From the NCBI GenBank assembly GCA_963921275.4, contig OZ001293.3:1184001-1248000 (forward strand): a stretch of DNA of 64,000 nucleotides. The letters are read 5' to 3'. Positions 1 through 64,000 of the stretch are shown here, in pieces. A program made the position numbers and the translations under genes. The number at the start of each line of letters is the position of its first letter. Position 1 is the first letter of the stretch. Source of the DNA: an uncultured Hormoscilla sp. Its GTDB lineage: Bacteria > Cyanobacteriota > Cyanobacteriia > Cyanobacteriales > Desertifilaceae. The notes below the pieces were generated by a model. It was not told the origin of the DNA. It saw only the letters and a program-made list of their open reading frames with translations, and did no database searches.

Positions 1-675
1 GTTATCTGTCACAATCATCCCCCCACCACCAGTGATGAGGATTTTATTGCCGTTAAAGCTGAAACAGGCGATATCCCCTAGATGCCCCACCATACGCCCC
101 TGATATTTTGCTCCCAAGCTTTCCGTGGCATCTTCAATGACGACAAGGTTGTATTTACGGGCCACGTCCAATATTGGCTCCATATCAACTGGGTGTCCCA
201 AAATGTGAACGGGCATGATAGCTTTCACGCGGCGACCAGTATGCTTATTGCGTACTTCTCCGTCTTGAAAATTGCATTCTCGTTCTAGAAAGTCCGCGAC
301 ATTCTGAGGAGACATTTGCCAATACTCTGGCTCGGCATCAATAAATAGAGGCCAAGCGCCTGCATAGCGGATGGCATTCGCTGGGGCAATGAATGTTAGG
401 GTCGAGACGAGAACTTCATCGTCAGGCTCGATACCAGCTACTAATAATGCTACGTGTAAGGCTGATGTGCCATTGACTGTTGCAACAGCATGATTCGTCC
501 CCACATAGTCCGCCACCATTTCCTCGAAGCGGTTTACATAAGCCCCAACGGAGGAAACCCAGTTGGTATCGAGGCACTCCTTGATATATTTCCACTCGTT
601 GCCTCTAATTTCGGGAACGCACAGGGGAATAAAGCCTTCAGCAGAAGGAACTCCTGGTTCAAAGGGCGTAGACAT
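1..675 (-). CDS. DegT/DnrJ/EryC1/StrS (LegC-like) sugar aminotransferase, runs off the window start
   Basis: Own translation from ATG 675: MSTPFEPGVPSAEGFIPLCVPEIRGNEWKYIKECLDTNWVSSVG...NGTSALH...HILGHP...IEDATESLG...FSFNGNK (PLP lysine motif). Absent from the ORF track because it has no stop in the window. Confidence 0.9.
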   Translation of the reverse strand, partial: MSTPFEPGVPSAEGFIPLCVPEIRGNEWKYIKECLDTNWVSSVGAYVNRFEEMVADYVGTNHAVATVNGTSALHVALLVAGIEPDDEVLVSTLTFIAPANAIRYAGAWPLFIDAEPEYWQMSPQNVADFLERECNFQDGEVRNKHTGRRVKAIMPVHILGHPVDMEPILDVARKYNLVVIEDATESLGAKYQGRMVGHLGDIACFSFNGNKILITGGGGMIVTDN

Positions 676-1640
676 CTGGTCGATACCTCTCAATATGCTC
701 TTCTAGCCATGTAATGGTCAATTTCAGCCCTTCTTCTAGGCTCTGGCTCCCAACCTAGCAAATCTCGGGCTAAAGTATTGCTAGCGAGAAGGCGATCGAC
801 TTCACTCCCCTCGGGTCGCAAGCGTTGCTCGTCCGTTTCTATGACAATCGAATGCCCCGTCAAGTCAGCAATTAACTGGGCCAGATCGCCAATACTAATT
901 TCCTGTCCCGATCCCAAATTAACCGTTCGACCCATAGCTTCGGGTGTAGCTGCAGCCATGATAAAACCATTAACCGTATTGGCAACATAGTTAAAATCTC
1001 GGGTCGGTTGCAAATTTCCCAACCTAATTTTTGCATTTCCTTTGAGGCATTGCGTAATAATCGTGGGAATCACGGCGCGAGTTGATTGGCGCGGTCCAAA
1101 TGTGTTGAAAGGTCGCACCGTGACTACTGGTAAGCCGAAGGAAAGATGAAATGCCTCCACTAGCTTATCCGCGCCAATTTTGCTAGCAGAATAGGGGGAC
1201 TGCCCTTGCAAAGGGTGAGCTTCATCTATAGGCACATAGCGGGCTGTCCCATAAACCTCACTGGTGGAGGTATGGACCACTCGTTCAATGTCCAGTTCTC
1301 GCGCCGTCTGTAACACATTTAACGTACCTTCTATATTTGTCCGTACATAAGACTCTGGTGCGCGATATGAATAGGGTATTGCAATTAATGCGGCTAAATG
1401 AAACACGATTTCCGTGCCTTGCATCGCTTGACATACGCTGTCGCGATCGCACACATCTCCCGCGATCGCTTCTATTTCGTGACGAACTGGCGATTTATCT
1501 AACCATCCCCAAGTGCCCAGGGCATTATAATGAACCAAACCTTTAAAATTGGCTCCTAATTCTACCAATTTCTCTGTTAGGTGGCTGCCAATAAACCCAC
1601 CCGAACCGGTGACTAATACGCGCTTTCCTTGCCAATTCAA
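659..1640 (-). pseudogene. NAD-dependent sugar 4,6-dehydratase (LegB-like), frameshifted near the 3' end
   Basis: GSGGFIG and YSASK motifs. After LLGWEPE the family-like tail SLEEGLKLTITWLEEHIERYRPDVYAL* is in another frame (shift near 740, stop 659-661). Likely TTG start at 1640 after AAGGAG. Confidence 0.8.
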
Positions 1641-1653
1641 AATGCACTCCTTT

Positions 1654-2724
1654 TTACTTACTTTGAAAATCTTTTTGTGCTTGTTTATAATCATCAGATT
1701 TGCCAATGTCTAGCCAATACTCAATCATCGGAAAATTGGCAATCCGAAGGCTACTATCTAGCAATGTTTGCATCAGGTCTGTCATATCAAACCGCTGCCC
1801 CACTGGGATATAAGGCAGTACCGAAGGCTCCAACATATAGATGCCTGCATTGATGAGGAAGTTGACGCGGGGTTTTTCGCTGAGTTGCTTCAGATAAGGT
1901 CCTTCTGATTCCATGACGCCATAGGGAACTTGGTATTCGTATTGGCGAACTGCGACCGTTAATGCCGCCTTATAGGCACGGTGAAAAAACCACATGCCTT
2001 GGAAATCAAGTTTCGTCAAAATATCCCCATTGATTACCAATAAGGGCCAGTCTGGGTTTTCCAGCAAGCCCAATGCCCCAGCAGTACCCAAGGGAGTATC
2101 TTCGGAAACATAGGTGATGTCGATCCCAAAAGAACTACCATTGCCAAAATGATTAATAATTTTCTCTGGCAAGTAATGGAGTGTGACGTAGAATTGCTTA
2201 ATTCCCACATCCCTTAACTGCTCGATAATTAACTCCATAATTGGGCGATCGCCGATTGGGAGCAGAGGTTTAGGCAAATCATTGGTCAAAGGACGCAAGC
2301 GGCTTCCAAACCCACCCGCCATAATCACCGCTGACAAGGGCAGTTCATCGGAGGAGATCCTATCATCTCGGGATATCAAGTTGACTACACGATCTTCTTC
2401 ATCCACCAAGGGCAGGTGATTGACAGAAACATTTCCCTTGCCGTTCATCAGATGCATAGCTTCCGAATAAGATATTTGTTGTGAGGCCGTCATCGGATTA
2501 AGGTCAGCAATTTTCAGGCACGGTTCGTTGAAAGACACCCCCCTCAACATCGCTCGTCGAATATCACCGCAGGACAGGGTGCCGACAAGTTGACGGTCAT
2601 TTTCGCACAGGAGCAACAGGCTCGTCTCGGCACAGTCTAATATTGGAATGGCCTCTGATATGGGGGTTTGGGGCGAGATTATGATTTGCAGTAGGGAAGA
2701 CTCAATCGAACCCATCATGCTCAT
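1654..2724 (-). CDS. CBS-domain sugar-phosphate nucleotidyltransferase
   Basis: N-terminal CBS pair, then MAGGFGSRLRPLT...PKPLL, LGTAG, NGDIL, WLDIG. Confidence 0.9.
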   Translation of the reverse strand: MSMMGSIESSLLQIIISPQTPISEAIPILDCAETSLLLLCENDRQLVGTLSCGDIRRAMLRGVSFNEPCLKIADLNPMTASQQISYSEAMHLMNGKGNVSVNHLPLVDEEDRVVNLISRDDRISSDELPLSAVIMAGGFGSRLRPLTNDLPKPLLPIGDRPIMELIIEQLRDVGIKQFYVTLHYLPEKIINHFGNGSSFGIDITYVSEDTPLGTAGALGLLENPDWPLLVINGDILTKLDFQGMWFFHRAYKAALTVAVRQYEYQVPYGVMESEGPYLKQLSEKPRVNFLINAGIYMLEPSVLPYIPVGQRFDMTDLMQTLLDSSLRIANFPMIEYWLDIGKSDDYKQAQKDFQSK

Positions 2725-3367
2725 TCCTCCTCAATAATCTAGCTGGATTCCCTATCAATATTTGACCGTCTGGCACATCCTTAACCACAACTGCACCCGC
2801 ACCGATCGCAGAACCCTTTCCTACTTTAATTAATTGACGGATCGCGGCACCGATACCAATATGAGTATTATCGCTAACATGTACAGCACCAGCCAGTCTA
2901 GCACCTGTAGTGATATGAACGTGGTTTCCGATAACGCAATCGTGTTCGACGATCGCCCCACTATTTACAATGACGTTCTCGCCCACGATCGCGCCCGCGT
3001 TAATTATTGCACCAGCCATAACAGTTGCCCCTTCTCCTAAAACTGCTGAAGGTGAAATAATAGCACTAGGATGAACGGCTGTCACGGGTTTCATACCCAG
3101 GCTGCGGGCAAACTCATACAGCCGTCGGCGTGGGACAATATTGGATGTACTCCCCAATCCAACAAAAAAATACTCAACCCCTTGGGCTTTAATCGAAGGG
3201 AGCCGATCGTCATCGCCCAAGATCGGCACGCCAAGTAAGGACTTACCCTGTAATTCTGGGTTTGGATCGAGCAGACCCACCAACTTGTACTGACTAGATT
3301 GTTGAAGAATCTCGATCGCCACTTTGGCGTGCCCTCCTGCGCCCAAGCCAATGACTTCTGGAGACAT
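2702..3367 (-). CDS. NeuD/PglB-family sugar acetyltransferase
   Basis: GAGGHAK, hexapeptide repeats, VEHDC, GAGAVV...GNPAR; probable ATG at 3367. Confidence 0.88.
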   Translation of the reverse strand: MSPEVIGLGAGGHAKVAIEILQQSSQYKLVGLLDPNPELQGKSLLGVPILGDDDRLPSIKAQGVEYFFVGLGSTSNIVPRRRLYEFARSLGMKPVTAVHPSAIISPSAVLGEGATVMAGAIINAGAIVGENVIVNSGAIVEHDCVIGNHVHITTGARLAGAVHVSDNTHIGIGAAIRQLIKVGKGSAIGAGAVVVKDVPDGQILIGNPARLLRRNEHDGFD

Positions 3368-4037
3368 TAATCCACCTCCCGAATTAGCATAAATGCCTCT
3401 GCATAGTCCACCCCAATGCTTGCCCCACGATAGCGAGCCAACGCCCGAATTGCCGACGGTCCGCGAGGCCAAGGATCTGAGTGAGTCTCGCTCTCATATA
3501 ACCCCATAATTTCGACCTTTTGCTCGATGTAGGGCGTAATGTCGCGGTAAACATTGGGAACAAACGCGCGATCGGGCTGCGGTGGGGCTGCTTCAGTCGA
3601 AGAAAGGGTTTCATAAGAAAGGACGCGCCGCACCCCCCATTTACGCATATAAAATGTCTTCAGCACGGACATCGTAGCCTTGAAAACGACGGCATGATCG
3701 GAATTCACATCACCACCATGAACCAGATAAACTACTTCTGGCTTAACCTCTTGGATGACATCCCGAATGCGGCCAATCAGATCGGCCAGTGGAATTGTGT
3801 CAAGACGAATGGTTGGGAATCCCAACTTAAAAAACTGCTGCATTTTATAGGCCATCGAGGCGATCGCATTACTTCAGCGGCCTTAACCTGAATCGTCTCC
3901 GCCGACCACTGCGGCTCGTATGTCTCCGTCACCACCAGCCAGAACAAGCTGTCCTCTTCTGCGACATGTCCCAGCAACGTCCCCCCACAACCGAGGGTCT
4001 CGTCGTCAGGGTGAGGAGAAATCGCGAGTACTTTCAT
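3367..4037 (-). pseudogene. PIG-L family deacetylase, frameshifted
   Basis: MKVLAISPHPDDETLGCGG in one frame and HGGDVNSDH...ALARYRG...AEAF in another; shift near the HIP1 site at about 3860. Confidence 0.82.
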
Positions 4038-4825
4038 GCAGGTCCTCCTATACCAGACCATTTGTCAATCGTCCAAGATAGTTGACCCCCATCAATAATG
4101 ATTGACTGACCGATGAGAAATGATGCCTCATCAGAGGCGAGAAAAGCAAACAAATTCGCCACCTCCTCAGGATTTCCAGAACGACCGAGTGGTATCTTAT
4201 TGGGATATTCCCGCACAAAGGTATCGCCTGCACCTGATTGTTTTGTGAGATCCGTGATAATAAAACCGGGCGAAACGCAATTAACTCTGATATTATAGGG
4301 TGCTAACTCAGCGGCCATCGTCTTGGTAAGCAAAACAACCCCCGCTTTAGAAGCATTGTACGCCGCCGATTCTCTCTCTGCCACATGACCATTGGTCGAT
4401 CCCATATTAATAATCGCGCCTCCTTTGCCTTGTGCCATCAACACCCGCGCCACCTGCTGTCCCAACAAAAAAGTCCCCTTCAGATTCACTGCCATCACTC
4501 TATCCCAAGCCGACTCAGAGTGTTCGAGAAAGGGCTCGATCGCCACTATACCAGCATTGTTGACTAGCACATCGATCTCACCAAAGTATTCCGCTGCCTG
4601 CTTGACCAGGGCCTCACAAAACGCGCGATCGGAAACATCACCGGTCATCCCATAAACCTCACCACCCCACTGACTCAACTCTGCAGCCGCCACCACAATC
4701 CGCTCTGGTACAAGATCGCAAATCAGGAGCTTCGCGCCCTCTTGCAAAAACTTCTGGGCAATTGCCTTACCTATACCACGTCCCGCCCCAGTGACGATCG
4801 CACTTTTTTCTTTTAATCGCAACAT
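4034..4825 (-). CDS. Short-chain dehydrogenase/reductase (FabG-like)
   Basis: TGAGRGIG, NNAG, YNASK, IRVNCVSPG. Confidence 0.9.
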   Translation of the reverse strand: MLRLKEKSAIVTGAGRGIGKAIAQKFLQEGAKLLICDLVPERIVVAAAELSQWGGEVYGMTGDVSDRAFCEALVKQAAEYFGEIDVLVNNAGIVAIEPFLEHSESAWDRVMAVNLKGTFLLGQQVARVLMAQGKGGAIINMGSTNGHVAERESAAYNASKAGVVLLTKTMAAELAPYNIRVNCVSPGFIITDLTKQSGAGDTFVREYPNKIPLGRSGNPEEVANLFAFLASDEASFLIGQSIIIDGGQLSWTIDKWSGIGGPA

Positions 4826-4827
4826 GA

Positions 4828-5678
4828 ATTAGGGGTCGAACTGGGGGTCACCCCCCAACCCTCCCATTCGGAACCGGACATGCGACTTTCACCGCATCCG
4901 GCTACTGGGAAGTAGGGCCTTGTCATTGCTAGGATTACTGGGGATTACTCCCGTTGTCCCTCATCTCGTGTGATTTCTCCCCTTTCCTGGTTGGTAAGTG
5001 GCGCTGCCAGATAACCTTTAGTATTACCATTTTCAAGTCTGTTTTACCAGTCATCCCACCTCAGCTACGCGAGGTATTGGGGCTTGTTAGAGATACTTTT
5101 GCCCAAGATTTCCTACTTTCACCAACCCGCGTCTGCATGTTGAGGCATCCTTACCTATTCCTCAACGTATCCATAGGCATTACCCTAGGCATTAGCTTCT
5201 CGGGCTATCTCTCCCCCCGTGGCTTACGCTTTACATCTAACTAGTCCAAATGAGGACAGCACACGAGAGGTTACTTCGTTCCCTGGTATCATTTCGCGAT
5301 GCTTTTAGGTTCCTGCTTTCCTCCGGGAGTTCTTTGAGCACGATGCTGGCAAGCAGATACTACCAGCACTAACTACCATTTCCCTTTTGGGCCAGCGTAT
5401 AAGCCTTATTCCGCTGGTTCGGTGTAACGAAGTTTACACAGGTTTGCCTGCTCTAACCTTGAGCATCTTTCCTAGCGGCGTCACTGGCTTAGGCTGCCAG
5501 CTATCCTACATTTAAGTCCTTGCTTCGCACCACAGCGATGTGACTCTATAGCACTAAGGACCGGTGTTACCCCCGTACCTGGGGAGAGGGAATTTAACCC
5601 CCATGAATACCAGAGTTACCAGTTTGGACCTGGCCTAGTGTTCCGTATTTGACTACGTTAGACTAGAACGAATCGCAC
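4828..5678 (-). mobile_element. ORF-less group II intron, about 851 nt
   Basis: 5' GTGCGATTCGTT at 5678; domain V AGCCGGATGCGGTGAAAGTCGCATGTCCGGTTC; domain VI hairpin ending CGACCCCTAAT; no RT ORF inside; co-linear with 32686-33601. The 3' boundary is uncertain by 1 nt. Confidence 0.9.
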
Positions 5679-5834
5679 AACTACCACTCCGTTAAGCTGT
5701 GAGGCATTTAGATTGCATAGTCCAAAATGGCCATGATGCCTGAAACACATATGGTGATGGACCTCCACGATTTTGCCTATATCCCAATATGTAGTTTAGA
5801 TGCGCGGTGGTCTGTGTCGGTCGCTTCACCCCAT

Positions 5835-8048
5835 TCACCCTTTAACTATGGCGCCAAAATCTGCTAACACGCGAGCATGATTTCGCAGTAACCCCAGCAA
5901 ATTCAGGCGGTTGCGCCGAATTTCCGGGTTCTTATCCATCACTAAAACGCTGTCTTCGCCGTCTAAGAAACGACTTACGAAGGGCGTTATTTCACTCAAG
6001 GCATCCACTAATTGCTGATAATTTCGCGTCGATGTCTCTCGGGTAGTGCGACTAGCGCTCCCGAGAGATATCGACGCTTGCGATGCCTGGGTTTTGGGCA
6101 GTAACTCTACTATGGCATTAAGGAATGCTTGTTCTGAAGATTTCTCAAACAGTTCGGGATTGACAAACCCTTTCGGTTCCAACTGGACTGTATCTAAATC
6201 CCCTTGGGCAGCTAAACGGGTGGAACGGTTCACGGTTTCGTAAATTGCATCTAATTGGCCGTTATTGCGGATTGCTTGCAGGAATAAGGCCCGATCGCGC
6301 AGGTCGAGCAAATCCTGCAATGCCCGATCGGCATATTCTGGGTCATTTTCCCCCAGCACAGCATTGACTAGATCGTAATCTATGCCCCGTTCCTCTTGCA
6401 ACTGGGTGCGGAGGCGTTGCAGGAAAAATTCTTGCAATGAGGCAATTAATTCTGATTTCGATGTGCGAGGCGTAGTGCGAGTAGCGCTCGCCGAGTACAT
6501 CGAATGGGCTATTTCTGTCAGCAGTTGCTGTAGGTTAATCCCTAAATTCCCTGCCCAAGTAATGTTCACGATCGCATTAGCGGCCCGCCGCAGGGCGAAG
6601 GGGTCTGACGAACCCGTGGGCACCATGCCCAAGCTGAAGATACTTACCAAGGTATCTAGTCTATCTGCTAACCCGACCACTTGACCCGCGATCGTCTGGG
6701 GCAATTTATCTCCTTTGCCTCGAAGGGGCAAGTAATGTTCAAAAATCGCCGTCGCGACTGCTTCTGGTTCCTGACTGGCGCGAGCATATTGCCTTCCCAT
6801 CACCCCTTGCAATTCGGGAAACTCGTACACCATCTGGGTTACCAAGTCCGCTTTACAGAGTAATGCTGCCCTTGCGATCGTACTGGTTTCTGCTGCCGAC
6901 AGTTGCAACTGTTGGGCAATTTTCAGGGCAATCTTACTCAGGCGCGAGACCTTTAACCGTACCGACTCCAAATCTTCCTGAAAGGTAACTTTTTCCAGTT
7001 GAGGCAAATAGCTTTCCAGGGGTTGGGCCAGATCTGCTTTATAGAAGAACTGGGCATCTGCTAATCTGGCGCGGATGACCCGTTCGTTCCCAGCGGCGAT
7101 AATATCTGATGAGGCTGGGTCTCCATTACTAACGGTGATAAAATAGGGGAGGAGTTCCCCAGTTCCCTGGTTTTTCAACACCGGAAAATACCGTTGGTGC
7201 TTCACCATGACCGTGGTGCTGACTTCGGCAGGCAACTGCAAAAACTCCGGGTCAAATTTCCCTACTACTGCGGTTGGGTATTCGACCAAGTTAGTGACTT
7301 CCTGCAATAATGCGGGGGATATTTCGGCATAACCATTCACTTTTTGGGCCGCCGCTTCCACGTCCTGTTTGATTTTAGCCTGACGCTGGGTCGGGTCAAC
7401 TTCTATATAGGCAGCACCCAGGCATTCGACATAATCACCTGCCTGGGGAATGGTCACGGGTTCGGGATGCAATACCCGATGACCCCTAGAGAGGCGATCG
7501 CTCTTCACGGTTTCGCTGCCATTTTCCCACATCAGGGGCAGCACCCGGTCGTCCAACAAAGTCACCAACCAGCGGATGGGGCGAGGAAAGCGCAAATCTC
7601 CATCGGCCCAGCGCATGAACCGCCTCCCCTCCAAGGCAAAAATCCATTGAGGGACCAGTTCCGTGAGAATTTCGGCAGCAGGGCGTCCTGCCTTTTGCTT
7701 GCGCAGGAAGATAAAATCCCCCTTATCCGTAGGCCGCACTTCCAGGGCCTCTACTGCTACTCCCTGCTTGCGGGCGAACCCTTCTGCTGCTTTCGTGGGT
7801 TTGCCATCCTTGAACGCCGCTTTGGCAGGCGGACCTTTCACCTCTTCTTCCCGGTCCGGTTGCTGGGCAGGCAAATCCTTCAGGAGTAAGGCCAGGCGGC
7901 GGGGTGTGGCGTAAAGTTCCAGGGTCTCTGGGGTTAGGAGTTGGTCCCCTAGGGACTGGGGGAGGCGGTCCCGCCACTGAAGCAAAGCATTATCCAGAAA
8001 ATCTGCTGGTAATTCTTCTGTACCGACTTCTAATAGGAATGTAGGCAT
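5835..8048 (-). CDS. glyS: Glycine--tRNA ligase beta subunit
   Basis: [57 protein letters not shown]. Confidence 0.97.
6028..6075. repeat. 48-bp hairpin element inserted in frame in glyS
   Basis: GTCGATGTCTCTCGGG-TAGTGCGACTAGCGCT-CCCGAGAGATATCGAC; same core at 6457, 17715-17805, 21639, 21713, 58791. Confidence 0.75.
6457..6504. repeat. Second 48-bp hairpin element in frame in glyS
   Basis: TTCGATGTGCGAGGCG-TAGTGCGAGTAGCGCT-CGCCGAGTACATCGAA. Confidence 0.7.
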
Positions 8049-8179
8049 GAGACTGGAGTTAAGGGGCTAGTTTCCATAGTTTACAGTCCGATGGACACCG
8101 ACTGGATGATTATATCAAGTTTGGTTAAATGCTAGCAAGACGTAGGGTGGGCACCGCCCACCATTGACTTCTCCCACTA

Positions 8180-8340
8180 TTCCTTGCGATCGCAGTCTGG
8201 CAAGAAAAGGAGACTCCCCTGCGCAGAGGCGCGATCGTTCTGCTTACTCCTCTCGCCGCTCTATATCCGCGTCGAGCTGCTGCTTATTATCCCAGTAATA
8301 AGCCAAGGCTGAGTAGATCTGACTCATATGGATGCTGGAA
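8180..8340 (-). pseudogene. DUF433-like antitoxin C-terminal remnant
   Basis: Translates as HMSQIYSALAYYWDNKQQLDADIERREE*; no start. Confidence 0.5.
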
Positions 8341-8450
8341 TTGCCTTTCTTCTGGACTCCAACCCTATGCTATCTGACCAGTGACTAATTCTATTACTTA
8401 TCGGAAGAGTTAGGTTCGTATCGGAGCGCTTTGCGCGCTTATTTCTCCGA

Positions 8451-9129
8451 TTAATCAAAAGCGGGTAATTGCCACAGCTGGGGTTGAAACTCTCTCAAGG
8501 AATTAAGCACCTGGTGAGCATTATGATACAATTGTTTATCTATGCTAGCGTCAGGGACAGCGACAACCGACATCCCAGCCCCGATCGCCGCTTTCAGGCC
8601 GGTTAAAGCATCTTCAAACACCAGACATTCTGCGGGGTCTGCATCCAGGCGTTGGGCGGTAATTAAGAAAATATCCGGTGCTGGTTTGCCGAGCGCGATC
8701 GCGGAGTCATTACCTTTAACAATGCAGTCAAACAGGGCTAACCATTCAGTATGATTGCTCGTTTTCAGTTCAAAGGAAAGACCAGCAGAACTGGTTGCCA
8801 CGGCCTGCCGAATGCGATGCTGATGCAGATGTTGGGTCAGGCGCACCGCACCTGGAAGGGGTTTGGCATCGGGTAACAAATCACGAAGCAATGGTTCTCG
8901 TTCTCGGAGAAAACTTTCCGGAGTCAGGGGCAAGTCTAGCATTTCAATTATAGTCCGGGCTGAGTCTAGGGCGTTTCTGCCAGATATCTGAGATTTTACC
9001 GACTCGGACAAGGTCTTGCCGTAGGGACGGGCGATCGCCTGGTAGACTCGATCGTAAATCGGTTCCGTGTCTAGCAGCAGACCATCTAGATCGTAAATGA
9101 CGTGAGTAATTTTTTTGAAGTCAGGCATG
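8451..9129 (-). CDS. HAD-IA family hydrolase
   Basis: YDLDGLLLDTE, VATSS, GKPAPDIFL, VFEDA; likely ATG at 9129. Confidence 0.9.
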
Positions 9130-9334
9130 GGCAGATGACTCCACAATCCGCTCTGGTACAAGAATGCGCTGCGCGATGTGGGCGCGCTGCGCGTCTGGGC
9201 GCCCAGCGCATCGCCAATCTTCTCTGCCAGCAAGTATTATACTCCCCACAGGCCAGAGGTTGGGTTTCAGAGGTCAACCCAACCGACAATATAGGCGAAT
9301 GCAGGAGGGGGCCCTGTGAAAAAAGCCGGAGGCA

Positions 9335-10575
9335 CTAAGCGAAGATCAAGTCCCTGGGGTCGAGGAACATCTGGTTACCAGTCAAGTTGTCGCCAGAGAT
9401 TAATATGTCATGCTGGTTACTATCCCAAGTATTCCCTGTCTGTGCTGGGATAGTCACGTTCCCATTGCCGATGTCTATCCCGCTTGAGGTAATGCTACTC
9501 CCTGCTTGCGGGCGAACCCTTCTGCTGCTTTCGTGGGTTTGCCATCCTTGAACGCCGCAGTGACGATAGTAGGATGAACAATCTTCTGGTTCTCCAGGTT
9601 TTCCTGATATATGACATTGCCATTCCCTTCTCCCACAAAAATATCTAGATCCCCGTCTCGATCAATATCGACAAGGGTGGGGCTGCTAAAGGACTCTACA
9701 TTTGCGACTCCAAAGGGGTTCGCTTCGGGTGTCCCGAAAGTAAGATCCTTAGCAGTACCCTGGTTTTCCTGATACATGACATTGCCATTATTTTCTCCCA
9801 CAAAAATATCTAGATCCCCGTCTCGATCAATATCGGCAAAGGTGGGGATGCTAAGCCTCCCTACATTTGTGATTCCAAAGGGGTTCGTTTGGGGTGTCCC
9901 GAAGGTGGGATTCTTAACGGTACCCTGGTTTTCCTGATATATGACATTGCCATAAACTTCTCCCACAAAAATATCTAGATCCCCGTCTCCATCAATATCG
10001 GCAAAGACAGGGATGCTATTGATCGATACCTTTGTGATTCCAAAGGGGTTCGTTTGGGGTGTCCCGAAGGCGGGATAAAGAGCGGTACCCTGGTTTTCCT
10101 GATATATGACATCGCCATTATTTTCTCCCACAAAAAGATCTAGATCCCCGTCTCCATCAATATCTACAAGGGTGGGGGTGCTAGCGAACCCTCCATTTGT
10201 GAGTCCAAAGGGGTTCGTTTGGGGTGTCCCGAAGGCGCGATAAAGAGCGGTACCCTGGTTTTCCTGATATATGACATCGCCACTATCTTTTCCCACAAAA
10301 AGATCTAGATCCCCGTCTCCATCAATATCGGCAAAGGCAGGCATGCTATAGTGCCCTCCTACAGAGGTGAGTCCAAAAAGGTTCGTTTGGGGTGCCCCGA
10401 AGGTGGGATAAAGAGCGGTACCCTGGTTTTCCTGATATATGACATTGCCATAATAGTCTCCATAAAAAATATCTAAATCCCCGTCTTGATCAATATCGAC
10501 AAGGGTGGGGCTGCCATAGTCCCCTATATCTGTGAGTCCAAAGGGGTTCCTTTGGGGTGTTCCGAAGGTTAACAT
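9335..10575 (-). pseudogene. FG-GAP/VCBS-like repeat protein, copy A (C-terminus disrupted by a glyS-derived insert)
   Basis: About six 56-aa repeats with DIDxDGDLDIFVG...GNVIYQENQG; 9493-9558 equals glyS 7755-7820 and shifts the frame; the original tail and TAG lie at about 9335-9490. Confidence 0.8.
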
Positions 10576-10667
10576 TGTCTTTTTCCTTTTTCAATTCGAT
10601 TTGGATTATTTGATTACGCTACGCGAATGCGCTGCTCGTCCCGTAAGGGATACGCCAATCTTCCCTG

Positions 10668-12989
10668 CTAACAATTATACTCCCCACAGGCCAGAGGTTG
10701 GGTTTCAGAGGTCAACCCAACCGACAATATAGGCGAATGCAGGAGGGGGCCCTGTGAAAAAAGCCGGAGGCACTGAGCGAAGATCAAGTCCCTGAGGTCG
10801 AGGAACATCTGGTTACCAGTCAAGTTGTCGCCAGAGATTAATATGTCATGCTGGTTACTATCCCAAGTATTCCCTGTCTGTGCTGGGATAGTCACGTTCC
10901 CATTGCCGATGTCTATCCCGCTTGAGGTAATGCTATTGCGATAGAACAATTCCTCGGGGCTAGTAATACTGGCGCTATGGGAGTCGATTTTGTCTATGCT
11001 ATCTTCAAAATCGGTAATGCCCCAGTTGGTTATATCATTTGACGGGCCAATCCTCCCTGGCCCAGGAGTGCCTGTAATGGGGTCTTCCACAGTGACGATA
11101 GTAGGATGAACAATCTTCTGGTTCTCCAGGTTTTCCTGATATATGACATTGCCATTCCCTTCTCCCACAAAAATATCTAGATCCCCGTCTCGATCAATAT
11201 CGACAAGGGTGGGGCTGCTAAAGGACTCTACATTTGCGACTCCAAAGGGGTTCGCTTCGGGTGTCCCGAAAGTGCGATCAAGAGCGGTACCCTGGTTTTC
11301 CTGATATATGACATTGCCATACGTTTCTCCCACAAAAATATCTAGATCCCCGTCTCGATCAATATCGACAAGGGTGGGGCTGCTATCGAGCCCTACATCT
11401 GTGAGTCCAAAGGGGTTCATTTGGGGTGTCCCGAAGGTGGGAGCAAGAGCGGTACCCTGGTTTTCCTGATATATGACATTGCCATCCGATTCTCCCACAA
11501 AAATATCTAGATCCCCGTCTCGATCAATATCGGCAAAGGTGGGGCTGCTAAAGTACCCTACATTTGCGACTCCAAAGGGGTTCGTTTGGGGTGCCCCGAA
11601 AGTGGGATTCTTAGCGGTACCCTGGTTTTCCTGATATATGACATCGCCATTATAGTTTCTCACAAAAAGATATAGATCCCTGTCTTGATCAATATCGGCA
11701 AAGGTGGGGTTGCTATCGTACCCTGCATCTGTGACTCCAAAGGGGTTCCTTTGGGGTGCCCCGAAAGTGGGATTCTTAGCGGTACCCTGGTTTTCCTGAT
11801 ATATGACATTGCCTAGATAGTTTCCCACAAAAATATCTAGATCCCCGTCTTGATCAATATCGACAAAGGTGGGGTTGCTATTGTACCCTGCATCTGTGAG
11901 TCCAAAGGGGTTCCTTTGGGGTGCCCCGAAAGTGGGATCCTTAGCAGTACCCTGGTTTTCCTGATATATGACATTGCCATTCAATTCTTCCACCACAAAA
12001 ATATCTAGATCCCCGTCTCCATCAATATCGACAAAGGTGGGGTTGCTATTGTACCCTACATCTGTGAGTCGAAAGAGGTTCCATTGGGGTGTCCCGAAGT
12101 CTTCCACACTCTTCTGGTTCTCCAGGTTTTCCTGATATATGACATTGCCATTCCTTTCTCCCACAAAAATATCTAGATCCCCGTCTTGATCAATATCGGC
12201 AAAAGTGGGGTTGCTATCGTACCCTACATCTGTGACTCCAAAGGGGTTCGTTTGGCGTGTCCCGAAGGTGAAATTCTTAGCAGTACCCTGGTTTTCCTGA
12301 TATATGACATTGCCATCCAATCTTCCCGCAAAAAGATCTAGATCCCCGTCTCGATCAATATCGACAAGGGTGGGGCTGCTAGAGTTCTCTAAACCTACAT
12401 TTGTGAGTCCAAAGGGGTTCGTTTGGGATTCCCCGAAGGCGGGATCAAGAGCAGTACCCAGGTTTTCTTGATATATGACATCGCCATACGTTTGTCCCAC
12501 AAAAAGATCTAGATCCCCGTCTTGATCAATATCGGCAAGGGTGGGGATGCTAGCGAGCCCTGCATCTGTGATTCCAAAGGGGTTCATTTGGAGTGTCCCG
12601 AAGGCGGGATAAAGAGCGGTACCCAGGTTTTCTTGATATATGACATTGCCCCTCCATTCTCCCACAAAAAAATCTAGATCCCCGTCTCCATCAATATCGG
12701 CAAAGGTAGGGGTGCTAGAGTACCCTCCATTTCCATAAGTATCGGCGGCAAAGATAGGGATGTTAACGAGCCCTCCACCTGTGAGTCCAAAGGGGTTTGT
12801 TTGGCGTGTCCCGAAGGCGGGATAAAGAGCGGTACCCTGGTTTTCCTGATATATGACATTGCCATTAATTACTCCCGCAAAAAGATCTAGATCCCCGTCT
12901 TAATCAATATCGACAAGGGTGGGGCTGCTAAGGTACCCTACATCTGTGAGTCCAAAGGGGTTCCTTTGGGGTGTTCCGAAGGTTAACAT
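10668..12989 (-). pseudogene. FG-GAP/VCBS-like repeat protein, copy B (longest; early nonsense codon)
   Basis: ATG 12989 matches the copy A start; CAA>TAA at 12900-12902; about 11 repeats; the TAG of the other copies is CAG at about 10775, giving read-through. Confidence 0.8.
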
Positions 12990-13184
12990 TGTCTTTCTCC
13001 TTTTTCAATTCGATTTGGATTATTTGATTACGCTACGCGAATGCGCTGCTCGTCCCGTAAGGGATACGCCAATCTTCCCTGCTAACAATTATACTCCCCA
13101 CAGGCCAGAGGTTGGGTTTCAGAGGTCAACCCAACCGACAATATAGGCGAATGCAGGAGGGGGCCCTGTGAAAAAAGCCGGAGG

Positions 13185-13398
13185 CACTAAGCGAAGATCA
13201 AGTCGCTGGGGTCGAGGAACATCTGGTTACCAGTCAAGTTGTCGCCATAGACTGATAGGAGTTGCCGGTGATTTCTCCAACGGTTCTCCGTCTGTCCGAC
13301 TACGGTCATGTTCCCATTTCGGCAAAGGTGGGGCTGCTAAAGTCCGCTACATCTGTGAGTCCAAAGAGGTTCCTTTGGGGTGATCCGAAGATTTGCAT
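13185..13398 (-). pseudogene. FG-GAP repeat gene copy C, internally deleted
   Basis: Start MQIFGSPQRNLFGLTDV..SSPTFA joined through about 75 nt of unrelated sequence to the shared 3' end and downstream flank. Confidence 0.7.
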
Positions 13399-13519
13399 TA
13401 TCTTTCTCCTTTTTCAATTCGATTTGTATTATTTGATTACAGGTAGACCTTAATTTGAGTATGACGTATAGGCTACGATGTAATCTGTCAGCGCCGGTCC
13501 CTCCCCCCTCTCCTCCCTA

Positions 13520-13858
13520 CCATTCACCCTTTAACTATAGCACTAAAATCTGCTAACACGCAATGATTTCGCAGTAACCTCAGCAAATTCATGCGGTTGC
13601 GCCGAATTTCCGGTCTTATCCATCACTAAAACGCTGTCTTCGCCGTCAGGGGCAAGTTTAGCATTTCAATTATAGTCCGGGCTGAGTCTAGGGCGTTTCT
13701 GCCAGATATCTGAGATTTTACCGACTCGGACAAGGTTTTGCCGTAGCGATGCGCGATCGCCTGGTAGACTCGATCGTAAATCGGTTCCGTGTCTAGCAGC
13801 AGACCATCTAGATCGTAAATGACGTGAGTAATTTTTTTGAAGTCAGGCATGGGCAGAT
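13520..13858 (-). pseudogene. Chimera of HAD hydrolase 5' end and glyS 3' end
   Basis: 13646-13858 matches 8923-9138; 13520-13648 is a diverged copy of 5831-5963. Confidence 0.85.
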
Positions 13859-13868
13859 GTCAGGTAAC

Positions 13869-14328
13869 TCAGGTTTGTGGTAATTCTAGGCTAAAACTCC
13901 AGCCATGTTGCTTGAAGCCCAAAGATTCGTAAAAGGCATGGGCCAGCATGGGCCCGATCGCGCTTCAGGTTAGAGGAGAGAGTTATTTTATAACATCCCG
14001 CCGCAGCACAAAGTTTGATTGCTACTTTCATCATCTCCGTACCTATCCCTTGACTCCGATAATGGGGGGAAATGGTCACAGCATCCAAGATAGCAAACTT
14101 ATGAAAACCTCTGTGCATCATCGTGGGCAGATACAACAGACTAAACGTACCTACAACCTCACCATCAAGAGAGGCAAGATAAACGTGATAGTCAGGCACA
14201 TTCGCCATTTCCGCCCAGATTTGGGACGCCTTCTCTTGGGGTATAGGAGGTTTTCCATCCATTTCCCCATAGAGGCGAATAAGAGTCTGCAAATCGGCAC
14301 GGGTAGCAAGGCATATATCGAGTTTCAT
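13869..14328 (-). pseudogene. GNAT acetyltransferase frameshifted by a 10-bp duplication
   Basis: YRSQGIG motif A; GCATGGGCC repeated at about 13936-13954; the tail HAFYESLGFKQHGWSFSLELPQT* is in the shifted frame. Confidence 0.8.
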
Positions 14329-14990
14329 GTTGCAGTATTGGGGCGAAACAATAAGCTCAACTCGAAATCATCTGAGAACTTCAGTTTTTCTTCGAGCATA
14401 TAGCCGAAATGTTCGTACATGAGTATATTCTGTTGGGTATCGGTTTCCACCCACACTCCCGTTGAGGTGGGGTGGGACTCAGATAAGGCGTGAATGCGAT
14501 CGAGCAATTGGCGGCCATAGCCCCGGCCCTGAAAATTCGGGTGAACGGCGATCATCACCAGGTGGTAATAGGGTGCGGTAGGGTAATGTGGTTCTATAGC
14601 TATCATCAATCTTAGCAGCCGCCAGACAGCAGGCAATCCTGCTCCCAGAGTTAGCCGCACTAGCAGTCGCAGTGCGCCCCAAGGATCCGCTTTGACTGCG
14701 GGCTCGTAGATGGCGGCCAGGCCAATAACTCGATCCTCCAGCATGACTGTCAACAGCGGCTGTTCGGTAGCAACGAGCATATCCAATAACAGCCGGAAGT
14801 ACAGGTGGGTGACTTGCCGTTTGCGATCAGGTAGCGTGCGCGCAGCGCGATCGCCCGCTACCCAAAAGAGGTAGTCGATCAGAGGCTGGGCAGTGAAAGT
14901 GTCAGCCAGCAGTTGAGTTACTTCATCATGTCTGGAGGCAGGAAGATCCATAACTCTAGCGGCATGGTTGGATCTGTCTGAAGCGGTCAT
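14325..14990 (-). CDS. GNAT acetyltransferase
   Basis: IAVHPNFQGRGYG, ETDTQQNILMYEHFGY; likely start MTASD at 14990. Confidence 0.85.
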   Translation of the reverse strand: MTASDRSNHAARVMDLPASRHDEVTQLLADTFTAQPLIDYLFWVAGDRAARTLPDRKRQVTHLYFRLLLDMLVATEQPLLTVMLEDRVIGLAAIYEPAVKADPWGALRLLVRLTLGAGLPAVWRLLRLMIAIEPHYPTAPYYHLVMIAVHPNFQGRGYGRQLLDRIHALSESHPTSTGVWVETDTQQNILMYEHFGYMLEEKLKFSDDFELSLLFRPNTAT

Positions 14991-15082
14991 GGGATCTCTA
15001 GATGACTCAAGGGATGTGAATTGACAAGGCAGATTTTGATATGATATAGCAATACAATACTTCACCCATAAGGAGGCTTGTA

Positions 15083-16402
15083 GTGGTAAGGATTCTCCGA
15101 CTCGACCAGATGACATCAGCTGAACTCTCTTCGTTGAAAAGGCGAGCGGAGTTGGATATCGAAAAGGCACTTACGGTTGCCAAAGAGGTGATTGACAAGA
15201 TTCGCCAACAGTCCGATGCGGGAGTATTGGAATATGTCCGCAAGTTTGACTTTCCCGAGGCCCAACTGGATAACCTCAAGGTGAGCGATCGGGAGTTTGC
15301 TGCTGCCCGCGAGGCCATAGATCCGGAAATTAAATCGGCGATCGAACAAGCATTTGCCAATATCTGGGAAGTTCACCAGGGCCAGATGCCGGAGGAAATG
15401 CGACTGGCAGAAGTTGATACGGGAGTATTTGCGGGAGAAAAGGTGACCCCTGTAGTAAGTGCGGGACTGTACGTTCCCAGAGGTAAGGGCGCTTTCCCTT
15501 CGGTGATGCTGATGCTGACTGTCCCGGCGATGGTGGCCGAGGTCCAAAAGGTTATCGTCTGTACGCCTCCCGATAAACGGGGCAATGTCGAACCTGCTTC
15601 CCTTGTAGCTGCCGAGATGGCAGGTGTCAAGGATATCTATAAGCTGGGGGGAATACAGGCGATCGCGGCCATGGCGTTAGGTACGGAAACTATCCCTAAA
15701 GTTGACAAGATCACGGGTCCGTGCAATATCTACGGTTCGGCAGCTAAGCGACTATTATACGGCACGGTGGACGTGGGACTGCCCGCTGGACCCAGCGAGT
15801 CGATTATTTTGACAGACGAACATACCGATCCGCAGTTAGCGGCACTGGATCTGTTAATAGAAGCGGAACATGGTCCGGACTCCGCCGCCCTGTTAGTAAC
15901 TCACTCGGAAGCAGTTGCCCATCTAGCAGCAGAGTACGTACCTAATTATCTCAAAAAGCTGCCCGACTGGCGCCGGGAATTCTGTGAAGCTTCTCTTTCA
16001 TCCTATGGCGGCATCTTGCTGACTTCTAGCTTAGCAGAGTCGATCGCCTTTGTCAACGACTATGCCCCGGAACATCTGGAAGTACTAGTCAAGGATCCTT
16101 TGAGTATTATCGGACAAATTAAGAATGCGGGTGAGATTTTGCTCGGTCCCTACACCCCCATTCCTACAGCTAACTACTGTCTGGGTGTCAATGCTATTCT
16201 CCCAACTGGAGGTTTTGCCCGATCATACTCTGCTGTTTCTGTCTGGGACTTTCTCAAGCGATCGGGCATCGGCTATCTGACCAAAGAAGGGTTCGATCGC
16301 TTGCAGCATACAACTCAAACTTTAGCAGATTATGAGGGATTTCCTGCCCACGCCATGGCCATTCGCGAACGGGAACATCTGTTAAAAACAAACCAGGATT
16401 AA
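15083..16402 (+). CDS. hisD: Histidinol dehydrogenase
   Basis: GLYVPRGK, GGIQAIAA, PAGPSE, EAEHG, YAPEHLE, NAGEILLG. Confidence 0.92.
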   Translation: MVRILRLDQMTSAELSSLKRRAELDIEKALTVAKEVIDKIRQQSDAGVLEYVRKFDFPEAQLDNLKVSDREFAAAREAIDPEIKSAIEQAFANIWEVHQGQMPEEMRLAEVDTGVFAGEKVTPVVSAGLYVPRGKGAFPSVMLMLTVPAMVAEVQKVIVCTPPDKRGNVEPASLVAAEMAGVKDIYKLGGIQAIAAMALGTETIPKVDKITGPCNIYGSAAKRLLYGTVDVGLPAGPSESIILTDEHTDPQLAALDLLIEAEHGPDSAALLVTHSEAVAHLAAEYVPNYLKKLPDWRREFCEASLSSYGGILLTSSLAESIAFVNDYAPEHLEVLVKDPLSIIGQIKNAGEILLGPYTPIPTANYCLGVNAILPTGGFARSYSAVSVWDFLKRSGIGYLTKEGFDRLQHTTQTLADYEGFPAHAMAIREREHLLKTNQD

Positions 16403-16789
16403 ATTATTGGGTGGGCCCTGCCCACCTGCCTTCTCATCCCAAATACAAATTACCGAGTCAAGCCAAGAGTCATAGCAGTTACAGCAGTTTTCATATCATC
16501 TTCTCTCTGATAATCAATCCTGAGTCGAGGTTAGTTCTAATTTTATATCTTACACCTCCTGGAGCAGCTCGGGCTTGCTATAATTTCAAATAACTCAATA
16601 TCTACGCTGTAATTATATTTATTGACTCCCTTGCAGATATAATGAGTAACAGTGTGAAATATAAAATATAGTTCGCAGTAGCGCTGCGTACTCTTCGTAT
16701 ACACAGTTAGGGCAGTTCTAGGATACTTTTACTTCAACCGGCACCTACTAGCTAGTTGCTAATCTGTGTCCCACTGTTGGAGTTGGAAA

Positions 16790-17110
16790 CTTCTCTGCTG
16801 GGGTTTAAGACCTCTCTGCTGAGGTTTAAGACCTCTCTGTTGAGGTTTAAAACCTCTCTGTTAAGGTTTTAAACCTCTCTGTTGGGGTTTAAAACCTCTC
16901 TGTTGAGGTTTTAAACCTCTCTGTTTCTCTTAAGGTTTTAAACCTCTCTGTTGGGGTTTAAAACCTCTCTGTTGGGGTTTAGACCTCTCTGTTGGGGTTT
17001 AAAACCTCTCTGCTGGAGTTTAAGACCTCTCTGTTGGGGTTTAAGACCTCTCTGTTGGGGTTTAAAACCTCTCTGTTGGGGTTTAAAACCTCTCTGCTGG
17101 GGTTTAAAAC
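16790..17110. repeat. 21-bp tandem repeat array, about 14 copies (AAACCTCTCTGTTGGGGTTTA)
   Basis: Head-to-tail units with no spacers. Confidence 0.92.
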
Positions 17111-17271
17111 GGGTCTTGTACCTCGTTGACAACGATTCACTGTTCCCTGTGAGCCGTTTTTGTAATAAAGCCCGCGCAGGCGGGCTTTGTTCGTGTAGCC
17201 GGACCCTTTAGGGTTCGGGCCGGGGGGTGTGGTCAAAACCCGTCGATCTAACATGGGTCCTCCCAGTCGTC

Positions 17272-17346
17272 GGATCCCCCAAAACCCCCCTTTTTAAGGG
17301 GGGCTTCCATAGCCCCCCCTTTTGGAAGGGGGGTTTGGGGAGATCC
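17272..17346. repeat. REP-like palindrome (CCCCCCTTTTTAAGGGGGG type)
   Basis: Nested inverted repeats GATCCCCCAAAACCCCCC...GGGGGGTTTGGGGAGATC. Confidence 0.65.
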
Positions 17347-17447
17347 CTATGCAACAAATGCATGACCACACCCCGGGCCGGGCGGCGACTCTGGTACAAT
17401 GGATGAGGAAATGCACCGAAAGCAGTGAGACTTAGGGAGGTAGAAAG

Positions 17448-17645
17448 TTGACCGGTCTAGATCCATTGAGCAATCCATTTTTCTGGAAAAAAGGCTTTGA
17501 CGACATTACCGAGGTCTGGGGTAATATTAGCCAATTATTCAAAAATAAGCAGCAAGCTAGGAAGGCATCCAAACAATACGCAAGCAAATATCTGGACAAG
17601 TATGGCACGATTAAGCTGCTGGGAATGTCCGACCCTATACCACTG
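17448..17645 (+). pseudogene. N-terminal fragment resembling cyanobacterial NACHT proteins, cut by a repeat
   Basis: KASKQYASKYLDKYGTIKLLGMSDPIPL runs into the GTCGGTTTTAACCGAC palindrome element (17645-17712, related copy 54077-54146). Confidence 0.45.
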
Positions 17646-17941
17646 TCGGTTTTAACCGACATAAAGCCGAGTTCCCTGGCTCCGCTTGGGAACTCGGGGG
17701 GGGTTTGAACCCTCGCTATCTCGTGGGTAGTGCGAGTACGATGCTTCCCGGGTAGTGCGGTTACGATGTTTCCTGGGTAGTGCGATTAGCGCGGGAAACA
17801 TCGAGCGACTGGGGAACATCGGGCGACCACGAGATAAAGTTCGGGTGAGGATGAGTGATTGATGATAAGATTAAACTGCCTCTAATAAGAAGATCCAATG
17901 AGAATAAGGACAGTTTCCGCTGAATCAAGAGAAAATCACCC

Positions 17942-19387
17942 ATGACAACATCGACTCGCCTGCGGTATCTGGAGCGTACTCTTGTCCTTCAGGACATGCG
18001 CTGCGCGCCCAGCGTAGCGCCATCGGCACGCTCCAGACACCGCTATCACATCACCACATTCGGCTGCCAGATGAACAAGGCCGACTCGGAGCGCATGGCA
18101 GGTATACTGGAAAATATGGGCTTTGAGTGGTCAGAAGATCCCAACCAGGCGGAGTTAATCCTCTACAACACCTGTACGATTCGGGATAACGCGGAACAAA
18201 AGGTTTATTCTTACCTAGGCAGACAGGCGAAGCGCAAGCAAGAACAGCCCGGTCTCACCCTAGTAGTTGCCGGTTGTGTGGCCCAGCAAGCAGGAGAAGC
18301 ACTGTTGCGGCGAGTGCCAGAATTAGACTTAGTGATGGGACCGCAACATGCCAACCGCCTGGACTCGTTGCTAGAACAGGTATTTGATGGGAATCAGGTA
18401 GTGGCCACAGAACCCATTCACATCATGGAAGATATCACTAAGCCGCGTCGGGACAGCAGAGTGACAGCTTGGGTGAATGTAATTTATGGCTGCAACGAAC
18501 GCTGTACTTATTGTGTCGTACCCAATGTCCGAGGTGTAGAACAATCCCGCAGGCCAGAAGCAATTCGCGCGGAAATGACAGAAATAGGGCGCAGTGGCTA
18601 TAAAGAAGTGACCCTGCTGGGGCAAAATATCGATGCTTACGGACGGGACTTACCAGGCGTGACGGCAGAGGGGCGTCACAAGCATACCTTTACAGACTTG
18701 CTGTACTTCGTGCATGACGTGCCCAGAATCGATCGCATCCGTTTTGCCACCAGCCATCCTCGCTATTTTACCGAAAGATTGATTAAAGCTTGTGCGGAAT
18801 TGCCCAAAGTATGCGAACATTTCCACATACCCTTTCAGTCGGGGGATAACGATATCCTCAAGGCCATGGCCCGGGGTTATACCCATGAGAAATATCGGCG
18901 GATTATCGATAAAATTCGGGCCCTGATGCCAGATGCGGCAATTACGGCGGATGCGATTGCGGGATTTCCCGGGGAGACAGAAGCGCAGTTTGAAAATACC
19001 TTAAAATTGGTGGACGATATTGGGTTCGACCAGTTGAATACAGCGGCCTATTCGCCGCGTCCGGGAACCCCCGCCGCCTTATGGCAAAATCAAGTCAGCG
19101 AGGAAGTAAAGGGCGATCGACTGCAACGTCTGAATCATCTAGTGGCGAGGAAAGCAGCAGAACGTTCGCAACGGTATATGGGAAGGATAGAAGAGGTGCT
19201 GGTGGAAGATAAAAATCCCAAAAATGACCGTCAAGTAATGGGAAGGACGAGATCGAATCGCCTAACTTTCTGCGATTTCTCGGACCGTCCGCGGGCCGTG
19301 GGCGACCTGGAGGAATTAAAGGGTCAGTTGGTTAGGGTGAAAATTACGGATGTGCGGGCATTTAGCCTAACGGGCGATCTGGTTTAG
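17942..19387 (+). CDS. miaB: tRNA-2-methylthio-N6-dimethylallyladenosine synthase
   Basis: [32 protein letters not shown] radical-SAM motif, TRAM domain. Confidence 0.96.
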
Positions 19388-19743
19388 CAGTTCGTAGGTT
19401 GGGTTGAGGCACGAAACACAACCGATGCATCTTAGCGTTTGCAGGTTCGTAGTAGTTAAGCAAATGTTAGGGAATCAGGGGGCGAATGCGCTGCGCGTCC
19501 CGTAAGGGATACGGGTTAACATTGTCAATCAAGAAACCAGGTTTCTTGATTGACAATTGAGATGCATCCTAGAGATCGCCCAAGACAGGAAATGATTAGC
19601 GATCGATCTAATCAGAGGCAAAGTTAGCTGCCAATCTTGTTTCGTTCGCATCTGACCATTGTTGATTATTGATTCAATAAGCAAGGAGACAAAATCATTA
19701 GAAAAGTTGAAGTGAGGGTGCAGTCGAGAAAAAACGCGATATA

Positions 19744-20838
19744 ATGGAGATAGTAGGAAAAAGAGGAGGAGTGATGGAGAAACGGCGAGTAGGACTGCTG
19801 TTTGGCGGTTGTTCGGGAGAACATGAAGTCTCAATAGCCTCAGCAAGGGCGATCGCCAGTGCGCTGTCAGAGTCCGAAAACACCAGCAAGTACGAACTAT
19901 GGCCAGTATACATCCAAAAGGATGGCATCTGGCAAGCAGTCCAAAGGGCCCGGCAGGTGCTAGAATCGGGTAAACCACAAGAGATGAGTTCTGGCAGATC
20001 CCTGTGGGAATTTCCTCCGGGTATGGAAAAAATAGATGTCTGGTTTCCCATCCTCCACGGTCCCAATGGGGAAGATGGCACGGTGCAAGGCTTGCTGAAA
20101 TTAATGCAAGTTGCCTGTGTGGGGACGGGGGTGCTGGGTTCGGCCCTGGGTATGGATAAGATTGCGATGAAAATGATATTTGCCCGAACAGGCTTGCCCC
20201 AGGTAAAGTATAGATCGGTTAATCGCGCCGATATATGGTCCAATCCTTGCGTGTTCCCGAAACTATGCGATCGCCTGGAAGATGCTTTGGGCTATCCCTG
20301 CTTTGTCAAACCAGCGAATTTAGGGTCATCGGTGGGCATTAGTAAGGTGCGATCGCGGGCTGAGTTAGAAGCGGCCCTGGATAATGCCGCTACCTATGAC
20401 AGACGTATAGTAGTAGAAGCAGCGGCGAACTACGGGCGGGAACTGGAATGTGCTGTTTTAGGCAACGATCGACCCAAAGCTTCTGTAGTAGGGGAGATTA
20501 CTTATAAAAGTGATTTCTATGACTATGAAACAAAATACATAGCGGGGAAAGCAGATTTAACCATACCAGCGCCGGTCCCAGCTGAAGTTGCTGCTAAGAT
20601 CCAGGAAATGGCCCTGCAAGCATTTGCGGCTATAGACGCAGCGGGTCTAGCAAGGGTAGACTTTTTCTATGTGGAAGCCACAGGGGCAGTCTTAATTAAT
20701 GAAATCAACACCCTGCCAGGGTTTACGGCCACCAGCATGTATCCTCAATTATGGGCGCAAACAGGCGTGTCTTTCCCTCAATTGGTAGACCAGTTGATTC
20801 AATTGGCCCTGGAACGACATTCCGGAAAAAGCCAGTAA
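19744..20838 (+). CDS. ddl: D-alanine--D-alanine ligase
   Basis: [45 protein letters not shown]. Confidence 0.96.
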
Positions 20839-21112
20839 TTATACTTTGAAAAGGATGGCGCTGCGCGTCCCGTAAGGGATACGACGAGCGCAAAATGGTG
20901 AAGTTGGTGTCATTGCTCGGGAGGCTTTTAAAGCAGTAACTGTGATATGTTTTACTGTCAGAGGGGTGTTACTCATATGCTAAAAAGGATCTCGAAATTT
21001 AGCTCCCCCCTTGCTCCGGACAGATTGGCTGCATTCTGAAGTGCAGTTCCTGACAGTTCGCAGTATATAGTGATTAGTTCTTGGTCCATAGGCTAGGACA
21101 AAAGGAGAATGT

Positions 21113-22000
21113 TTGATGAACAAAATGCTAGATAAAAGACTAGAACAGCGCCCGCTCCTAATGCTATTTAAGCAGATCGGGACTAGCCCCCTATTTATTT
21201 GGGGCGGACTGTTGACATTAATATTATCAGTTGCTAACATGGCTATCCAGGAACTGACGAGTCCAGGGCCCAGAGAACTAGCAGAAATTGCCGCTTCCCC
21301 AGTCCAGTCTGAGGCAGCAGAGATTTCTCCCCAGACAGATGAGGCCCTGCCCCTATGGTTATTTGGCGCGATCGCGATTGGTTGTGCCAGTGGTTCCTGG
21401 TTAATTTCCCAACAAATTAACCTTCGGCCAATGCTTGCCAATTGTATGGGTGCTATGGGCACGCGGCCTTTTCTGGGACAGGTGCGCCGACCCCTTCGTC
21501 TAACTAGGTCTCGAGCAACATTGGCCCAGCGGGAGGCGACAGAGTCAGGCAGAATTTTGTCCAAAATGGAGCGATCACGCCCGGCGGAAGTCACCAGGGT
21601 TCCGCAACAGACAAGAAGGTCTCAGGCACCACTCACCTGGTGTACCCGGGGAGCGCTACTCGCACTACCCCGGGCACACCGCCCAGAGGTCTCGCGGGCC
21701 ACAATTAGACGGCGATGTCTCCTGGGTAGTACGAATAGTGCTCCCAGGAGACATCGAAGCTCATATATGACGGGCCAATTACAGCAAGCACTTAGAACTC
21801 ACGGGCCACAAAAAGAAGAGGTGCAGATGCCCTCGACATGGCCGCCAAAGCAAAGGCGAAACGTTGTGGTGCCAGATCTTGAGAATTTGAAAAGCGATCG
21901 GACCTTTGGTGGCGATGGGAAACGAGGTGAAAAAAATATGGCCGAGATGATGGATATTCGCAAAAGGCAGTCGCTCGCTTCTGTGGTCCGAAATATATAA
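21113..22000 (+). CDS. Hypothetical membrane protein carrying two in-frame hairpin inserts
   Basis: Two hydrophobic segments; C-terminal MAEMMDIRKRQSL; hairpins at 21639-21680 and 21713-21756. Confidence 0.6.
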   Translation: MMNKMLDKRLEQRPLLMLFKQIGTSPLFIWGGLLTLILSVANMAIQELTSPGPRELAEIAASPVQSEAAEISPQTDEALPLWLFGAIAIGCASGSWLISQQINLRPMLANCMGAMGTRPFLGQVRRPLRLTRSRATLAQREATESGRILSKMERSRPAEVTRVPQQTRRSQAPLTWCTRGALLALPRAHRPEVSRATIRRRCLLGSTNSAPRRHRSSYMTGQLQQALRTHGPQKEEVQMPSTWPPKQRRNVVVPDLENLKSDRTFGGDGKRGEKNMAEMMDIRKRQSLASVVRNI

Positions 22001-22180
22001 TTGTTGAAAAGTGCAAAATCTTATTGGATGATTGAATCAGAGATCCTCAGACTGGCAGGTAAGCAGGTAAACTAGCGACGCGAAATTATATGTCAATTTT
22101 ATGAAAAAACACGAAATACTTACATACCAATATCGCCCTATCGATTGCTGGTGGGCGATGCCCACCCTACCGGTTCCCAC

Positions 22181-22972
22181 CTAATTTTCACCAAATATTT
22201 TATCGATCTCGTCGGGGGGTACTCCCATTTTCAGTAAACGCTGGGCTAACTTTTCAGCCCGTTGGCGTTCGGTCTCGGCCTGTTGTTTCCAGGTTTCCAT
22301 TTCAGCTTGTTCTGCTAGAATTAAGTCCTCCACTGACGGCGGGTCTAGTAGTTCTTTTACCGATAAATCTAAACCCTCAAACTGACCCGAAACAATTGAT
22401 GTCTCTTCGGTAAAATCTACAAAACGATATCCCTCTTCATTGCTAGGATTAGCAAAGACCCGGACTCGTTTCTTTTTGGCGTCTACTATCCAATATTCAG
22501 CAATTTCCGCCACTTCGTATTCGTTGCGTTTGATCACGTAATCTTCCCGGCGATTGCTGCTGACAATCTCTATTACCAGCATCGGTTTTTCCTCAAAATC
22601 CAAAACTCCAGCCCCAGGATGATGACGAACTTTATTCCAAACGGCTTTGCTATAGACTACCACATCGGGAATTCGAGATGAATTTTCTTCCGTTCGGACA
22701 CCGGTTGCTAAACCGGTCACGACTAAATCCAATTTTTTGGTCGCCAAGTAGCGCTGGAACTTGTGAACCAGAAACTTGCCAATATTGGTATGATTGTGGG
22801 TCGTTGCTCCCATGGGTATTAATTTTCCCCTGACTAATTCATAGAGAACACCAGGTTCTCCTTCATAAGATAGATATTCTTGGAAGGTTAAAGGATGTTT
22901 TTCGTCGTGATGTTCAATTTCAGGAGGTTCCTTGATGGCCACCTCCGTTGCTGGGACGACAGAAGATGTCAT
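22181..22972 (-). CDS. Uma2 family endonuclease
   Basis: YELVRG, RIPDVVV, LVIEIVS, EYWIVD, coiled-coil tail. Confidence 0.9.
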   Translation of the reverse strand: MTSSVVPATEVAIKEPPEIEHHDEKHPLTFQEYLSYEGEPGVLYELVRGKLIPMGATTHNHTNIGKFLVHKFQRYLATKKLDLVVTGLATGVRTEENSSRIPDVVVYSKAVWNKVRHHPGAGVLDFEEKPMLVIEIVSSNRREDYVIKRNEYEVAEIAEYWIVDAKKKRVRVFANPSNEEGYRFVDFTEETSIVSGQFEGLDLSVKELLDPPSVEDLILAEQAEMETWKQQAETERQRAEKLAQRLLKMGVPPDEIDKIFGEN

Positions 22973-23321
22973 AATAGACCTCCCTTACGATCGCTCTCTG
23001 AAACTATTCTAGCACAGGTTCTGAACGCAAATAGCCGATGATACAAAACTGGTTAAATTATTTTTCTTACTGTACCACAGATTGCCGCGATCGGGTTAAC
23101 AGGGGATGCAGTTGTTCCTAATATCTGGCACCGGTGCCTGAGGCGATCGCGCTTTTTTCTAGGGTGCCATCGCGCTTTTGACGAGACTATTGACATGTTT
23201 TGGGATGAAGGTAGCACAGTTCAAGATACATGCAAACTCACGGGTCTTTGAGATGCGATCGGGGGGCTGGTTTGGCGCTCGTTCGTGACACAATTATTCT
23301 TTTTCTTGAGGTATGGGGTCT

Positions 23322-25452
23322 CCCTCCTGGTTGCTTCTTCCATTCGACCATTTGCATCGTAGGTAGCGAGGACTTCGTTCCCCAGACGATCGACTAGACG
23401 ATTGGGATTGCCAAAAGTATCGTAACCCCATTCGCGTATTTTGCCGTCAGGATATTCTTGACGAATGAGGTTGCCTTTGGCGTCGTATTCGTAAGTTGTT
23501 GTTAGTCCGTCAGTATCGGTACTAGAGATCATATTACCGCGACTGTCGTACTCGAAGGATGTAGTCAAACCTGTTGGCGAAACCATTGACTGTACTAGAG
23601 AGCGATTATTGTAGGTCATGCGGGTGATGTTTCCCTCTTCGTCCTCTATTGTCAGTACATTTCCTCGCCTGTCGTAAATGTATTTGGTAATAACACCGTC
23701 TGGATCTGTTTCGCTAATCAGATTATTGTCGGAGTCGTAAGTGCGTTCTATAATTCCTCCTAACGCATCTACCTCAGTAACAACATTCCCCCTCTCATCA
23801 TACACGTAGGTCGTGGGATTCCCAAACACATCCTTAACTGTCTGAGTATAATTATCCCGATCGTACTCTAACTCAACTGCTTCCCCATTCACATCCAGGA
23901 TCCGCTTCAGACGCCCGGACTCATCATACTCGTTGCGCACCGCTTCCCGTCCCAGAGGATCGTTTATTCCCGTCAAGTAATGGGGACGTTCTTCTGCTTC
24001 ATAGTCAAATGTAGTAGTATTGTTGGCCCGATCGCGCACCCTAATCAAATCCCCAGTAACGGCATCGTAGGAATAAACAATCTTCTCACCAGCCGGATCA
24101 ATAACGCTAGTTATCCGACCTTGGGCATCCCGTTCAAACGTAACCTCTACCCCAGTATCGCTAGAGATACCCTCATCAGTATAGGTCAGAGTATTGCCAT
24201 TCAGGTCCGTCACCGTCAGCAAATCACCAGTCTTCGCCGATATCTCGTAAACAATACCTTCCTTAGTAGTAAGAGTATAGGAACCGCCAAAGAAAGAATC
24301 TTCCGGGTTATAGGGAGTGCCACTCAAGGCCACATATTCGCCATTAGGGTTGCGAGTCAGGAACACATCCTTAACAGTCAGAGTATTGTGAGAACCATCT
24401 TGGGCCGCAAACGCCGGGTGGAACAAACCTCCTTCTCCATTAGGACTGGTCACGTACCGACTCAGGCGATCGGGCGTCGGAGAGAAAGTAAAAGTTTCCC
24501 GCTTCCCACCAGGTAGAGTAACGTATACCCGCGTGTTATCAGTAAAAGCTTTTGAACGAATGCCAACAGTCTCATAAATTTCATCCCGTCCCAAAGAAGT
24601 GCGCAGCTCTGTATCCCGGAACTCCAGACGCCAACCCGGACCAAAATTATCTTGTGTTCCCACCCCCAGACTATCATAAGTGCGGGTCACGCTAATGGGA
24701 ATGCCCGAAACTGGCACCTCCAGGTCAGTAAAACTAATTTGGAAATTACCCAACTTCAGGTCACCACCCACATCAACTGTTTCGGAAACAAGAGAACTCT
24801 CTCCAGAAGCATCCGTTGCTATCACCCGCAGAGTATAGGAATCATTCTGCAATAAAGTCGGGTCAAACTCTCCTAACACCCCATCTGTTACCTTTTCAGT
24901 TCCCGTGAATATCGTTACGAAATCATTACTGCCAACTGGCGCCACCTCAAACCTGTACTCTGCCAGATTATCGTCAGAGATCGTACCCGTCAACTCAATG
25001 ACATTGGTCACCAGATCGTCCGGTAGGGGGTCGAGTTCTATTACTGGAGATGACCCGTCACTTTCACCCAACACCTCCAATACTTCTATAGTTGCTGTTG
25101 CCGACGCCGAATTTCCTGCCGCATCCGTTGCCGTAGCAGTCGCCTCATAGAGACCTGGGTTATCAAAACTAACCGTCGCCACCCCATCAGGAGTAACTGG
25201 TACCGCCTCTCCATCCACAACCAAACCAATACTTGCCACGCCAATATTATCAGTTGCCGCCACCCAGAGGGTCTGTTCCTGAGAGGTATAGACAAAATTG
25301 AAACCTTGATGCAACTGCACTACCGGTGGTGAAGCGTCACCCGTCACCTGCAACGAGAAAGTTCCCGTGGTAGTCTCGCCCCTCCTATCGGTGACAACCA
25401 CCTCAATCTTGAAAACCCCAATATCATCGTTGGAAGGAGACCAGTAGATCCA
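23322..25452 (-). pseudogene. Internal fragment of a large Ig-repeat/RHS (YD-repeat) protein
   Basis: Ig-like repeats, ISVTRTYDS...FGPGW, many YD repeats; unrelated sequence at both ends. Confidence 0.85.
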
Positions 25453-25885
25453 ATGGGTTGGGATGCCTTTGGGCTACCGGCTGAAAATGCGGCGATCGCC
25501 CGTGGCATCCATCCTGCCCAGTGGACTGATTCCAATATCGCTCAGATGAAGTCGGAGTTACAGCGCTTAGGGCTTTCTTACGATTGGAATTGCGAACTTT
25601 CTACCTGTTCGCCGGAATATTACAAGTGGACTCAGTGGATTTTCTTGCAATTTTTAGACGCGGGCCTGGCTTACCAGAAGGAGGCGGCGGTTAATTGGGA
25701 TCCAATCGATCGGACAGTGTTGGCAAACGAGCAGGTGGATAGCAAGGGGCGATCCTGGCGTTCTGGCGCTAAGGTGGAGCGCAAAATGTTGCGGCAGTGG
25801 TTCCTCAAAATTACTGACTATGCCGAACAACTGCTCAAGGATTTGGAGAAATTGACCGATTGGCCAGAGCGGGTGAAGCTGATCC
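25450..25885 (+). pseudogene. leuS: Internal fragment of leucine--tRNA ligase
   Basis: [53 protein letters not shown]; lacks the HIGH region and the C-terminal part. Confidence 0.9.
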
Positions 25886-25889
25886 GACT

Positions 25890-26522
25890 GCACCAGAGGG
25901 CGTAGCCGATGTTGGCGGGGATAAAACGCCGTCCCACCGCCTTGTTAATGTAGCTTGCGCCCGTTTTGTCTTGCTGTTCCCAGCCCCCCCGCAGTTCCAG
26001 ACGGCTAGTTTTGGTGGTATTGCGCCCATAGCTAACACTGGCCTCGCTTGTTTGGCTGTTGGACATTTCCAGATTGCCCTTGAGTCCAGCTTTTTGCCCT
26101 GCCAGATAATCGGCCCGCATGGAGTTATCAATTTGATCTCGGTTGCTTGTAACGCCACTTGGGGTCGTTTCGATATCGGAAACCTCGAAACCTGGCAGGG
26201 TTTGCTTCACCATTTTTACCTGTTGCCGTTTGGTGACGGCAATTTTGTACAGGCTGTTCCCAGAGATGGTGTTGGGATCGGTTTCATATTCGTGGGTCTG
26301 GCGGTCTTTGTCGTCAAAGGCGAACCGCACTTGCCCGCTGCTGGTCAGATACAGAGCGTAGGGAATGCCGCTGCCCAACTTGCCCTTGGCGAGGATGCCC
26401 ATGTCTTGCAGTTGCGTGACCTGGACGAAGGCTTCGATAGTTAAATCGCGTAGTGATTTGACTGCGGTCCCGTGTCCCCGCCGGGGCCAGCCGGGGCCAC
26501 AGTCTGGGTTTTCGGTAATCAC
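25890..26522 (-). pseudogene. Mosaic fragment with a LamG/concanavalin-like segment
   Basis: DLTIEAFVQV...GILAKG...YALYL...VRFAF; no stop of its own, frame runs into antisense leuS. Confidence 0.45.
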
Positions 26523-26635
26523 TACTTGTGACCCACTACCTTTAACAGAAGCGACGATGTGATAATCTAAATTGAAGAATTATGTGCGCTTTTGTGTGTA
26601 AATTTTATTCTGGAAGAGTCTCTAACGGAGTCAAG

Positions 26636-26990
26636 GGAGTCCCTGAATCAGTCGGAGAAGTCCCTGACTACTGAGGTGAAGTGTCGCACTCATTCGGAGA
26701 CTCCCGGACTCATTCGGGGAAGTCCCTGAATCATTCGGGGAAGTCCCTGACTACTGAGATGAACTGTCGCATTCATTCGGTGATATGCCTGACTACTGAG
26801 GTGATATGCCTGACTACTGAGGTGATATGCCTGACTACTGAGGTGATATGCCTGACTACTGAGGTGATATGCCTGACTACTAAGGGGAGGTGTCGCACTC
26901 ATTCGGGGAAGTGCCTGACTACTGAGGTGAAGTGCCTGACTACTGAGGTGAAGTGCCTGACTACTGAGGTGAAGTGCCGCACTCAGTCAC
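26636..26990. repeat. 21-bp tandem repeat array (TGCCTGACTACTGAGGTGATA/AAG and GGGAAGTCCCTGAATCATTCG variants)
   Basis: Head-to-tail 21-mers, followed by a 27-bp tandem repeat CACTCAAGTGCTTACTACGAACCCGCAAG-like at about 26988-27060. Confidence 0.9.
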
Positions 26991-27129
26991 TCAAGTGCTT
27001 ACTACGAACCCGCAAGCACTCAAGTGCTTACTACGAACCCGCAAGCACTCAAGTGCTTACTCGCAGTTGTATAGAACAAGAGACAAGATTATGAATGATT
27101 ACATTCCCAAAAGTGATGCCGAGTATACT

Positions 27130-27258
27130 TCCTGAACCGAATGAGGATCCGGCTATCACCATTAGGCGAGAAATAGAAGAAGAAACAGGATATCGGGCGC
27201 ACAAATGGCGGAAATTAGGGCAATTTTTCCTGGCCCCAGGCTATTCCGATGAAATTCA
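27130..27258 (+). pseudogene. NUDIX hydrolase internal fragment
   Basis: EPNEDPAITIRREIEEETGYRAHKWRKLGQFFLAPGYSDEI contains the REIEEETG half of a Nudix box. Confidence 0.8.
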
Positions 27259-28220
27259 AATCATCGCCATCAGGATCTTCTGCTTCTACCTGATAATTGT
27301 AATCCTTTCCAGGACTGGCGTAGAGTACGGGCGTGGAAGTGATTTCCGGGGCGGTGTTAATGGCATTGGTTCCCACGGAAATATTGTAAGACTGGGTGGA
27401 TGCTGCGCCCCGAGAATCTACAACCGTTATCTCGACTTCCTGGGTTCCCGTCTGAGACTCCTGAGGCGTCCAGAATATGACACCGGTAGCGGAGTCGATC
27501 GCCATCCCTTCCGGATGCTTGGAAAGACTGAAACTGAAAGAATCATTCTCCAGATCCGTGGCCACCACTTGGTAACTGTAAGGAACGTCAACCGCCGCCA
27601 CAGTAATAGGAGTCGAGACCAGTTCCGGTGGCGTGTTGCCCCCCCTCACTGTCAAAGTATATTCCTGACCTGCCAACAGACCCCGCGCATCCAATACAGT
27701 TACCGTAACAGTATGGTCGCCAATTTGTGTGAGAGACGGTTGCCAACTCAACATTCCTTCTATCTCATCCACCACCATACCACGGGGACCTGACTCCAGG
27801 TTCCAGATTAAGAAATCTCCATCCGGGTCCGTCGCTTCCAAAGGATACCTATATACGTCTTCTCTCAGCGCGATCGTCTTCGGTACTGAGGTAATACTAG
27901 GAGGTCGGTTGACATCCCGATGGGAAACATTGATAGTAAATTCTATCTGTGAAGTAGCGCCCTCAGAATCAGTCACCGTCACCGAAACTGTCTGGTTACC
28001 CAACTGGGCAGGCGTCGGCGTCCAAGCGATCGCACCCCTGGAATCAACAGTCATGCCGTCCGGACCGACTAAACTAAAACTCAGAGAACCGCTACTTTCA
28101 TCATCAATATCAAGTTGCGATAAATAGGTCCGGCCTACTACCGCTGTCGTCCTCATCTTTTCAGAGATTTCTGGCGGCGTATTTTCCTTTGCCTCTACCA
28201 CTTCTACCGACAGAGTTTGA
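27255..28220 (-). pseudogene. Cadherin-like putative Ig repeat fragment of the large RHS protein
   Basis: Repeats NxPPxITSxP...YxYQVxAxDxDGD...PxGMxID..G.I.WTP. Confidence 0.8.
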
Positions 28221-28311
28221 GTCAGTAACACCATTTTTTTGTCATGAATGCTTAGACCAGTATTAATTGGCCTCTCTGGATTTAGCAGTTTAAGTATCGT
28301 CTTTGTTTCCT

Positions 28312-29439
28312 TTAAAAACACGAGATTAAGTCCGAATGTTTACTAGCACTTAAATGAGCAGCTACTTTTTGAACTAATGCGTTTTGTCTTGAGACAAACA
28401 GCGAATAGTAATTATCTCTTAAATCACGGTTTAGACCATAAAACCATTGCACAACTTCAAGTAATTCTTCAAAATGGTTCAAGTCTGAATAGAGCCAGTC
28501 ATCTCTGTCAGCTTCTATCTTTCCTAGTAGACTTTGCAGCAGCTCAAGATTTGTGTCTTGAGGAACGATAATTTCAATATCTGGTTCGCTACCTATATCG
28601 TGCCTACACATCAAGTTGAAAGACTTTCTATTTCGCGGGCGAACTACTCCTAACCTCGGATGAAAGATATAGGCTCGATACAAGTTTGTGTCTCTTTCTT
28701 CTATGAATAATTCCATAATTTTGACAAAATCATATTCTGGATCAAATTCTGGATCAAATTCTTGTTCGCTCCAAGGGTCGTCAAGACTTTCATAACCTGG
28801 AGCTGGTACATAAATTTCTCCAATCAAGAAAGGTGCTGTGGCATCGCAACCGCAAGCGTCCCAGACTGCCATACCTGCTTCTTTAAGTTCTTTAAAGAGT
28901 AAAACCTGTGCTAAGTCGCTAAAGTTGCCAGCCACATCATATTTAGAAATAAGTAGGTTACATTGAGGAATATTGCATGGTAGGCAGAATTTGAGACCCA
29001 GCTCAAGAGAGTTAATGTCTGCCTGGTTGGGGGAGGCTTCTAAGAATCGATCGTGAAGGCTGCGATCGCGAGATAGAAAGGCAAAGCTTGAAAACCCCAT
29101 TCCCCACCTCCCCCAAGGGAAAATAGACCACAAGTATCGCTCGGATAGCCAACGCAACAGGGTATTGACTTGCTCCATAGATGTTCCGTTAAACAAAGGA
29201 AGCTTTGGCCGATCTTGCCTGTTAAATTCCTTGATGTACGAGCCGTGTATGCACCAATGTCGCAGGTGAAAAAAATTACAATAATTTTCTGGGCTAAAAA
29301 TCCCTGTATCTAAGGAATGTAAGGCATTTTCTTGATTTTCATGCTCCAGCCAAACCTTAGATAAATCACCATTCAAAAATCTCTTTATTTTTTCCTTAAA
29401 AAACAAAAGATCGTGACGAAAAAAAGCTAGATAATACAT
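28312..29439 (-). CDS. Putative RHS immunity protein, copy 2
   Basis: Starts 18 nt after the toxin-tip stop; near-identical to 30146-31270; role inferred from position only. Confidence 0.65.
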   Translation of the reverse strand: MYYLAFFRHDLLFFKEKIKRFLNGDLSKVWLEHENQENALHSLDTGIFSPENYCNFFHLRHWCIHGSYIKEFNRQDRPKLPLFNGTSMEQVNTLLRWLSERYLWSIFPWGRWGMGFSSFAFLSRDRSLHDRFLEASPNQADINSLELGLKFCLPCNIPQCNLLISKYDVAGNFSDLAQVLLFKELKEAGMAVWDACGCDATAPFLIGEIYVPAPGYESLDDPWSEQEFDPEFDPEYDFVKIMELFIEERDTNLYRAYIFHPRLGVVRPRNRKSFNLMCRHDIGSEPDIEIIVPQDTNLELLQSLLGKIEADRDDWLYSDLNHFEELLEVVQWFYGLNRDLRDNYYSLFVSRQNALVQKVAAHLSASKHSDLISCF

Positions 29440-29456
29440 GATTTATTTACCTATTT

Positions 29457-30155
29457 TTAATTTTTGGGAACGTGGAAGTGGAACCTGGGGTTGTCTGCTT
29501 TCCATACTAAGTGGTTTTTTTTGTCGCTACATTCCTCTGCAGTACCACAGTGATTAAAGTCTCCATAGTCCATTCTAAAAAACTGAATTCTTACCGGGTT
29601 CTTTTTTCCTATTCCCATTCCTACGCCAAAGAAACGGTCCTTCCAACTATTGTTAACAATTTGCACGGGTTTGCCCTGTATCTGTAAACCCGTGTTAAAG
29701 AACGGTACTTTAAGGGCAAGGCTTATTAAACTAGGCGGGAAAAAGGCAAAATTTGATTTGTCGGAGTTAAAAAATGTTTTAAACGAGTTGATTTCCGACG
29801 GAATTTTTCGAGTGAGTATAGTCGTTACGATCCGACCAGCGTTTGCGCGTAATACAACAACAGCATCATCCAAGTTAGAGATCTCTGTTAGGTCTAAAGA
29901 CAAAATCTTGGATGGATCGGGTATAATGCTAGATGGATTTGACTGGTTAGAGCTAAAAGGTCCGTAATCCATTCTGAAGAATTGAATGGTCTTTTCCTTC
30001 TTCTTAGCGTTCAATGTCATACCCATGCCGAAAAGGCGATATCCTTTATCATTTGTCAGTAACACCATTTTTTTGTCATGAATGCTTAGACCAGTATTAA
30101 TTGGCCTCTCTGGATTTAGCAGTTTAAGTATCGTCTTTGTTTCCTTTAAAAACAC
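29457..30155 (-). CDS. Orphan toxin-tip ORF: divergent tip fragment fused to a duplicate of the RHS C-terminus
   Basis: NTGLSIHDK...RLFGMGM...IQFFRMDYG is followed by NPSSIIPDP...IQFFRMDYG...FHFHVPKN. Confidence 0.65.
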   Translation of the reverse strand: MFLKETKTILKLLNPERPINTGLSIHDKKMVLLTNDKGYRLFGMGMTLNAKKKEKTIQFFRMDYGPFSSNQSNPSSIIPDPSKILSLDLTEISNLDDAVVVLRANAGRIVTTILTRKIPSEINSFKTFFNSDKSNFAFFPPSLISLALKVPFFNTGLQIQGKPVQIVNNSWKDRFFGVGMGIGKKNPVRIQFFRMDYGDFNHCGTAEECSDKKNHLVWKADNPRFHFHVPKN

Positions 30156-31270
30156 GAGATTAAGTCCGAATGTTTACTAGCACTTAAATGAGCAGCTACT
30201 TTTTGAACTAATGCGTTTTGTCTTGAGACAAACAGCGAATAGTCATGATCTGCTAAATCACGGCTTAGACCATAAAACCATTGCACAACTTCAAAGAATT
30301 CTTCAAAATGGTTCAAGTCTGAATAGAGCCAGTCATCTCTGTCAGCTTCTATCTTTCCTAGTAGACTTTGCAGCAGCTCAAGATTTGTGTCTTGAGGAAC
30401 GATAATTTCAATATCTGGTTGGCTACCTATATCTTGCCTACACATCAAGTTGAAAGACTTTCTATTTCGCGGGCGAACTACTCCTAACCTCGGATGAAAG
30501 TAGGATCGATACAAGTTTGTGTCTCTTTCTTCTATGAATAATTCCATAATTTTGACAAAATCATATTCTGGATCAAATTCTGGATCAAATTCTTGTTCGC
30601 TCCAAGGGTCGTCAAGACTTTCATAACCTGGAGCTGGTACATAAAATTCTCCAATCAAGAAAGGTGCTGTGGCATCGCAACCGCAAGCGTCCCAGACTGC
30701 CATACCTGCTTCTTTAAGTTCTTCAAAGAGTAAAACCTGTGCTAAGTCGCTAAAGTTGCCAGCCACATCATATTTAGAAATAAGTAGGTTACATTGAGGA
30801 ATATTGCATGGTAGGCAGAATTCGAGACCCAGCTCAAGAGAGTTAATGTCTGCCTGGTTGGGGGAGGCTTCTAAGAATCGATCGCGAAGGCTGCGATCAC
30901 GAGATAGAAAGGCAAAGCTTGAAAACCTCATTCCCCACCCCCCCCAAGGGAAAATAGACCACAAGTATCGCTCGGATAGCCAACGCAACAGGGTATTGAC
31001 TTGCTCCATAGATGTTCCGTTAAACAAAGGAAGCTTTGGCCGATCTTGCCTGTTAAATTCCTTGATGTACGAGCCGTGTATGCACCAATGTTGACCGTGA
31101 AAAAATTTCCAATAATTTTCTGGGCTAAAAATCCCTGTATCTAAGGAATGTAAGGCATTTTCTTGATTTTCATGCTCCAGCCAAACCTTAGATAAATCAC
31201 CATTCAAAAATCTCTTTATTTTTTCCTTAAAAAACAAAGGATAATGACGAAAAAAAGCTAGATAATACAT
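30146..31270 (-). CDS. Putative RHS immunity protein, copy 1
   Basis: Directly downstream of the RHS C-terminal domain; 374 aa; no recognised motif. Confidence 0.65.
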   Translation of the reverse strand: MYYLAFFRHYPLFFKEKIKRFLNGDLSKVWLEHENQENALHSLDTGIFSPENYWKFFHGQHWCIHGSYIKEFNRQDRPKLPLFNGTSMEQVNTLLRWLSERYLWSIFPWGGWGMRFSSFAFLSRDRSLRDRFLEASPNQADINSLELGLEFCLPCNIPQCNLLISKYDVAGNFSDLAQVLLFEELKEAGMAVWDACGCDATAPFLIGEFYVPAPGYESLDDPWSEQEFDPEFDPEYDFVKIMELFIEERDTNLYRSYFHPRLGVVRPRNRKSFNLMCRQDIGSQPDIEIIVPQDTNLELLQSLLGKIEADRDDWLYSDLNHFEEFFEVVQWFYGLSRDLADHDYSLFVSRQNALVQKVAAHLSASKHSDLISCF

Positions 31271-31287
31271 GATTTATTTACCTATTT

Positions 31288-34200
31288 TTAATTTTTGGGA
31301 ACGTGGAAGTGGAACCTGGGGTTGTCTGCTTTCCATACTAAGTGGTTTTTTTTGTCGCTACATTCCTCTGCAGTACCACAGTGATTAAAGTCTCCATAGT
31401 CCATTCTAAAAAACTGAATTCTTACCGGGTTCTTTTTTCCCATTCCCATTCCTACGCCAAAGAGGCGGTCGTCCCGACTATTGTTAACAATTTGCACGGG
31501 TTTACCCTGTATCTGTAAACCCGTGTTAAAGAACAGTACTTTACTTTTACTAAGGACAAGGCTTATTAAACTAGGCGGGAAAAAGGCAAAATTTGATTTG
31601 TCGGAGTTAAAAAATGTTTTAAACGAGTTGATTTCCGACGGAATTTTTCGAGTGAGTATAGTCGTTACGATTCGACCAGCGTTTGCGCGTAATACAACAA
31701 CAGCATCATCCAAGTTAGAGATCTCTGTTAGGTCTAAAGACAAAATCTTGGATGGATCGGGTATAATGCTAGATGGATTTGACGCAATTTTGAAAACCAT
31801 CCAGATAGAATCTATTATGGACAAAGTGCTATCGACCTTATCCAAAATGTTCAGGTATGAATTGCCCAGCCGGAGCGACGTATTTAAAATATTTTGGATT
31901 TTGTTCGCAGCAATAAAATCGCTCACTGATGTAAGTCCACTAGGATCGACGAACATCACCGGATTGGCGTTGGCATATAGGTAGCGGTGCAGACTGATTG
32001 GTACTCGCCGAAATCCGGGGAAAGTATCTCGACTCAGAAAGCGGCCCGTGGCCGGATCCATGTACCGAGCGCGCAAGTAGTCGATTCCTGTCACCGCATC
32101 CCGTTGCTCTCCAGCAAAGAGATAATTGTTTTCGGTGTCCCCCGCCCGAGCGATAATCTGACCAAAGGCGTCATAACTGTACCGATCGCTTGCTAGGCCG
32201 TTCTCGTCAGTTAGGACTCGCGTGCTGCCAAGTCCATCCACATGGTAGAAGGACTGCTCCCCGTCGCGCTCTTGGAAAATCAGGTCGTTCCCGTAAACGT
32301 AGAATACTTCAGCAGCAACTCCTGGAGCGTACTCCTCTAAAACTTGAGCAAACGGCTGATTGGTGTCAATCAGGAATCGCATTTCTTGACCGCTGACGCT
32401 CTGAGCGACCCGGATGCCGTCAGCATCATATTGATATTCGACGTTAGCTGTACCGTCTCCATCCGTGTCAGCACCAATCAGTCGATTCTCGAAATCCCAA
32501 TTGTAGAAAACCTGCCCATCGGCATTGGTTTTGGAGAGGGTGTTGCCATTATTGTCATAAGTATAGGTCGTAACGACCGGATCTTTGACTTCCGAGAGCA
32601 ACCGATCGTTGTCATCGTAACTGTAAACGGTTAGACCTTCTTGGGAATCATTGCGCTGCAAGCGGTTTCCGACTTCATCGTAGATGTGCGATTCGTTCAG
32701 GCGTAAACTGGCGACGGTGAAGTCTGGTCTGGTTTCATTTGCCGGATAACTCTGGTTATCATGGGGGTTAAATTCCCTCTCCCCAGGTGTGGGGGGTCGA
32801 GGGTACTACCGGTCCTTAGTGCTGCGGAGTCACATCGCCGTGGTGCTCCGCTAGGACTTAAATGTAGGATAGCTAGCAGCCTAAGCTAGTGACACCGCGC
32901 TTGTTAGATGCTCATGGTTAGAACAGGCGAACCTGTGAAAGCCTCGTTAATAAGAACCAGCGGAATAAGGCTTATACGCTGGCCCAAAAGGGAAATGGCA
33001 GTTAGTGTTGGTAGTATTTGCTTACCAGCATCGCACTCGAAGAACTCCCGGGGTATAGCAGGAACCTAAAAGCATCGAGAAATGATACCAGGGAACGAAG
33101 TAACCTCACGTGAGCTGTCCCCATTTGGACCAGTTAGATGTAAAGCGCAAGCCGCGAAGAGGAAGGATGTTCTAAGAAGCCAACGCCTGGGGTAATGCCT
33201 GGGATATGCAGACGTAGGACGGATATGGTAAGAAGCCTTTGGTGAAAGTAGCCCTAACACGTCGCAAAACTTAGGAGAAATCCAAAAGTATGAATATGGA
33301 CTAGAGTCTCAGCCGGGTAAAGTTCAGAGCCCCGATAAATTGCCAGAATGGGGAAATGTTAGAGAAGAGCGGCTAGAATGGTTTGCTGAACTACCCTCCG
33401 CGCACGCTGCGCGATCGCGCAGCGCATCATTAACGGTCCAATAGGATTGACCATAAGGGGTAAAATTACAGAGGGTAAGGGGAATACGGGGTGACCTAAT
33501 TATTAATGATGATATGCCTAAGGACAAGCCCCAGCGGTGAAAGTCGCAAGTCCGGTTCCGCTCTTGGAGGGTTGGGGAGTGATTCCCAGCTCGACCCCGA
33601 CCATAGGAGATGCTTCGACTCGGACTGGTTGCGCCCGGAGCAAAAATATCTTCGCGAATCAGTCGCCCCAGTCCATCGTAGGCGTATTCAACTCGACGTC
33701 CGTCCCCTTCATCTACAGCAATTCGATTGCCAGCTTCGTCAAAAGTGTAATGGAAGCTGGCGATCGCGCCGTCAGTACCTGTAATCTCCACCGACAGAAC
33801 TTGGTTCAAATCGTCGTAGTCGCGAGTTTCAACAGTTCCGTTGGGTAATTCCGTCCGAACTAGGTTGCCAACTGCATCGTAGCTGTATGTTGTTACCCCA
33901 CCGTTGGGATCCGTCACCGTTTTCAATCGATTTAGTGCATCGTAACTGTAACTTGTCGTGCCAGAAGCAGTCGTCACCTCCTGTAGGTTTCCAGCAAAGT
34001 CATAGTTGTAGGATACGGTCCGCCCGTCGGGGTCGGTGCGTTCTAAGAGTCGATCGCGAGCATCGTATTTATAGGTTGTTGTTCCTAGGGGAGTTGTCGC
34101 CGTTTCGCGCTGACCGACAAGGGTATATGTAAACTCAGCGGAGGTGCCGTCTGGAAGCTCCTTAGTGACTAGACGATTTAAGGCATCGTATTCAAAATTT

Positions 34201-34700
34201 ATGGTGTTGCCGTTAAAATCAGTAACGCTCGCTACGTTACCTACAGCGTCATAAGTTGTACTCGATTCCTGTCCCAATGGGAGCTTCGTGCCAATGCGAT
34301 GTCCGAGATCGCTATATTCAAATTGCGTAGTGTTTCCGTTAGCGTCAAGTTGAGCAATCAAGTGGCTGCGCGAATTGTACTCGTATTCTGTGCGTCCGCC
34401 GAGACTGTCGATAGCTGCTGTCAGGCGACCGATGGCATCGTACTCAAAACGGGTCGATCTTCCACCTCGATCGGTTTCTGAAATAATTAATCCTCGATCG
34501 TCGAAGGTCGTGGATGTGGAGGTGCCATCGGCAAATCGGCGTCCAATCACGCGACCTATTGGATCGTATAGGATTTCGGTAGTTCGTCCGAGTGCGTCTG
34601 TTTGAGTAATCTGGCGACCTGCTTTGTCGTAGTTAAAAAGCGTTTCGTTGCCCAGAGCATCTCGAATAACTTTTTGGTTTCCGGCTGCATCATACTGGAA
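31288..34700 (-). pseudogene. RHS/YD-repeat toxin, C-terminal half, 5'-truncated and interrupted by an antisense intron
   Basis: YD repeats; core YLFAGEQRD...YLRARYMDP..GRFLSRD...YLYANANPVMFVDPSG; variable C-terminus; the flanks of the intron rejoin as SY(I/V)YDEVGNRLQR. Confidence 0.88.
32686..33601 (+). mobile_element. ORF-less group II intron, about 916 nt, with a damaged domain V
   Basis: GTGCGATTCGTT start; shares blocks with intron 1 (GAACCAGCGGAATAAGGCTTATACGCTGGCCC, ATGATACCAGGGAACGAAGTAACCTC); ends GCGGTGAAAGTCGCAAGTCCGGTTC...CTCGACCCCGAC. Confidence 0.88.
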
Positions 34701-34972
34701 CCCTCTTCATCAGTCAATTCTTTAATCTTCACCGGAACTTCCGTCAAACCCGCCTCTTGTGCCGCCCGATAGCGTCTTTCGCCCACAACTAATTCATATT
34801 CGCTCTCGTTAAGGGGGCGAACCAAAAGATTTTCTAAAATCCCATTGTGCTTTACTGACTCTGTTAGCTGTGCTAATTTCTCTGGGTCAAAATATCGTCT
34901 TGGCTGTTGTGCGGCTAGTTTAATCGCATTAATCGGTAAGGTAATGGCTCTTTTTCCTCTGCTATCAGTCAT
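34700..34972 (-). pseudogene. ParB N-terminal fragment joined out of frame to the RHS gene
   Basis: QPRRYFD...LTESVKHNGILENLLVRP...GERRYRAA. Confidence 0.85.
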
Positions 34973-35379
34973 AAGCCTATTGATTTCAATTTCCTTAATT
35001 TATACATTTTCCTATTTACATGTCTTTAAATCAATTTCTAGCTAACTGGACTCGGCGTTTTTCTTTGGATAACTGCTTGTCATCAGCGGATTTGGACCCG
35101 ATCTACCGACCATGGGCAATTCTCGGAATCCTACGGGCTGTAAGCCACTCTAAACAATGGTTTCAGCTTTTCAGCTAGGTCGTTTTTCACGAGTTATTCG
35201 CACTCTCCGGTGGCTAATCAGTTTACCCATAACGTTATGGGTAAACTACACCCTCGGTTTCTGTCTGGATTATAACTGAAGATCGGCATTCGTGACAAAT
35301 GATAGGTGTGCATCTCAGTATTTGCCAAAACACAATGGCTTTCCTTGCGGCTTTCCTGACGAGCCCGTCCTGGAGGCAT

Positions 35380-35672
35380 GGGCCACACGGATTGATGGCA
35401 TTAGCTTTGTGGCTACCGAGCGTGCGATCGCGGCGGCCCAAAAGCAAGCACTCCGCCTTGCTACCCAGGACGCCCAGGAACAAGCCGATGCCGTTTTAGC
35501 CGCCTTAAATCTCACCCGCCGGGAAATTATCAGCATCCAAATCAATGGAGCCAGGGCACCCGTATTTGAGCGTAAGGCTCGGGGAAGATCGCAAATGGCT
35601 GACATTGCTACACCCGTAGTGAGAGGTGAGCAGCAAGTGACAGCCTCCGTCACCTTAGTTGTGCGTTACTGA
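35380..35672 (+). pseudogene. SIMPL (DUF541) protein C-terminal fragment
   Basis: IDGISFVA...ALRLATQDAQEQADAVL...GEQQVTASVTL; upstream replaced by unrelated DNA. Confidence 0.7.
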
Positions 35673-35687
35673 GGCCATCTCCAGGGG

Positions 35688-36056
35688 CTAAAACTCTTCG
35701 CTGCTGCCATATTCAGCGGCCATCGCTTCCGTATCCCGCTTAGAACCCAATAAATCCAGCCGGTCTACATTAATAATTGGTGTCGATCGCATCGCTCCTG
35801 TATTGTAGTCTTGCCATTGGTTAAACCTTAAGGAACCTGTAACACCAATCAAGCTGCCCTTGCGGACATAGTTACTAGCTACCTCTGCAATCTTGCCCCA
35901 CAAGTCTAAGTTAAACCAGTCCGGTTGATCTGTTTTACGGCTGTGGCGATTGACTGCTAGGGTTAGCCTACACTTTACCGCTCCTGACTCATAATACTTA
36001 ACTTCAGGATCTCCTCCTACGCGCCCTACCAGATGAACAATATTAAGATTCATCAT
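35688..36056 (-). CDS. ssb: Single-stranded DNA-binding protein
   Basis: LVGRVGGDPE, LAVNR, DWFNLDLWGKIAEVA..YVRKGSLIGVTG. Confidence 0.95.
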   Translation of the reverse strand: MMNLNIVHLVGRVGGDPEVKYYESGAVKCRLTLAVNRHSRKTDQPDWFNLDLWGKIAEVASNYVRKGSLIGVTGSLRFNQWQDYNTGAMRSTPIINVDRLDLLGSKRDTEAMAAEYGSSEEF

Positions 36057-36659
36057 ATTTTCTGTACCTCTGCATCTTTGGTAACTTTTTAGTCAAAGCG
36101 GCAACTTTTGGCGAGCGACACTAGCACTTTCCTGTCGGCTCTGCTGTCAGAGTTGCGCCGCACAGCTATATAATACGCTATACTCCCACTTCCACTCCAC
36201 AACTCGAGCAGTCGAATTGTTTGGCTCTGCCTGTACCGGAAAACTGATGAGAGATGCCTAGACTATAAATCGTGGACTGTACAAAATTTCATCAAAATTC
36301 CCAGTTTGACCGATCTGGTATAAAAATGGGTACGTCTTGTCCTCTCTTCTCTGGCCAGAGGTGGCGAGCGAGCGCAATTTTAGTCAGCGAGATAATATAT
36401 TATACCTCTTGCAAAAGTTGATTTTGACTACGCAATAGCAATACTTTCAGCACCCATTTTGGCATTTATGCAAGAGATACATTATAGCACTACCAATCTG
36501 GGTTTGTGGCAATGAGTGCCCAGATCGGATAGGAGTGATGTGACCAATTCTCGATTGGTGGCTGACTAGACTCGGTCGAAAAAAAATCATAAAATCGGGC
36601 TCGGTTAGATTACAGATCAGTAGCAAAGGATAAAATAGCATTTAGGGGCGTAGAAACTG

Positions 36660-37694
36660 GTGGGTATTTTCAGTCGTTTTTCACAGGACATGGGTATCGA
36701 CCTCGGTACCGCTAACACATTGGTTTATGTATCCGGTAAAGGCATTGTGCTGCAAGAGCCGTCTGTGGTAGCCCTAGACCGGGAGACGAAAGCGGCCTTG
36801 GCTGTAGGGGAAGACGCCAAAAAAATGTTGGGACGTACTCCAGGAAATGTGGAAACTTTCCGGCCACTGCGGGATGGCGTGATTGCTGACTTCGACACCG
36901 CAGAACTGATGATCAAGCATTTTATCGAGCGAGTGCATGAAGGCAGAACCGGCTTAATCGCACCCCGAATTGTGATTGGCATTCCCAGCGGCGTCACCGG
37001 GGTAGAAAGGCGGGCTGTCATGGAAGCAGCTGCTCAGGCAGGGGCGAGAGATGTATATCTGATTGAAGAACCGGTAGCAGCGGCCATCGGGGCTGGGCTA
37101 CCGGTAGCCGAACCCACTGGTAATATGATTATTGATATTGGCGGTGGCACGACGGAAGTAGCAGTTCTGAGTTTGCAAGGGACGGTAATCAGCGAGTCAG
37201 TGCGGATTGCTGGGGATGAGTTAACTGATTCTATCATCATGTACATGAAAAAAATCTATAACCTGACGGTGGGAGAGCGAACTGCTGAAGAAATCAAGAT
37301 TCAGATTGGTTCGGCTTACCCAACGATGAATATTGATGAGGGGTCAATGGAGGTGCGGGGTCTACACTTGCTCTCTGGTTTGCCGAGAACTGTGAGCATC
37401 AAAGCCCCAGAAATCCGCGAAAGCATGTTGGAACCCTTGTCGATGATTATCGAAGCTGTAAAGCGGACTCTAGAACGGACGCCGCCGGAACTGGCAGCAG
37501 ATATTATTGACCGTGGCATTATGTTGGCTGGAGGCGGTGCCTTATTGAAGGGGCTAGATACCCTGATCGCTCACGAAACGGGAATTGTCACCCATGTGGC
37601 AGCCGACCCCCTCAGCTGTGTGGTTTTGGGGACAGGTCGGGTGTTGGAAAACTTTAAGCAACTCAAACGGGTGGTTAGCCCCCGTCGTAGGTAG
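36660..37694 (+). CDS. mreB: Rod shape-determining protein MreB
   Basis: DLGTANT, DIGGGTTEVAV, LAGGGALL. Confidence 0.97.
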   Translation: MGIFSRFSQDMGIDLGTANTLVYVSGKGIVLQEPSVVALDRETKAALAVGEDAKKMLGRTPGNVETFRPLRDGVIADFDTAELMIKHFIERVHEGRTGLIAPRIVIGIPSGVTGVERRAVMEAAAQAGARDVYLIEEPVAAAIGAGLPVAEPTGNMIIDIGGGTTEVAVLSLQGTVISESVRIAGDELTDSIIMYMKKIYNLTVGERTAEEIKIQIGSAYPTMNIDEGSMEVRGLHLLSGLPRTVSIKAPEIRESMLEPLSMIIEAVKRTLERTPPELAADIIDRGIMLAGGGALLKGLDTLIAHETGIVTHVAADPLSCVVLGTGRVLENFKQLKRVVSPRRR

Positions 37695-37899
37695 TGGTCA
37701 TTCCGGTAGTGATTTGACTACGGTCCTGTGTCCCCCCTCGTTCCCACGGCTCTGCCTGGGAACGTGCGAATAGCGCAGGCGCTGCGCGCACCGACAGGCT
37801 ACCGCGAGATCCCGGGGGACACAGCCCGCCCTGGGTTTCAGGCGCTAAAATCACTACTTGTGACCCACTACCCCGTCGTACTCTATAGAAAGAAGTTGA

Positions 37900-38679
37900 A
37901 TGTATACAGTGAGTCGCTGGTGGGACCGGAATTGGTTGATTATTGTCCTGATAAGTATGGCCCTGGGTTCGGCTTTGTATCTGCGCCAGACTCAGGGGAG
38001 ATTAATTTTGGAAATGTACCAGTTGGTCGTTGGTCCTTTACCATCTCCGCCAACTCTCGAAGAAAGGTTGATAAATGCCAAAATTCTGGAGTTGCAAGCT
38101 TCGTTGGAGGAACTAGATAGCCAAAATCAAGAGTTAAGAGCGCTCTTGGACTATCAAAATCCCACCGGCAAGCGGCAAATTATAGCTCCGATCGTCGGAC
38201 GGAGTGCAGACCATTGGTGGAAACAGATTATCCTGGGTCGAGGGAGTAATGATGGAATCAAAAAGGGCTTTGTGGTTACTGGTACTGGTGGATTGGTGGG
38301 TCGGGTAATCGATGTGACGTCCCATACTAGCCGCATCCTGTTGATCAGCGATCCTACCAGTAGGGTGGGTGTCAATATCAAAGTCGGAAGTCGCCGCTAT
38401 ATGGGTTTTATCCGCGGACTTGGCAATGATAAAGCTGTGATGGAATTCTTTGATAAGATGCCTAATATTCGTCCTGGTTATAAGGCTTATACTTCGGTTG
38501 TTTCTCAGCTGTTTCCACCGGGTCTGCTGGTGGGAGTCGTGGAGTCGGTGGATCTGAACAAAAGTCCAGCACCGGAGGCGGTACTCCGGCTTTCTGCGCC
38601 TATTAGTCATTTACAATGGGCGATCGTATTGGAAAGTCAGCCGCGACTTGACCTATATCTTGGATATCCAGACCTTTGA
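37900..38679 (+). CDS. mreC: Rod shape-determining protein MreC
   Basis: TM segment, coiled coil, GLVGRV, FPPGLLVG; follows mreB. Confidence 0.93.
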   Translation: MYTVSRWWDRNWLIIVLISMALGSALYLRQTQGRLILEMYQLVVGPLPSPPTLEERLINAKILELQASLEELDSQNQELRALLDYQNPTGKRQIIAPIVGRSADHWWKQIILGRGSNDGIKKGFVVTGTGGLVGRVIDVTSHTSRILLISDPTSRVGVNIKVGSRRYMGFIRGLGNDKAVMEFFDKMPNIRPGYKAYTSVVSQLFPPGLLVGVVESVDLNKSPAPEAVLRLSAPISHLQWAIVLESQPRLDLYLGYPDL

Positions 38680-39263
38680 AGAAGTTGTCGTTTCTTTTCC
38701 ATCCCCGAGTCCGTCCCTTTGCCAACGTGATGGTAACGGTTGGCTCTGTTATTGTTTGTTTAATGCTATCCCTAACTCGCCTGCCTGGTATGGAATTATT
38801 GGGCATTGGCCCCAATTGGCTGCTGATTTGGGTGGTGGCTTGGAGTGTTAAGCGTACAGCTTGGCAGGGCGCGATCGCGGCTATTGTTTTGGGTTTGATT
38901 CAAGATGGCTTGACTGCACCTAACCCTTTGATTCATAATGGGTTGACTTCTGTGCATCCCTCTCACTCCCTCAGTCTTGTCTTAGTGGGAATTTTCACGG
39001 CTCGTCTTCAGAAACAGCGCTATCTGAGAGAAGATTTTATTTCTGTAGCTCTGATTGTTTTTGCCATGGTCCTGCTGGCGGAAACGGAGATCGCGCTGCA
39101 GTTCCTTTTCCTGGGCGATCAGGACGTCTCTGTTATTTGGACGGAACACCAACGCATTGCTCTTTGTTCTGCTATCCTCAGTAGTCTCTGGGCTCCCGTT
39201 GTTTATTTTCCTCTCAATAATTGGTGGCAGCATATCCAGCATTTAAACAAATCTCAAACGTGA
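38676..39263 (+). CDS. mreD: Rod shape-determining protein MreD
   Basis: Hydrophobic, PNWLLIWVVAWS, GLIQDGLT; overlaps the mreC stop. Confidence 0.92.
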   Translation: MKKLSFLFHPRVRPFANVMVTVGSVIVCLMLSLTRLPGMELLGIGPNWLLIWVVAWSVKRTAWQGAIAAIVLGLIQDGLTAPNPLIHNGLTSVHPSHSLSLVLVGIFTARLQKQRYLREDFISVALIVFAMVLLAETEIALQFLFLGDQDVSVIWTEHQRIALCSAILSSLWAPVVYFPLNNWWQHIQHLNKSQT

Positions 39264-39267
39264 ATTG

Positions 39268-39729
39268 TTAATTGCTAGTTGCTTCCCGTTCTAATATTAG
39301 GGTTACGGGACCGTCGTTTTCGATCAAGACTTGCATCATTGCACCAAATTCTCCCGTTTCTACTTTTAATCCACTCTGCCGCAATAAGTCAACAAATTGT
39401 TCGTAAAGGATTTTTGCTGCTGCTGGGGCCGCTGATTTATCAAAGGAAGGACGCCGTCCTTTCCGACAGTCTCCGTAGAGGGTGAACTGACTAATTACCA
39501 GCAGTTCACCCTCTATTTCTTGGACTGATTTATGCCAACGATTATCGGGTCTTTCTGAGTCCGGAAATATCCTTAACTCTAGGCATTTTCGCGCCATCCA
39601 GTCTAGTTCTGCTTCTGTATCCGTGCTAGCAATTCCTACTAGCAGGTTTAACCCGCGCCCAATTTTGCCGATGATTTTACCATCGACTTCTACTTGGGAA
39701 GATTTGACTCGCTGGAGCACTACTCGCAT
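39268..39729 (-). CDS. dtd: D-aminoacyl-tRNA deacylase
   Basis: [31 protein letters not shown]. Confidence 0.97.
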
Positions 39730-39784
39730 ATGTATTAGAGATAGTACGTTTCGCCCCGGGCAGACGAAACGCCCGCCCTACGTT

Positions 39785-40862
39785 TTAACGATTGGTGGAA
39801 GGCAGACAGAGACATTTTTCCAGTTGTGAGAGCAACTTTTCATGCTCTAAATCTTGACCAATTAATACTAGCTGGTTTTTGGGCTTACCCTTCCATTCCT
39901 CATCGTCGATGGAAAAGCGTTTGCCGCTGAGGTGGAAAATGTGACGCTTGGGACTTTCCTCAAACCAGAGAATTCCTTTCGCCCGGAAGATGTTAGACGG
40001 CAGTTGGTAGTCTAAGAAATCCTGAAATTTCTTAATCAAAAACGGGCGATCGCTCTGGAATGAGACTGAGGTAAACCCATCCTTCTCTAGGTGGTGCGAG
40101 TGATGGTCGTGGTCATGATGGTCATGATGGTGATGGTCGTGGTCATGGTCGTGGTCGTGATGATCATGGTCGTGGTCGTGACTGTGCTCTGATTCAGAGT
40201 GGAAATACTTATCTGACTCAAAGAGACCGACACTGAGAATTAAGGGCAGTTGTACTTTCGCCTGCTGGGTGCGCAGAATTCTCGCGTCGTTCTTGATATC
40301 GCGAATCCTCACTTCTAACCTATCTACATCTGCTTCGTCCACCAAGTCAGTCTTATTGAGCAAGATAATATCACCGTAGACAATTTGACTGTAGGCCGCT
40401 TCGCTGTCGAACAAATCTAGGCTGAAGTTCTCTGAGTCTACCACCGTGACGATCGAATCCAAACGGGTCATGTCTCGCAGTTCTGTTCCCAGGAAGGTGA
40501 GTGCTACTGGTAAGGGGTCTGCTAATCCCGTTGTCTCGACTACCAGGTAGTCTATCGCCTCTTGGCGTTCCAGAACTTTGTAGACTGCATCTATGAAGTC
40601 ATCGTTGATGGTGCAGCAAATACAGCCATTACTCAGCTCCACCATGTCATCATCTGTGGTAACGATCAGCTCATTGTCGATACCGAGTTCACCAAACTCA
40701 TTCACCAGCACCGCTGTCTTTAGTCCCTGCTGATTGCTGAGGATGTGGTTGAGCAGTGTTGTCTTGCCGCTACCGAGAAAACCCGTAATGATTGTAACTG
40801 GCAAGCCGTGTTTCGGGGCTGACATAGTCTGGGTAGGTTCTGAAATAACTGCTGATGTCATA
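39785..40862 (-). CDS. COG0523/CobW-family metallochaperone GTPase
   Basis: GFLGSGKTT, NEFG, GCICC, ETTG, His/Asp-rich tract, RAKG. Confidence 0.92.
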
Positions 40863-41195
40863 GGAGGACTGTCAAAAACGTCATAAAATGGCCATTTACG
40901 GTTGCAGGGTCTCAATACCTGCTAATTTACCTATTATTACTCGGATCTGAGATATTGCACTATTAGATCTGCAGACAATGTTATTCGATCGCCCATCAAT
41001 CCCGTTTGGCGGTGCATCCAGGATCGTTCTAGGAGAGCAAGTAAAGGATGGGTAGGTCTTGTCAGCTGGGGACTCGGACTTATTCACAGCCGGTTATCGG
41101 ACCCCAGAAGCGCTGACTCTAGCGCTGGTGGCGATCGGGAAGCTGATTTGACTTATGACAAGATCGTAGGATATAACAACTGACTGTGCGATCTA

Positions 41196-43094
41196 ATGAA
41201 TAGCTCTCAAGCGGATGCACCACAAGGGAAAATTTTGCTCGTTGATGATACGCTCGATAACTTGCACCTTTTATCGGCGGTGCTGACCGAGCAAGGCTAT
41301 ATAGTTGATAGCGCCATGACCGGTTCTATGGCGTTGATGACGGCGAGGGCTACTGCGCCCAGTCTAATTTTGCTCGACATCAAAATGCCAGATATGAATG
41401 GCTATCAGGTCTGTCAAGCACTGAAGGCCGATCCGCAAACTCGCGATATCCCAGTAATTTTTCTGAGTGCTCTTGATGATGCGATCGATAAGGTAAAGGC
41501 TTTTGCTGTCGGTGGAGCCGATTATATCATTAAGCCATTTCAGTTTGAAGAGGTTTTGGCTCGCGTCCAGCATCAACTGACTATTCGCTACCTGCAAAAG
41601 CGACTGTTGGAACAAAATCTGCTCCTCCAGCAGGAAGTTCGCGATCGCATTGCTGCTGAGGCGGAGGTGCGCCAGTTTAACGCCCAACTGGAAGTTCTAG
41701 TCGGACAGCGCACTGCTCAGTTGGAAGCGACTAATCAAGAATTGAAAAAGGAAATCATCGAGCGCAAGCGGGCCCAACAGGAATTGCTGCGCTTGGCCAA
41801 GCATGACGATCTTACTGGTCTTCCTAATCGTAAGTTGTTCATGGAGCGACTGTCCGAAGCTCTGGGCCGCACTAAAGAGCAGCCGGATTATTTGTTTGCC
41901 GTGCTGTTTCTAGACTGTGATCGCTTTAAGGTCATCAATGATTCTCTCGGTCATATGGTGGGAGACGAGGTGCTAATTGAAGTTGCTCGTCGATTGGAAT
42001 CATGCGTGCGCTTGGTGGATACTCTAGCTCGTTTGGGAGGAGATGAGTTTGCGATTATTTTAGAGGAAATCCCAAATATCAGTGATGCTATGGATATGGC
42101 GGAGCAGATTCAGCAGGAATTAAGCTTTCCTGTTATAGTCGATCGAAGGGAGATCTTCATTAATGCCAGTATTGGTATTGTGCTGGGAAATCTGGGCTAC
42201 GATCTACCCGAACATCTGCTGCGGGATGCGGATACGGCCATGTTTCGTGCTAAAGCCCTGGGTAAAGCCAGCTATCACGTGTTCGATGCCAATCTGCACG
42301 CCCATGTTTTAGCTCGCTTGCAGTTGGAAACTGACCTGCGACGGGCTATTGAACGGGAAGATTTCGTGCTTTACTATCAACCGATTATCTCCTTGATTAC
42401 TGGGGAGATTACTGGCTTTGAGGCTCTCGTTCGCTGGCATCATCCCGATCTGGGTTTGGTCTCTCCTCTGAAGTTTATCCCAGCTGCTGAAGAAACGGGG
42501 TTGATTGTGCCGATCGGCACCTGGGTATTGCAGGAAGCTTGTCGCCAGCTGCGCCTGTGGTTGCGAGCGGGTTTTCTGCAATTTCCGTTAAAGATGATTG
42601 TTAATCTTTCGGTGAAGCAGTTTTCCCAACCTAATCTGATTTCCCAGATTGACCATATTCTCTCTCTGACTGAACTGGATGGTTCTAGCTTAAATCTGGA
42701 GATTACGGAAAGCGCGATTATGGACAATGCTAAATCGGCTACATCTCTACTCAAAGAGATCCGTTCTCGTCGCATTCAACTGAGTATTGATGATTTCGGC
42801 ACTGGTTATTCCTCTTTGAGCTATCTGCACCGCTTTCCTATTAATACTTTGAAGATCGACCGCTCTTTTGTCAATCGCATTGGTGTCAATGGTGAAAATA
42901 TCGGAATTGTTCAGGCGAGCGTCACTCTGGCTGATAATCTGGGTATGGATGTGGTGGCGGAGGGCGTGGAAACAGCCCATCAATTAGCACAACTGAGGGC
43001 TTTGGGATGTGAGTCAGGTCAGAGATACTTTTTCTCTCAGCCTTTGGATAGTGAATCTGCAAGTGAAATTATCGCGGCACACCCTCATTGGTAA
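41196..43094 (+). CDS. Response regulator with GGDEF and EAL domains
   Basis: REC (LLVDD, LLDIKMP), [22 protein letters not shown]. Confidence 0.93.
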
Positions 43095-43181
43095 TCTGGT
43101 TTGAGAATTGTCAATTCTCAATTGTGACTCGACAATCTAATAATTCATCCGTACCTCCTTTTTCCATTCACAATTTTCCAT

Positions 43182-43872
43182 TCACAATTTTCCATATTTC
43201 TGCTTGATTCGCTGTACCTGTTCTTGGAACTGGGCTCCTTTTTCGGGATTTACCATGGCCACAAAGTTCGCAAAACCATGAATGGCCGCGATCGCATTTC
43301 CCCCTTTTCCCCAATGTTTGCCTTCCGGACCGTCTTTCTCAATCTGATATAAGGTGGCTCGGAATTTTTTGAGGGTCTTTTTGGCGATGGTGGGGCGATC
43401 GTTTACGACAATACCTGTGACTTCTAGTTGACTGGATTTTCCACGCATTATCCGGGTCTTCTTTTGATTGATGGTAAACCCTTCGTGGGTAACGATCGCT
43501 TCTGTGCGCCTGAGCATGTTGCAGATCCCTTGCAGGCGATCGCCTGATGCAGAAAATGTCAGGTCGTCTGCGTAGCGGGTGTAGGTAAAGCCCAATTCTT
43601 CCGCCATCTGAGTCAGTCGTCTGTCTAGGCGACGACATAATATGTTAGTAATGGCGGGAATCGCTGGGGATCCTTGGGGGAGGTGCCGTTCTGTGAGGGC
43701 TACGTAGTATGTTTTTCCGTCTATTTCGACTTCTTCTACTTCGGGTTCGGTACAGAGTAAGCCGAAAATTGTCGCTGCTGCTTCTGAATAGCCGAAGGAC
43801 CGGAAAAGCCCTTTTACTCTTTTATAGGCGATGGAGGGGAAGAAGTCTTTCAGGTCTAAATTGATGATTACC
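43182..43872 (-). pseudogene. Retron-type reverse transcriptase, 5'-truncated
   Basis: Frame is open upstream of the track ORF: IINLDLKDFFPSI...HLPQGSP...YTRYADDLTFS...KKTR...LEVTGIVVN; the N-terminus is replaced by the glycosyltransferase flank. Confidence 0.88.
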
Positions 43873-43950
43873 TCTCCTGCTTTTTCACTGGGGGATATTT
43901 TATATCAAGGTCGATTTTTCTATCCCCCCATTCGATTTTTCGCGCAGCGA

Positions 43951-46080
43951 TCATACTACATCTGCAATTGCCTTTAGCAGGCGATCGACCTGTTTTTTCC
44001 AGGTCAAGTCTTGCATGAATGCTACTGCTGCTTGACCCCGTTTTTTTGCTGCTTCCCGATCATTATATACTTTTTCCAGATTTTCCACCACTTCTTCAAC
44101 GTCAGACTCTCCCCAACCTTCTACTCCCGGGAATATAGCTGTGGGTTGCACTGCATCCTGCTTTCTGAGAGGATAACAATGGGAGTCGCCTATCATATCT
44201 ATATGACCGGTGTTTGCCGAGATGATTGTCGGTATGCCACAGGCCAGACATTCCATTGCTGCCAGATTTGTTCCTCCTTCACACCTGTTGGTAAATACGG
44301 CCACATCTGCTTCCCGGATCATCTGCCCTACCAGATGATTGGGAATGGGTCCCATATCTATTACCGCCTCACCGGGAATGCCATTTACTACTAACCATTC
44401 GGTAATTCGCAAGCGCTTATCCTGGGTTACCGGGGGCAATCCTACCACATTTCCCGTCTGTTCTAGTCCGGCCATAAATTGGGGCCAAAAGTTGTGCCAC
44501 TCTGTGAGTAGCAATGCCTCGGGATGCCTCTGTTGGAACGCCTTGAAGGCCGCGATCGCGATATCCTGACCTTTGCGATATTCTAGCTTGCCCCCCGAGA
44601 ATACCACAAATCGATCGGCAAATAGGTTTGATTTGGGGGCGGGATAAAATATGGTCGGGTCTATGCCTTGGAATATCGCTGCTACATGGTTGAGTCCATA
44701 GCTTTTCAGCACTTCCGCGTTCCAGGTCGAACCTGCTACTATCATATCGTAGCTTTTCGCCCTGGCGATCGCATCTGGGGTTAACTGGGTATTCTCAAAT
44801 AATATCATCCCCACCGTGGGTTTCCCTACCAGATTCATTTTCCCCGCCCCGAATTTATTTCCCAGGGACTGCAATACTGGGACATCGAAACAAATTTGCT
44901 TGCCTGGGTTTTGGTCAATCAATGCCTGAATCTGCTGCTGCTTGGCCATTATAGGACGCAATAGCACGTGATGCAGGGTATTTACCAAGTTAGACATTTC
45001 TGGGGTACTTAACAATAGTAGCTCAAATTCTGGTTTTTGTTGTAATTGCAGGGCTAAGTTCAAACCATACACCCCCCAACCGGTGGGAATCCCCACCGGC
45101 AAGTCAATTGCTAGTCCTTTGATTTCATCTGTCCCTCTTATCGGCGGGTGCAGAAATAATACTTCTCGATCTTGCACCGTGAATCTCGTTTTATCTGCCT
45201 TGGGAAAATAAAGTTTTCTTTCCCCGACTGGCCCTCGATTATATTTATTGATTAAATAGGCCATCCTTGTATCTTCTATTTGAGCTTGAGCCGCTAAAAC
45301 ATGCCTTCCTGGCTTAAATTCACCATTCAATATTCTGTCTAAATAGCTTCCCGGATATCTTATGTATTCCGCTGTCTCTATGTCAATTCTCTGTCTCTTA
45401 AAGAATTTCAATAACCACTTCTGATATGCCCAATCTTCACCACCTTCTTCCCTATATACTAAATCCTCCGGAAATCCCTCAATGAATTCATGGCATTCCC
45501 TTCTTAGGCATAGGTTGATTGTTAACGCATTCTCAAGCGCCAGTTTCCATCTCTGAACCTCAGGGTTTTTCATGTTGACTCGAGGATCATTAATTCTTGT
45601 TTTCGTCTTGATCAAATCTAGTCTCCCATCTAGTCTGGTTTTTGACAATTGAATTGTTCGATCTCCTAGGGCGAACATTCCGTAGTGATTTGACGAATAT
45701 GGGTCATAATTTAAACCCATAAAGCACACATAGATATGTTCTGGCAAATAGAGATCGTCGTCATCACAGAAACAGAAAAATAATATTTCTCCCTGAGAAT
45801 TTTTCACTCCTGTATTTCTGGTCGCTGATAGACCTCTATTTTGGGAATGATTTATTATCTTAAATGGATATTTTTTCCCGACAAACTGACTCAGGATATC
45901 TAACGTATTATCCGTCGAACAGTCATTCACGGCAATGATTTCTGATTTTACTTCCTCTGGGCGATCCCAGTTAGCATAAAAGAAATCTATGCTCTCTATT
46001 ATACTCTCGATCGTCCTGTTGATTACGCCTCTTCTTTCGCAATTATATGTCGGTATTATCACTGAAAATGAACTTACCAT
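43951..46080 (-). CDS. Fused GT2 + GT4 glycosyltransferase
   Basis: SVIIPTYN, VNDCSTD, DDDD; C-terminal GGKLEYRKGQD and EGGTNLAAMECLACG. Confidence 0.88.
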   Translation of the reverse strand: MVSSFSVIIPTYNCERRGVINRTIESIIESIDFFYANWDRPEEVKSEIIAVNDCSTDNTLDILSQFVGKKYPFKIINHSQNRGLSATRNTGVKNSQGEILFFCFCDDDDLYLPEHIYVCFMGLNYDPYSSNHYGMFALGDRTIQLSKTRLDGRLDLIKTKTRINDPRVNMKNPEVQRWKLALENALTINLCLRRECHEFIEGFPEDLVYREEGGEDWAYQKWLLKFFKRQRIDIETAEYIRYPGSYLDRILNGEFKPGRHVLAAQAQIEDTRMAYLINKYNRGPVGERKLYFPKADKTRFTVQDREVLFLHPPIRGTDEIKGLAIDLPVGIPTGWGVYGLNLALQLQQKPEFELLLLSTPEMSNLVNTLHHVLLRPIMAKQQQIQALIDQNPGKQICFDVPVLQSLGNKFGAGKMNLVGKPTVGMILFENTQLTPDAIARAKSYDMIVAGSTWNAEVLKSYGLNHVAAIFQGIDPTIFYPAPKSNLFADRFVVFSGGKLEYRKGQDIAIAAFKAFQQRHPEALLLTEWHNFWPQFMAGLEQTGNVVGLPPVTQDKRLRITEWLVVNGIPGEAVIDMGPIPNHLVGQMIREADVAVFTNRCEGGTNLAAMECLACGIPTIISANTGHIDMIGDSHCYPLRKQDAVQPTAIFPGVEGWGESDVEEVVENLEKVYNDREAAKKRGQAAVAFMQDLTWKKQVDRLLKAIADVV

Positions 46081-46087
46081 TGTTTTT

Positions 46088-46697
46088 TACCTCTCCTGCT
46101 TTTTCACTGGGGGATATTTTATATCCAGGTCGATTTTTCTATCCCCCCATTCGATTTTTGCGCAGCGATCATACTACATCTGCAATTGCCTTTAGCAGGC
46201 GATCGACCTGTTTTTTCCAGGTCAAGTCTTGCATGAATGCTACTGCTGCTTGACCCCGTTTTTTTGCTGCTTCCCGATCATTATATACTTTTTCCAGATT
46301 TTCCACCACTTCTTCAACGTCAGACTCTCCCCAACCTTCTACTCCCGGGAATATAGCTGTGGGTTGCACTGCATCCTGCTTTCTGAGAGGATAACAATGG
46401 GAGTCGCCTATCATATCTATATGACCGGTGTTTGCCGAGATGATTGTCGGTATGCCACAGGCCAGACATTCCATTGCTGCCAGATTTGTTCCTCCTTCAC
46501 ACCTGTTGGTAAATACGGCCACATCTGCTTCCCGGATCATCTGCCCTACCAGATGATTGGGAATGGGTCCCATATCTATTACCGCCTCACCGGGAATGCC
46601 ATTTACTACTAACCATTCGGTAATTCGCAAGCGCTTATCCTGGGTTACCGGGGCAATCCTACCACATTTCCCGTCTGTTCTAGTCCGGCCATAAATT
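46088..46697 (-). pseudogene. Direct duplicate of the glycosyltransferase 3' end and flank
   Basis: Nearly identical to 43869-44479. Confidence 0.9.
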
Positions 46698-46719
46698 GGG
46701 GGTGATTTACCCTATTATA

Positions 46720-46830
46720 CGATTATCTGGATCGATCGTCAAGGATGGATGCCAAACTTTTTCTTTTTCCCCCACAGTCCCTTCCAGCACCAGTACCCCC
46801 GCCCGATCGCTGGTGACTGTCTGGCTTTTC
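46720..46830 (-). pseudogene. Diverged second fragment of the SWIM-finger gene
   Basis: Aligns with 47280-47385 (SDRAGVLVLEGTV...PSLTIDPD) and then with GACTGTCTGGCTTTTC at about 47600. Confidence 0.7.
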
Positions 46831-46891
46831 GGTCATCAGCCCATCCATCAAAAAAAATCACAGCAGTCCGTTGGTTTCCCCTTCGTAAACT

Positions 46892-47105
46892 CCGTTACAT
46901 AAGACTTACCCAAAAGTACCCACGCTGTCCCATCACTGGACCGCTCTGGAACTTACTTCCTGCTTCGCTCTGGTAGTGTCGGCACTGACCAGTCCACAGG
47001 CTAACACCGCCTAACTAGCGGCTATTTCCAAATTAATGGAGGCATTCAGATCGAGATCTATCTCTAGACCACAGTTGTCACACCGGAAGACTCTTTCTGA
47101 TAACT
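46892..47105 (-). mobile_element. TnpB 3' remnant with probable element right end (IS200/IS605 or IS607 type)
   Basis: LSERVFRCDNCGLEIDLDLNASINL (zinc ribbon plus RuvC-III region) followed by GCCTGTGGACTGG...GAAGCAGGAAG...TATGTAACGG. Confidence 0.75.
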
Positions 47106-47176
47106 GAACACATGGACGGCGATCGCACCGCCCGTCTTGCAAGGTTAAGTTCGCCAACTGAACTGCTGGAAGTGAG

Positions 47177-48823
47177 TTACCGACACTGGCGAGCGTGCTG
47201 TATGCGTAGTGCCAGGATATGTTCGCAAGGGCCTTTGTACAGCTTGTTTTGCTGGTGCCAGTTGCAGGTACATCCTGCTTCTATGATACGCTCATCTGGG
47301 TCGATCGTCAAGGATGGATTTAAATTTTTTCCTTTGTCCTGCACTGTCCCTTCCAGCACCAGGACTCCCGCCCGATCGCTGGTAGCTGATGTCACCTCTA
47401 CGGCATTTTGACTTAGAAAGCCAGTTGCCTTTTCTTCTCGCTCATTGGCAAAGCGCAACCGTTCCATGGGCAAGGGTTCCCGGCTGAGTTCGGGAACTCG
47501 GTACAGTTGTTTGTTCAAGTCATATTGCCAGACCTGCCTGAGTATATGCACTTAAAGCTCCCAATACGGCGGTACGACTTAAATTCAGCCGTTGTGCCAG
47601 ACTGTCTGGCTTTTCTAACCAGTTCTGCTTCAGTTCCTCAAACACTCGCTGCTGGGTGTAACTGTCTACGTCGGCCCGGGTGCCATTAAATCAAAACTAC
47701 CCGCTTGGGACCAGTCGTTGGCTGTCCATCCTGATAATCCTAGGGTGAAGGACATGTCCCCTAAGTCCGCTACGTAGAAGGATGGCATTCCCGTTCCCAG
47801 CAGATGTACCGTGAATTTGCGGGCGATCGGGATTAGTCTTTCTAAGATGTGCAGCCGACGCCGCCCCCATACTCTAATTTCTTGCTCTGATGGGCCATTA
47901 TAGTGCGATCGGGGGCAGACTACTTCTATATCCCAGGGTTGAAATACCACGCGCACCGGTTCCCCTGGTTTCAGAAGATATCGCATTCCCCGTGGTCCTG
48001 TTTTTTCCTTGTGGCGACGCAGCACAAAGCACATGTTGTGGATATCCATCGGATGCAAGTCAAATCTTGTCGCTGGTAAGGACATGGCGGAACTGACTTG
48101 CAAAAAGCCTCTTACTCAACTGTCTGGTAAATCGATTTTCACTTCTTTGAAGGCTTCTTTGTTGGTGGTTTGGACTTCAAACCCTGATGGATCTACCTGA
48201 AATTGGGTACTCTTGTATGTGCGGATTTTCTGAAATTCGTCGTACAGGGCGGCTGAGTAATCTATGTTTGTCGTTCCGCAGGCAAACTCATTGATGTTTT
48301 TGAACACTTCGTAGCTGGCACCCAGACGTCCGTAACTCGATTCATCCTGACTGAAACATTCAAAAAATATTTCATCTGGATGCACTGTAATCACTGGATC
48401 TAGGACAAACCAGGCATCGTAGTCTTTCTTATAAAGATAGTTGTAAAATTACTGTCTGGCTTGATAGTAGGGCTTGCGGCGTTCATAACTGTTCTGATTT
48501 AGCTGGGCGTAGTCTGCTTGCAATTGCTTGATTTTTTCTACAACTGCTTGACGCTCAACTGCTATCATTTGCCAGTCTATTTCGATATCGTCCTGCTTGG
48601 CCCGCCATTCTTTGTAGGCAGTTTTGTCCTTTGGTTTGAACCGCAGATCGGACACTACTACGTCGTGTAAGGCGCTGATGGCTTCCCGAAAGGCGACGTT
48701 CTGATGCAGTTCGCCGATGAAGTAGGTGGGGGGACGCTTGGTGTCTGGTGAAAATGATAGCTGGGTGCTCGATCCCCGATCGCTTACTGCTGTGCTTCCT
48801 TTGTAGGCGTAGTTGAATTCCAT
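47177..48823 (-). pseudogene. SWIM zinc-finger protein split by stops and frameshifts
   Basis: Four consecutive pieces; TAA 48449-48451, TGA 48116-48118, shifts near 47670 and 47520; C-terminal CTCNWH...GPCEHILA. Confidence 0.85.
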
Positions 48824-48932
48824 AGTTTTGGTGAGGATTTGCTCTCGATTTTTGGATATTCTCTCTATAGTAACATAAAGAGGATCCTCGCGGGATCCTC
48901 CAAAGCTATGTGGGTATCCTCATATCCCCTTT

Positions 48933-50174
48933 TTAAGTGGTGTACTCGGCGTTAATCTTCACGTAGTCGTAACTCAGATCGCAGCCCCAGGCAATCCCTG
49001 TCCCGGCACCATTGCCGATACTCACTGAGATTAATACTGTATCTTTTTTTAAGTAAGCCCCTGCTGCTGCTTTCTTGATATATTCACTCGCCGCTGCCCG
49101 ATCGAACGCCAGGGGTTGACCATTTTCCATCAGCAATAAATCCCCCAGTTGGATGCGGAGATTTTCTTGATCGAACGGCACTCCAGCGCGTCCAGCGGCG
49201 GCAGCTATTCGCCCCCAGTTGGGGTCCCGCCCGAAGATGGCTGATTTGACTAAGGATGAACCGACGATCGTCTTGGCAACCTGACGGGCCGCTGCTTCAT
49301 TATCGGCACCGGAAACTTGCACTTCCACTAAGCAGGTGGCACCTTCCCCGTCCCGGGCGATCGCCTTTGCTAAATGCTGACATACTGCTGTTAACATCCC
49401 TTCCAGTTTTTCTGCCTCTGGACCCATTTGGGTGATGGCACTGGTCCGGGATTGACCGTTGGCCAGGGCGATCAGGGTGTCATTGGTACTGGTATCCCCA
49501 TCTACGGTAATTTGGTTAAAGCTGCGATCGGCTGCCCGATGGAGCATTTCTTGCCAGAGGGGGGGAGATACGGCAGCGTCGCAGGTAACGAAGGCTAGCA
49601 TGGTTGCCATATTGGGGTGGATCATCCCCGAACCCTTGCATATGCCACCCACCCGCACCAGGCGATCGCCCATCATGGTCTCCAGCGCTATTGACTTGGG
49701 GACCAAATCTGTCGTACAAATAGCCTTAGCTGCGGCATCGGATCCATCTACTGCCAGTACTTGGGCCAACTGGGGAATGGCGCTGCGTAGTTTATCCATT
49801 TTAATCCGTTGCCCGATCACCCCGGTAGAGGCTAGCAAAATTGATTCTGGGGTAATCTGCAATGCATCGGCCAGCAGTTGGGCGCTTTCCATGGCATCTT
49901 GTTCGCCTTGGGTACCGGTAGCGGCATTCGCCTGGCCAGCATTGCACAAAATTGCTCTGGCGCTGGCTTTCTTCTGGAGACGCTGACGACAGTAGTCTAC
50001 ACAGGCCGCCCTCACTTGCACTGTCGTGAATACGCCAGCCGCGATCGCCTCCACCTCAGACCAGATCAAGGCCAAGTCCGGTTGTCCTGATGGCTTCAGA
50101 CCTGCTGTAATGCCAGCTGCTTGATATCCCTTGGGGGCCGTTACTCCACCACTTATCTCTTGCCAGTCAGACAT
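48933..50174 (-). CDS. argJ: Bifunctional ornithine acetyltransferase/N-acetylglutamate synthase
   Basis: KGSGMIHPNMATML, VDGDTSTND, ARDGEGAT, DPNWGR, YVKINAEYTT. Confidence 0.97.
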   Translation of the reverse strand: MSDWQEISGGVTAPKGYQAAGITAGLKPSGQPDLALIWSEVEAIAAGVFTTVQVRAACVDYCRQRLQKKASARAILCNAGQANAATGTQGEQDAMESAQLLADALQITPESILLASTGVIGQRIKMDKLRSAIPQLAQVLAVDGSDAAAKAICTTDLVPKSIALETMMGDRLVRVGGICKGSGMIHPNMATMLAFVTCDAAVSPPLWQEMLHRAADRSFNQITVDGDTSTNDTLIALANGQSRTSAITQMGPEAEKLEGMLTAVCQHLAKAIARDGEGATCLVEVQVSGADNEAAARQVAKTIVGSSLVKSAIFGRDPNWGRIAAAAGRAGVPFDQENLRIQLGDLLLMENGQPLAFDRAAASEYIKKAAAGAYLKKDTVLISVSIGNGAGTGIAWGCDLSYDYVKINAEYTT

Positions 50175-50244
50175 ATTGCTTTCCCCTCTGCTTCAGTTTG
50201 AGAGCAGATTATATCAATCACTGGTTCCAGACCGCGAGCCACAG

Positions 50245-50298
50245 ACAAAAAAGGAGAGCCCGATCGCTCTCCTCTATCATCAGGATGCATCTATATAA
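50245..50298 (-). ncRNA. Candidate small RNA of about 55 nt upstream of argJ
   Basis: -10-like TAATAAT, then ATAGATGCATCCTGATGATAGA and terminator GGAGAGC-GATCGG-GCTCTCC-TTTTTT. Confidence 0.45.
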
Positions 50299-50567
50299 CA
50301 GATTATTACACGATTGGGGTGTGGGGCGTAACCCCTTTTTATGATTTTTTGATGAAGATTTGCTTCCAGATATATGTTACAGGGGCGATCGCTGAGTATA
50401 ATTACGGAAAACACAAAGGGCGATCGCCCCTCTGAGGGCAGCCTACTGCCGGTTTAGGGGGAGATATCTTGGAAGCGATGGAGATGGAGGGAAATACCGC
50501 TGGTGCAGCGGATCGCGCAGCGCGGCGTAGCCGTGCGCTATCTTGGGGGCGATCGACACAGCCTCTC

Positions 50568-51497
50568 TTATCCCCCCTTTTTAATACAGAATACATCTAC
50601 AGGGTATGATACGATAATTTCTCCGTCAGGTTTTTTTGAGGATATTTTCCTGAGATATTCTAGCAGGAGTTGCAATTGTAATGATGAAAAATATTCTACC
50701 TTGACACTAACTATAAAATTCAACACTTTTCTTCCTAGATCCGAGTCGGGGTTGAAACATTCTGTAATATTCAAGCTAGCGCCGATCCTTTCTCGCTCAA
50801 ATGAGAGGTAGCATTGATTGAGAACGAGCTGAATATCCTCGCTATACCAGTAGTCAATTACCCCCAGTTGTTTCAGAATGCATGAGGATGGTGCTTGAAA
50901 TTCTTCCAGAGGATTATTCATGATTATCAATTTCCCACCCTCATCCAGGAGTTCGTATGCTTTCCAAATTGGGTATTCAAGCTCTGGAAAATAATAACAG
51001 ACATGGACTAACAAAATAATATTAAACATTTGAAAAGATTCAAAATTTACAAAATCCCTGGGATTAATCTGCCAATCAAATTTATGCTTGGGGGAACATT
51101 CAGCAGCAATTGCATGACATTTTTTCTCAATGATAACGCATTCGGCTTCATTTCGATCGACTCGGACAAAATGGAGCTTTTTTGTTTTCAAACTCAGTTG
51201 CTTTAAAAAGGGTTCGTCAAAAAGTCCGTATCCGCAACCAACGCTGAGAACGCTACATTCTGCTTTTGAACCCACAACTTCATCTGCATATTTAAGTCCA
51301 GCTTCGATCATCATTGCTAGTTGGTTGGTACGGCTGAAAAATGCCTTATGGGCTTGGTAATATTCTTCATTACTTAATTTTTTGAGCGGCATCTTGGTAA
51401 CTTCTTGTTCAAAGAGATCTATCCCAGGGAATTTTTGGCTGACTAGCATGACATTGTCTGAGGAAGATGAAGTGCTTAACTTGCGATCGCTTACCAT
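50568..51497 (-). CDS. Class I SAM methyltransferase, histamine N-methyltransferase-like
   Basis: VLSVGCGYG motif I, IILLVHVCYY, LLDEGGKLII, LNITECF...VLNFI. Confidence 0.7.
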   Translation of the reverse strand: MVSDRKLSTSSSSDNVMLVSQKFPGIDLFEQEVTKMPLKKLSNEEYYQAHKAFFSRTNQLAMMIEAGLKYADEVVGSKAECSVLSVGCGYGLFDEPFLKQLSLKTKKLHFVRVDRNEAECVIIEKKCHAIAAECSPKHKFDWQINPRDFVNFESFQMFNIILLVHVCYYFPELEYPIWKAYELLDEGGKLIIMNNPLEEFQAPSSCILKQLGVIDYWYSEDIQLVLNQCYLSFERERIGASLNITECFNPDSDLGRKVLNFIVSVKVEYFSSLQLQLLLEYLRKISSKKPDGEIIVSYPVDVFCIKKGG

Positions 51498-51550
51498 AAT
51501 CGGGAATTGCTAAGTGATTAATCTATTCTATGATACTATAGATTTATCGC

Positions 51551-51762
51551 AATACTTCTCGGTTAACAACCTGTCCGGAGCGAGGGGGGGGGAACCCAAA
51601 CCGATAATTTACTCGCTGCCGAGATCCCCTCCCGAAGCAATCTCATGCGGGGTGGGGATTGCTTCGGGGGGGGGTTAACTCAGTTGAGCATAAGTTAATC
51701 GCTGCGTACCCCCCCCTCGCAATGACAAATGTACCTGCCGCCATGCTTAACCGAGAAGTATT
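51551..51762. mobile_element. MITE-like element with perfect 16-bp terminal inverted repeats
   Basis: AATACTTCTCGGTTAA at 51551 and TTAACCGAGAAGTATT ending 51762; internal palindromes. Confidence 0.75.
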
Positions 51763-52703
51763 AAGATTTATCGGATCTCAAGTGAAAGCTATTGTTGAGA
51801 ACTAGCTTTTTTTGACACCCAATAAATCTACGTGGGGCGATCGTTTTTTCTGGAGATTTGTTTGACGATATGCTGCTGAAAAATTCCCGCAGCAGTTGTA
51901 ATTGTGATGATGAAAAGTATTCTACGTTGACGCCAACCATAAAACTCAGCGCTTTTTTCTCTTGTTCTGAATCTGGGTTCAAACATTCTGTCAGATTCAA
52001 TGTCGATCGATTCTCGATAGCTGGCATTGATTGAGAACTAACTGAATATCTTCGCTATAAGATGGATATGTTCCCCAGAGTCGTTTCATAATACATGCAT
52101 GTGGTGCTAGCCATCCTAACAGAGGATCGTTTATTATTATCAACATACCACCCTCATTCAGGCGATCGTATGTTTTCCGGATCGCCGATTCAATTTCGCC
52201 TTTGCTAAAGTAATAAAATACTTGCAAGAAAAAGATGATATCAAACCTTGAGTGCAATTCTAAATTAGCGAAATATGTGGGATAAATTTGCCAATAAAAT
52301 TTATGTTCTGGGCAACAGTCAACAGCAATAGCATGACATTTTTCTTCAAGGCTGACGCATTCGGCTACATTTGGATCGACTCCGACAAAATGTAGCTGTT
52401 TTTTTTGCCAACTCAGTTTCCTTAAAAAAGGTTCGTCAAAAAGTTCTTCTCCGCAACCAACGCTGAGAACTCGACATTCTGGTTGTGAACCACCTCCGCA
52501 TATTCAATCGCAGCTTCAACTATCAGATCCTATTCGTTTGTACAGTTTTAAAATTCTCTCAGACCTTGCATAAAATTTTCACCAATAAATTCTACAAGTT
52601 GCAGGTTGGCAACTTCTCGCTCAAAGGGAACAATGGCAAGAAATTTTTGGCTGATAACTGTGGTCTCTGATGATAGAGTTTGGATATTTTGCTCTCTTAC
52701 CAT
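51761..52703 (-). pseudogene. Tandem paralog of the methyltransferase, frameshifted
   Basis: VLSVGCGEE, LHFVGVDPN, IIFFLQVFYY, LNLTECLNPDS in several frames; upstream region similar to that of 51497. Confidence 0.8.
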
Positions 52704-52732
52704 ATCGTTGCTAAGTGGTCAATCTCTTCTAT

Positions 52733-52845
52733 TATAACGAGCCTAAATCATTTGTGTAAATATCCCGAGACGCGGCTCAAACACTTGCAGGGTAAAGGGT
52801 TTGAGCGCAAAATCGTTTATTGCACAACTCATTTAGGCTTACTAT
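52733..52845. mobile_element. MITE-like element
   Basis: Imperfect inverted ends TATAACGAGCCTAAATCATTTGTG / CACAACTCATTTAGGCTTACTATA. Confidence 0.6.
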
Positions 52846-53104
52846 ATACTGAGATTGGAGATTATGTCAAGGGGTGGCTAGCATAACTTTGTCATGCAGT
52901 TTATGCCGGTCGAAACCGCAACTGCATTTCTTCGCAGTCGGCCCAAAAGTCTCCCGATCGCGCTCCTGCGTCCCACAAAAGGGAAGACATCGTACTCGCA
53001 CAAAAGGGGAGACAGGGGGGTTCAAACCCCCGGCGGGCGATCGGGAGGAATGAGGTTTAATTAACAACGAGTTTTGTGCAAAGACTAAGGGCGATCGCAC
53101 CAAC

Positions 53105-53728
53105 CTACGGTGTTGCTTGGATGTTTGTTAAAAACTCGTTCATCGCTTCTACTTTGGACGGCATTAACACGCAATGAACTAACATTTCTAAGTCCAAGTC
53201 GGGCAATAATTCACTTTGATTTTTGAGTTCGTACCCGATCTTATCTTCGTTTTCTGCATTTCCCAATACATAAACTGAAATTTTATCTTGTTTCCAGAAC
53301 CAAACTTCTCGAACCTGCAATCGTTTATATTTTTCGAGTTTGTTTACATTACCACTGGTAATAATGACCTCTATCGCCAGATATGGATGTTCTTTTTGCT
53401 TGCCAATATAATAAGATTCATCGGGGGCAAAAGAAACCTCTTTTTCTTCACTTTCGCAGGTTGCATTCCCCACGGGAATAAACTCGATTTTATTCTGCCA
53501 GAAATAGAGTCCCAGCAACAGGGAAATTAAACGGCTGATAGTTTCGTGTTTTTCTCCTGTCGTCATGAGTTCTATTTTGCCATCCAAATAAGATATTTTA
53601 ACATTACTATTCTCTCGAAGGGAAGTTGTCAGTGTTTTAAATTGTTGCCAAGTGTAACATCCGGGCCAAACAAAATATTGTTCTCTCTTGGTGCTATTTT
53701 TTTCAACTGCGCTCGCATGTGCTGTCAT
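53105..53728 (-). CDS. Uma2 family endonuclease
   Basis: ISYLDGKIELM, APDESY, LAIEVIITS, VREVWFW. Confidence 0.88.
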   Translation of the reverse strand: MTAHASAVEKNSTKREQYFVWPGCYTWQQFKTLTTSLRENSNVKISYLDGKIELMTTGEKHETISRLISLLLGLYFWQNKIEFIPVGNATCESEEKEVSFAPDESYYIGKQKEHPYLAIEVIITSGNVNKLEKYKRLQVREVWFWKQDKISVYVLGNAENEDKIGYELKNQSELLPDLDLEMLVHCVLMPSKVEAMNEFLTNIQATP

Positions 53729-53867
53729 GGCTTTTCAATGAACAATGGGGAAGCAAGGGTATTATTCTTAATTTTAGTACAAAATGTTTGTAATAACCTC
53801 AAATTCAGCGAGATAACCTATTACGAACAAAAATTTTAAATGTTCGTATTTGTCAAGACAGCTCATT

Positions 53868-54008
53868 AAAAAAAGTGAAATACACTCCTTGCTGAGCCTC
53901 TAAATTACGTTCCCTGCCAGAGTCAGGGAACGATGGAACAAGAAAAAAAGTGAAATACACTCCTTGCTGAGCCTCTAAATTACGTTCCCTGCTAGAGTCA
54001 GGAAACGA
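53868..54008. repeat. Tandem pair of about 65-bp units each ending in a CGTTCCCTG...CAGGGAACG hairpin
   Basis: AAAAAAGTGAAATACACTCCTTGCTGAGCCTCTAAATTACGTTCCCTG occurs at 53868 and 53944. Confidence 0.8.
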
Positions 54009-54176
54009 GGTATGGGAGCATTTTATATTGGCAAAAAGCTCAAACAATGCTACAATTTTTTGAGCTTTATCGCGCTTAGTCGGTTTTAACCGACTTAAGC
54101 CTCGTTACTGGCTCCCGCCTGGTAACGCGGGGGTTTTAACCCCCTGCGAGCTGACAGCGAAAGGAATGCCGGAGAT

Positions 54177-54482
54177 TTAATTAACAACGAGTTTGGTACG
54201 GGGACTAAGGGCGATCGCATCCGGTTTATACATTTGATAAACGCGGATGGGGTTCACCTGCACCTCACCGGGAAACTCACCATGGAACCGGGCCTTGATT
54301 TCTACCGCTGCGTCCAAGTTGGAGGCAAACAGGGCCACTTTGTTCTGGTTAACCTCCACATGATCGAACTGCTTCGGTACTGCCATCAAGTCTCGGGCCA
54401 GATCGAAAGTTATTCCTGCGGGAATGGGAATTTCCATCAGCAGCGCTTCCAACTGTTGACTGAGTGCGAACTGCAAACTCAA
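54177..54482 (-). CDS. Small ORF downstream of the alpha-2-macroglobulin gene, possibly its detached C-terminal part
   Basis: [11 protein letters not shown]...[25 protein letters not shown] resembles a macroglobulin receptor-binding-domain tail. Confidence 0.45.
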
Positions 54483-54572
54483 GTCTGTATGTTCCCCCAG
54501 GGAGAACTCCTGCTGAGACCATTGTACCTGGAGATTTCCTAATTGATTCGTCCGCGCCTCTGGTTGGGAAGC

Positions 54573-57243
54573 TTAACGGTAGACATGGAGTTCGATCAAA
54601 ACATGGGCGTTAAATCCTTTGGCGGCCTTCAAGGAGATTTTGTTCGGGCCCGGTTGGAATTGCTCGATATAAATGCGGCGGGCCTGATAGACTAAATCTA
54701 GCTGTTCTGTGCCTCGTGCTTGGGAGAAGTCAAAGGTCTTGTGAAAATTCTTAGCTTGGTTTGCAGCTTCCAGGCCGGCAATTTTTCGCAAACTCGACAA
54801 CAGGTCCTGTTGGGTTTCGTTCGCAGTAATGTTGACTGTACCCTTCACGTCCGATACTGTCCAAGCTAAGTGGCCTACTTCCCCGATCGCCCAGGAAGCA
54901 TAGAGGGTATCGCGAGTCGAATACCAACCTGTGGAACGTCGGTTTGCCAAGAGATAATCCAATCCCCGTTTGATGGCCTTTCTCACCTGAGTATCGGAGG
55001 GGAAGGCGTGACCCAGTGCCATCATACAATAGGCAGTAGTTTCAATGTCCCCCGTGAGACTGCTTTTGCCAGTCCAGTTACCATTTGGCTTTTGCTGGTT
55101 GAGGATGATGTCCCGGAGTTGCTTCATCAAGGTTCCTTCTGCTTGGCGATAGTCCTCAAGGCGCGTCAAGGTGTCTAATAGCAAGGCCAAGCATGTTTCG
55201 TCATCTTGGTAAGCATTCAGGTTTTGCTTCAACCACTTTAAAGTCTCGGCCAGGGGATGTTTTCTAAGGCGGCACTGTGAAAGATGAATGCGGTGTTACC
55301 CGCTTCCGAAAGAGTGGAAGGAAAGGGAGTTTCCAGGCTTTCGGCCGGTGCCCAACTGTCCGCAGCCGTGCGATAATCGAGCAAGTATTTCATGGCACCA
55401 TCCAAGATTTGCTGTTCCACATCAATAACTTGCTTCATCAGTGCCAAGATGCTGAAGGCCAAGGCCGTGTGAAACACGGATGTTTCCTTGCCATCCCACA
55501 AACCAAACCCCTCCGTATCCGGATTTCGGAATACGGTCAGGTAGCGATTGCGTCCTGCCAGCATATTCTTTTTCAGATTATCGGCATACTTTGGGGTCAG
55601 TTTATCCTGGCGTTCCGGGTACTTGTAGAGAATGAAATTAGGCAAGGTGGTAGCATAGGTCTGTTCGCAACATCCATAGGGATAGCTGGCCAGAGATTTT
55701 ACCTCTTCAATCACCACCCCTTGGGCATTGGGCATCAGGGAGATAATTCCCAAGGTAAATATTTCCTCTCCCGACAAGTCAAAGGTCCATTCTACAGGAT
55801 TTTTCTCCGACAAAGTCGCAGTATAGCGCTGAATTTCTGGTTCTCCGGGGGGTTGCACTCGGTGTCCAGTTGGGATATTTCCCGAAAACCTTTCGTTTCT
55901 AAGGATAGCAATACTTTGGCATTCCCCACTTCCACTGCCTCAACTTGCCAGTTGACTGCGACGCTTTCCTGGGGTGCCAGGGCAGTAATTGCCTGTTGCT
56001 TCAGTCCGGTACGAATTTTTTCCGTCTGGAGTTTGAGGATAATTTCGTCAAACTCTTGACTGGAGATATTTTGGACAATAGTACGCAGGGTGCTTTTGTC
56101 TCCCCAAATCATTTCCGGCGGATTTTTGATCGTGGTAAACAGGGGGTTGCGGACAATTACGCGATGGGATGCGGTGCCGAAGTTGTCTGGACCAATGATG
56201 AAGACTACTACATCGTACTCGGTGATGGCATCGCTGCCAGCAAACTCAACTGTTGCGGAATTCGCACCCTTTTTGATGTCAATGGGTTCGAGACATGCCA
56301 CCTCAATAAAATCTTCCCGGACCACAAGGGTCGCAGTTGATGGTGACTCTAATTCCAGGGCAGCTTCTTCGGAATATAACTCATCATCAGCATCAAAAAA
56401 ATACCCCCCTTTTGTCATTGGTGCCGCCGCCATCATCACCATTCGGCCACCACCTCGCCAACCGCCACCGCGCGGCATAGCACCACGAAACATTTCTAAT
56501 TCATACATCACGGACGCTGGCACCTGAACTAGCTTCGGTAGCTGGGATTTTAATTCCTTTTCAATGTTTGATGGTTCGGCGTTTTGGGTAGCTTAAAGGT
56601 GACGCCTCCCGTACCATCAGATAGCTGGAAATCCAGCGATCGCGCCACCCGATCGCCGATCAATTCTGCCGAACCCATTTTCAGAGATTGGATGAGGTTT
56701 TGTCGTCCCTTAACCCGGACATCCACCTTAACTGCTTCTCCCGGTTGGTAAGCGGACTTATCCAGAGAAACATCCAACCAGGACTCCTGAGACATCCAAG
56801 GAATGACGCGGATCTGTGCTTCTGCGGTCGATCGCCCTGCGTTCCGTGCCGCTGGGGTCCAGCAGGGTCAGGGTTAAGGCTTGCTGGGAAAGGGCGATCG
56901 TGCTATATGACGTGAGGTCGCGATGGACGACAAATCCTTGGACATCCGCACCCGGGCGCACCTTAGCAGTTGGCAACCAAATGATACCTTTAGTTTGCAC
57001 TTCCAGGTCTTGAATGGGAATCAGACATTGTTCTAAAGTACCATTATCTGAAGTCCAAAAGCGCAGGAAAGAAGGTAAACTTTCCCGGATGTAAAGCAGT
57101 TCGCGGGTATCGTTGACCGCCCAGCGTTCTGGCAACTGCGAGGGGTCTTCCACCTGCAAAGTTTCTTTTGACTCGACCCAGACGCGATAGTAGGAACCTT
57201 GTGACTGTGGGATATTTGACAATCCCCAAACTTCAAATTTCAT
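54573..57243 (-). pseudogene. Alpha-2-macroglobulin family protein in at least five pieces
   Basis: [25 protein letters not shown], thioester-type [28 protein letters not shown]. Confidence 0.82.
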
Positions 57244-57436
57244 CTTTTTTACCCTATCATCTTACTCTTTGTGTGAGGAGTTCAACATTTCGTACATCTC
57301 GTTCCCAGGTTCTACCTGGGAATGATGCTTTTGAGGCTCTGCCTCCCGTGGCACCAACCAACAGGAGGCTCTGCCTCCACAGACGGTTCCCAGGCAGAGC
57401 CTAGGAACCAGGGTAACTAGATCCCCGATCGCCATT

Positions 57437-57620
57437 CTAACCCTTAAGCTTTTTACCCAACAACTGGTTAGTCAGCTTGGGATCTGCGCGATCGCTAGTT
57501 TTCTTCATCACCTGTCCGACAAAGAAACCTTGCAGCTTAGTTTGACCCAAGGGATACTGTTCGGTGTTCCTTGTATGGGAGCGGAGATCGCTTCATCTAT
57601 TATAGCTTCTAGAGCGGAGC
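57437..57620 (-). pseudogene. gatB: Asp/Glu-tRNA amidotransferase subunit B C-terminal remnant
   Basis: LEAIIDEA...TKLQGFFVGQVMKKTSDRADPKLTNQLLGKKLKG*. Confidence 0.8.
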
Positions 57621-57776
57621 GTAATTCAAATTGGGGAAAAGCGGAAAAGGGAAAGGACCCCTATGTGGTTCTCTTGAAAGATATGATAGCAATTTAACTT
57701 GCATTGTGATAGACAGGCATTGGCATCTGAGAGCCGGTACTATTATTCAAAAGTGCAGCGTATTGAGAGATACAAT

Positions 57777-58019
57777 CTAATCACTTCTGGAGCGTAGAGC
57801 TTCCTCTAACTTAATTGCCGGCAGAAATATTTTGTATTCCCATCCTTGACCAGGTAGCTGATCTTTTTTAGCGATGTAATCTCGACGTGGTCCACCCTTG
57901 CCTTCAGGGTAGTGTTCTACTGCGTGAAAAACATTAATACGAGCTATACCATATCCGACAATATAGGCTCCAAAAACTCCAATTATAGTCAAAAAGATTT
58001 GATTAGTCTTGAACAACAT
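57777..58019 (-). CDS. Small hypothetical protein with an N-terminal TM helix
   Basis: AGGAG upstream of the start; one hydrophobic segment. Confidence 0.5.
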   Translation of the reverse strand: MLFKTNQIFLTIIGVFGAYIVGYGIARINVFHAVEHYPEGKGGPRRDYIAKKDQLPGQGWEYKIFLPAIKLEEALRSRSD

Positions 58020-58519
58020 TAATTCTCCTGTAGTAATTCAACGTCAGATTTGCTAAATAAGCTCCACATTTTCAGATATTATCCGTCACGATAACACCTT
58101 TATTTACAAAACTTATACGTTCATATCTGCCCTATAACTCCAGGACTAAGGGGTGTTATGCAGCGTATTTGAATGTTAAGCATGATAAATAGGGTGCTTA
58201 TCCGTCATATCTGCTGGATAACCCCCTTATTGGGGTAGTTATCACTGCTGCGATCGCCGAATCGAATCAGACTGGCTACAAACCACACTACAACTATACA
58301 TGGGTGCATCTCAATTTTTCAATGAGTAATTATACTTAAACACAATAGTATTATTCAAAGCTGAGTATCCAGGGAAGCCAGGACGGTGATCGCACCTGGA
58401 GAGCTTGTGCATGAACAGTATGTTGTTAATGTGGTCCAAATCCCTCTGGCTTTTTTGCCAATCTACATAAACACCCCTTATGTCATGTTATACGGAATTT
58501 TTCCATCTAGCATCCTGAT

Positions 58520-58790
58520 TCTGGAGCTTATACAGATTTCATCATCTAGGATAACACGCTCGTGTGCCTTGGTAGCCTCAATGGATGTTAACTTTTGTTA
58601 ATTTTCCTGAAAGCACCTCCCTCCAAATAGATTCAGCTATTTTACATTTCTTAACATAGGCTGGGCATGTTTGTGCCTACCTACTTATCTTTTACCGATC
58701 GCCCCTCCCCCTTTCTGTTCGGAAATATCGATATCCAGTAGTTATCGGTGTGGAGGCGCAAAAGATGACAACCCGTACAGAAGCGATCTC
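58520..58790. repeat. About 270-bp diverged direct repeat, copy 1
   Basis: Aligns end to end with 59901-60170. Confidence 0.8.
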
Positions 58791-59054
58791 TGTGTCCCCC
58801 GGGAGCGCTATTCGCACAAAAGGGGGGACACAGCCGCGAGGTACGGGAACCCTCGGTCTGCATGAATAATATGCTGGATCATAACAATTGATGGGATGAA
58901 TATCGATGTAAGGCGATCGCGTTATCCCGAAATTTTGCAGTCGCAAAAGATGAATGTCTAACGGCGATCGCTCCAGCGGCGGCAGATAACCTTGGCATCA
59001 TCACCAAGATATCCCAACCGTCCGCGAAGAGCGCGTTGTTATGCTGCGACTGGT

Positions 59055-59458
59055 TTAGGGACTAAAAGGATTGACAATTTTTAGCCTATCAATGTCTGAG
59101 TACCCAAAGTCTTCCGTATAAAGAGTTTCAACATTTGCTTCTAAGCAAGCAGCAACCACCATCGAATCCCAGTGGGACGACTAAAACGGCTCATCAAGTC
59201 ATCAGCACAGTCAATAACAGCCTATGTTGGCAAAGCTGTATACCAAATTTGTTGCAAGTCTCGAATGTACTGATATGCTTGTGCTCTGTCATATCCCAAT
59301 AGCTCAAGTTTGCGGCTTGCCGCCAAATATTCGCAGGCAACCTGCCAAATTGAAACCCCATCTGTCAGACCAGCTACTAAAGAAGCTGCAATTGCCTGCT
59401 TGCCAGGATCGCGCGAATCATTAACGTAAATTAAAATGTTCGTGTCAACGGCGTTCAT
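59055..59458 (-). pseudogene. PIN-domain (VapC-like) toxin, inactivated
   Basis: MNAVDTNILIY; TAG at 59222-59224; a further shift before HWDSMVVAACLEANVETLYTEDF...IVNPF. Confidence 0.85.
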
Positions 59459-59687
59459 GTAACATATCTCGTGTAAACCGAGGAGCATTTGAGGGAATAG
59501 GGTTTTGTTGCATTCGTTCAACAAGTCGCCTTAAAAAATCCTGTCTAGCACCAAGATCGGCGATCTTGGGGGGAATGACTTGAGGTGATTTTACAAAAAG
59601 TTCAACTTGAATGCCTTCAGGCAAATCGCCAGCTGTCTGAAGGATGAATGTACCACTATGGTAAATCGCTTTTAAGGCTTGGGGCAT
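59445..59687 (-). CDS. DUF104/AF2212-like antitoxin
   Basis: LKAIYHSGTF...LPEGIQVEL...FTRDMLHER; overlaps the PIN start. Confidence 0.75.
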   Translation of the reverse strand: MPQALKAIYHSGTFILQTAGDLPEGIQVELFVKSPQVIPPKIADLGARQDFLRRLVERMQQNPIPSNAPRFTRDMLHERR

Positions 59688-59900
59688 GGGGAACGCTCCA
59701 TTTTCAGAGTTAAGGGTGAGCCAGTTAGCTGATTACAGTCTAGACCATACAGGGTCAACTCTGTGACAACGATACACGCTCCGATTGAGATAGCGTCTAA
59801 ACGGTCACTAATTCTTTTGGTGGTTGCGATTATTTGGAATTTTTCTGCATAAACACCCTCAATATTATTCTCTACGTAATTTTGACCTTAAGCATCCCGA

Positions 59901-60170
59901 TCTGGATCTTATACAGATTTCCGGAGCCTAGTATAACTCGCTCGTCTGCCTTGGTAGCCTATCAGGCAAGTTAACAAAAGTTAACTTGCCTGAAAGCCCC
60001 TCCCATAAAGAGATTCAGCTCTTTGACATTTCGCACTGCAGAATGCTCTTTGTGCCTACCTACCTATCTTTTACCGATCGCCCCGACCCCTTTCTGTTCT
60101 CATATATCGATATCCAGTCGGTATCGGTGTGGTGGCGCCAGGGATGGCAACCCGTATAGAAGCGATCGCC
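59901..60170. repeat. About 270-bp diverged direct repeat, copy 2
   Basis: Contains the perfect hairpin TCAGGCAAGTTAAC-AAAA-GTTAACTTGCCTGA. Confidence 0.8.
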
Positions 60171-60732
60171 CTGAAGTCACGGGAAACCTTAGAAGGTATT
60201 CAGCATGTTGGCATCTTTACATTTTCATTTATTTTTTGTCTTCAATATACAGATATAAATCCGACCATAATCTTTCATTACGCTTTTTCACTTTCTCTAT
60301 GAGTTCGCGTTTTGGGCTGTATTTTTTCCCTGGATAACAAACTAATAAATCGTTTTCCTTTATTGCCTAACGGCATCATAACAACGGCTAAAGCGTAATT
60401 CAAATTGGGGAAAATCGGAAAGCGGAACTCTTTTGGGAGTAGAGACACCGGGGCTAATGATGGGACTGGCAGGTATCGGCTACGGACTGTTGCGACTGGC
60501 GAGTCCCGATCGGGTGCCATCGGTGCTGCTGCTAGCTCCGCCAAAGGAGGAAAACTGCGCTCCATCAGGATTGTAAAGGAAGTTGGATCTTCGGGCGCAA
60601 CCGGAAAATTATCAAAAAAATTTCGCTTTCTCACTTGACAGGAGGTAGTCCAATAGGTTATACTAGAACAACAGTAAGTAATTAGCCCGCATCTGCAGGT
60701 TAAAAGTTATTTATACCAATATAAGAGAGAAA

Positions 60733-61698
60733 GTGACCCAGACTAAATCGCCAAGCAGAAATAGAACACTGAATTGCTCCATGCAAGAGATTTCAGATCT
60801 CAGTATAGAACTTGTGTATCTGATGTCAGATACATCGCTCAAAACAATTAAAAATAAAATTATTCACCAAGATATTTTCGATGCGGCACCCCATTTGCCG
60901 ATCGGGTTTGCGGAGTTGCTAGTGTTGGACCCTCCATACAATCTTTCAAAAAACTACAATGGTTACCTGTTCAAAGAAAAGGAGAAGTCGGAATATCAGG
61001 AGTGGTTTGCGGGAGTGGTTAGGCTTGTCAAACCAATGCTAAAGCCCACAGCAACAGTCTACGTCTGCTCTGATTGGAGAACATCTGTATTGATTGCTCC
61101 GATACTTGAAAAGGAGTTCCGCATCCAAAATCGCATCACCTGGGAAAGAGAAAAAGGGAGAGGCGCAAAATATAACTGGAAAAATAACACTGAAGACATC
61201 TGGTTTTGTACGGTCTCGGAGCAATACCGCTTTAACCTTGATGCGGTCAAGCTCAAGCGAAAGGTTATTGCTCCCTATCGTACAGAAGATGGGCGTCCTA
61301 AAGATTGGCAAGAAGAAGCCGGAGGTAATTTCCGCGTCACCCATCCATCAAATATCTGGACAGATATAACAATTCCCTTTTGGTCAATGCCGGAGAATAC
61401 TAAGCATCCCACCCAAAAACCAGAAAAACTGATTGCTAAGTTAGTGCTGGCAAGTTCTAATCCCGGGGAGATGGTGTTAGATCCATTCTTAGGTAGTGGA
61501 ACTACTGCGGTAGTTGCTAAAAAACTTGGCAGGCGCTTTGTGGGCGTGGAAATTAATCAAGAATACTGCTGCTGGGCTTTGAAGCGCCTTGCAATTGCGG
61601 AAGAGTATCCGTCTATCCAAGGATATGCTGACGGCGTGTTTTGGGAGCGAAACACCCTCAGCGCTCAACCAAAAGACAAGAAGCCGAGTGTAGTGTAG
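60733..61698 (+). CDS. Site-specific N4/N6 DNA methyltransferase (beta class)
   Basis: DPPY precedes HPTQKP and DPFLGSGTT. Confidence 0.92.
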   Translation: MTQTKSPSRNRTLNCSMQEISDLSIELVYLMSDTSLKTIKNKIIHQDIFDAAPHLPIGFAELLVLDPPYNLSKNYNGYLFKEKEKSEYQEWFAGVVRLVKPMLKPTATVYVCSDWRTSVLIAPILEKEFRIQNRITWEREKGRGAKYNWKNNTEDIWFCTVSEQYRFNLDAVKLKRKVIAPYRTEDGRPKDWQEEAGGNFRVTHPSNIWTDITIPFWSMPENTKHPTQKPEKLIAKLVLASSNPGEMVLDPFLGSGTTAVVAKKLGRRFVGVEINQEYCCWALKRLAIAEEYPSIQGYADGVFWERNTLSAQPKDKKPSVV

Positions 61699-61712
61699 AT
61701 GGAACTGTTTTT

Positions 61713-62297
61713 ATGAAATCCAACTTTTTCTATGGAGGGCACTATCAGGCGGTTGCTGCATCGATCGGAGATTACATTAACTCGGTGCCCGAATTTCTGT
61801 CTGCGCAGACTGTTCGTAGCACAAGGGCCGCAGGTGATGCAATTGAAGGACTCATAGCTGATAAGTTCGATACGTTCCTAGGAGATTGGTGCCAAGAGTA
61901 TTCAGCCAACTTTGCGCGTCGGGCAATGGCAGATGTTGCATTCAAGGATAAGGAAGATTTCTACTGCGTTGTCGATGTCAAGACCCACCGCGAAGATACA
62001 AAGTTTAATATGCCGAATCTTACATCTGTAGAACGGATATCTAGATTCTATGAGGACGATAAGAACATATTCGCGTTGATAATGGTCAAGTACGTGCTGG
62101 AAGGAAATCGAGTTACGGCAACAGAGGTCAGTTTCTGCCCAATTGAGTTTCTCGACTGGGATTGCCTCACGGTAGGTGCGCTTGGATGGGGACAGATTCA
62201 AATTGCGAATTCCAATCGCATCTTGGTGAATCAGGGGTACTCCAGAAAGCAGCGGCTGCGCCTAGTTTTCACACAGATGTGTCAGGCAGTCAGCTAA
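61713..62297 (+). CDS. Putative PD-(D/E)xK restriction endonuclease, possibly C-terminally truncated
   Basis: Starts 15 nt after the methyltransferase; ADVAF...VVDVKTH...NMPNLTS. Confidence 0.6.
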   Translation: MKSNFFYGGHYQAVAASIGDYINSVPEFLSAQTVRSTRAAGDAIEGLIADKFDTFLGDWCQEYSANFARRAMADVAFKDKEDFYCVVDVKTHREDTKFNMPNLTSVERISRFYEDDKNIFALIMVKYVLEGNRVTATEVSFCPIEFLDWDCLTVGALGWGQIQIANSNRILVNQGYSRKQRLRLVFTQMCQAVS

Positions 62298-62382
62298 AGC
62301 TGTTTGGGAATGTCCTAATATACAGACATTTGAAGTCGCTTATCAGCATACATTTGATGGTACTTGGTTATTTCCGCCATGT

Positions 62383-64000
62383 CTATGCTTGTCTCCTATG
62401 AACATAATTACGTATTTTTTGTGTAAAATCCCTGCTTCTAACTGCATCTCTATTCGAGATTGGATTTGCTTTCAAGACTTTTTTAATTATGTTGCAAGAC
62501 TCGATCGCAATAGGTCTCAACTCATCTTTCTTACTTGCAGTGACAATCATTTTCTGAAGATCATAATCCTTAGATTCCTTTGCTATAAGCATACGATAAG
62601 TTAAATATGCCACATGATATTTAAATGGCCTGCATTTAGAAAATATTTCTTGCGCTCTAAATAAGCTTTCTAACCTGTTAATAATCAGTGCCGATAAATA
62701 GTATTTGCGTAATTCATCCGTTGATTTAAATAATCGAGCTTTGTTACTTTCCAATAACTCACCAAAGTACCTATGTGTACTTTGAGGTTGTTCTAAAACT
62801 GTTGATACGTATGCTTTAATTTGGGCAGCTAATGTAATTACCTGCCATGACCGTACCTTTGGATTTCCTAGATATTCTTTAGAACGCCTTTCATAATAAA
62901 TTGGTGGAATAACGCTTCCAGACATTGCCTTGTAAAACTCTTCAAGATTTCTATGAAAAGGCTTTAGAGACTCAAACGCTTCATCTTTTACTTCTGTTTG
63001 ACGATTTGTTGCTCTAATAATCTTATTAGTAACTTCTTGATCGACAGTATCTATAACTTTTAAAACAATATGGGTATCATCTTTGAGGATCTTCCTATTC
63101 TCAAATAACACATGACTTGACTGACAACCGTTGACAATCTGAAAATCAGTCAATTTTAGTTTTGAACCGATTTTCTCAATCTTTTTGGCGATTATTGTTA
63201 TTCCATTATTCAATAATGCCAAAAGTGCCCGGTTTGTAGGAGACCTCAGAGTTTCTTTAATCTCTTTATTAACCTTGTTTGGTCCTTGATAGTCTCTAAC
63301 GTTGTCATAAAAAAGTCCCTTCGCCATTTCCCCATCATTGTTAGTGATTAAATCCAGATATAACTTGACCGGGATACTTCCAATAAAAGACTGTCTCACA
63401 TTCAGCTCATCAGGCATATCTGGCAATGCCACATGATTTTGGAACAGAACCTCCTTAACGGTCTTCCTACTAATTTCACAAAACGTATACTTTAATTTTT
63501 CTGCATCATAGAAATTTACTTTAGGCTCATTTCTGAACAAGCGCTTCTGATTTAATTCCTGCAACTCACGCCTAACTCTCCCAACTATCTGTTTAGGTTC
63601 CTCCCATTTACCCGTTGTTACAAAGAAAAGCTGGAGTTCAGGGATTTGTCCTCCAAAATCAATAGAGTGTTGATAGACTTTTTCTTTGATACCTCTTAAA
63701 TGTTTAATACTCTCATTTTCTGGAATTGATGAACTTTCATCAAAAAAGCTTTTGACTCCAAAAATGAAATTACCTACCTGATCTCCTTTAAACTTTGCTG
63801 ATGATTTTGACTGAATTAACGCAAAAGTTACATCAAGAGTCCCATTCCTTTCTATTAAGAAGTCTATCTCTTCTTCATTTTTAATAATATTGCCATTGAC
63901 AATAATTGCAATGCCATCTAAAGCTAAATCGTCTCTACCACCTGTGGATAAATATTCTAAGTCAATTTCCCTAGGATATAGTTTAGAGACAATGGTAAAG
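62383..64000 (-). CDS. AIPR family protein, start outside the window
   Basis: Frame stays open to the window end (DDLALDGIAI, IQSKSS); LFYDNVRDYQG, LLNNGITI, QIVNGCQS, ATNRQT, YYERR. Confidence 0.88.
   Translation of the reverse strand, partial: FTIVSKLYPREIDLEYLSTGGRDDLALDGIAIIVNGNIIKNEEEIDFLIERNGTLDVTFALIQSKSSAKFKGDQVGNFIFGVKSFFDESSSIPENESIKHLRGIKEKVYQHSIDFGGQIPELQLFFVTTGKWEEPKQIVGRVRRELQELNQKRLFRNEPKVNFYDAEKLKYTFCEISRKTVKEVLFQNHVALPDMPDELNVRQSFIGSIPVKLYLDLITNNDGEMAKGLFYDNVRDYQGPNKVNKEIKETLRSPTNRALLALLNNGITIIAKKIEKIGSKLKLTDFQIVNGCQSSHVLFENRKILKDDTHIVLKVIDTVDQEVTNKIIRATNRQTEVKDEAFESLKPFHRNLEEFYKAMSGSVIPPIYYERRSKEYLGNPKVRSWQVITLAAQIKAYVSTVLEQPQSTHRYFGELLESNKARLFKSTDELRKYYLSALIINRLESLFRAQEIFSKCRPFKYHVAYLTYRMLIAKESKDYDLQKMIVTASKKDELRPIAIESCNIIKKVLKANPISNRDAVRSRDFTQKIRNYVHRRQA

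Follow-up and report, generated by a model that had tools for sequence, protein, structure and literature searches.

The region analysed here lies on the minus strand of a 64 kb stretch of DNA (the window), in which the gene for the beta subunit of glycyl-tRNA synthetase (glyS) is followed by a repeat-filled spacer, a group II intron without an ORF, and the first gene of a sugar cluster, which encodes a short-chain dehydrogenase (SDR). The SDR gene is followed by a PIG-L family deacetylase gene and by genes for a PglD-like acetyltransferase, a CBS-nucleotidyltransferase and a member of the 4,6-dehydratase family. Together these genes plausibly form a sugar-modification cluster, and the sugar operon that had been described downstream of the intron is thus retained. 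Coordinates are collected in Table 1.

Table 1. Features of the glyS-SDR region, with positions given in the window and the evidence for each assignment.
Feature	Position	Strand	Evidence
PIG-L family deacetylase gene, in two frames (94 aa and 162 aa)	3367..4061	minus	insertion of 2 nt near 3856-3855 when compared with G002, where the 230-aa gene is intact
SDR gene, 263 aa, first of the sugar cluster	4034..4825	minus	PF13561 (1.9e-69), PF00106 (1.5e-61)
IBS3 T, first base of the 3' exon	4827	minus	pairs with A361; T also at +1 of the twin site
Group II intron without ORF, IIB-type, 851 nt	4828..5678	minus	GTGCG start, RF00029 match at the 3' end, exact empty sites in G002 and in a contig of run X5, 100% identical twin
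Domains V and VI (AGC triad, GAAA loop, unpaired GA with branch A), then 4-nt tail TAAT	4828..4906	minus	Rfam alignment
EBS3 A361	5318	minus	single covarying alignment column
EBS1 ATCTGC (intron positions 321-326)	5353..5358	minus	alignment with subfamily representatives
EBS2 CACCG (intron positions 255-259)	5420..5424	minus	alignment with subfamily representatives
Target site in the 5' exon: IBS2 CGGAG (5691..5687) and IBS1 GTAGTT (5684..5679)	5679..5691	minus	pairing counts
MITE-like repeat, most of the glyS-SDR spacer	5693..5806	minus	blastn, 16 hits in the host genome (G000) including the present locus
glyS (glycyl-tRNA synthetase beta subunit), upstream of the intron	5835..8048	minus	PF02092 (3.7e-210)

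The MITE-like repeat ends 14 nt before the intron. Its copies, which were also found in genomes G001-G004, are mostly bounded by the inverted ends TAAGCTGT...ACAGCTTA, and in G002, too, the right part of the repeat precedes the SDR gene. The start of the SDR protein was checked against homologues from unrelated phyla that are at most 46% identical: among 80 listed loci, the alignments mostly begin at residues 1-4, and in one case at residue 8. These homologues were too distant for a comparison of leaders, were dropped from it and served for the start residue only. An in-frame TAA is located at 4831..4829 in the unspliced RNA, and the joined form carries an in-frame TAA in the 5' exon; an N-terminal extension of the SDR protein is therefore ruled out in both forms.

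The preliminary description had placed an ORF-less group II intron with an intact-looking domain V and no encoded maturase just before the ATG of the sugar operon, and the sequence, the match to RF00029 and the empty alleles confirm this. The intron begins with GTGCG (5678..5674, minus strand), which fits the consensus GUGYG; the same five bases open all the family copies listed except one, which begins with GTGTG. Its 3' end reads ...CCCCTAAT and is followed by TC and by the ATG at 4825, so that the intron ends 2 nt 5' of the SDR start codon. The Rfam model of group II domains V and VI (RF00029) matches the last 79 nt (4906..4828) with 44.5 bits and an E value of 1.8e-05, the gathering score being 40, and no other Rfam family was matched in the 64 kb window at gathering thresholds. 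In the RF00029 alignment, domain V, which starts at intron position 774, is a 34-nt hairpin with the AGC triad, and in domain VI the bases GA are unpaired before the CCCC strand. No ORF of at least 60 aa was found on the sense strand within 4828..5678; the single ORF inside the intron is antisense (4954..5244, 96 aa). The 5' end, domains V and VI, the EBS-IBS pairs described below and the precise boundaries are all those of a group II intron of the IIB type.

Both boundaries of the intron are fixed by intron-less alleles, which had been proposed as something to look for in related strains and were found in the congener G002 and in one contig of a metagenome run. In G002 the flanks (95% identical) are joined directly: the minus strand of L053, from 2940 to 2913, reads CTTAACGGAGTGGTAGTTTCATGTTGCG, which is exactly the 5' exon, ending in AACGGAGTGGTAGTT, followed by the 3' exon. 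The SDR cluster as a whole is 95% identical in G002 over 1428 nt. In the contig, from run X5 (listed as 'DNA?'), 4827 is followed directly by 5679, the 851 nt between them being absent. The occupied allele was recovered from run X1, which covers the locus best, with both intron-exon junctions present and zero differences, and run X6 yielded short, low-depth pieces only. The RNA run X18 contains an SDR relative (92% identical) without an intron and no sequence of the present strain. The 3' end that is fixed by the G002 empty site lies 4 nt beyond the CCCC strand, and family copies arranged head to tail (...CCCCATCC, with GTGCG at once thereafter) have the same 3' end. Precise removal of a family copy that is 89% identical to the present intron rebuilds a tRNA-Arg(TCT) gene, which was detected by ARAGORN in the joined form only.

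A blastn search of the host genome with the intron gave 663 hits, of which 381 cover domain V and 234 are full length; the full-length copies add up to 199.5 kb. With 234 full-length related copies in the same genome, the observation lies far beyond chance. By identity, the full-length copies comprise two at 100% (the present copy and C1:2134479-2135329), two at 89%, 79 at 85-86%, 138 at 76% and 13 at other values from 74 to 83%. The maturase domain GIIM was matched 75 times in the genome, which also contains an intact ORF of 592 aa with RVT_N, RVT_1, GIIM and HNH domains, surrounded by segments that are 66-86% identical to the present intron; a search for RT-encoding relatives, as had been suggested, was therefore successful. 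When similarity hits to the 5' and 3' parts of the intron were paired, the regions around the reverse-transcriptase ORFs proved to be nested mosaics, and on this account the naming of one cognate maturase was dropped. Given the GIIM matches and the intact ORF, a maturase acting in trans would be easily supplied, and candidates for this role are abundant in the genome.

Recognition of the target was examined by aligning the intron with representatives of the subfamilies. The large subfamilies have the target consensus AACCTTA..GAGTCT, then A (138 copies), and AAYTAGA..AGTGYA, then A (79 copies). In the EBS1 columns, AGACTC and TGCACT of these two subfamilies align with ATCTGC of the present intron and are the exact complements of the target sequences GAGTCT and AGTGCA; in the EBS2 columns, TAAGG and TCTAG are the complements of the consensus at -13..-9, and the present intron has CACCG. 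A361 occupies the sole alignment column in which the present intron has A and the four representatives of other subfamilies all have T. The first exon base at +1 is T at both sites of the present variant and mostly A elsewhere (71% and 85% in the two large subfamilies). EBS1, EBS2 and EBS3 thus covary with the target consensus across subfamilies. Pairing was counted at 208 of the 209 unique insertion sites, one site being dropped owing to an alignment gap. The means for cognate pairs were 5.21 of 6 for EBS1, 3.72 of 5 for EBS2 and 0.92 of 1 for EBS3, compared with 2.40, 2.34 and 0.82, respectively, when the flanks were taken from copies with a different EBS1.

At the SDR site the EBS/IBS pairing, which had been put forward as a check, amounts to 5 + 4 + 1 pairs (10 of 12), the modal value of the family (78 of the 208 sites). 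EBS1 and IBS1 form five of six pairs, one of them G-U, with a U-U mismatch at -2, and EBS2 and IBS2 form four of five with an A-A mismatch; the two mismatches could lower the efficiency of splicing at this site. The site of the identical twin in prfC reaches 11 of 12, with EBS2 fully paired (5 of 5). The bases GGAG in front of the intron (5690..5687) are four of the five bases of IBS2 (CGGAG), and GGAG is therefore found just upstream of the intron in part because the intron requires it as a target.

The sole identical copy of the intron (G000:C1:2134479-2135329, 0 differences) interrupts prfC in frame and in the sense orientation. The joined exons give an unbroken reading frame through the GTPase motifs of release factor 3 (RF3), and prfC is single-copy, since no other gene of the genome scores above the cut-off for RF3_C. 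The prfC insertion site is empty in all four congeners. The SDR cluster was found in one of the four (G002) in a search with a threshold of E <= 1e-20, and the intron site is empty there. The best matches to the present intron variant in the congeners are 84% identical or less. From the empty congener sites, the 100% identical twin and this ceiling on identity, both insertions are recent and lineage-specific. Recent mobility is also indicated by the two identical copies at different sites, which have matching IBS sequences and are both empty in congeners. Since an identical copy sits in single-copy prfC, we infer that exactly this intron RNA would be spliced in vivo.

The question of whether the position before the start codon is special was approached by joining the flanks of each unique site and recording how far downstream the next sense ORF of at least 100 aa has its first start, sites inside a sense ORF being excluded; 200,000 random positions, scaled per 209, served as the null. 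Seven sites are situated within 60 nt of the next start (at 2, 5, 19, 33, 38, 46 and 47 nt), the SDR locus being the closest. One of the 209 sites falls within 2 nt of the next start (0.36 expected), two within 5 nt (0.73 expected), two within 10 nt (1.34 expected), three within 20 nt (2.61 expected) and seven within 60 nt (7.43 expected). The position of the intron fits chance, in an order-of-magnitude argument that uses crude ORF calls (first start, at least 100 aa) and not curated genes, and no preference of the family for start codons was seen among the 209 unique sites relative to random positions. Among so many insertions, one immediately in front of a start codon is to be expected. Inside long ORFs, 60 of the unique sites were found in the sense and 37 in the antisense orientation, by ORF calls that, in view of shadow ORFs and nested mobile elements, are too crude for selection for spliceability to be deduced from these counts.

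A specialised IIB1 lineage, known from work of 2007, inserts at start or stop codons as a family and carries an insertion of 300-700 nt at the base of domain I, as recounted in the passages of PMC12584367 that were consulted. From the same passages, it has in common with the present intron that an IIB-type intron is located at a translation signal. Membership in this lineage was rejected: with a total length of 851 nt and with EBS2 at 255, EBS1 at 321 and domain V at 774, the intron could not accommodate that extra segment, and the start-codon distances (1/209 within 2 nt, 2/209 within 10 nt) are also at variance with it.

Removal of the intron would yield a leader with GGAG, 10 nt and ATG, identical to that of G002; the geometry given in the preliminary description is thereby borne out. 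A spacing of 10 nt is long for a Shine-Dalgarno sequence, and many cyanobacterial genes are said to have no such sequence. In the unspliced RNA, the 20 nt that precede the ATG contain none of the motifs GGAG, GAGG and AGGA. In the 92% identical SDR relative of run X18, the 17 nt that precede the ATG agree at 13 positions, with CAAG in place of GGAG. The predicted energy needed to open -18..+13 is 12.5 kcal/mol for the unspliced and 8.3 kcal/mol for the spliced RNA, and for -12..+6 the respective values are 6.6 and 7.1 kcal/mol. Thermodynamic folding predicts a moderate penalty and no block for the unspliced RNA, in a model outside which a ribozyme with bound protein falls. A dependence of SDR translation on splicing is plausible.

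With regard to transcription, neither a sigma-70-like promoter (either strand, at the scan threshold) nor a terminator-like site on the minus strand was found in 4700..6000. The leader is possibly transcribed by read-through from glyS. Leaderless transcription was rejected as unsupported; the sequence TAATTC before the ATG is a poor -10 match. On the glyS side, homology stops at about the glyS stop codon in all four congeners, and the upstream neighbours of the SDR cluster differ between the present genome and G002. From this break in homology, the cluster is an accessory block that has a different neighbour in G002, a state that fits relaxed constraint better than tuned control.

The explanation that we regard as quite probable is a recent chance landing of a mobile intron in the SDR leader, from which it is removed by a maturase acting in trans, the intron being a passenger and not an evolved switch. 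An ORF-less IIB-type intron of a family with hundreds of copies in this genome would have landed in the 5' leader of the SDR gene when excised intron RNA, together with the RT/maturase of a protein-coding intron, reverse-spliced into the DNA site. The sequence ..CGGAG..GTAGTT followed by T would have happened to pair with EBS1, EBS2 and EBS3, and the target site would have happened to fall 2 nt before the ATG. The leader would be transcribed, most likely by read-through from glyS or from an upstream promoter, and a maturase of the same kind would then remove the intron and restore exactly the leader of the intron-less allele. Any effect on SDR expression would be a side effect, probably a modest cost set by the efficiency of splicing; the direction of any effect on SDR translation is one that we infer.

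A rather unlikely reading is that this accessory glycan cluster is decaying and no longer under selection in the present strain, the insertion being a mark of the decay or a contribution to it, and that the intron would be tolerated whether spliced or not. It would account for the PIG-L gene, which is split by a 2-nt insertion and intact in G002, for the failure to find the cluster in three of the four congeners at E <= 1e-20, and for the surroundings of the cluster, where upstream neighbours differ between G000 and G002 and the MITE-like repeat abuts. However, the SDR gene and the four other downstream ORFs examined are intact and have strong Pfam matches, and the frameshift itself might stem from an error in the assembly; the stretch that run X1 matches without a difference, 4200..4856, does not extend to 3855. 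Somewhat more doubtful still is the notion that splicing is irrelevant to SDR translation, with the ribosome starting on the unspliced RNA independently of a Shine-Dalgarno sequence, or with a transcript that begins in the 3' part of the intron. Spliced and unspliced RNA are predicted to expose the ATG and the bases close to it to the same extent, the A-rich stretch after the ATG is predicted to be open in the spliced form, and starts of this kind would be in keeping with the many cyanobacterial genes that are said to have no Shine-Dalgarno sequence. Against this, the promoter scan gave no site within the intron at its threshold, and the ribozyme with its maturase would be 2 nt, and the domain VI helix about 6 nt, from the ATG, where they may sterically block the 30S subunit.

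The preliminary description had gone further and suggested a regulatory use of the intron. In its full form, the intron would be a splicing-gated translational switch, GGAG being within 10 nt of the ATG only once the RNA is spliced, so that SDR production would follow the supply of maturase or the folding conditions. The geometry is real, as is the lack of the three Shine-Dalgarno-like motifs before the ATG of the unspliced RNA, and the energies for opening -18..+13 point in this direction; group II splicing can respond to temperature, and there is a precedent for the repositioning of a ribosome-binding site by a group I intron (PMC7293003 and PMC3984707, respectively, as far as these were consulted). 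Nevertheless, we consider such a switch very improbable, and the suggestion was not upheld. The insertion is strain-specific, differs from its twin at 0 positions and is placed as by chance; GGAG belongs to the IBS2 target and is CAAG in the 92% identical relative; opening of -12..+6 is predicted to cost 6.6 kcal/mol unspliced as opposed to 7.1 kcal/mol spliced; no riboswitch or other Rfam sensor family reaches its gathering score in the window; and the second gene of the operon, PIG-L, is frameshifted. Least probable of all the readings is a chance landing that was later co-opted, in which the separation of the sole Shine-Dalgarno-like motif from the ATG and the presence of ribozyme and maturase at the start would gate SDR production, and with it entry into the glycan pathway, by the maturase pool or the folding conditions. 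If this were true, the group I splicing riboswitch would have a counterpart among group II introns.

The proposed recent chance landing of a trans-served intron has close parallels in other bacteria. In the cyanobacterium Thermosynechococcus elongatus, ORF-less introns of the TeI3 type outnumber ORF-containing ones, the families differ in EBS, and they are spliced and mobilised by the maturases of related introns; the introns sit between genes, within genes, in a tRNA gene and, as twintrons, inside other introns (Mohr, Ghanem and Lambowitz 2010, PMC2882425, in the sections consulted). All of these patterns, i.e., the ORF-less majority, the EBS families, the trans maturases and the places of insertion, are seen in the present genome. 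The two differ in number, with 28 introns in T. elongatus according to these sections (PMC2882425) as opposed to 234 full-length ORF-less copies here, and an insertion 2 nt before a start codon, as in the present genome, was not found in the consulted sections of the T. elongatus account. Judged by its sequence, with no ORF of its own, maturase relatives in the genome and signs of recent mobility, the present intron would be a TeI3-like ORF-less intron that is served in trans.

ORF-less introns in dnaN of Trichodesmium erythraeum are spliced by the maturase of the RIR intron, according to the part of PMC12584367 that was available. They resemble the present case in that the introns have no ORF, the maturase is encoded elsewhere and expression of the host gene is tied to it. 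The difference, on the same partial source, is that the Trichodesmium introns break a housekeeping coding sequence, whereas the present intron is located in a 5' leader and changes no codon.

In the c-di-GMP-responsive group I ribozyme of Clostridium difficile, splicing in the 5' UTR sets the ribosome-binding site next to the start codon (PMC3984707, in extract). As portrayed there, that system combines a group I intron with a ligand-sensing aptamer, whereas the present intron belongs to group II and no Rfam sensor is found in the window; the conservation that goes with a riboregulator of the C. difficile type is also not seen, the relatives in G002, X5 and X18 being devoid of the intron. The intron Ll.LtrB provides a cold-sensitive gate on the expression of a relaxase, with splicing efficiency modulating the output of the host gene (PMC7293003, in extract). 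Ll.LtrB is inside a coding region, encodes its own protein and has a role that was measured, on the evidence of that extract, whereas the present intron is known from sequence alone. A limited literature search gave no case in which a group II intron of a bacterium separates a ribosome-binding site from the start codon. ORF-less introns with trans-acting maturases are known, and the intron in the SDR leader is best read as another such case.

The locus itself is of little weight, and the genome around it is more notable. A survey of 2022 put the highest number of group II introns in any one prokaryotic genome at 101, as stated in the portion of PMC8919778 consulted. If the assembly is sound, the present genome, with 234 full-length ORF-less copies and 75 maturase matches, is a case of extreme intron proliferation, and it could serve for the study of how hundreds of introns are dealt with by a single maturase pool. 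Within it, the SDR locus is a clean natural example of an insertion in a leader, with occupied and empty alleles, and a convenient test of the effect of an intron on translation.

Copies of the 851-nt ORF-less group II intron of the window (G000:C1:1184001-1248000) were located in the source genome (G000) by blastn, and the features discussed here are collected in the table. The identical twin of the window intron splits the single-copy gene prfC (release factor 3) in the sense orientation, between GTPase motifs; the same site is empty in all four congeners (G001–G004). In a tRNA-Arg(TCT) gene, a second copy occupies the 3′ edge of the anticodon loop, and ARAGORN detected this tRNA solely after the intron had been removed in silico. 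A further copy, C1:684522 (minus strand), is positioned 5 nt upstream of a candidate GTG start of a putative ORF of at least 100 aa; among the 209 unique insertion sites, only this one and that of the window intron lie no more than 10 nt from a candidate start.

The neighbourhood of the window intron also carries smaller repeats. Most of the leader of the SDR gene (short-chain dehydrogenase, lead gene of the sugar cluster) consists of a MITE-like repeat, both in G000 and in the congener G002; the repeat gave 16 blastn matches in G000 and has copies in each of the four congeners. In the upstream glyS gene, a palindromic repeat supplies 18 additional in-frame codons relative to G002 and is bordered by a repeated CGC (3 nt). 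Many copies of this palindrome (45–50 nt, 80–100 % identity) were found across G000–G004; judged by match lengths, G003 and G004 seem to share the glyS insertion, which G001 and G002 seem to lack. Downstream of the SDR gene, the split of the PIG-L family gene corresponds to a 2-nt insertion in the assembled sequence when compared with the intact 230-aa gene of G002.

Coordinates of repeats, intron copies and the split gene
Feature	Location	Strand	Details
MITE-like repeat, ~115 nt	window 5693-5806	-	inverted ends TAAGCTGT...ACAGCTTA
Palindromic repeat inside glyS	window ~6026-6079	-	54 nt extra vs G002
Split PIG-L family deacetylase gene	window 3367-4061, break near 3855-3856	-	frames of 94 aa + 162 aa
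Identical twin of window intron	G000:C1:2134479-2135329 (locus L001)	+	100% identity
ORF-less copy in tRNA-Arg(TCT) gene	G000:C1:4993857-4994687 (locus L004)	-	89% identity to window intron
Nested/tandem copies, example loci	G000:C1:2406917-2407747, 4451358-4452188, 6406775-6407605		

Across many loci of G000, copies were commonly nested inside other introns or arranged in tandem, some of them head to tail. Members of the 79-copy subfamily (85–86 % identity to the window intron) were repeatedly inserted at a single identical site with the 5′ flank ...AACTATGATGAGCGTA, adjoining reverse-transcriptase ORFs. In the 138-copy subfamily (76 % identity), members were found within domain IV of their own kind.

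Altogether, 234 full-length ORF-less copies were identified in G000 by using the window intron as query, amounting to 199.5 kb or ∼2.8 % of the genome. Domain V was covered by 381 blastn matches, maturase domains gave 75 matches, and RF00029 gave at least 148 matches above the cut-off (148 among the 150 candidates scored, of ∼867). The highest count of group II introns per prokaryotic genome is 101 according to a 2022 survey (PMC8919778), and no figure above 101 per genome was found among the later papers listed. If the assembly is sound, the group II intron load of this Hormoscilla genome is extreme.
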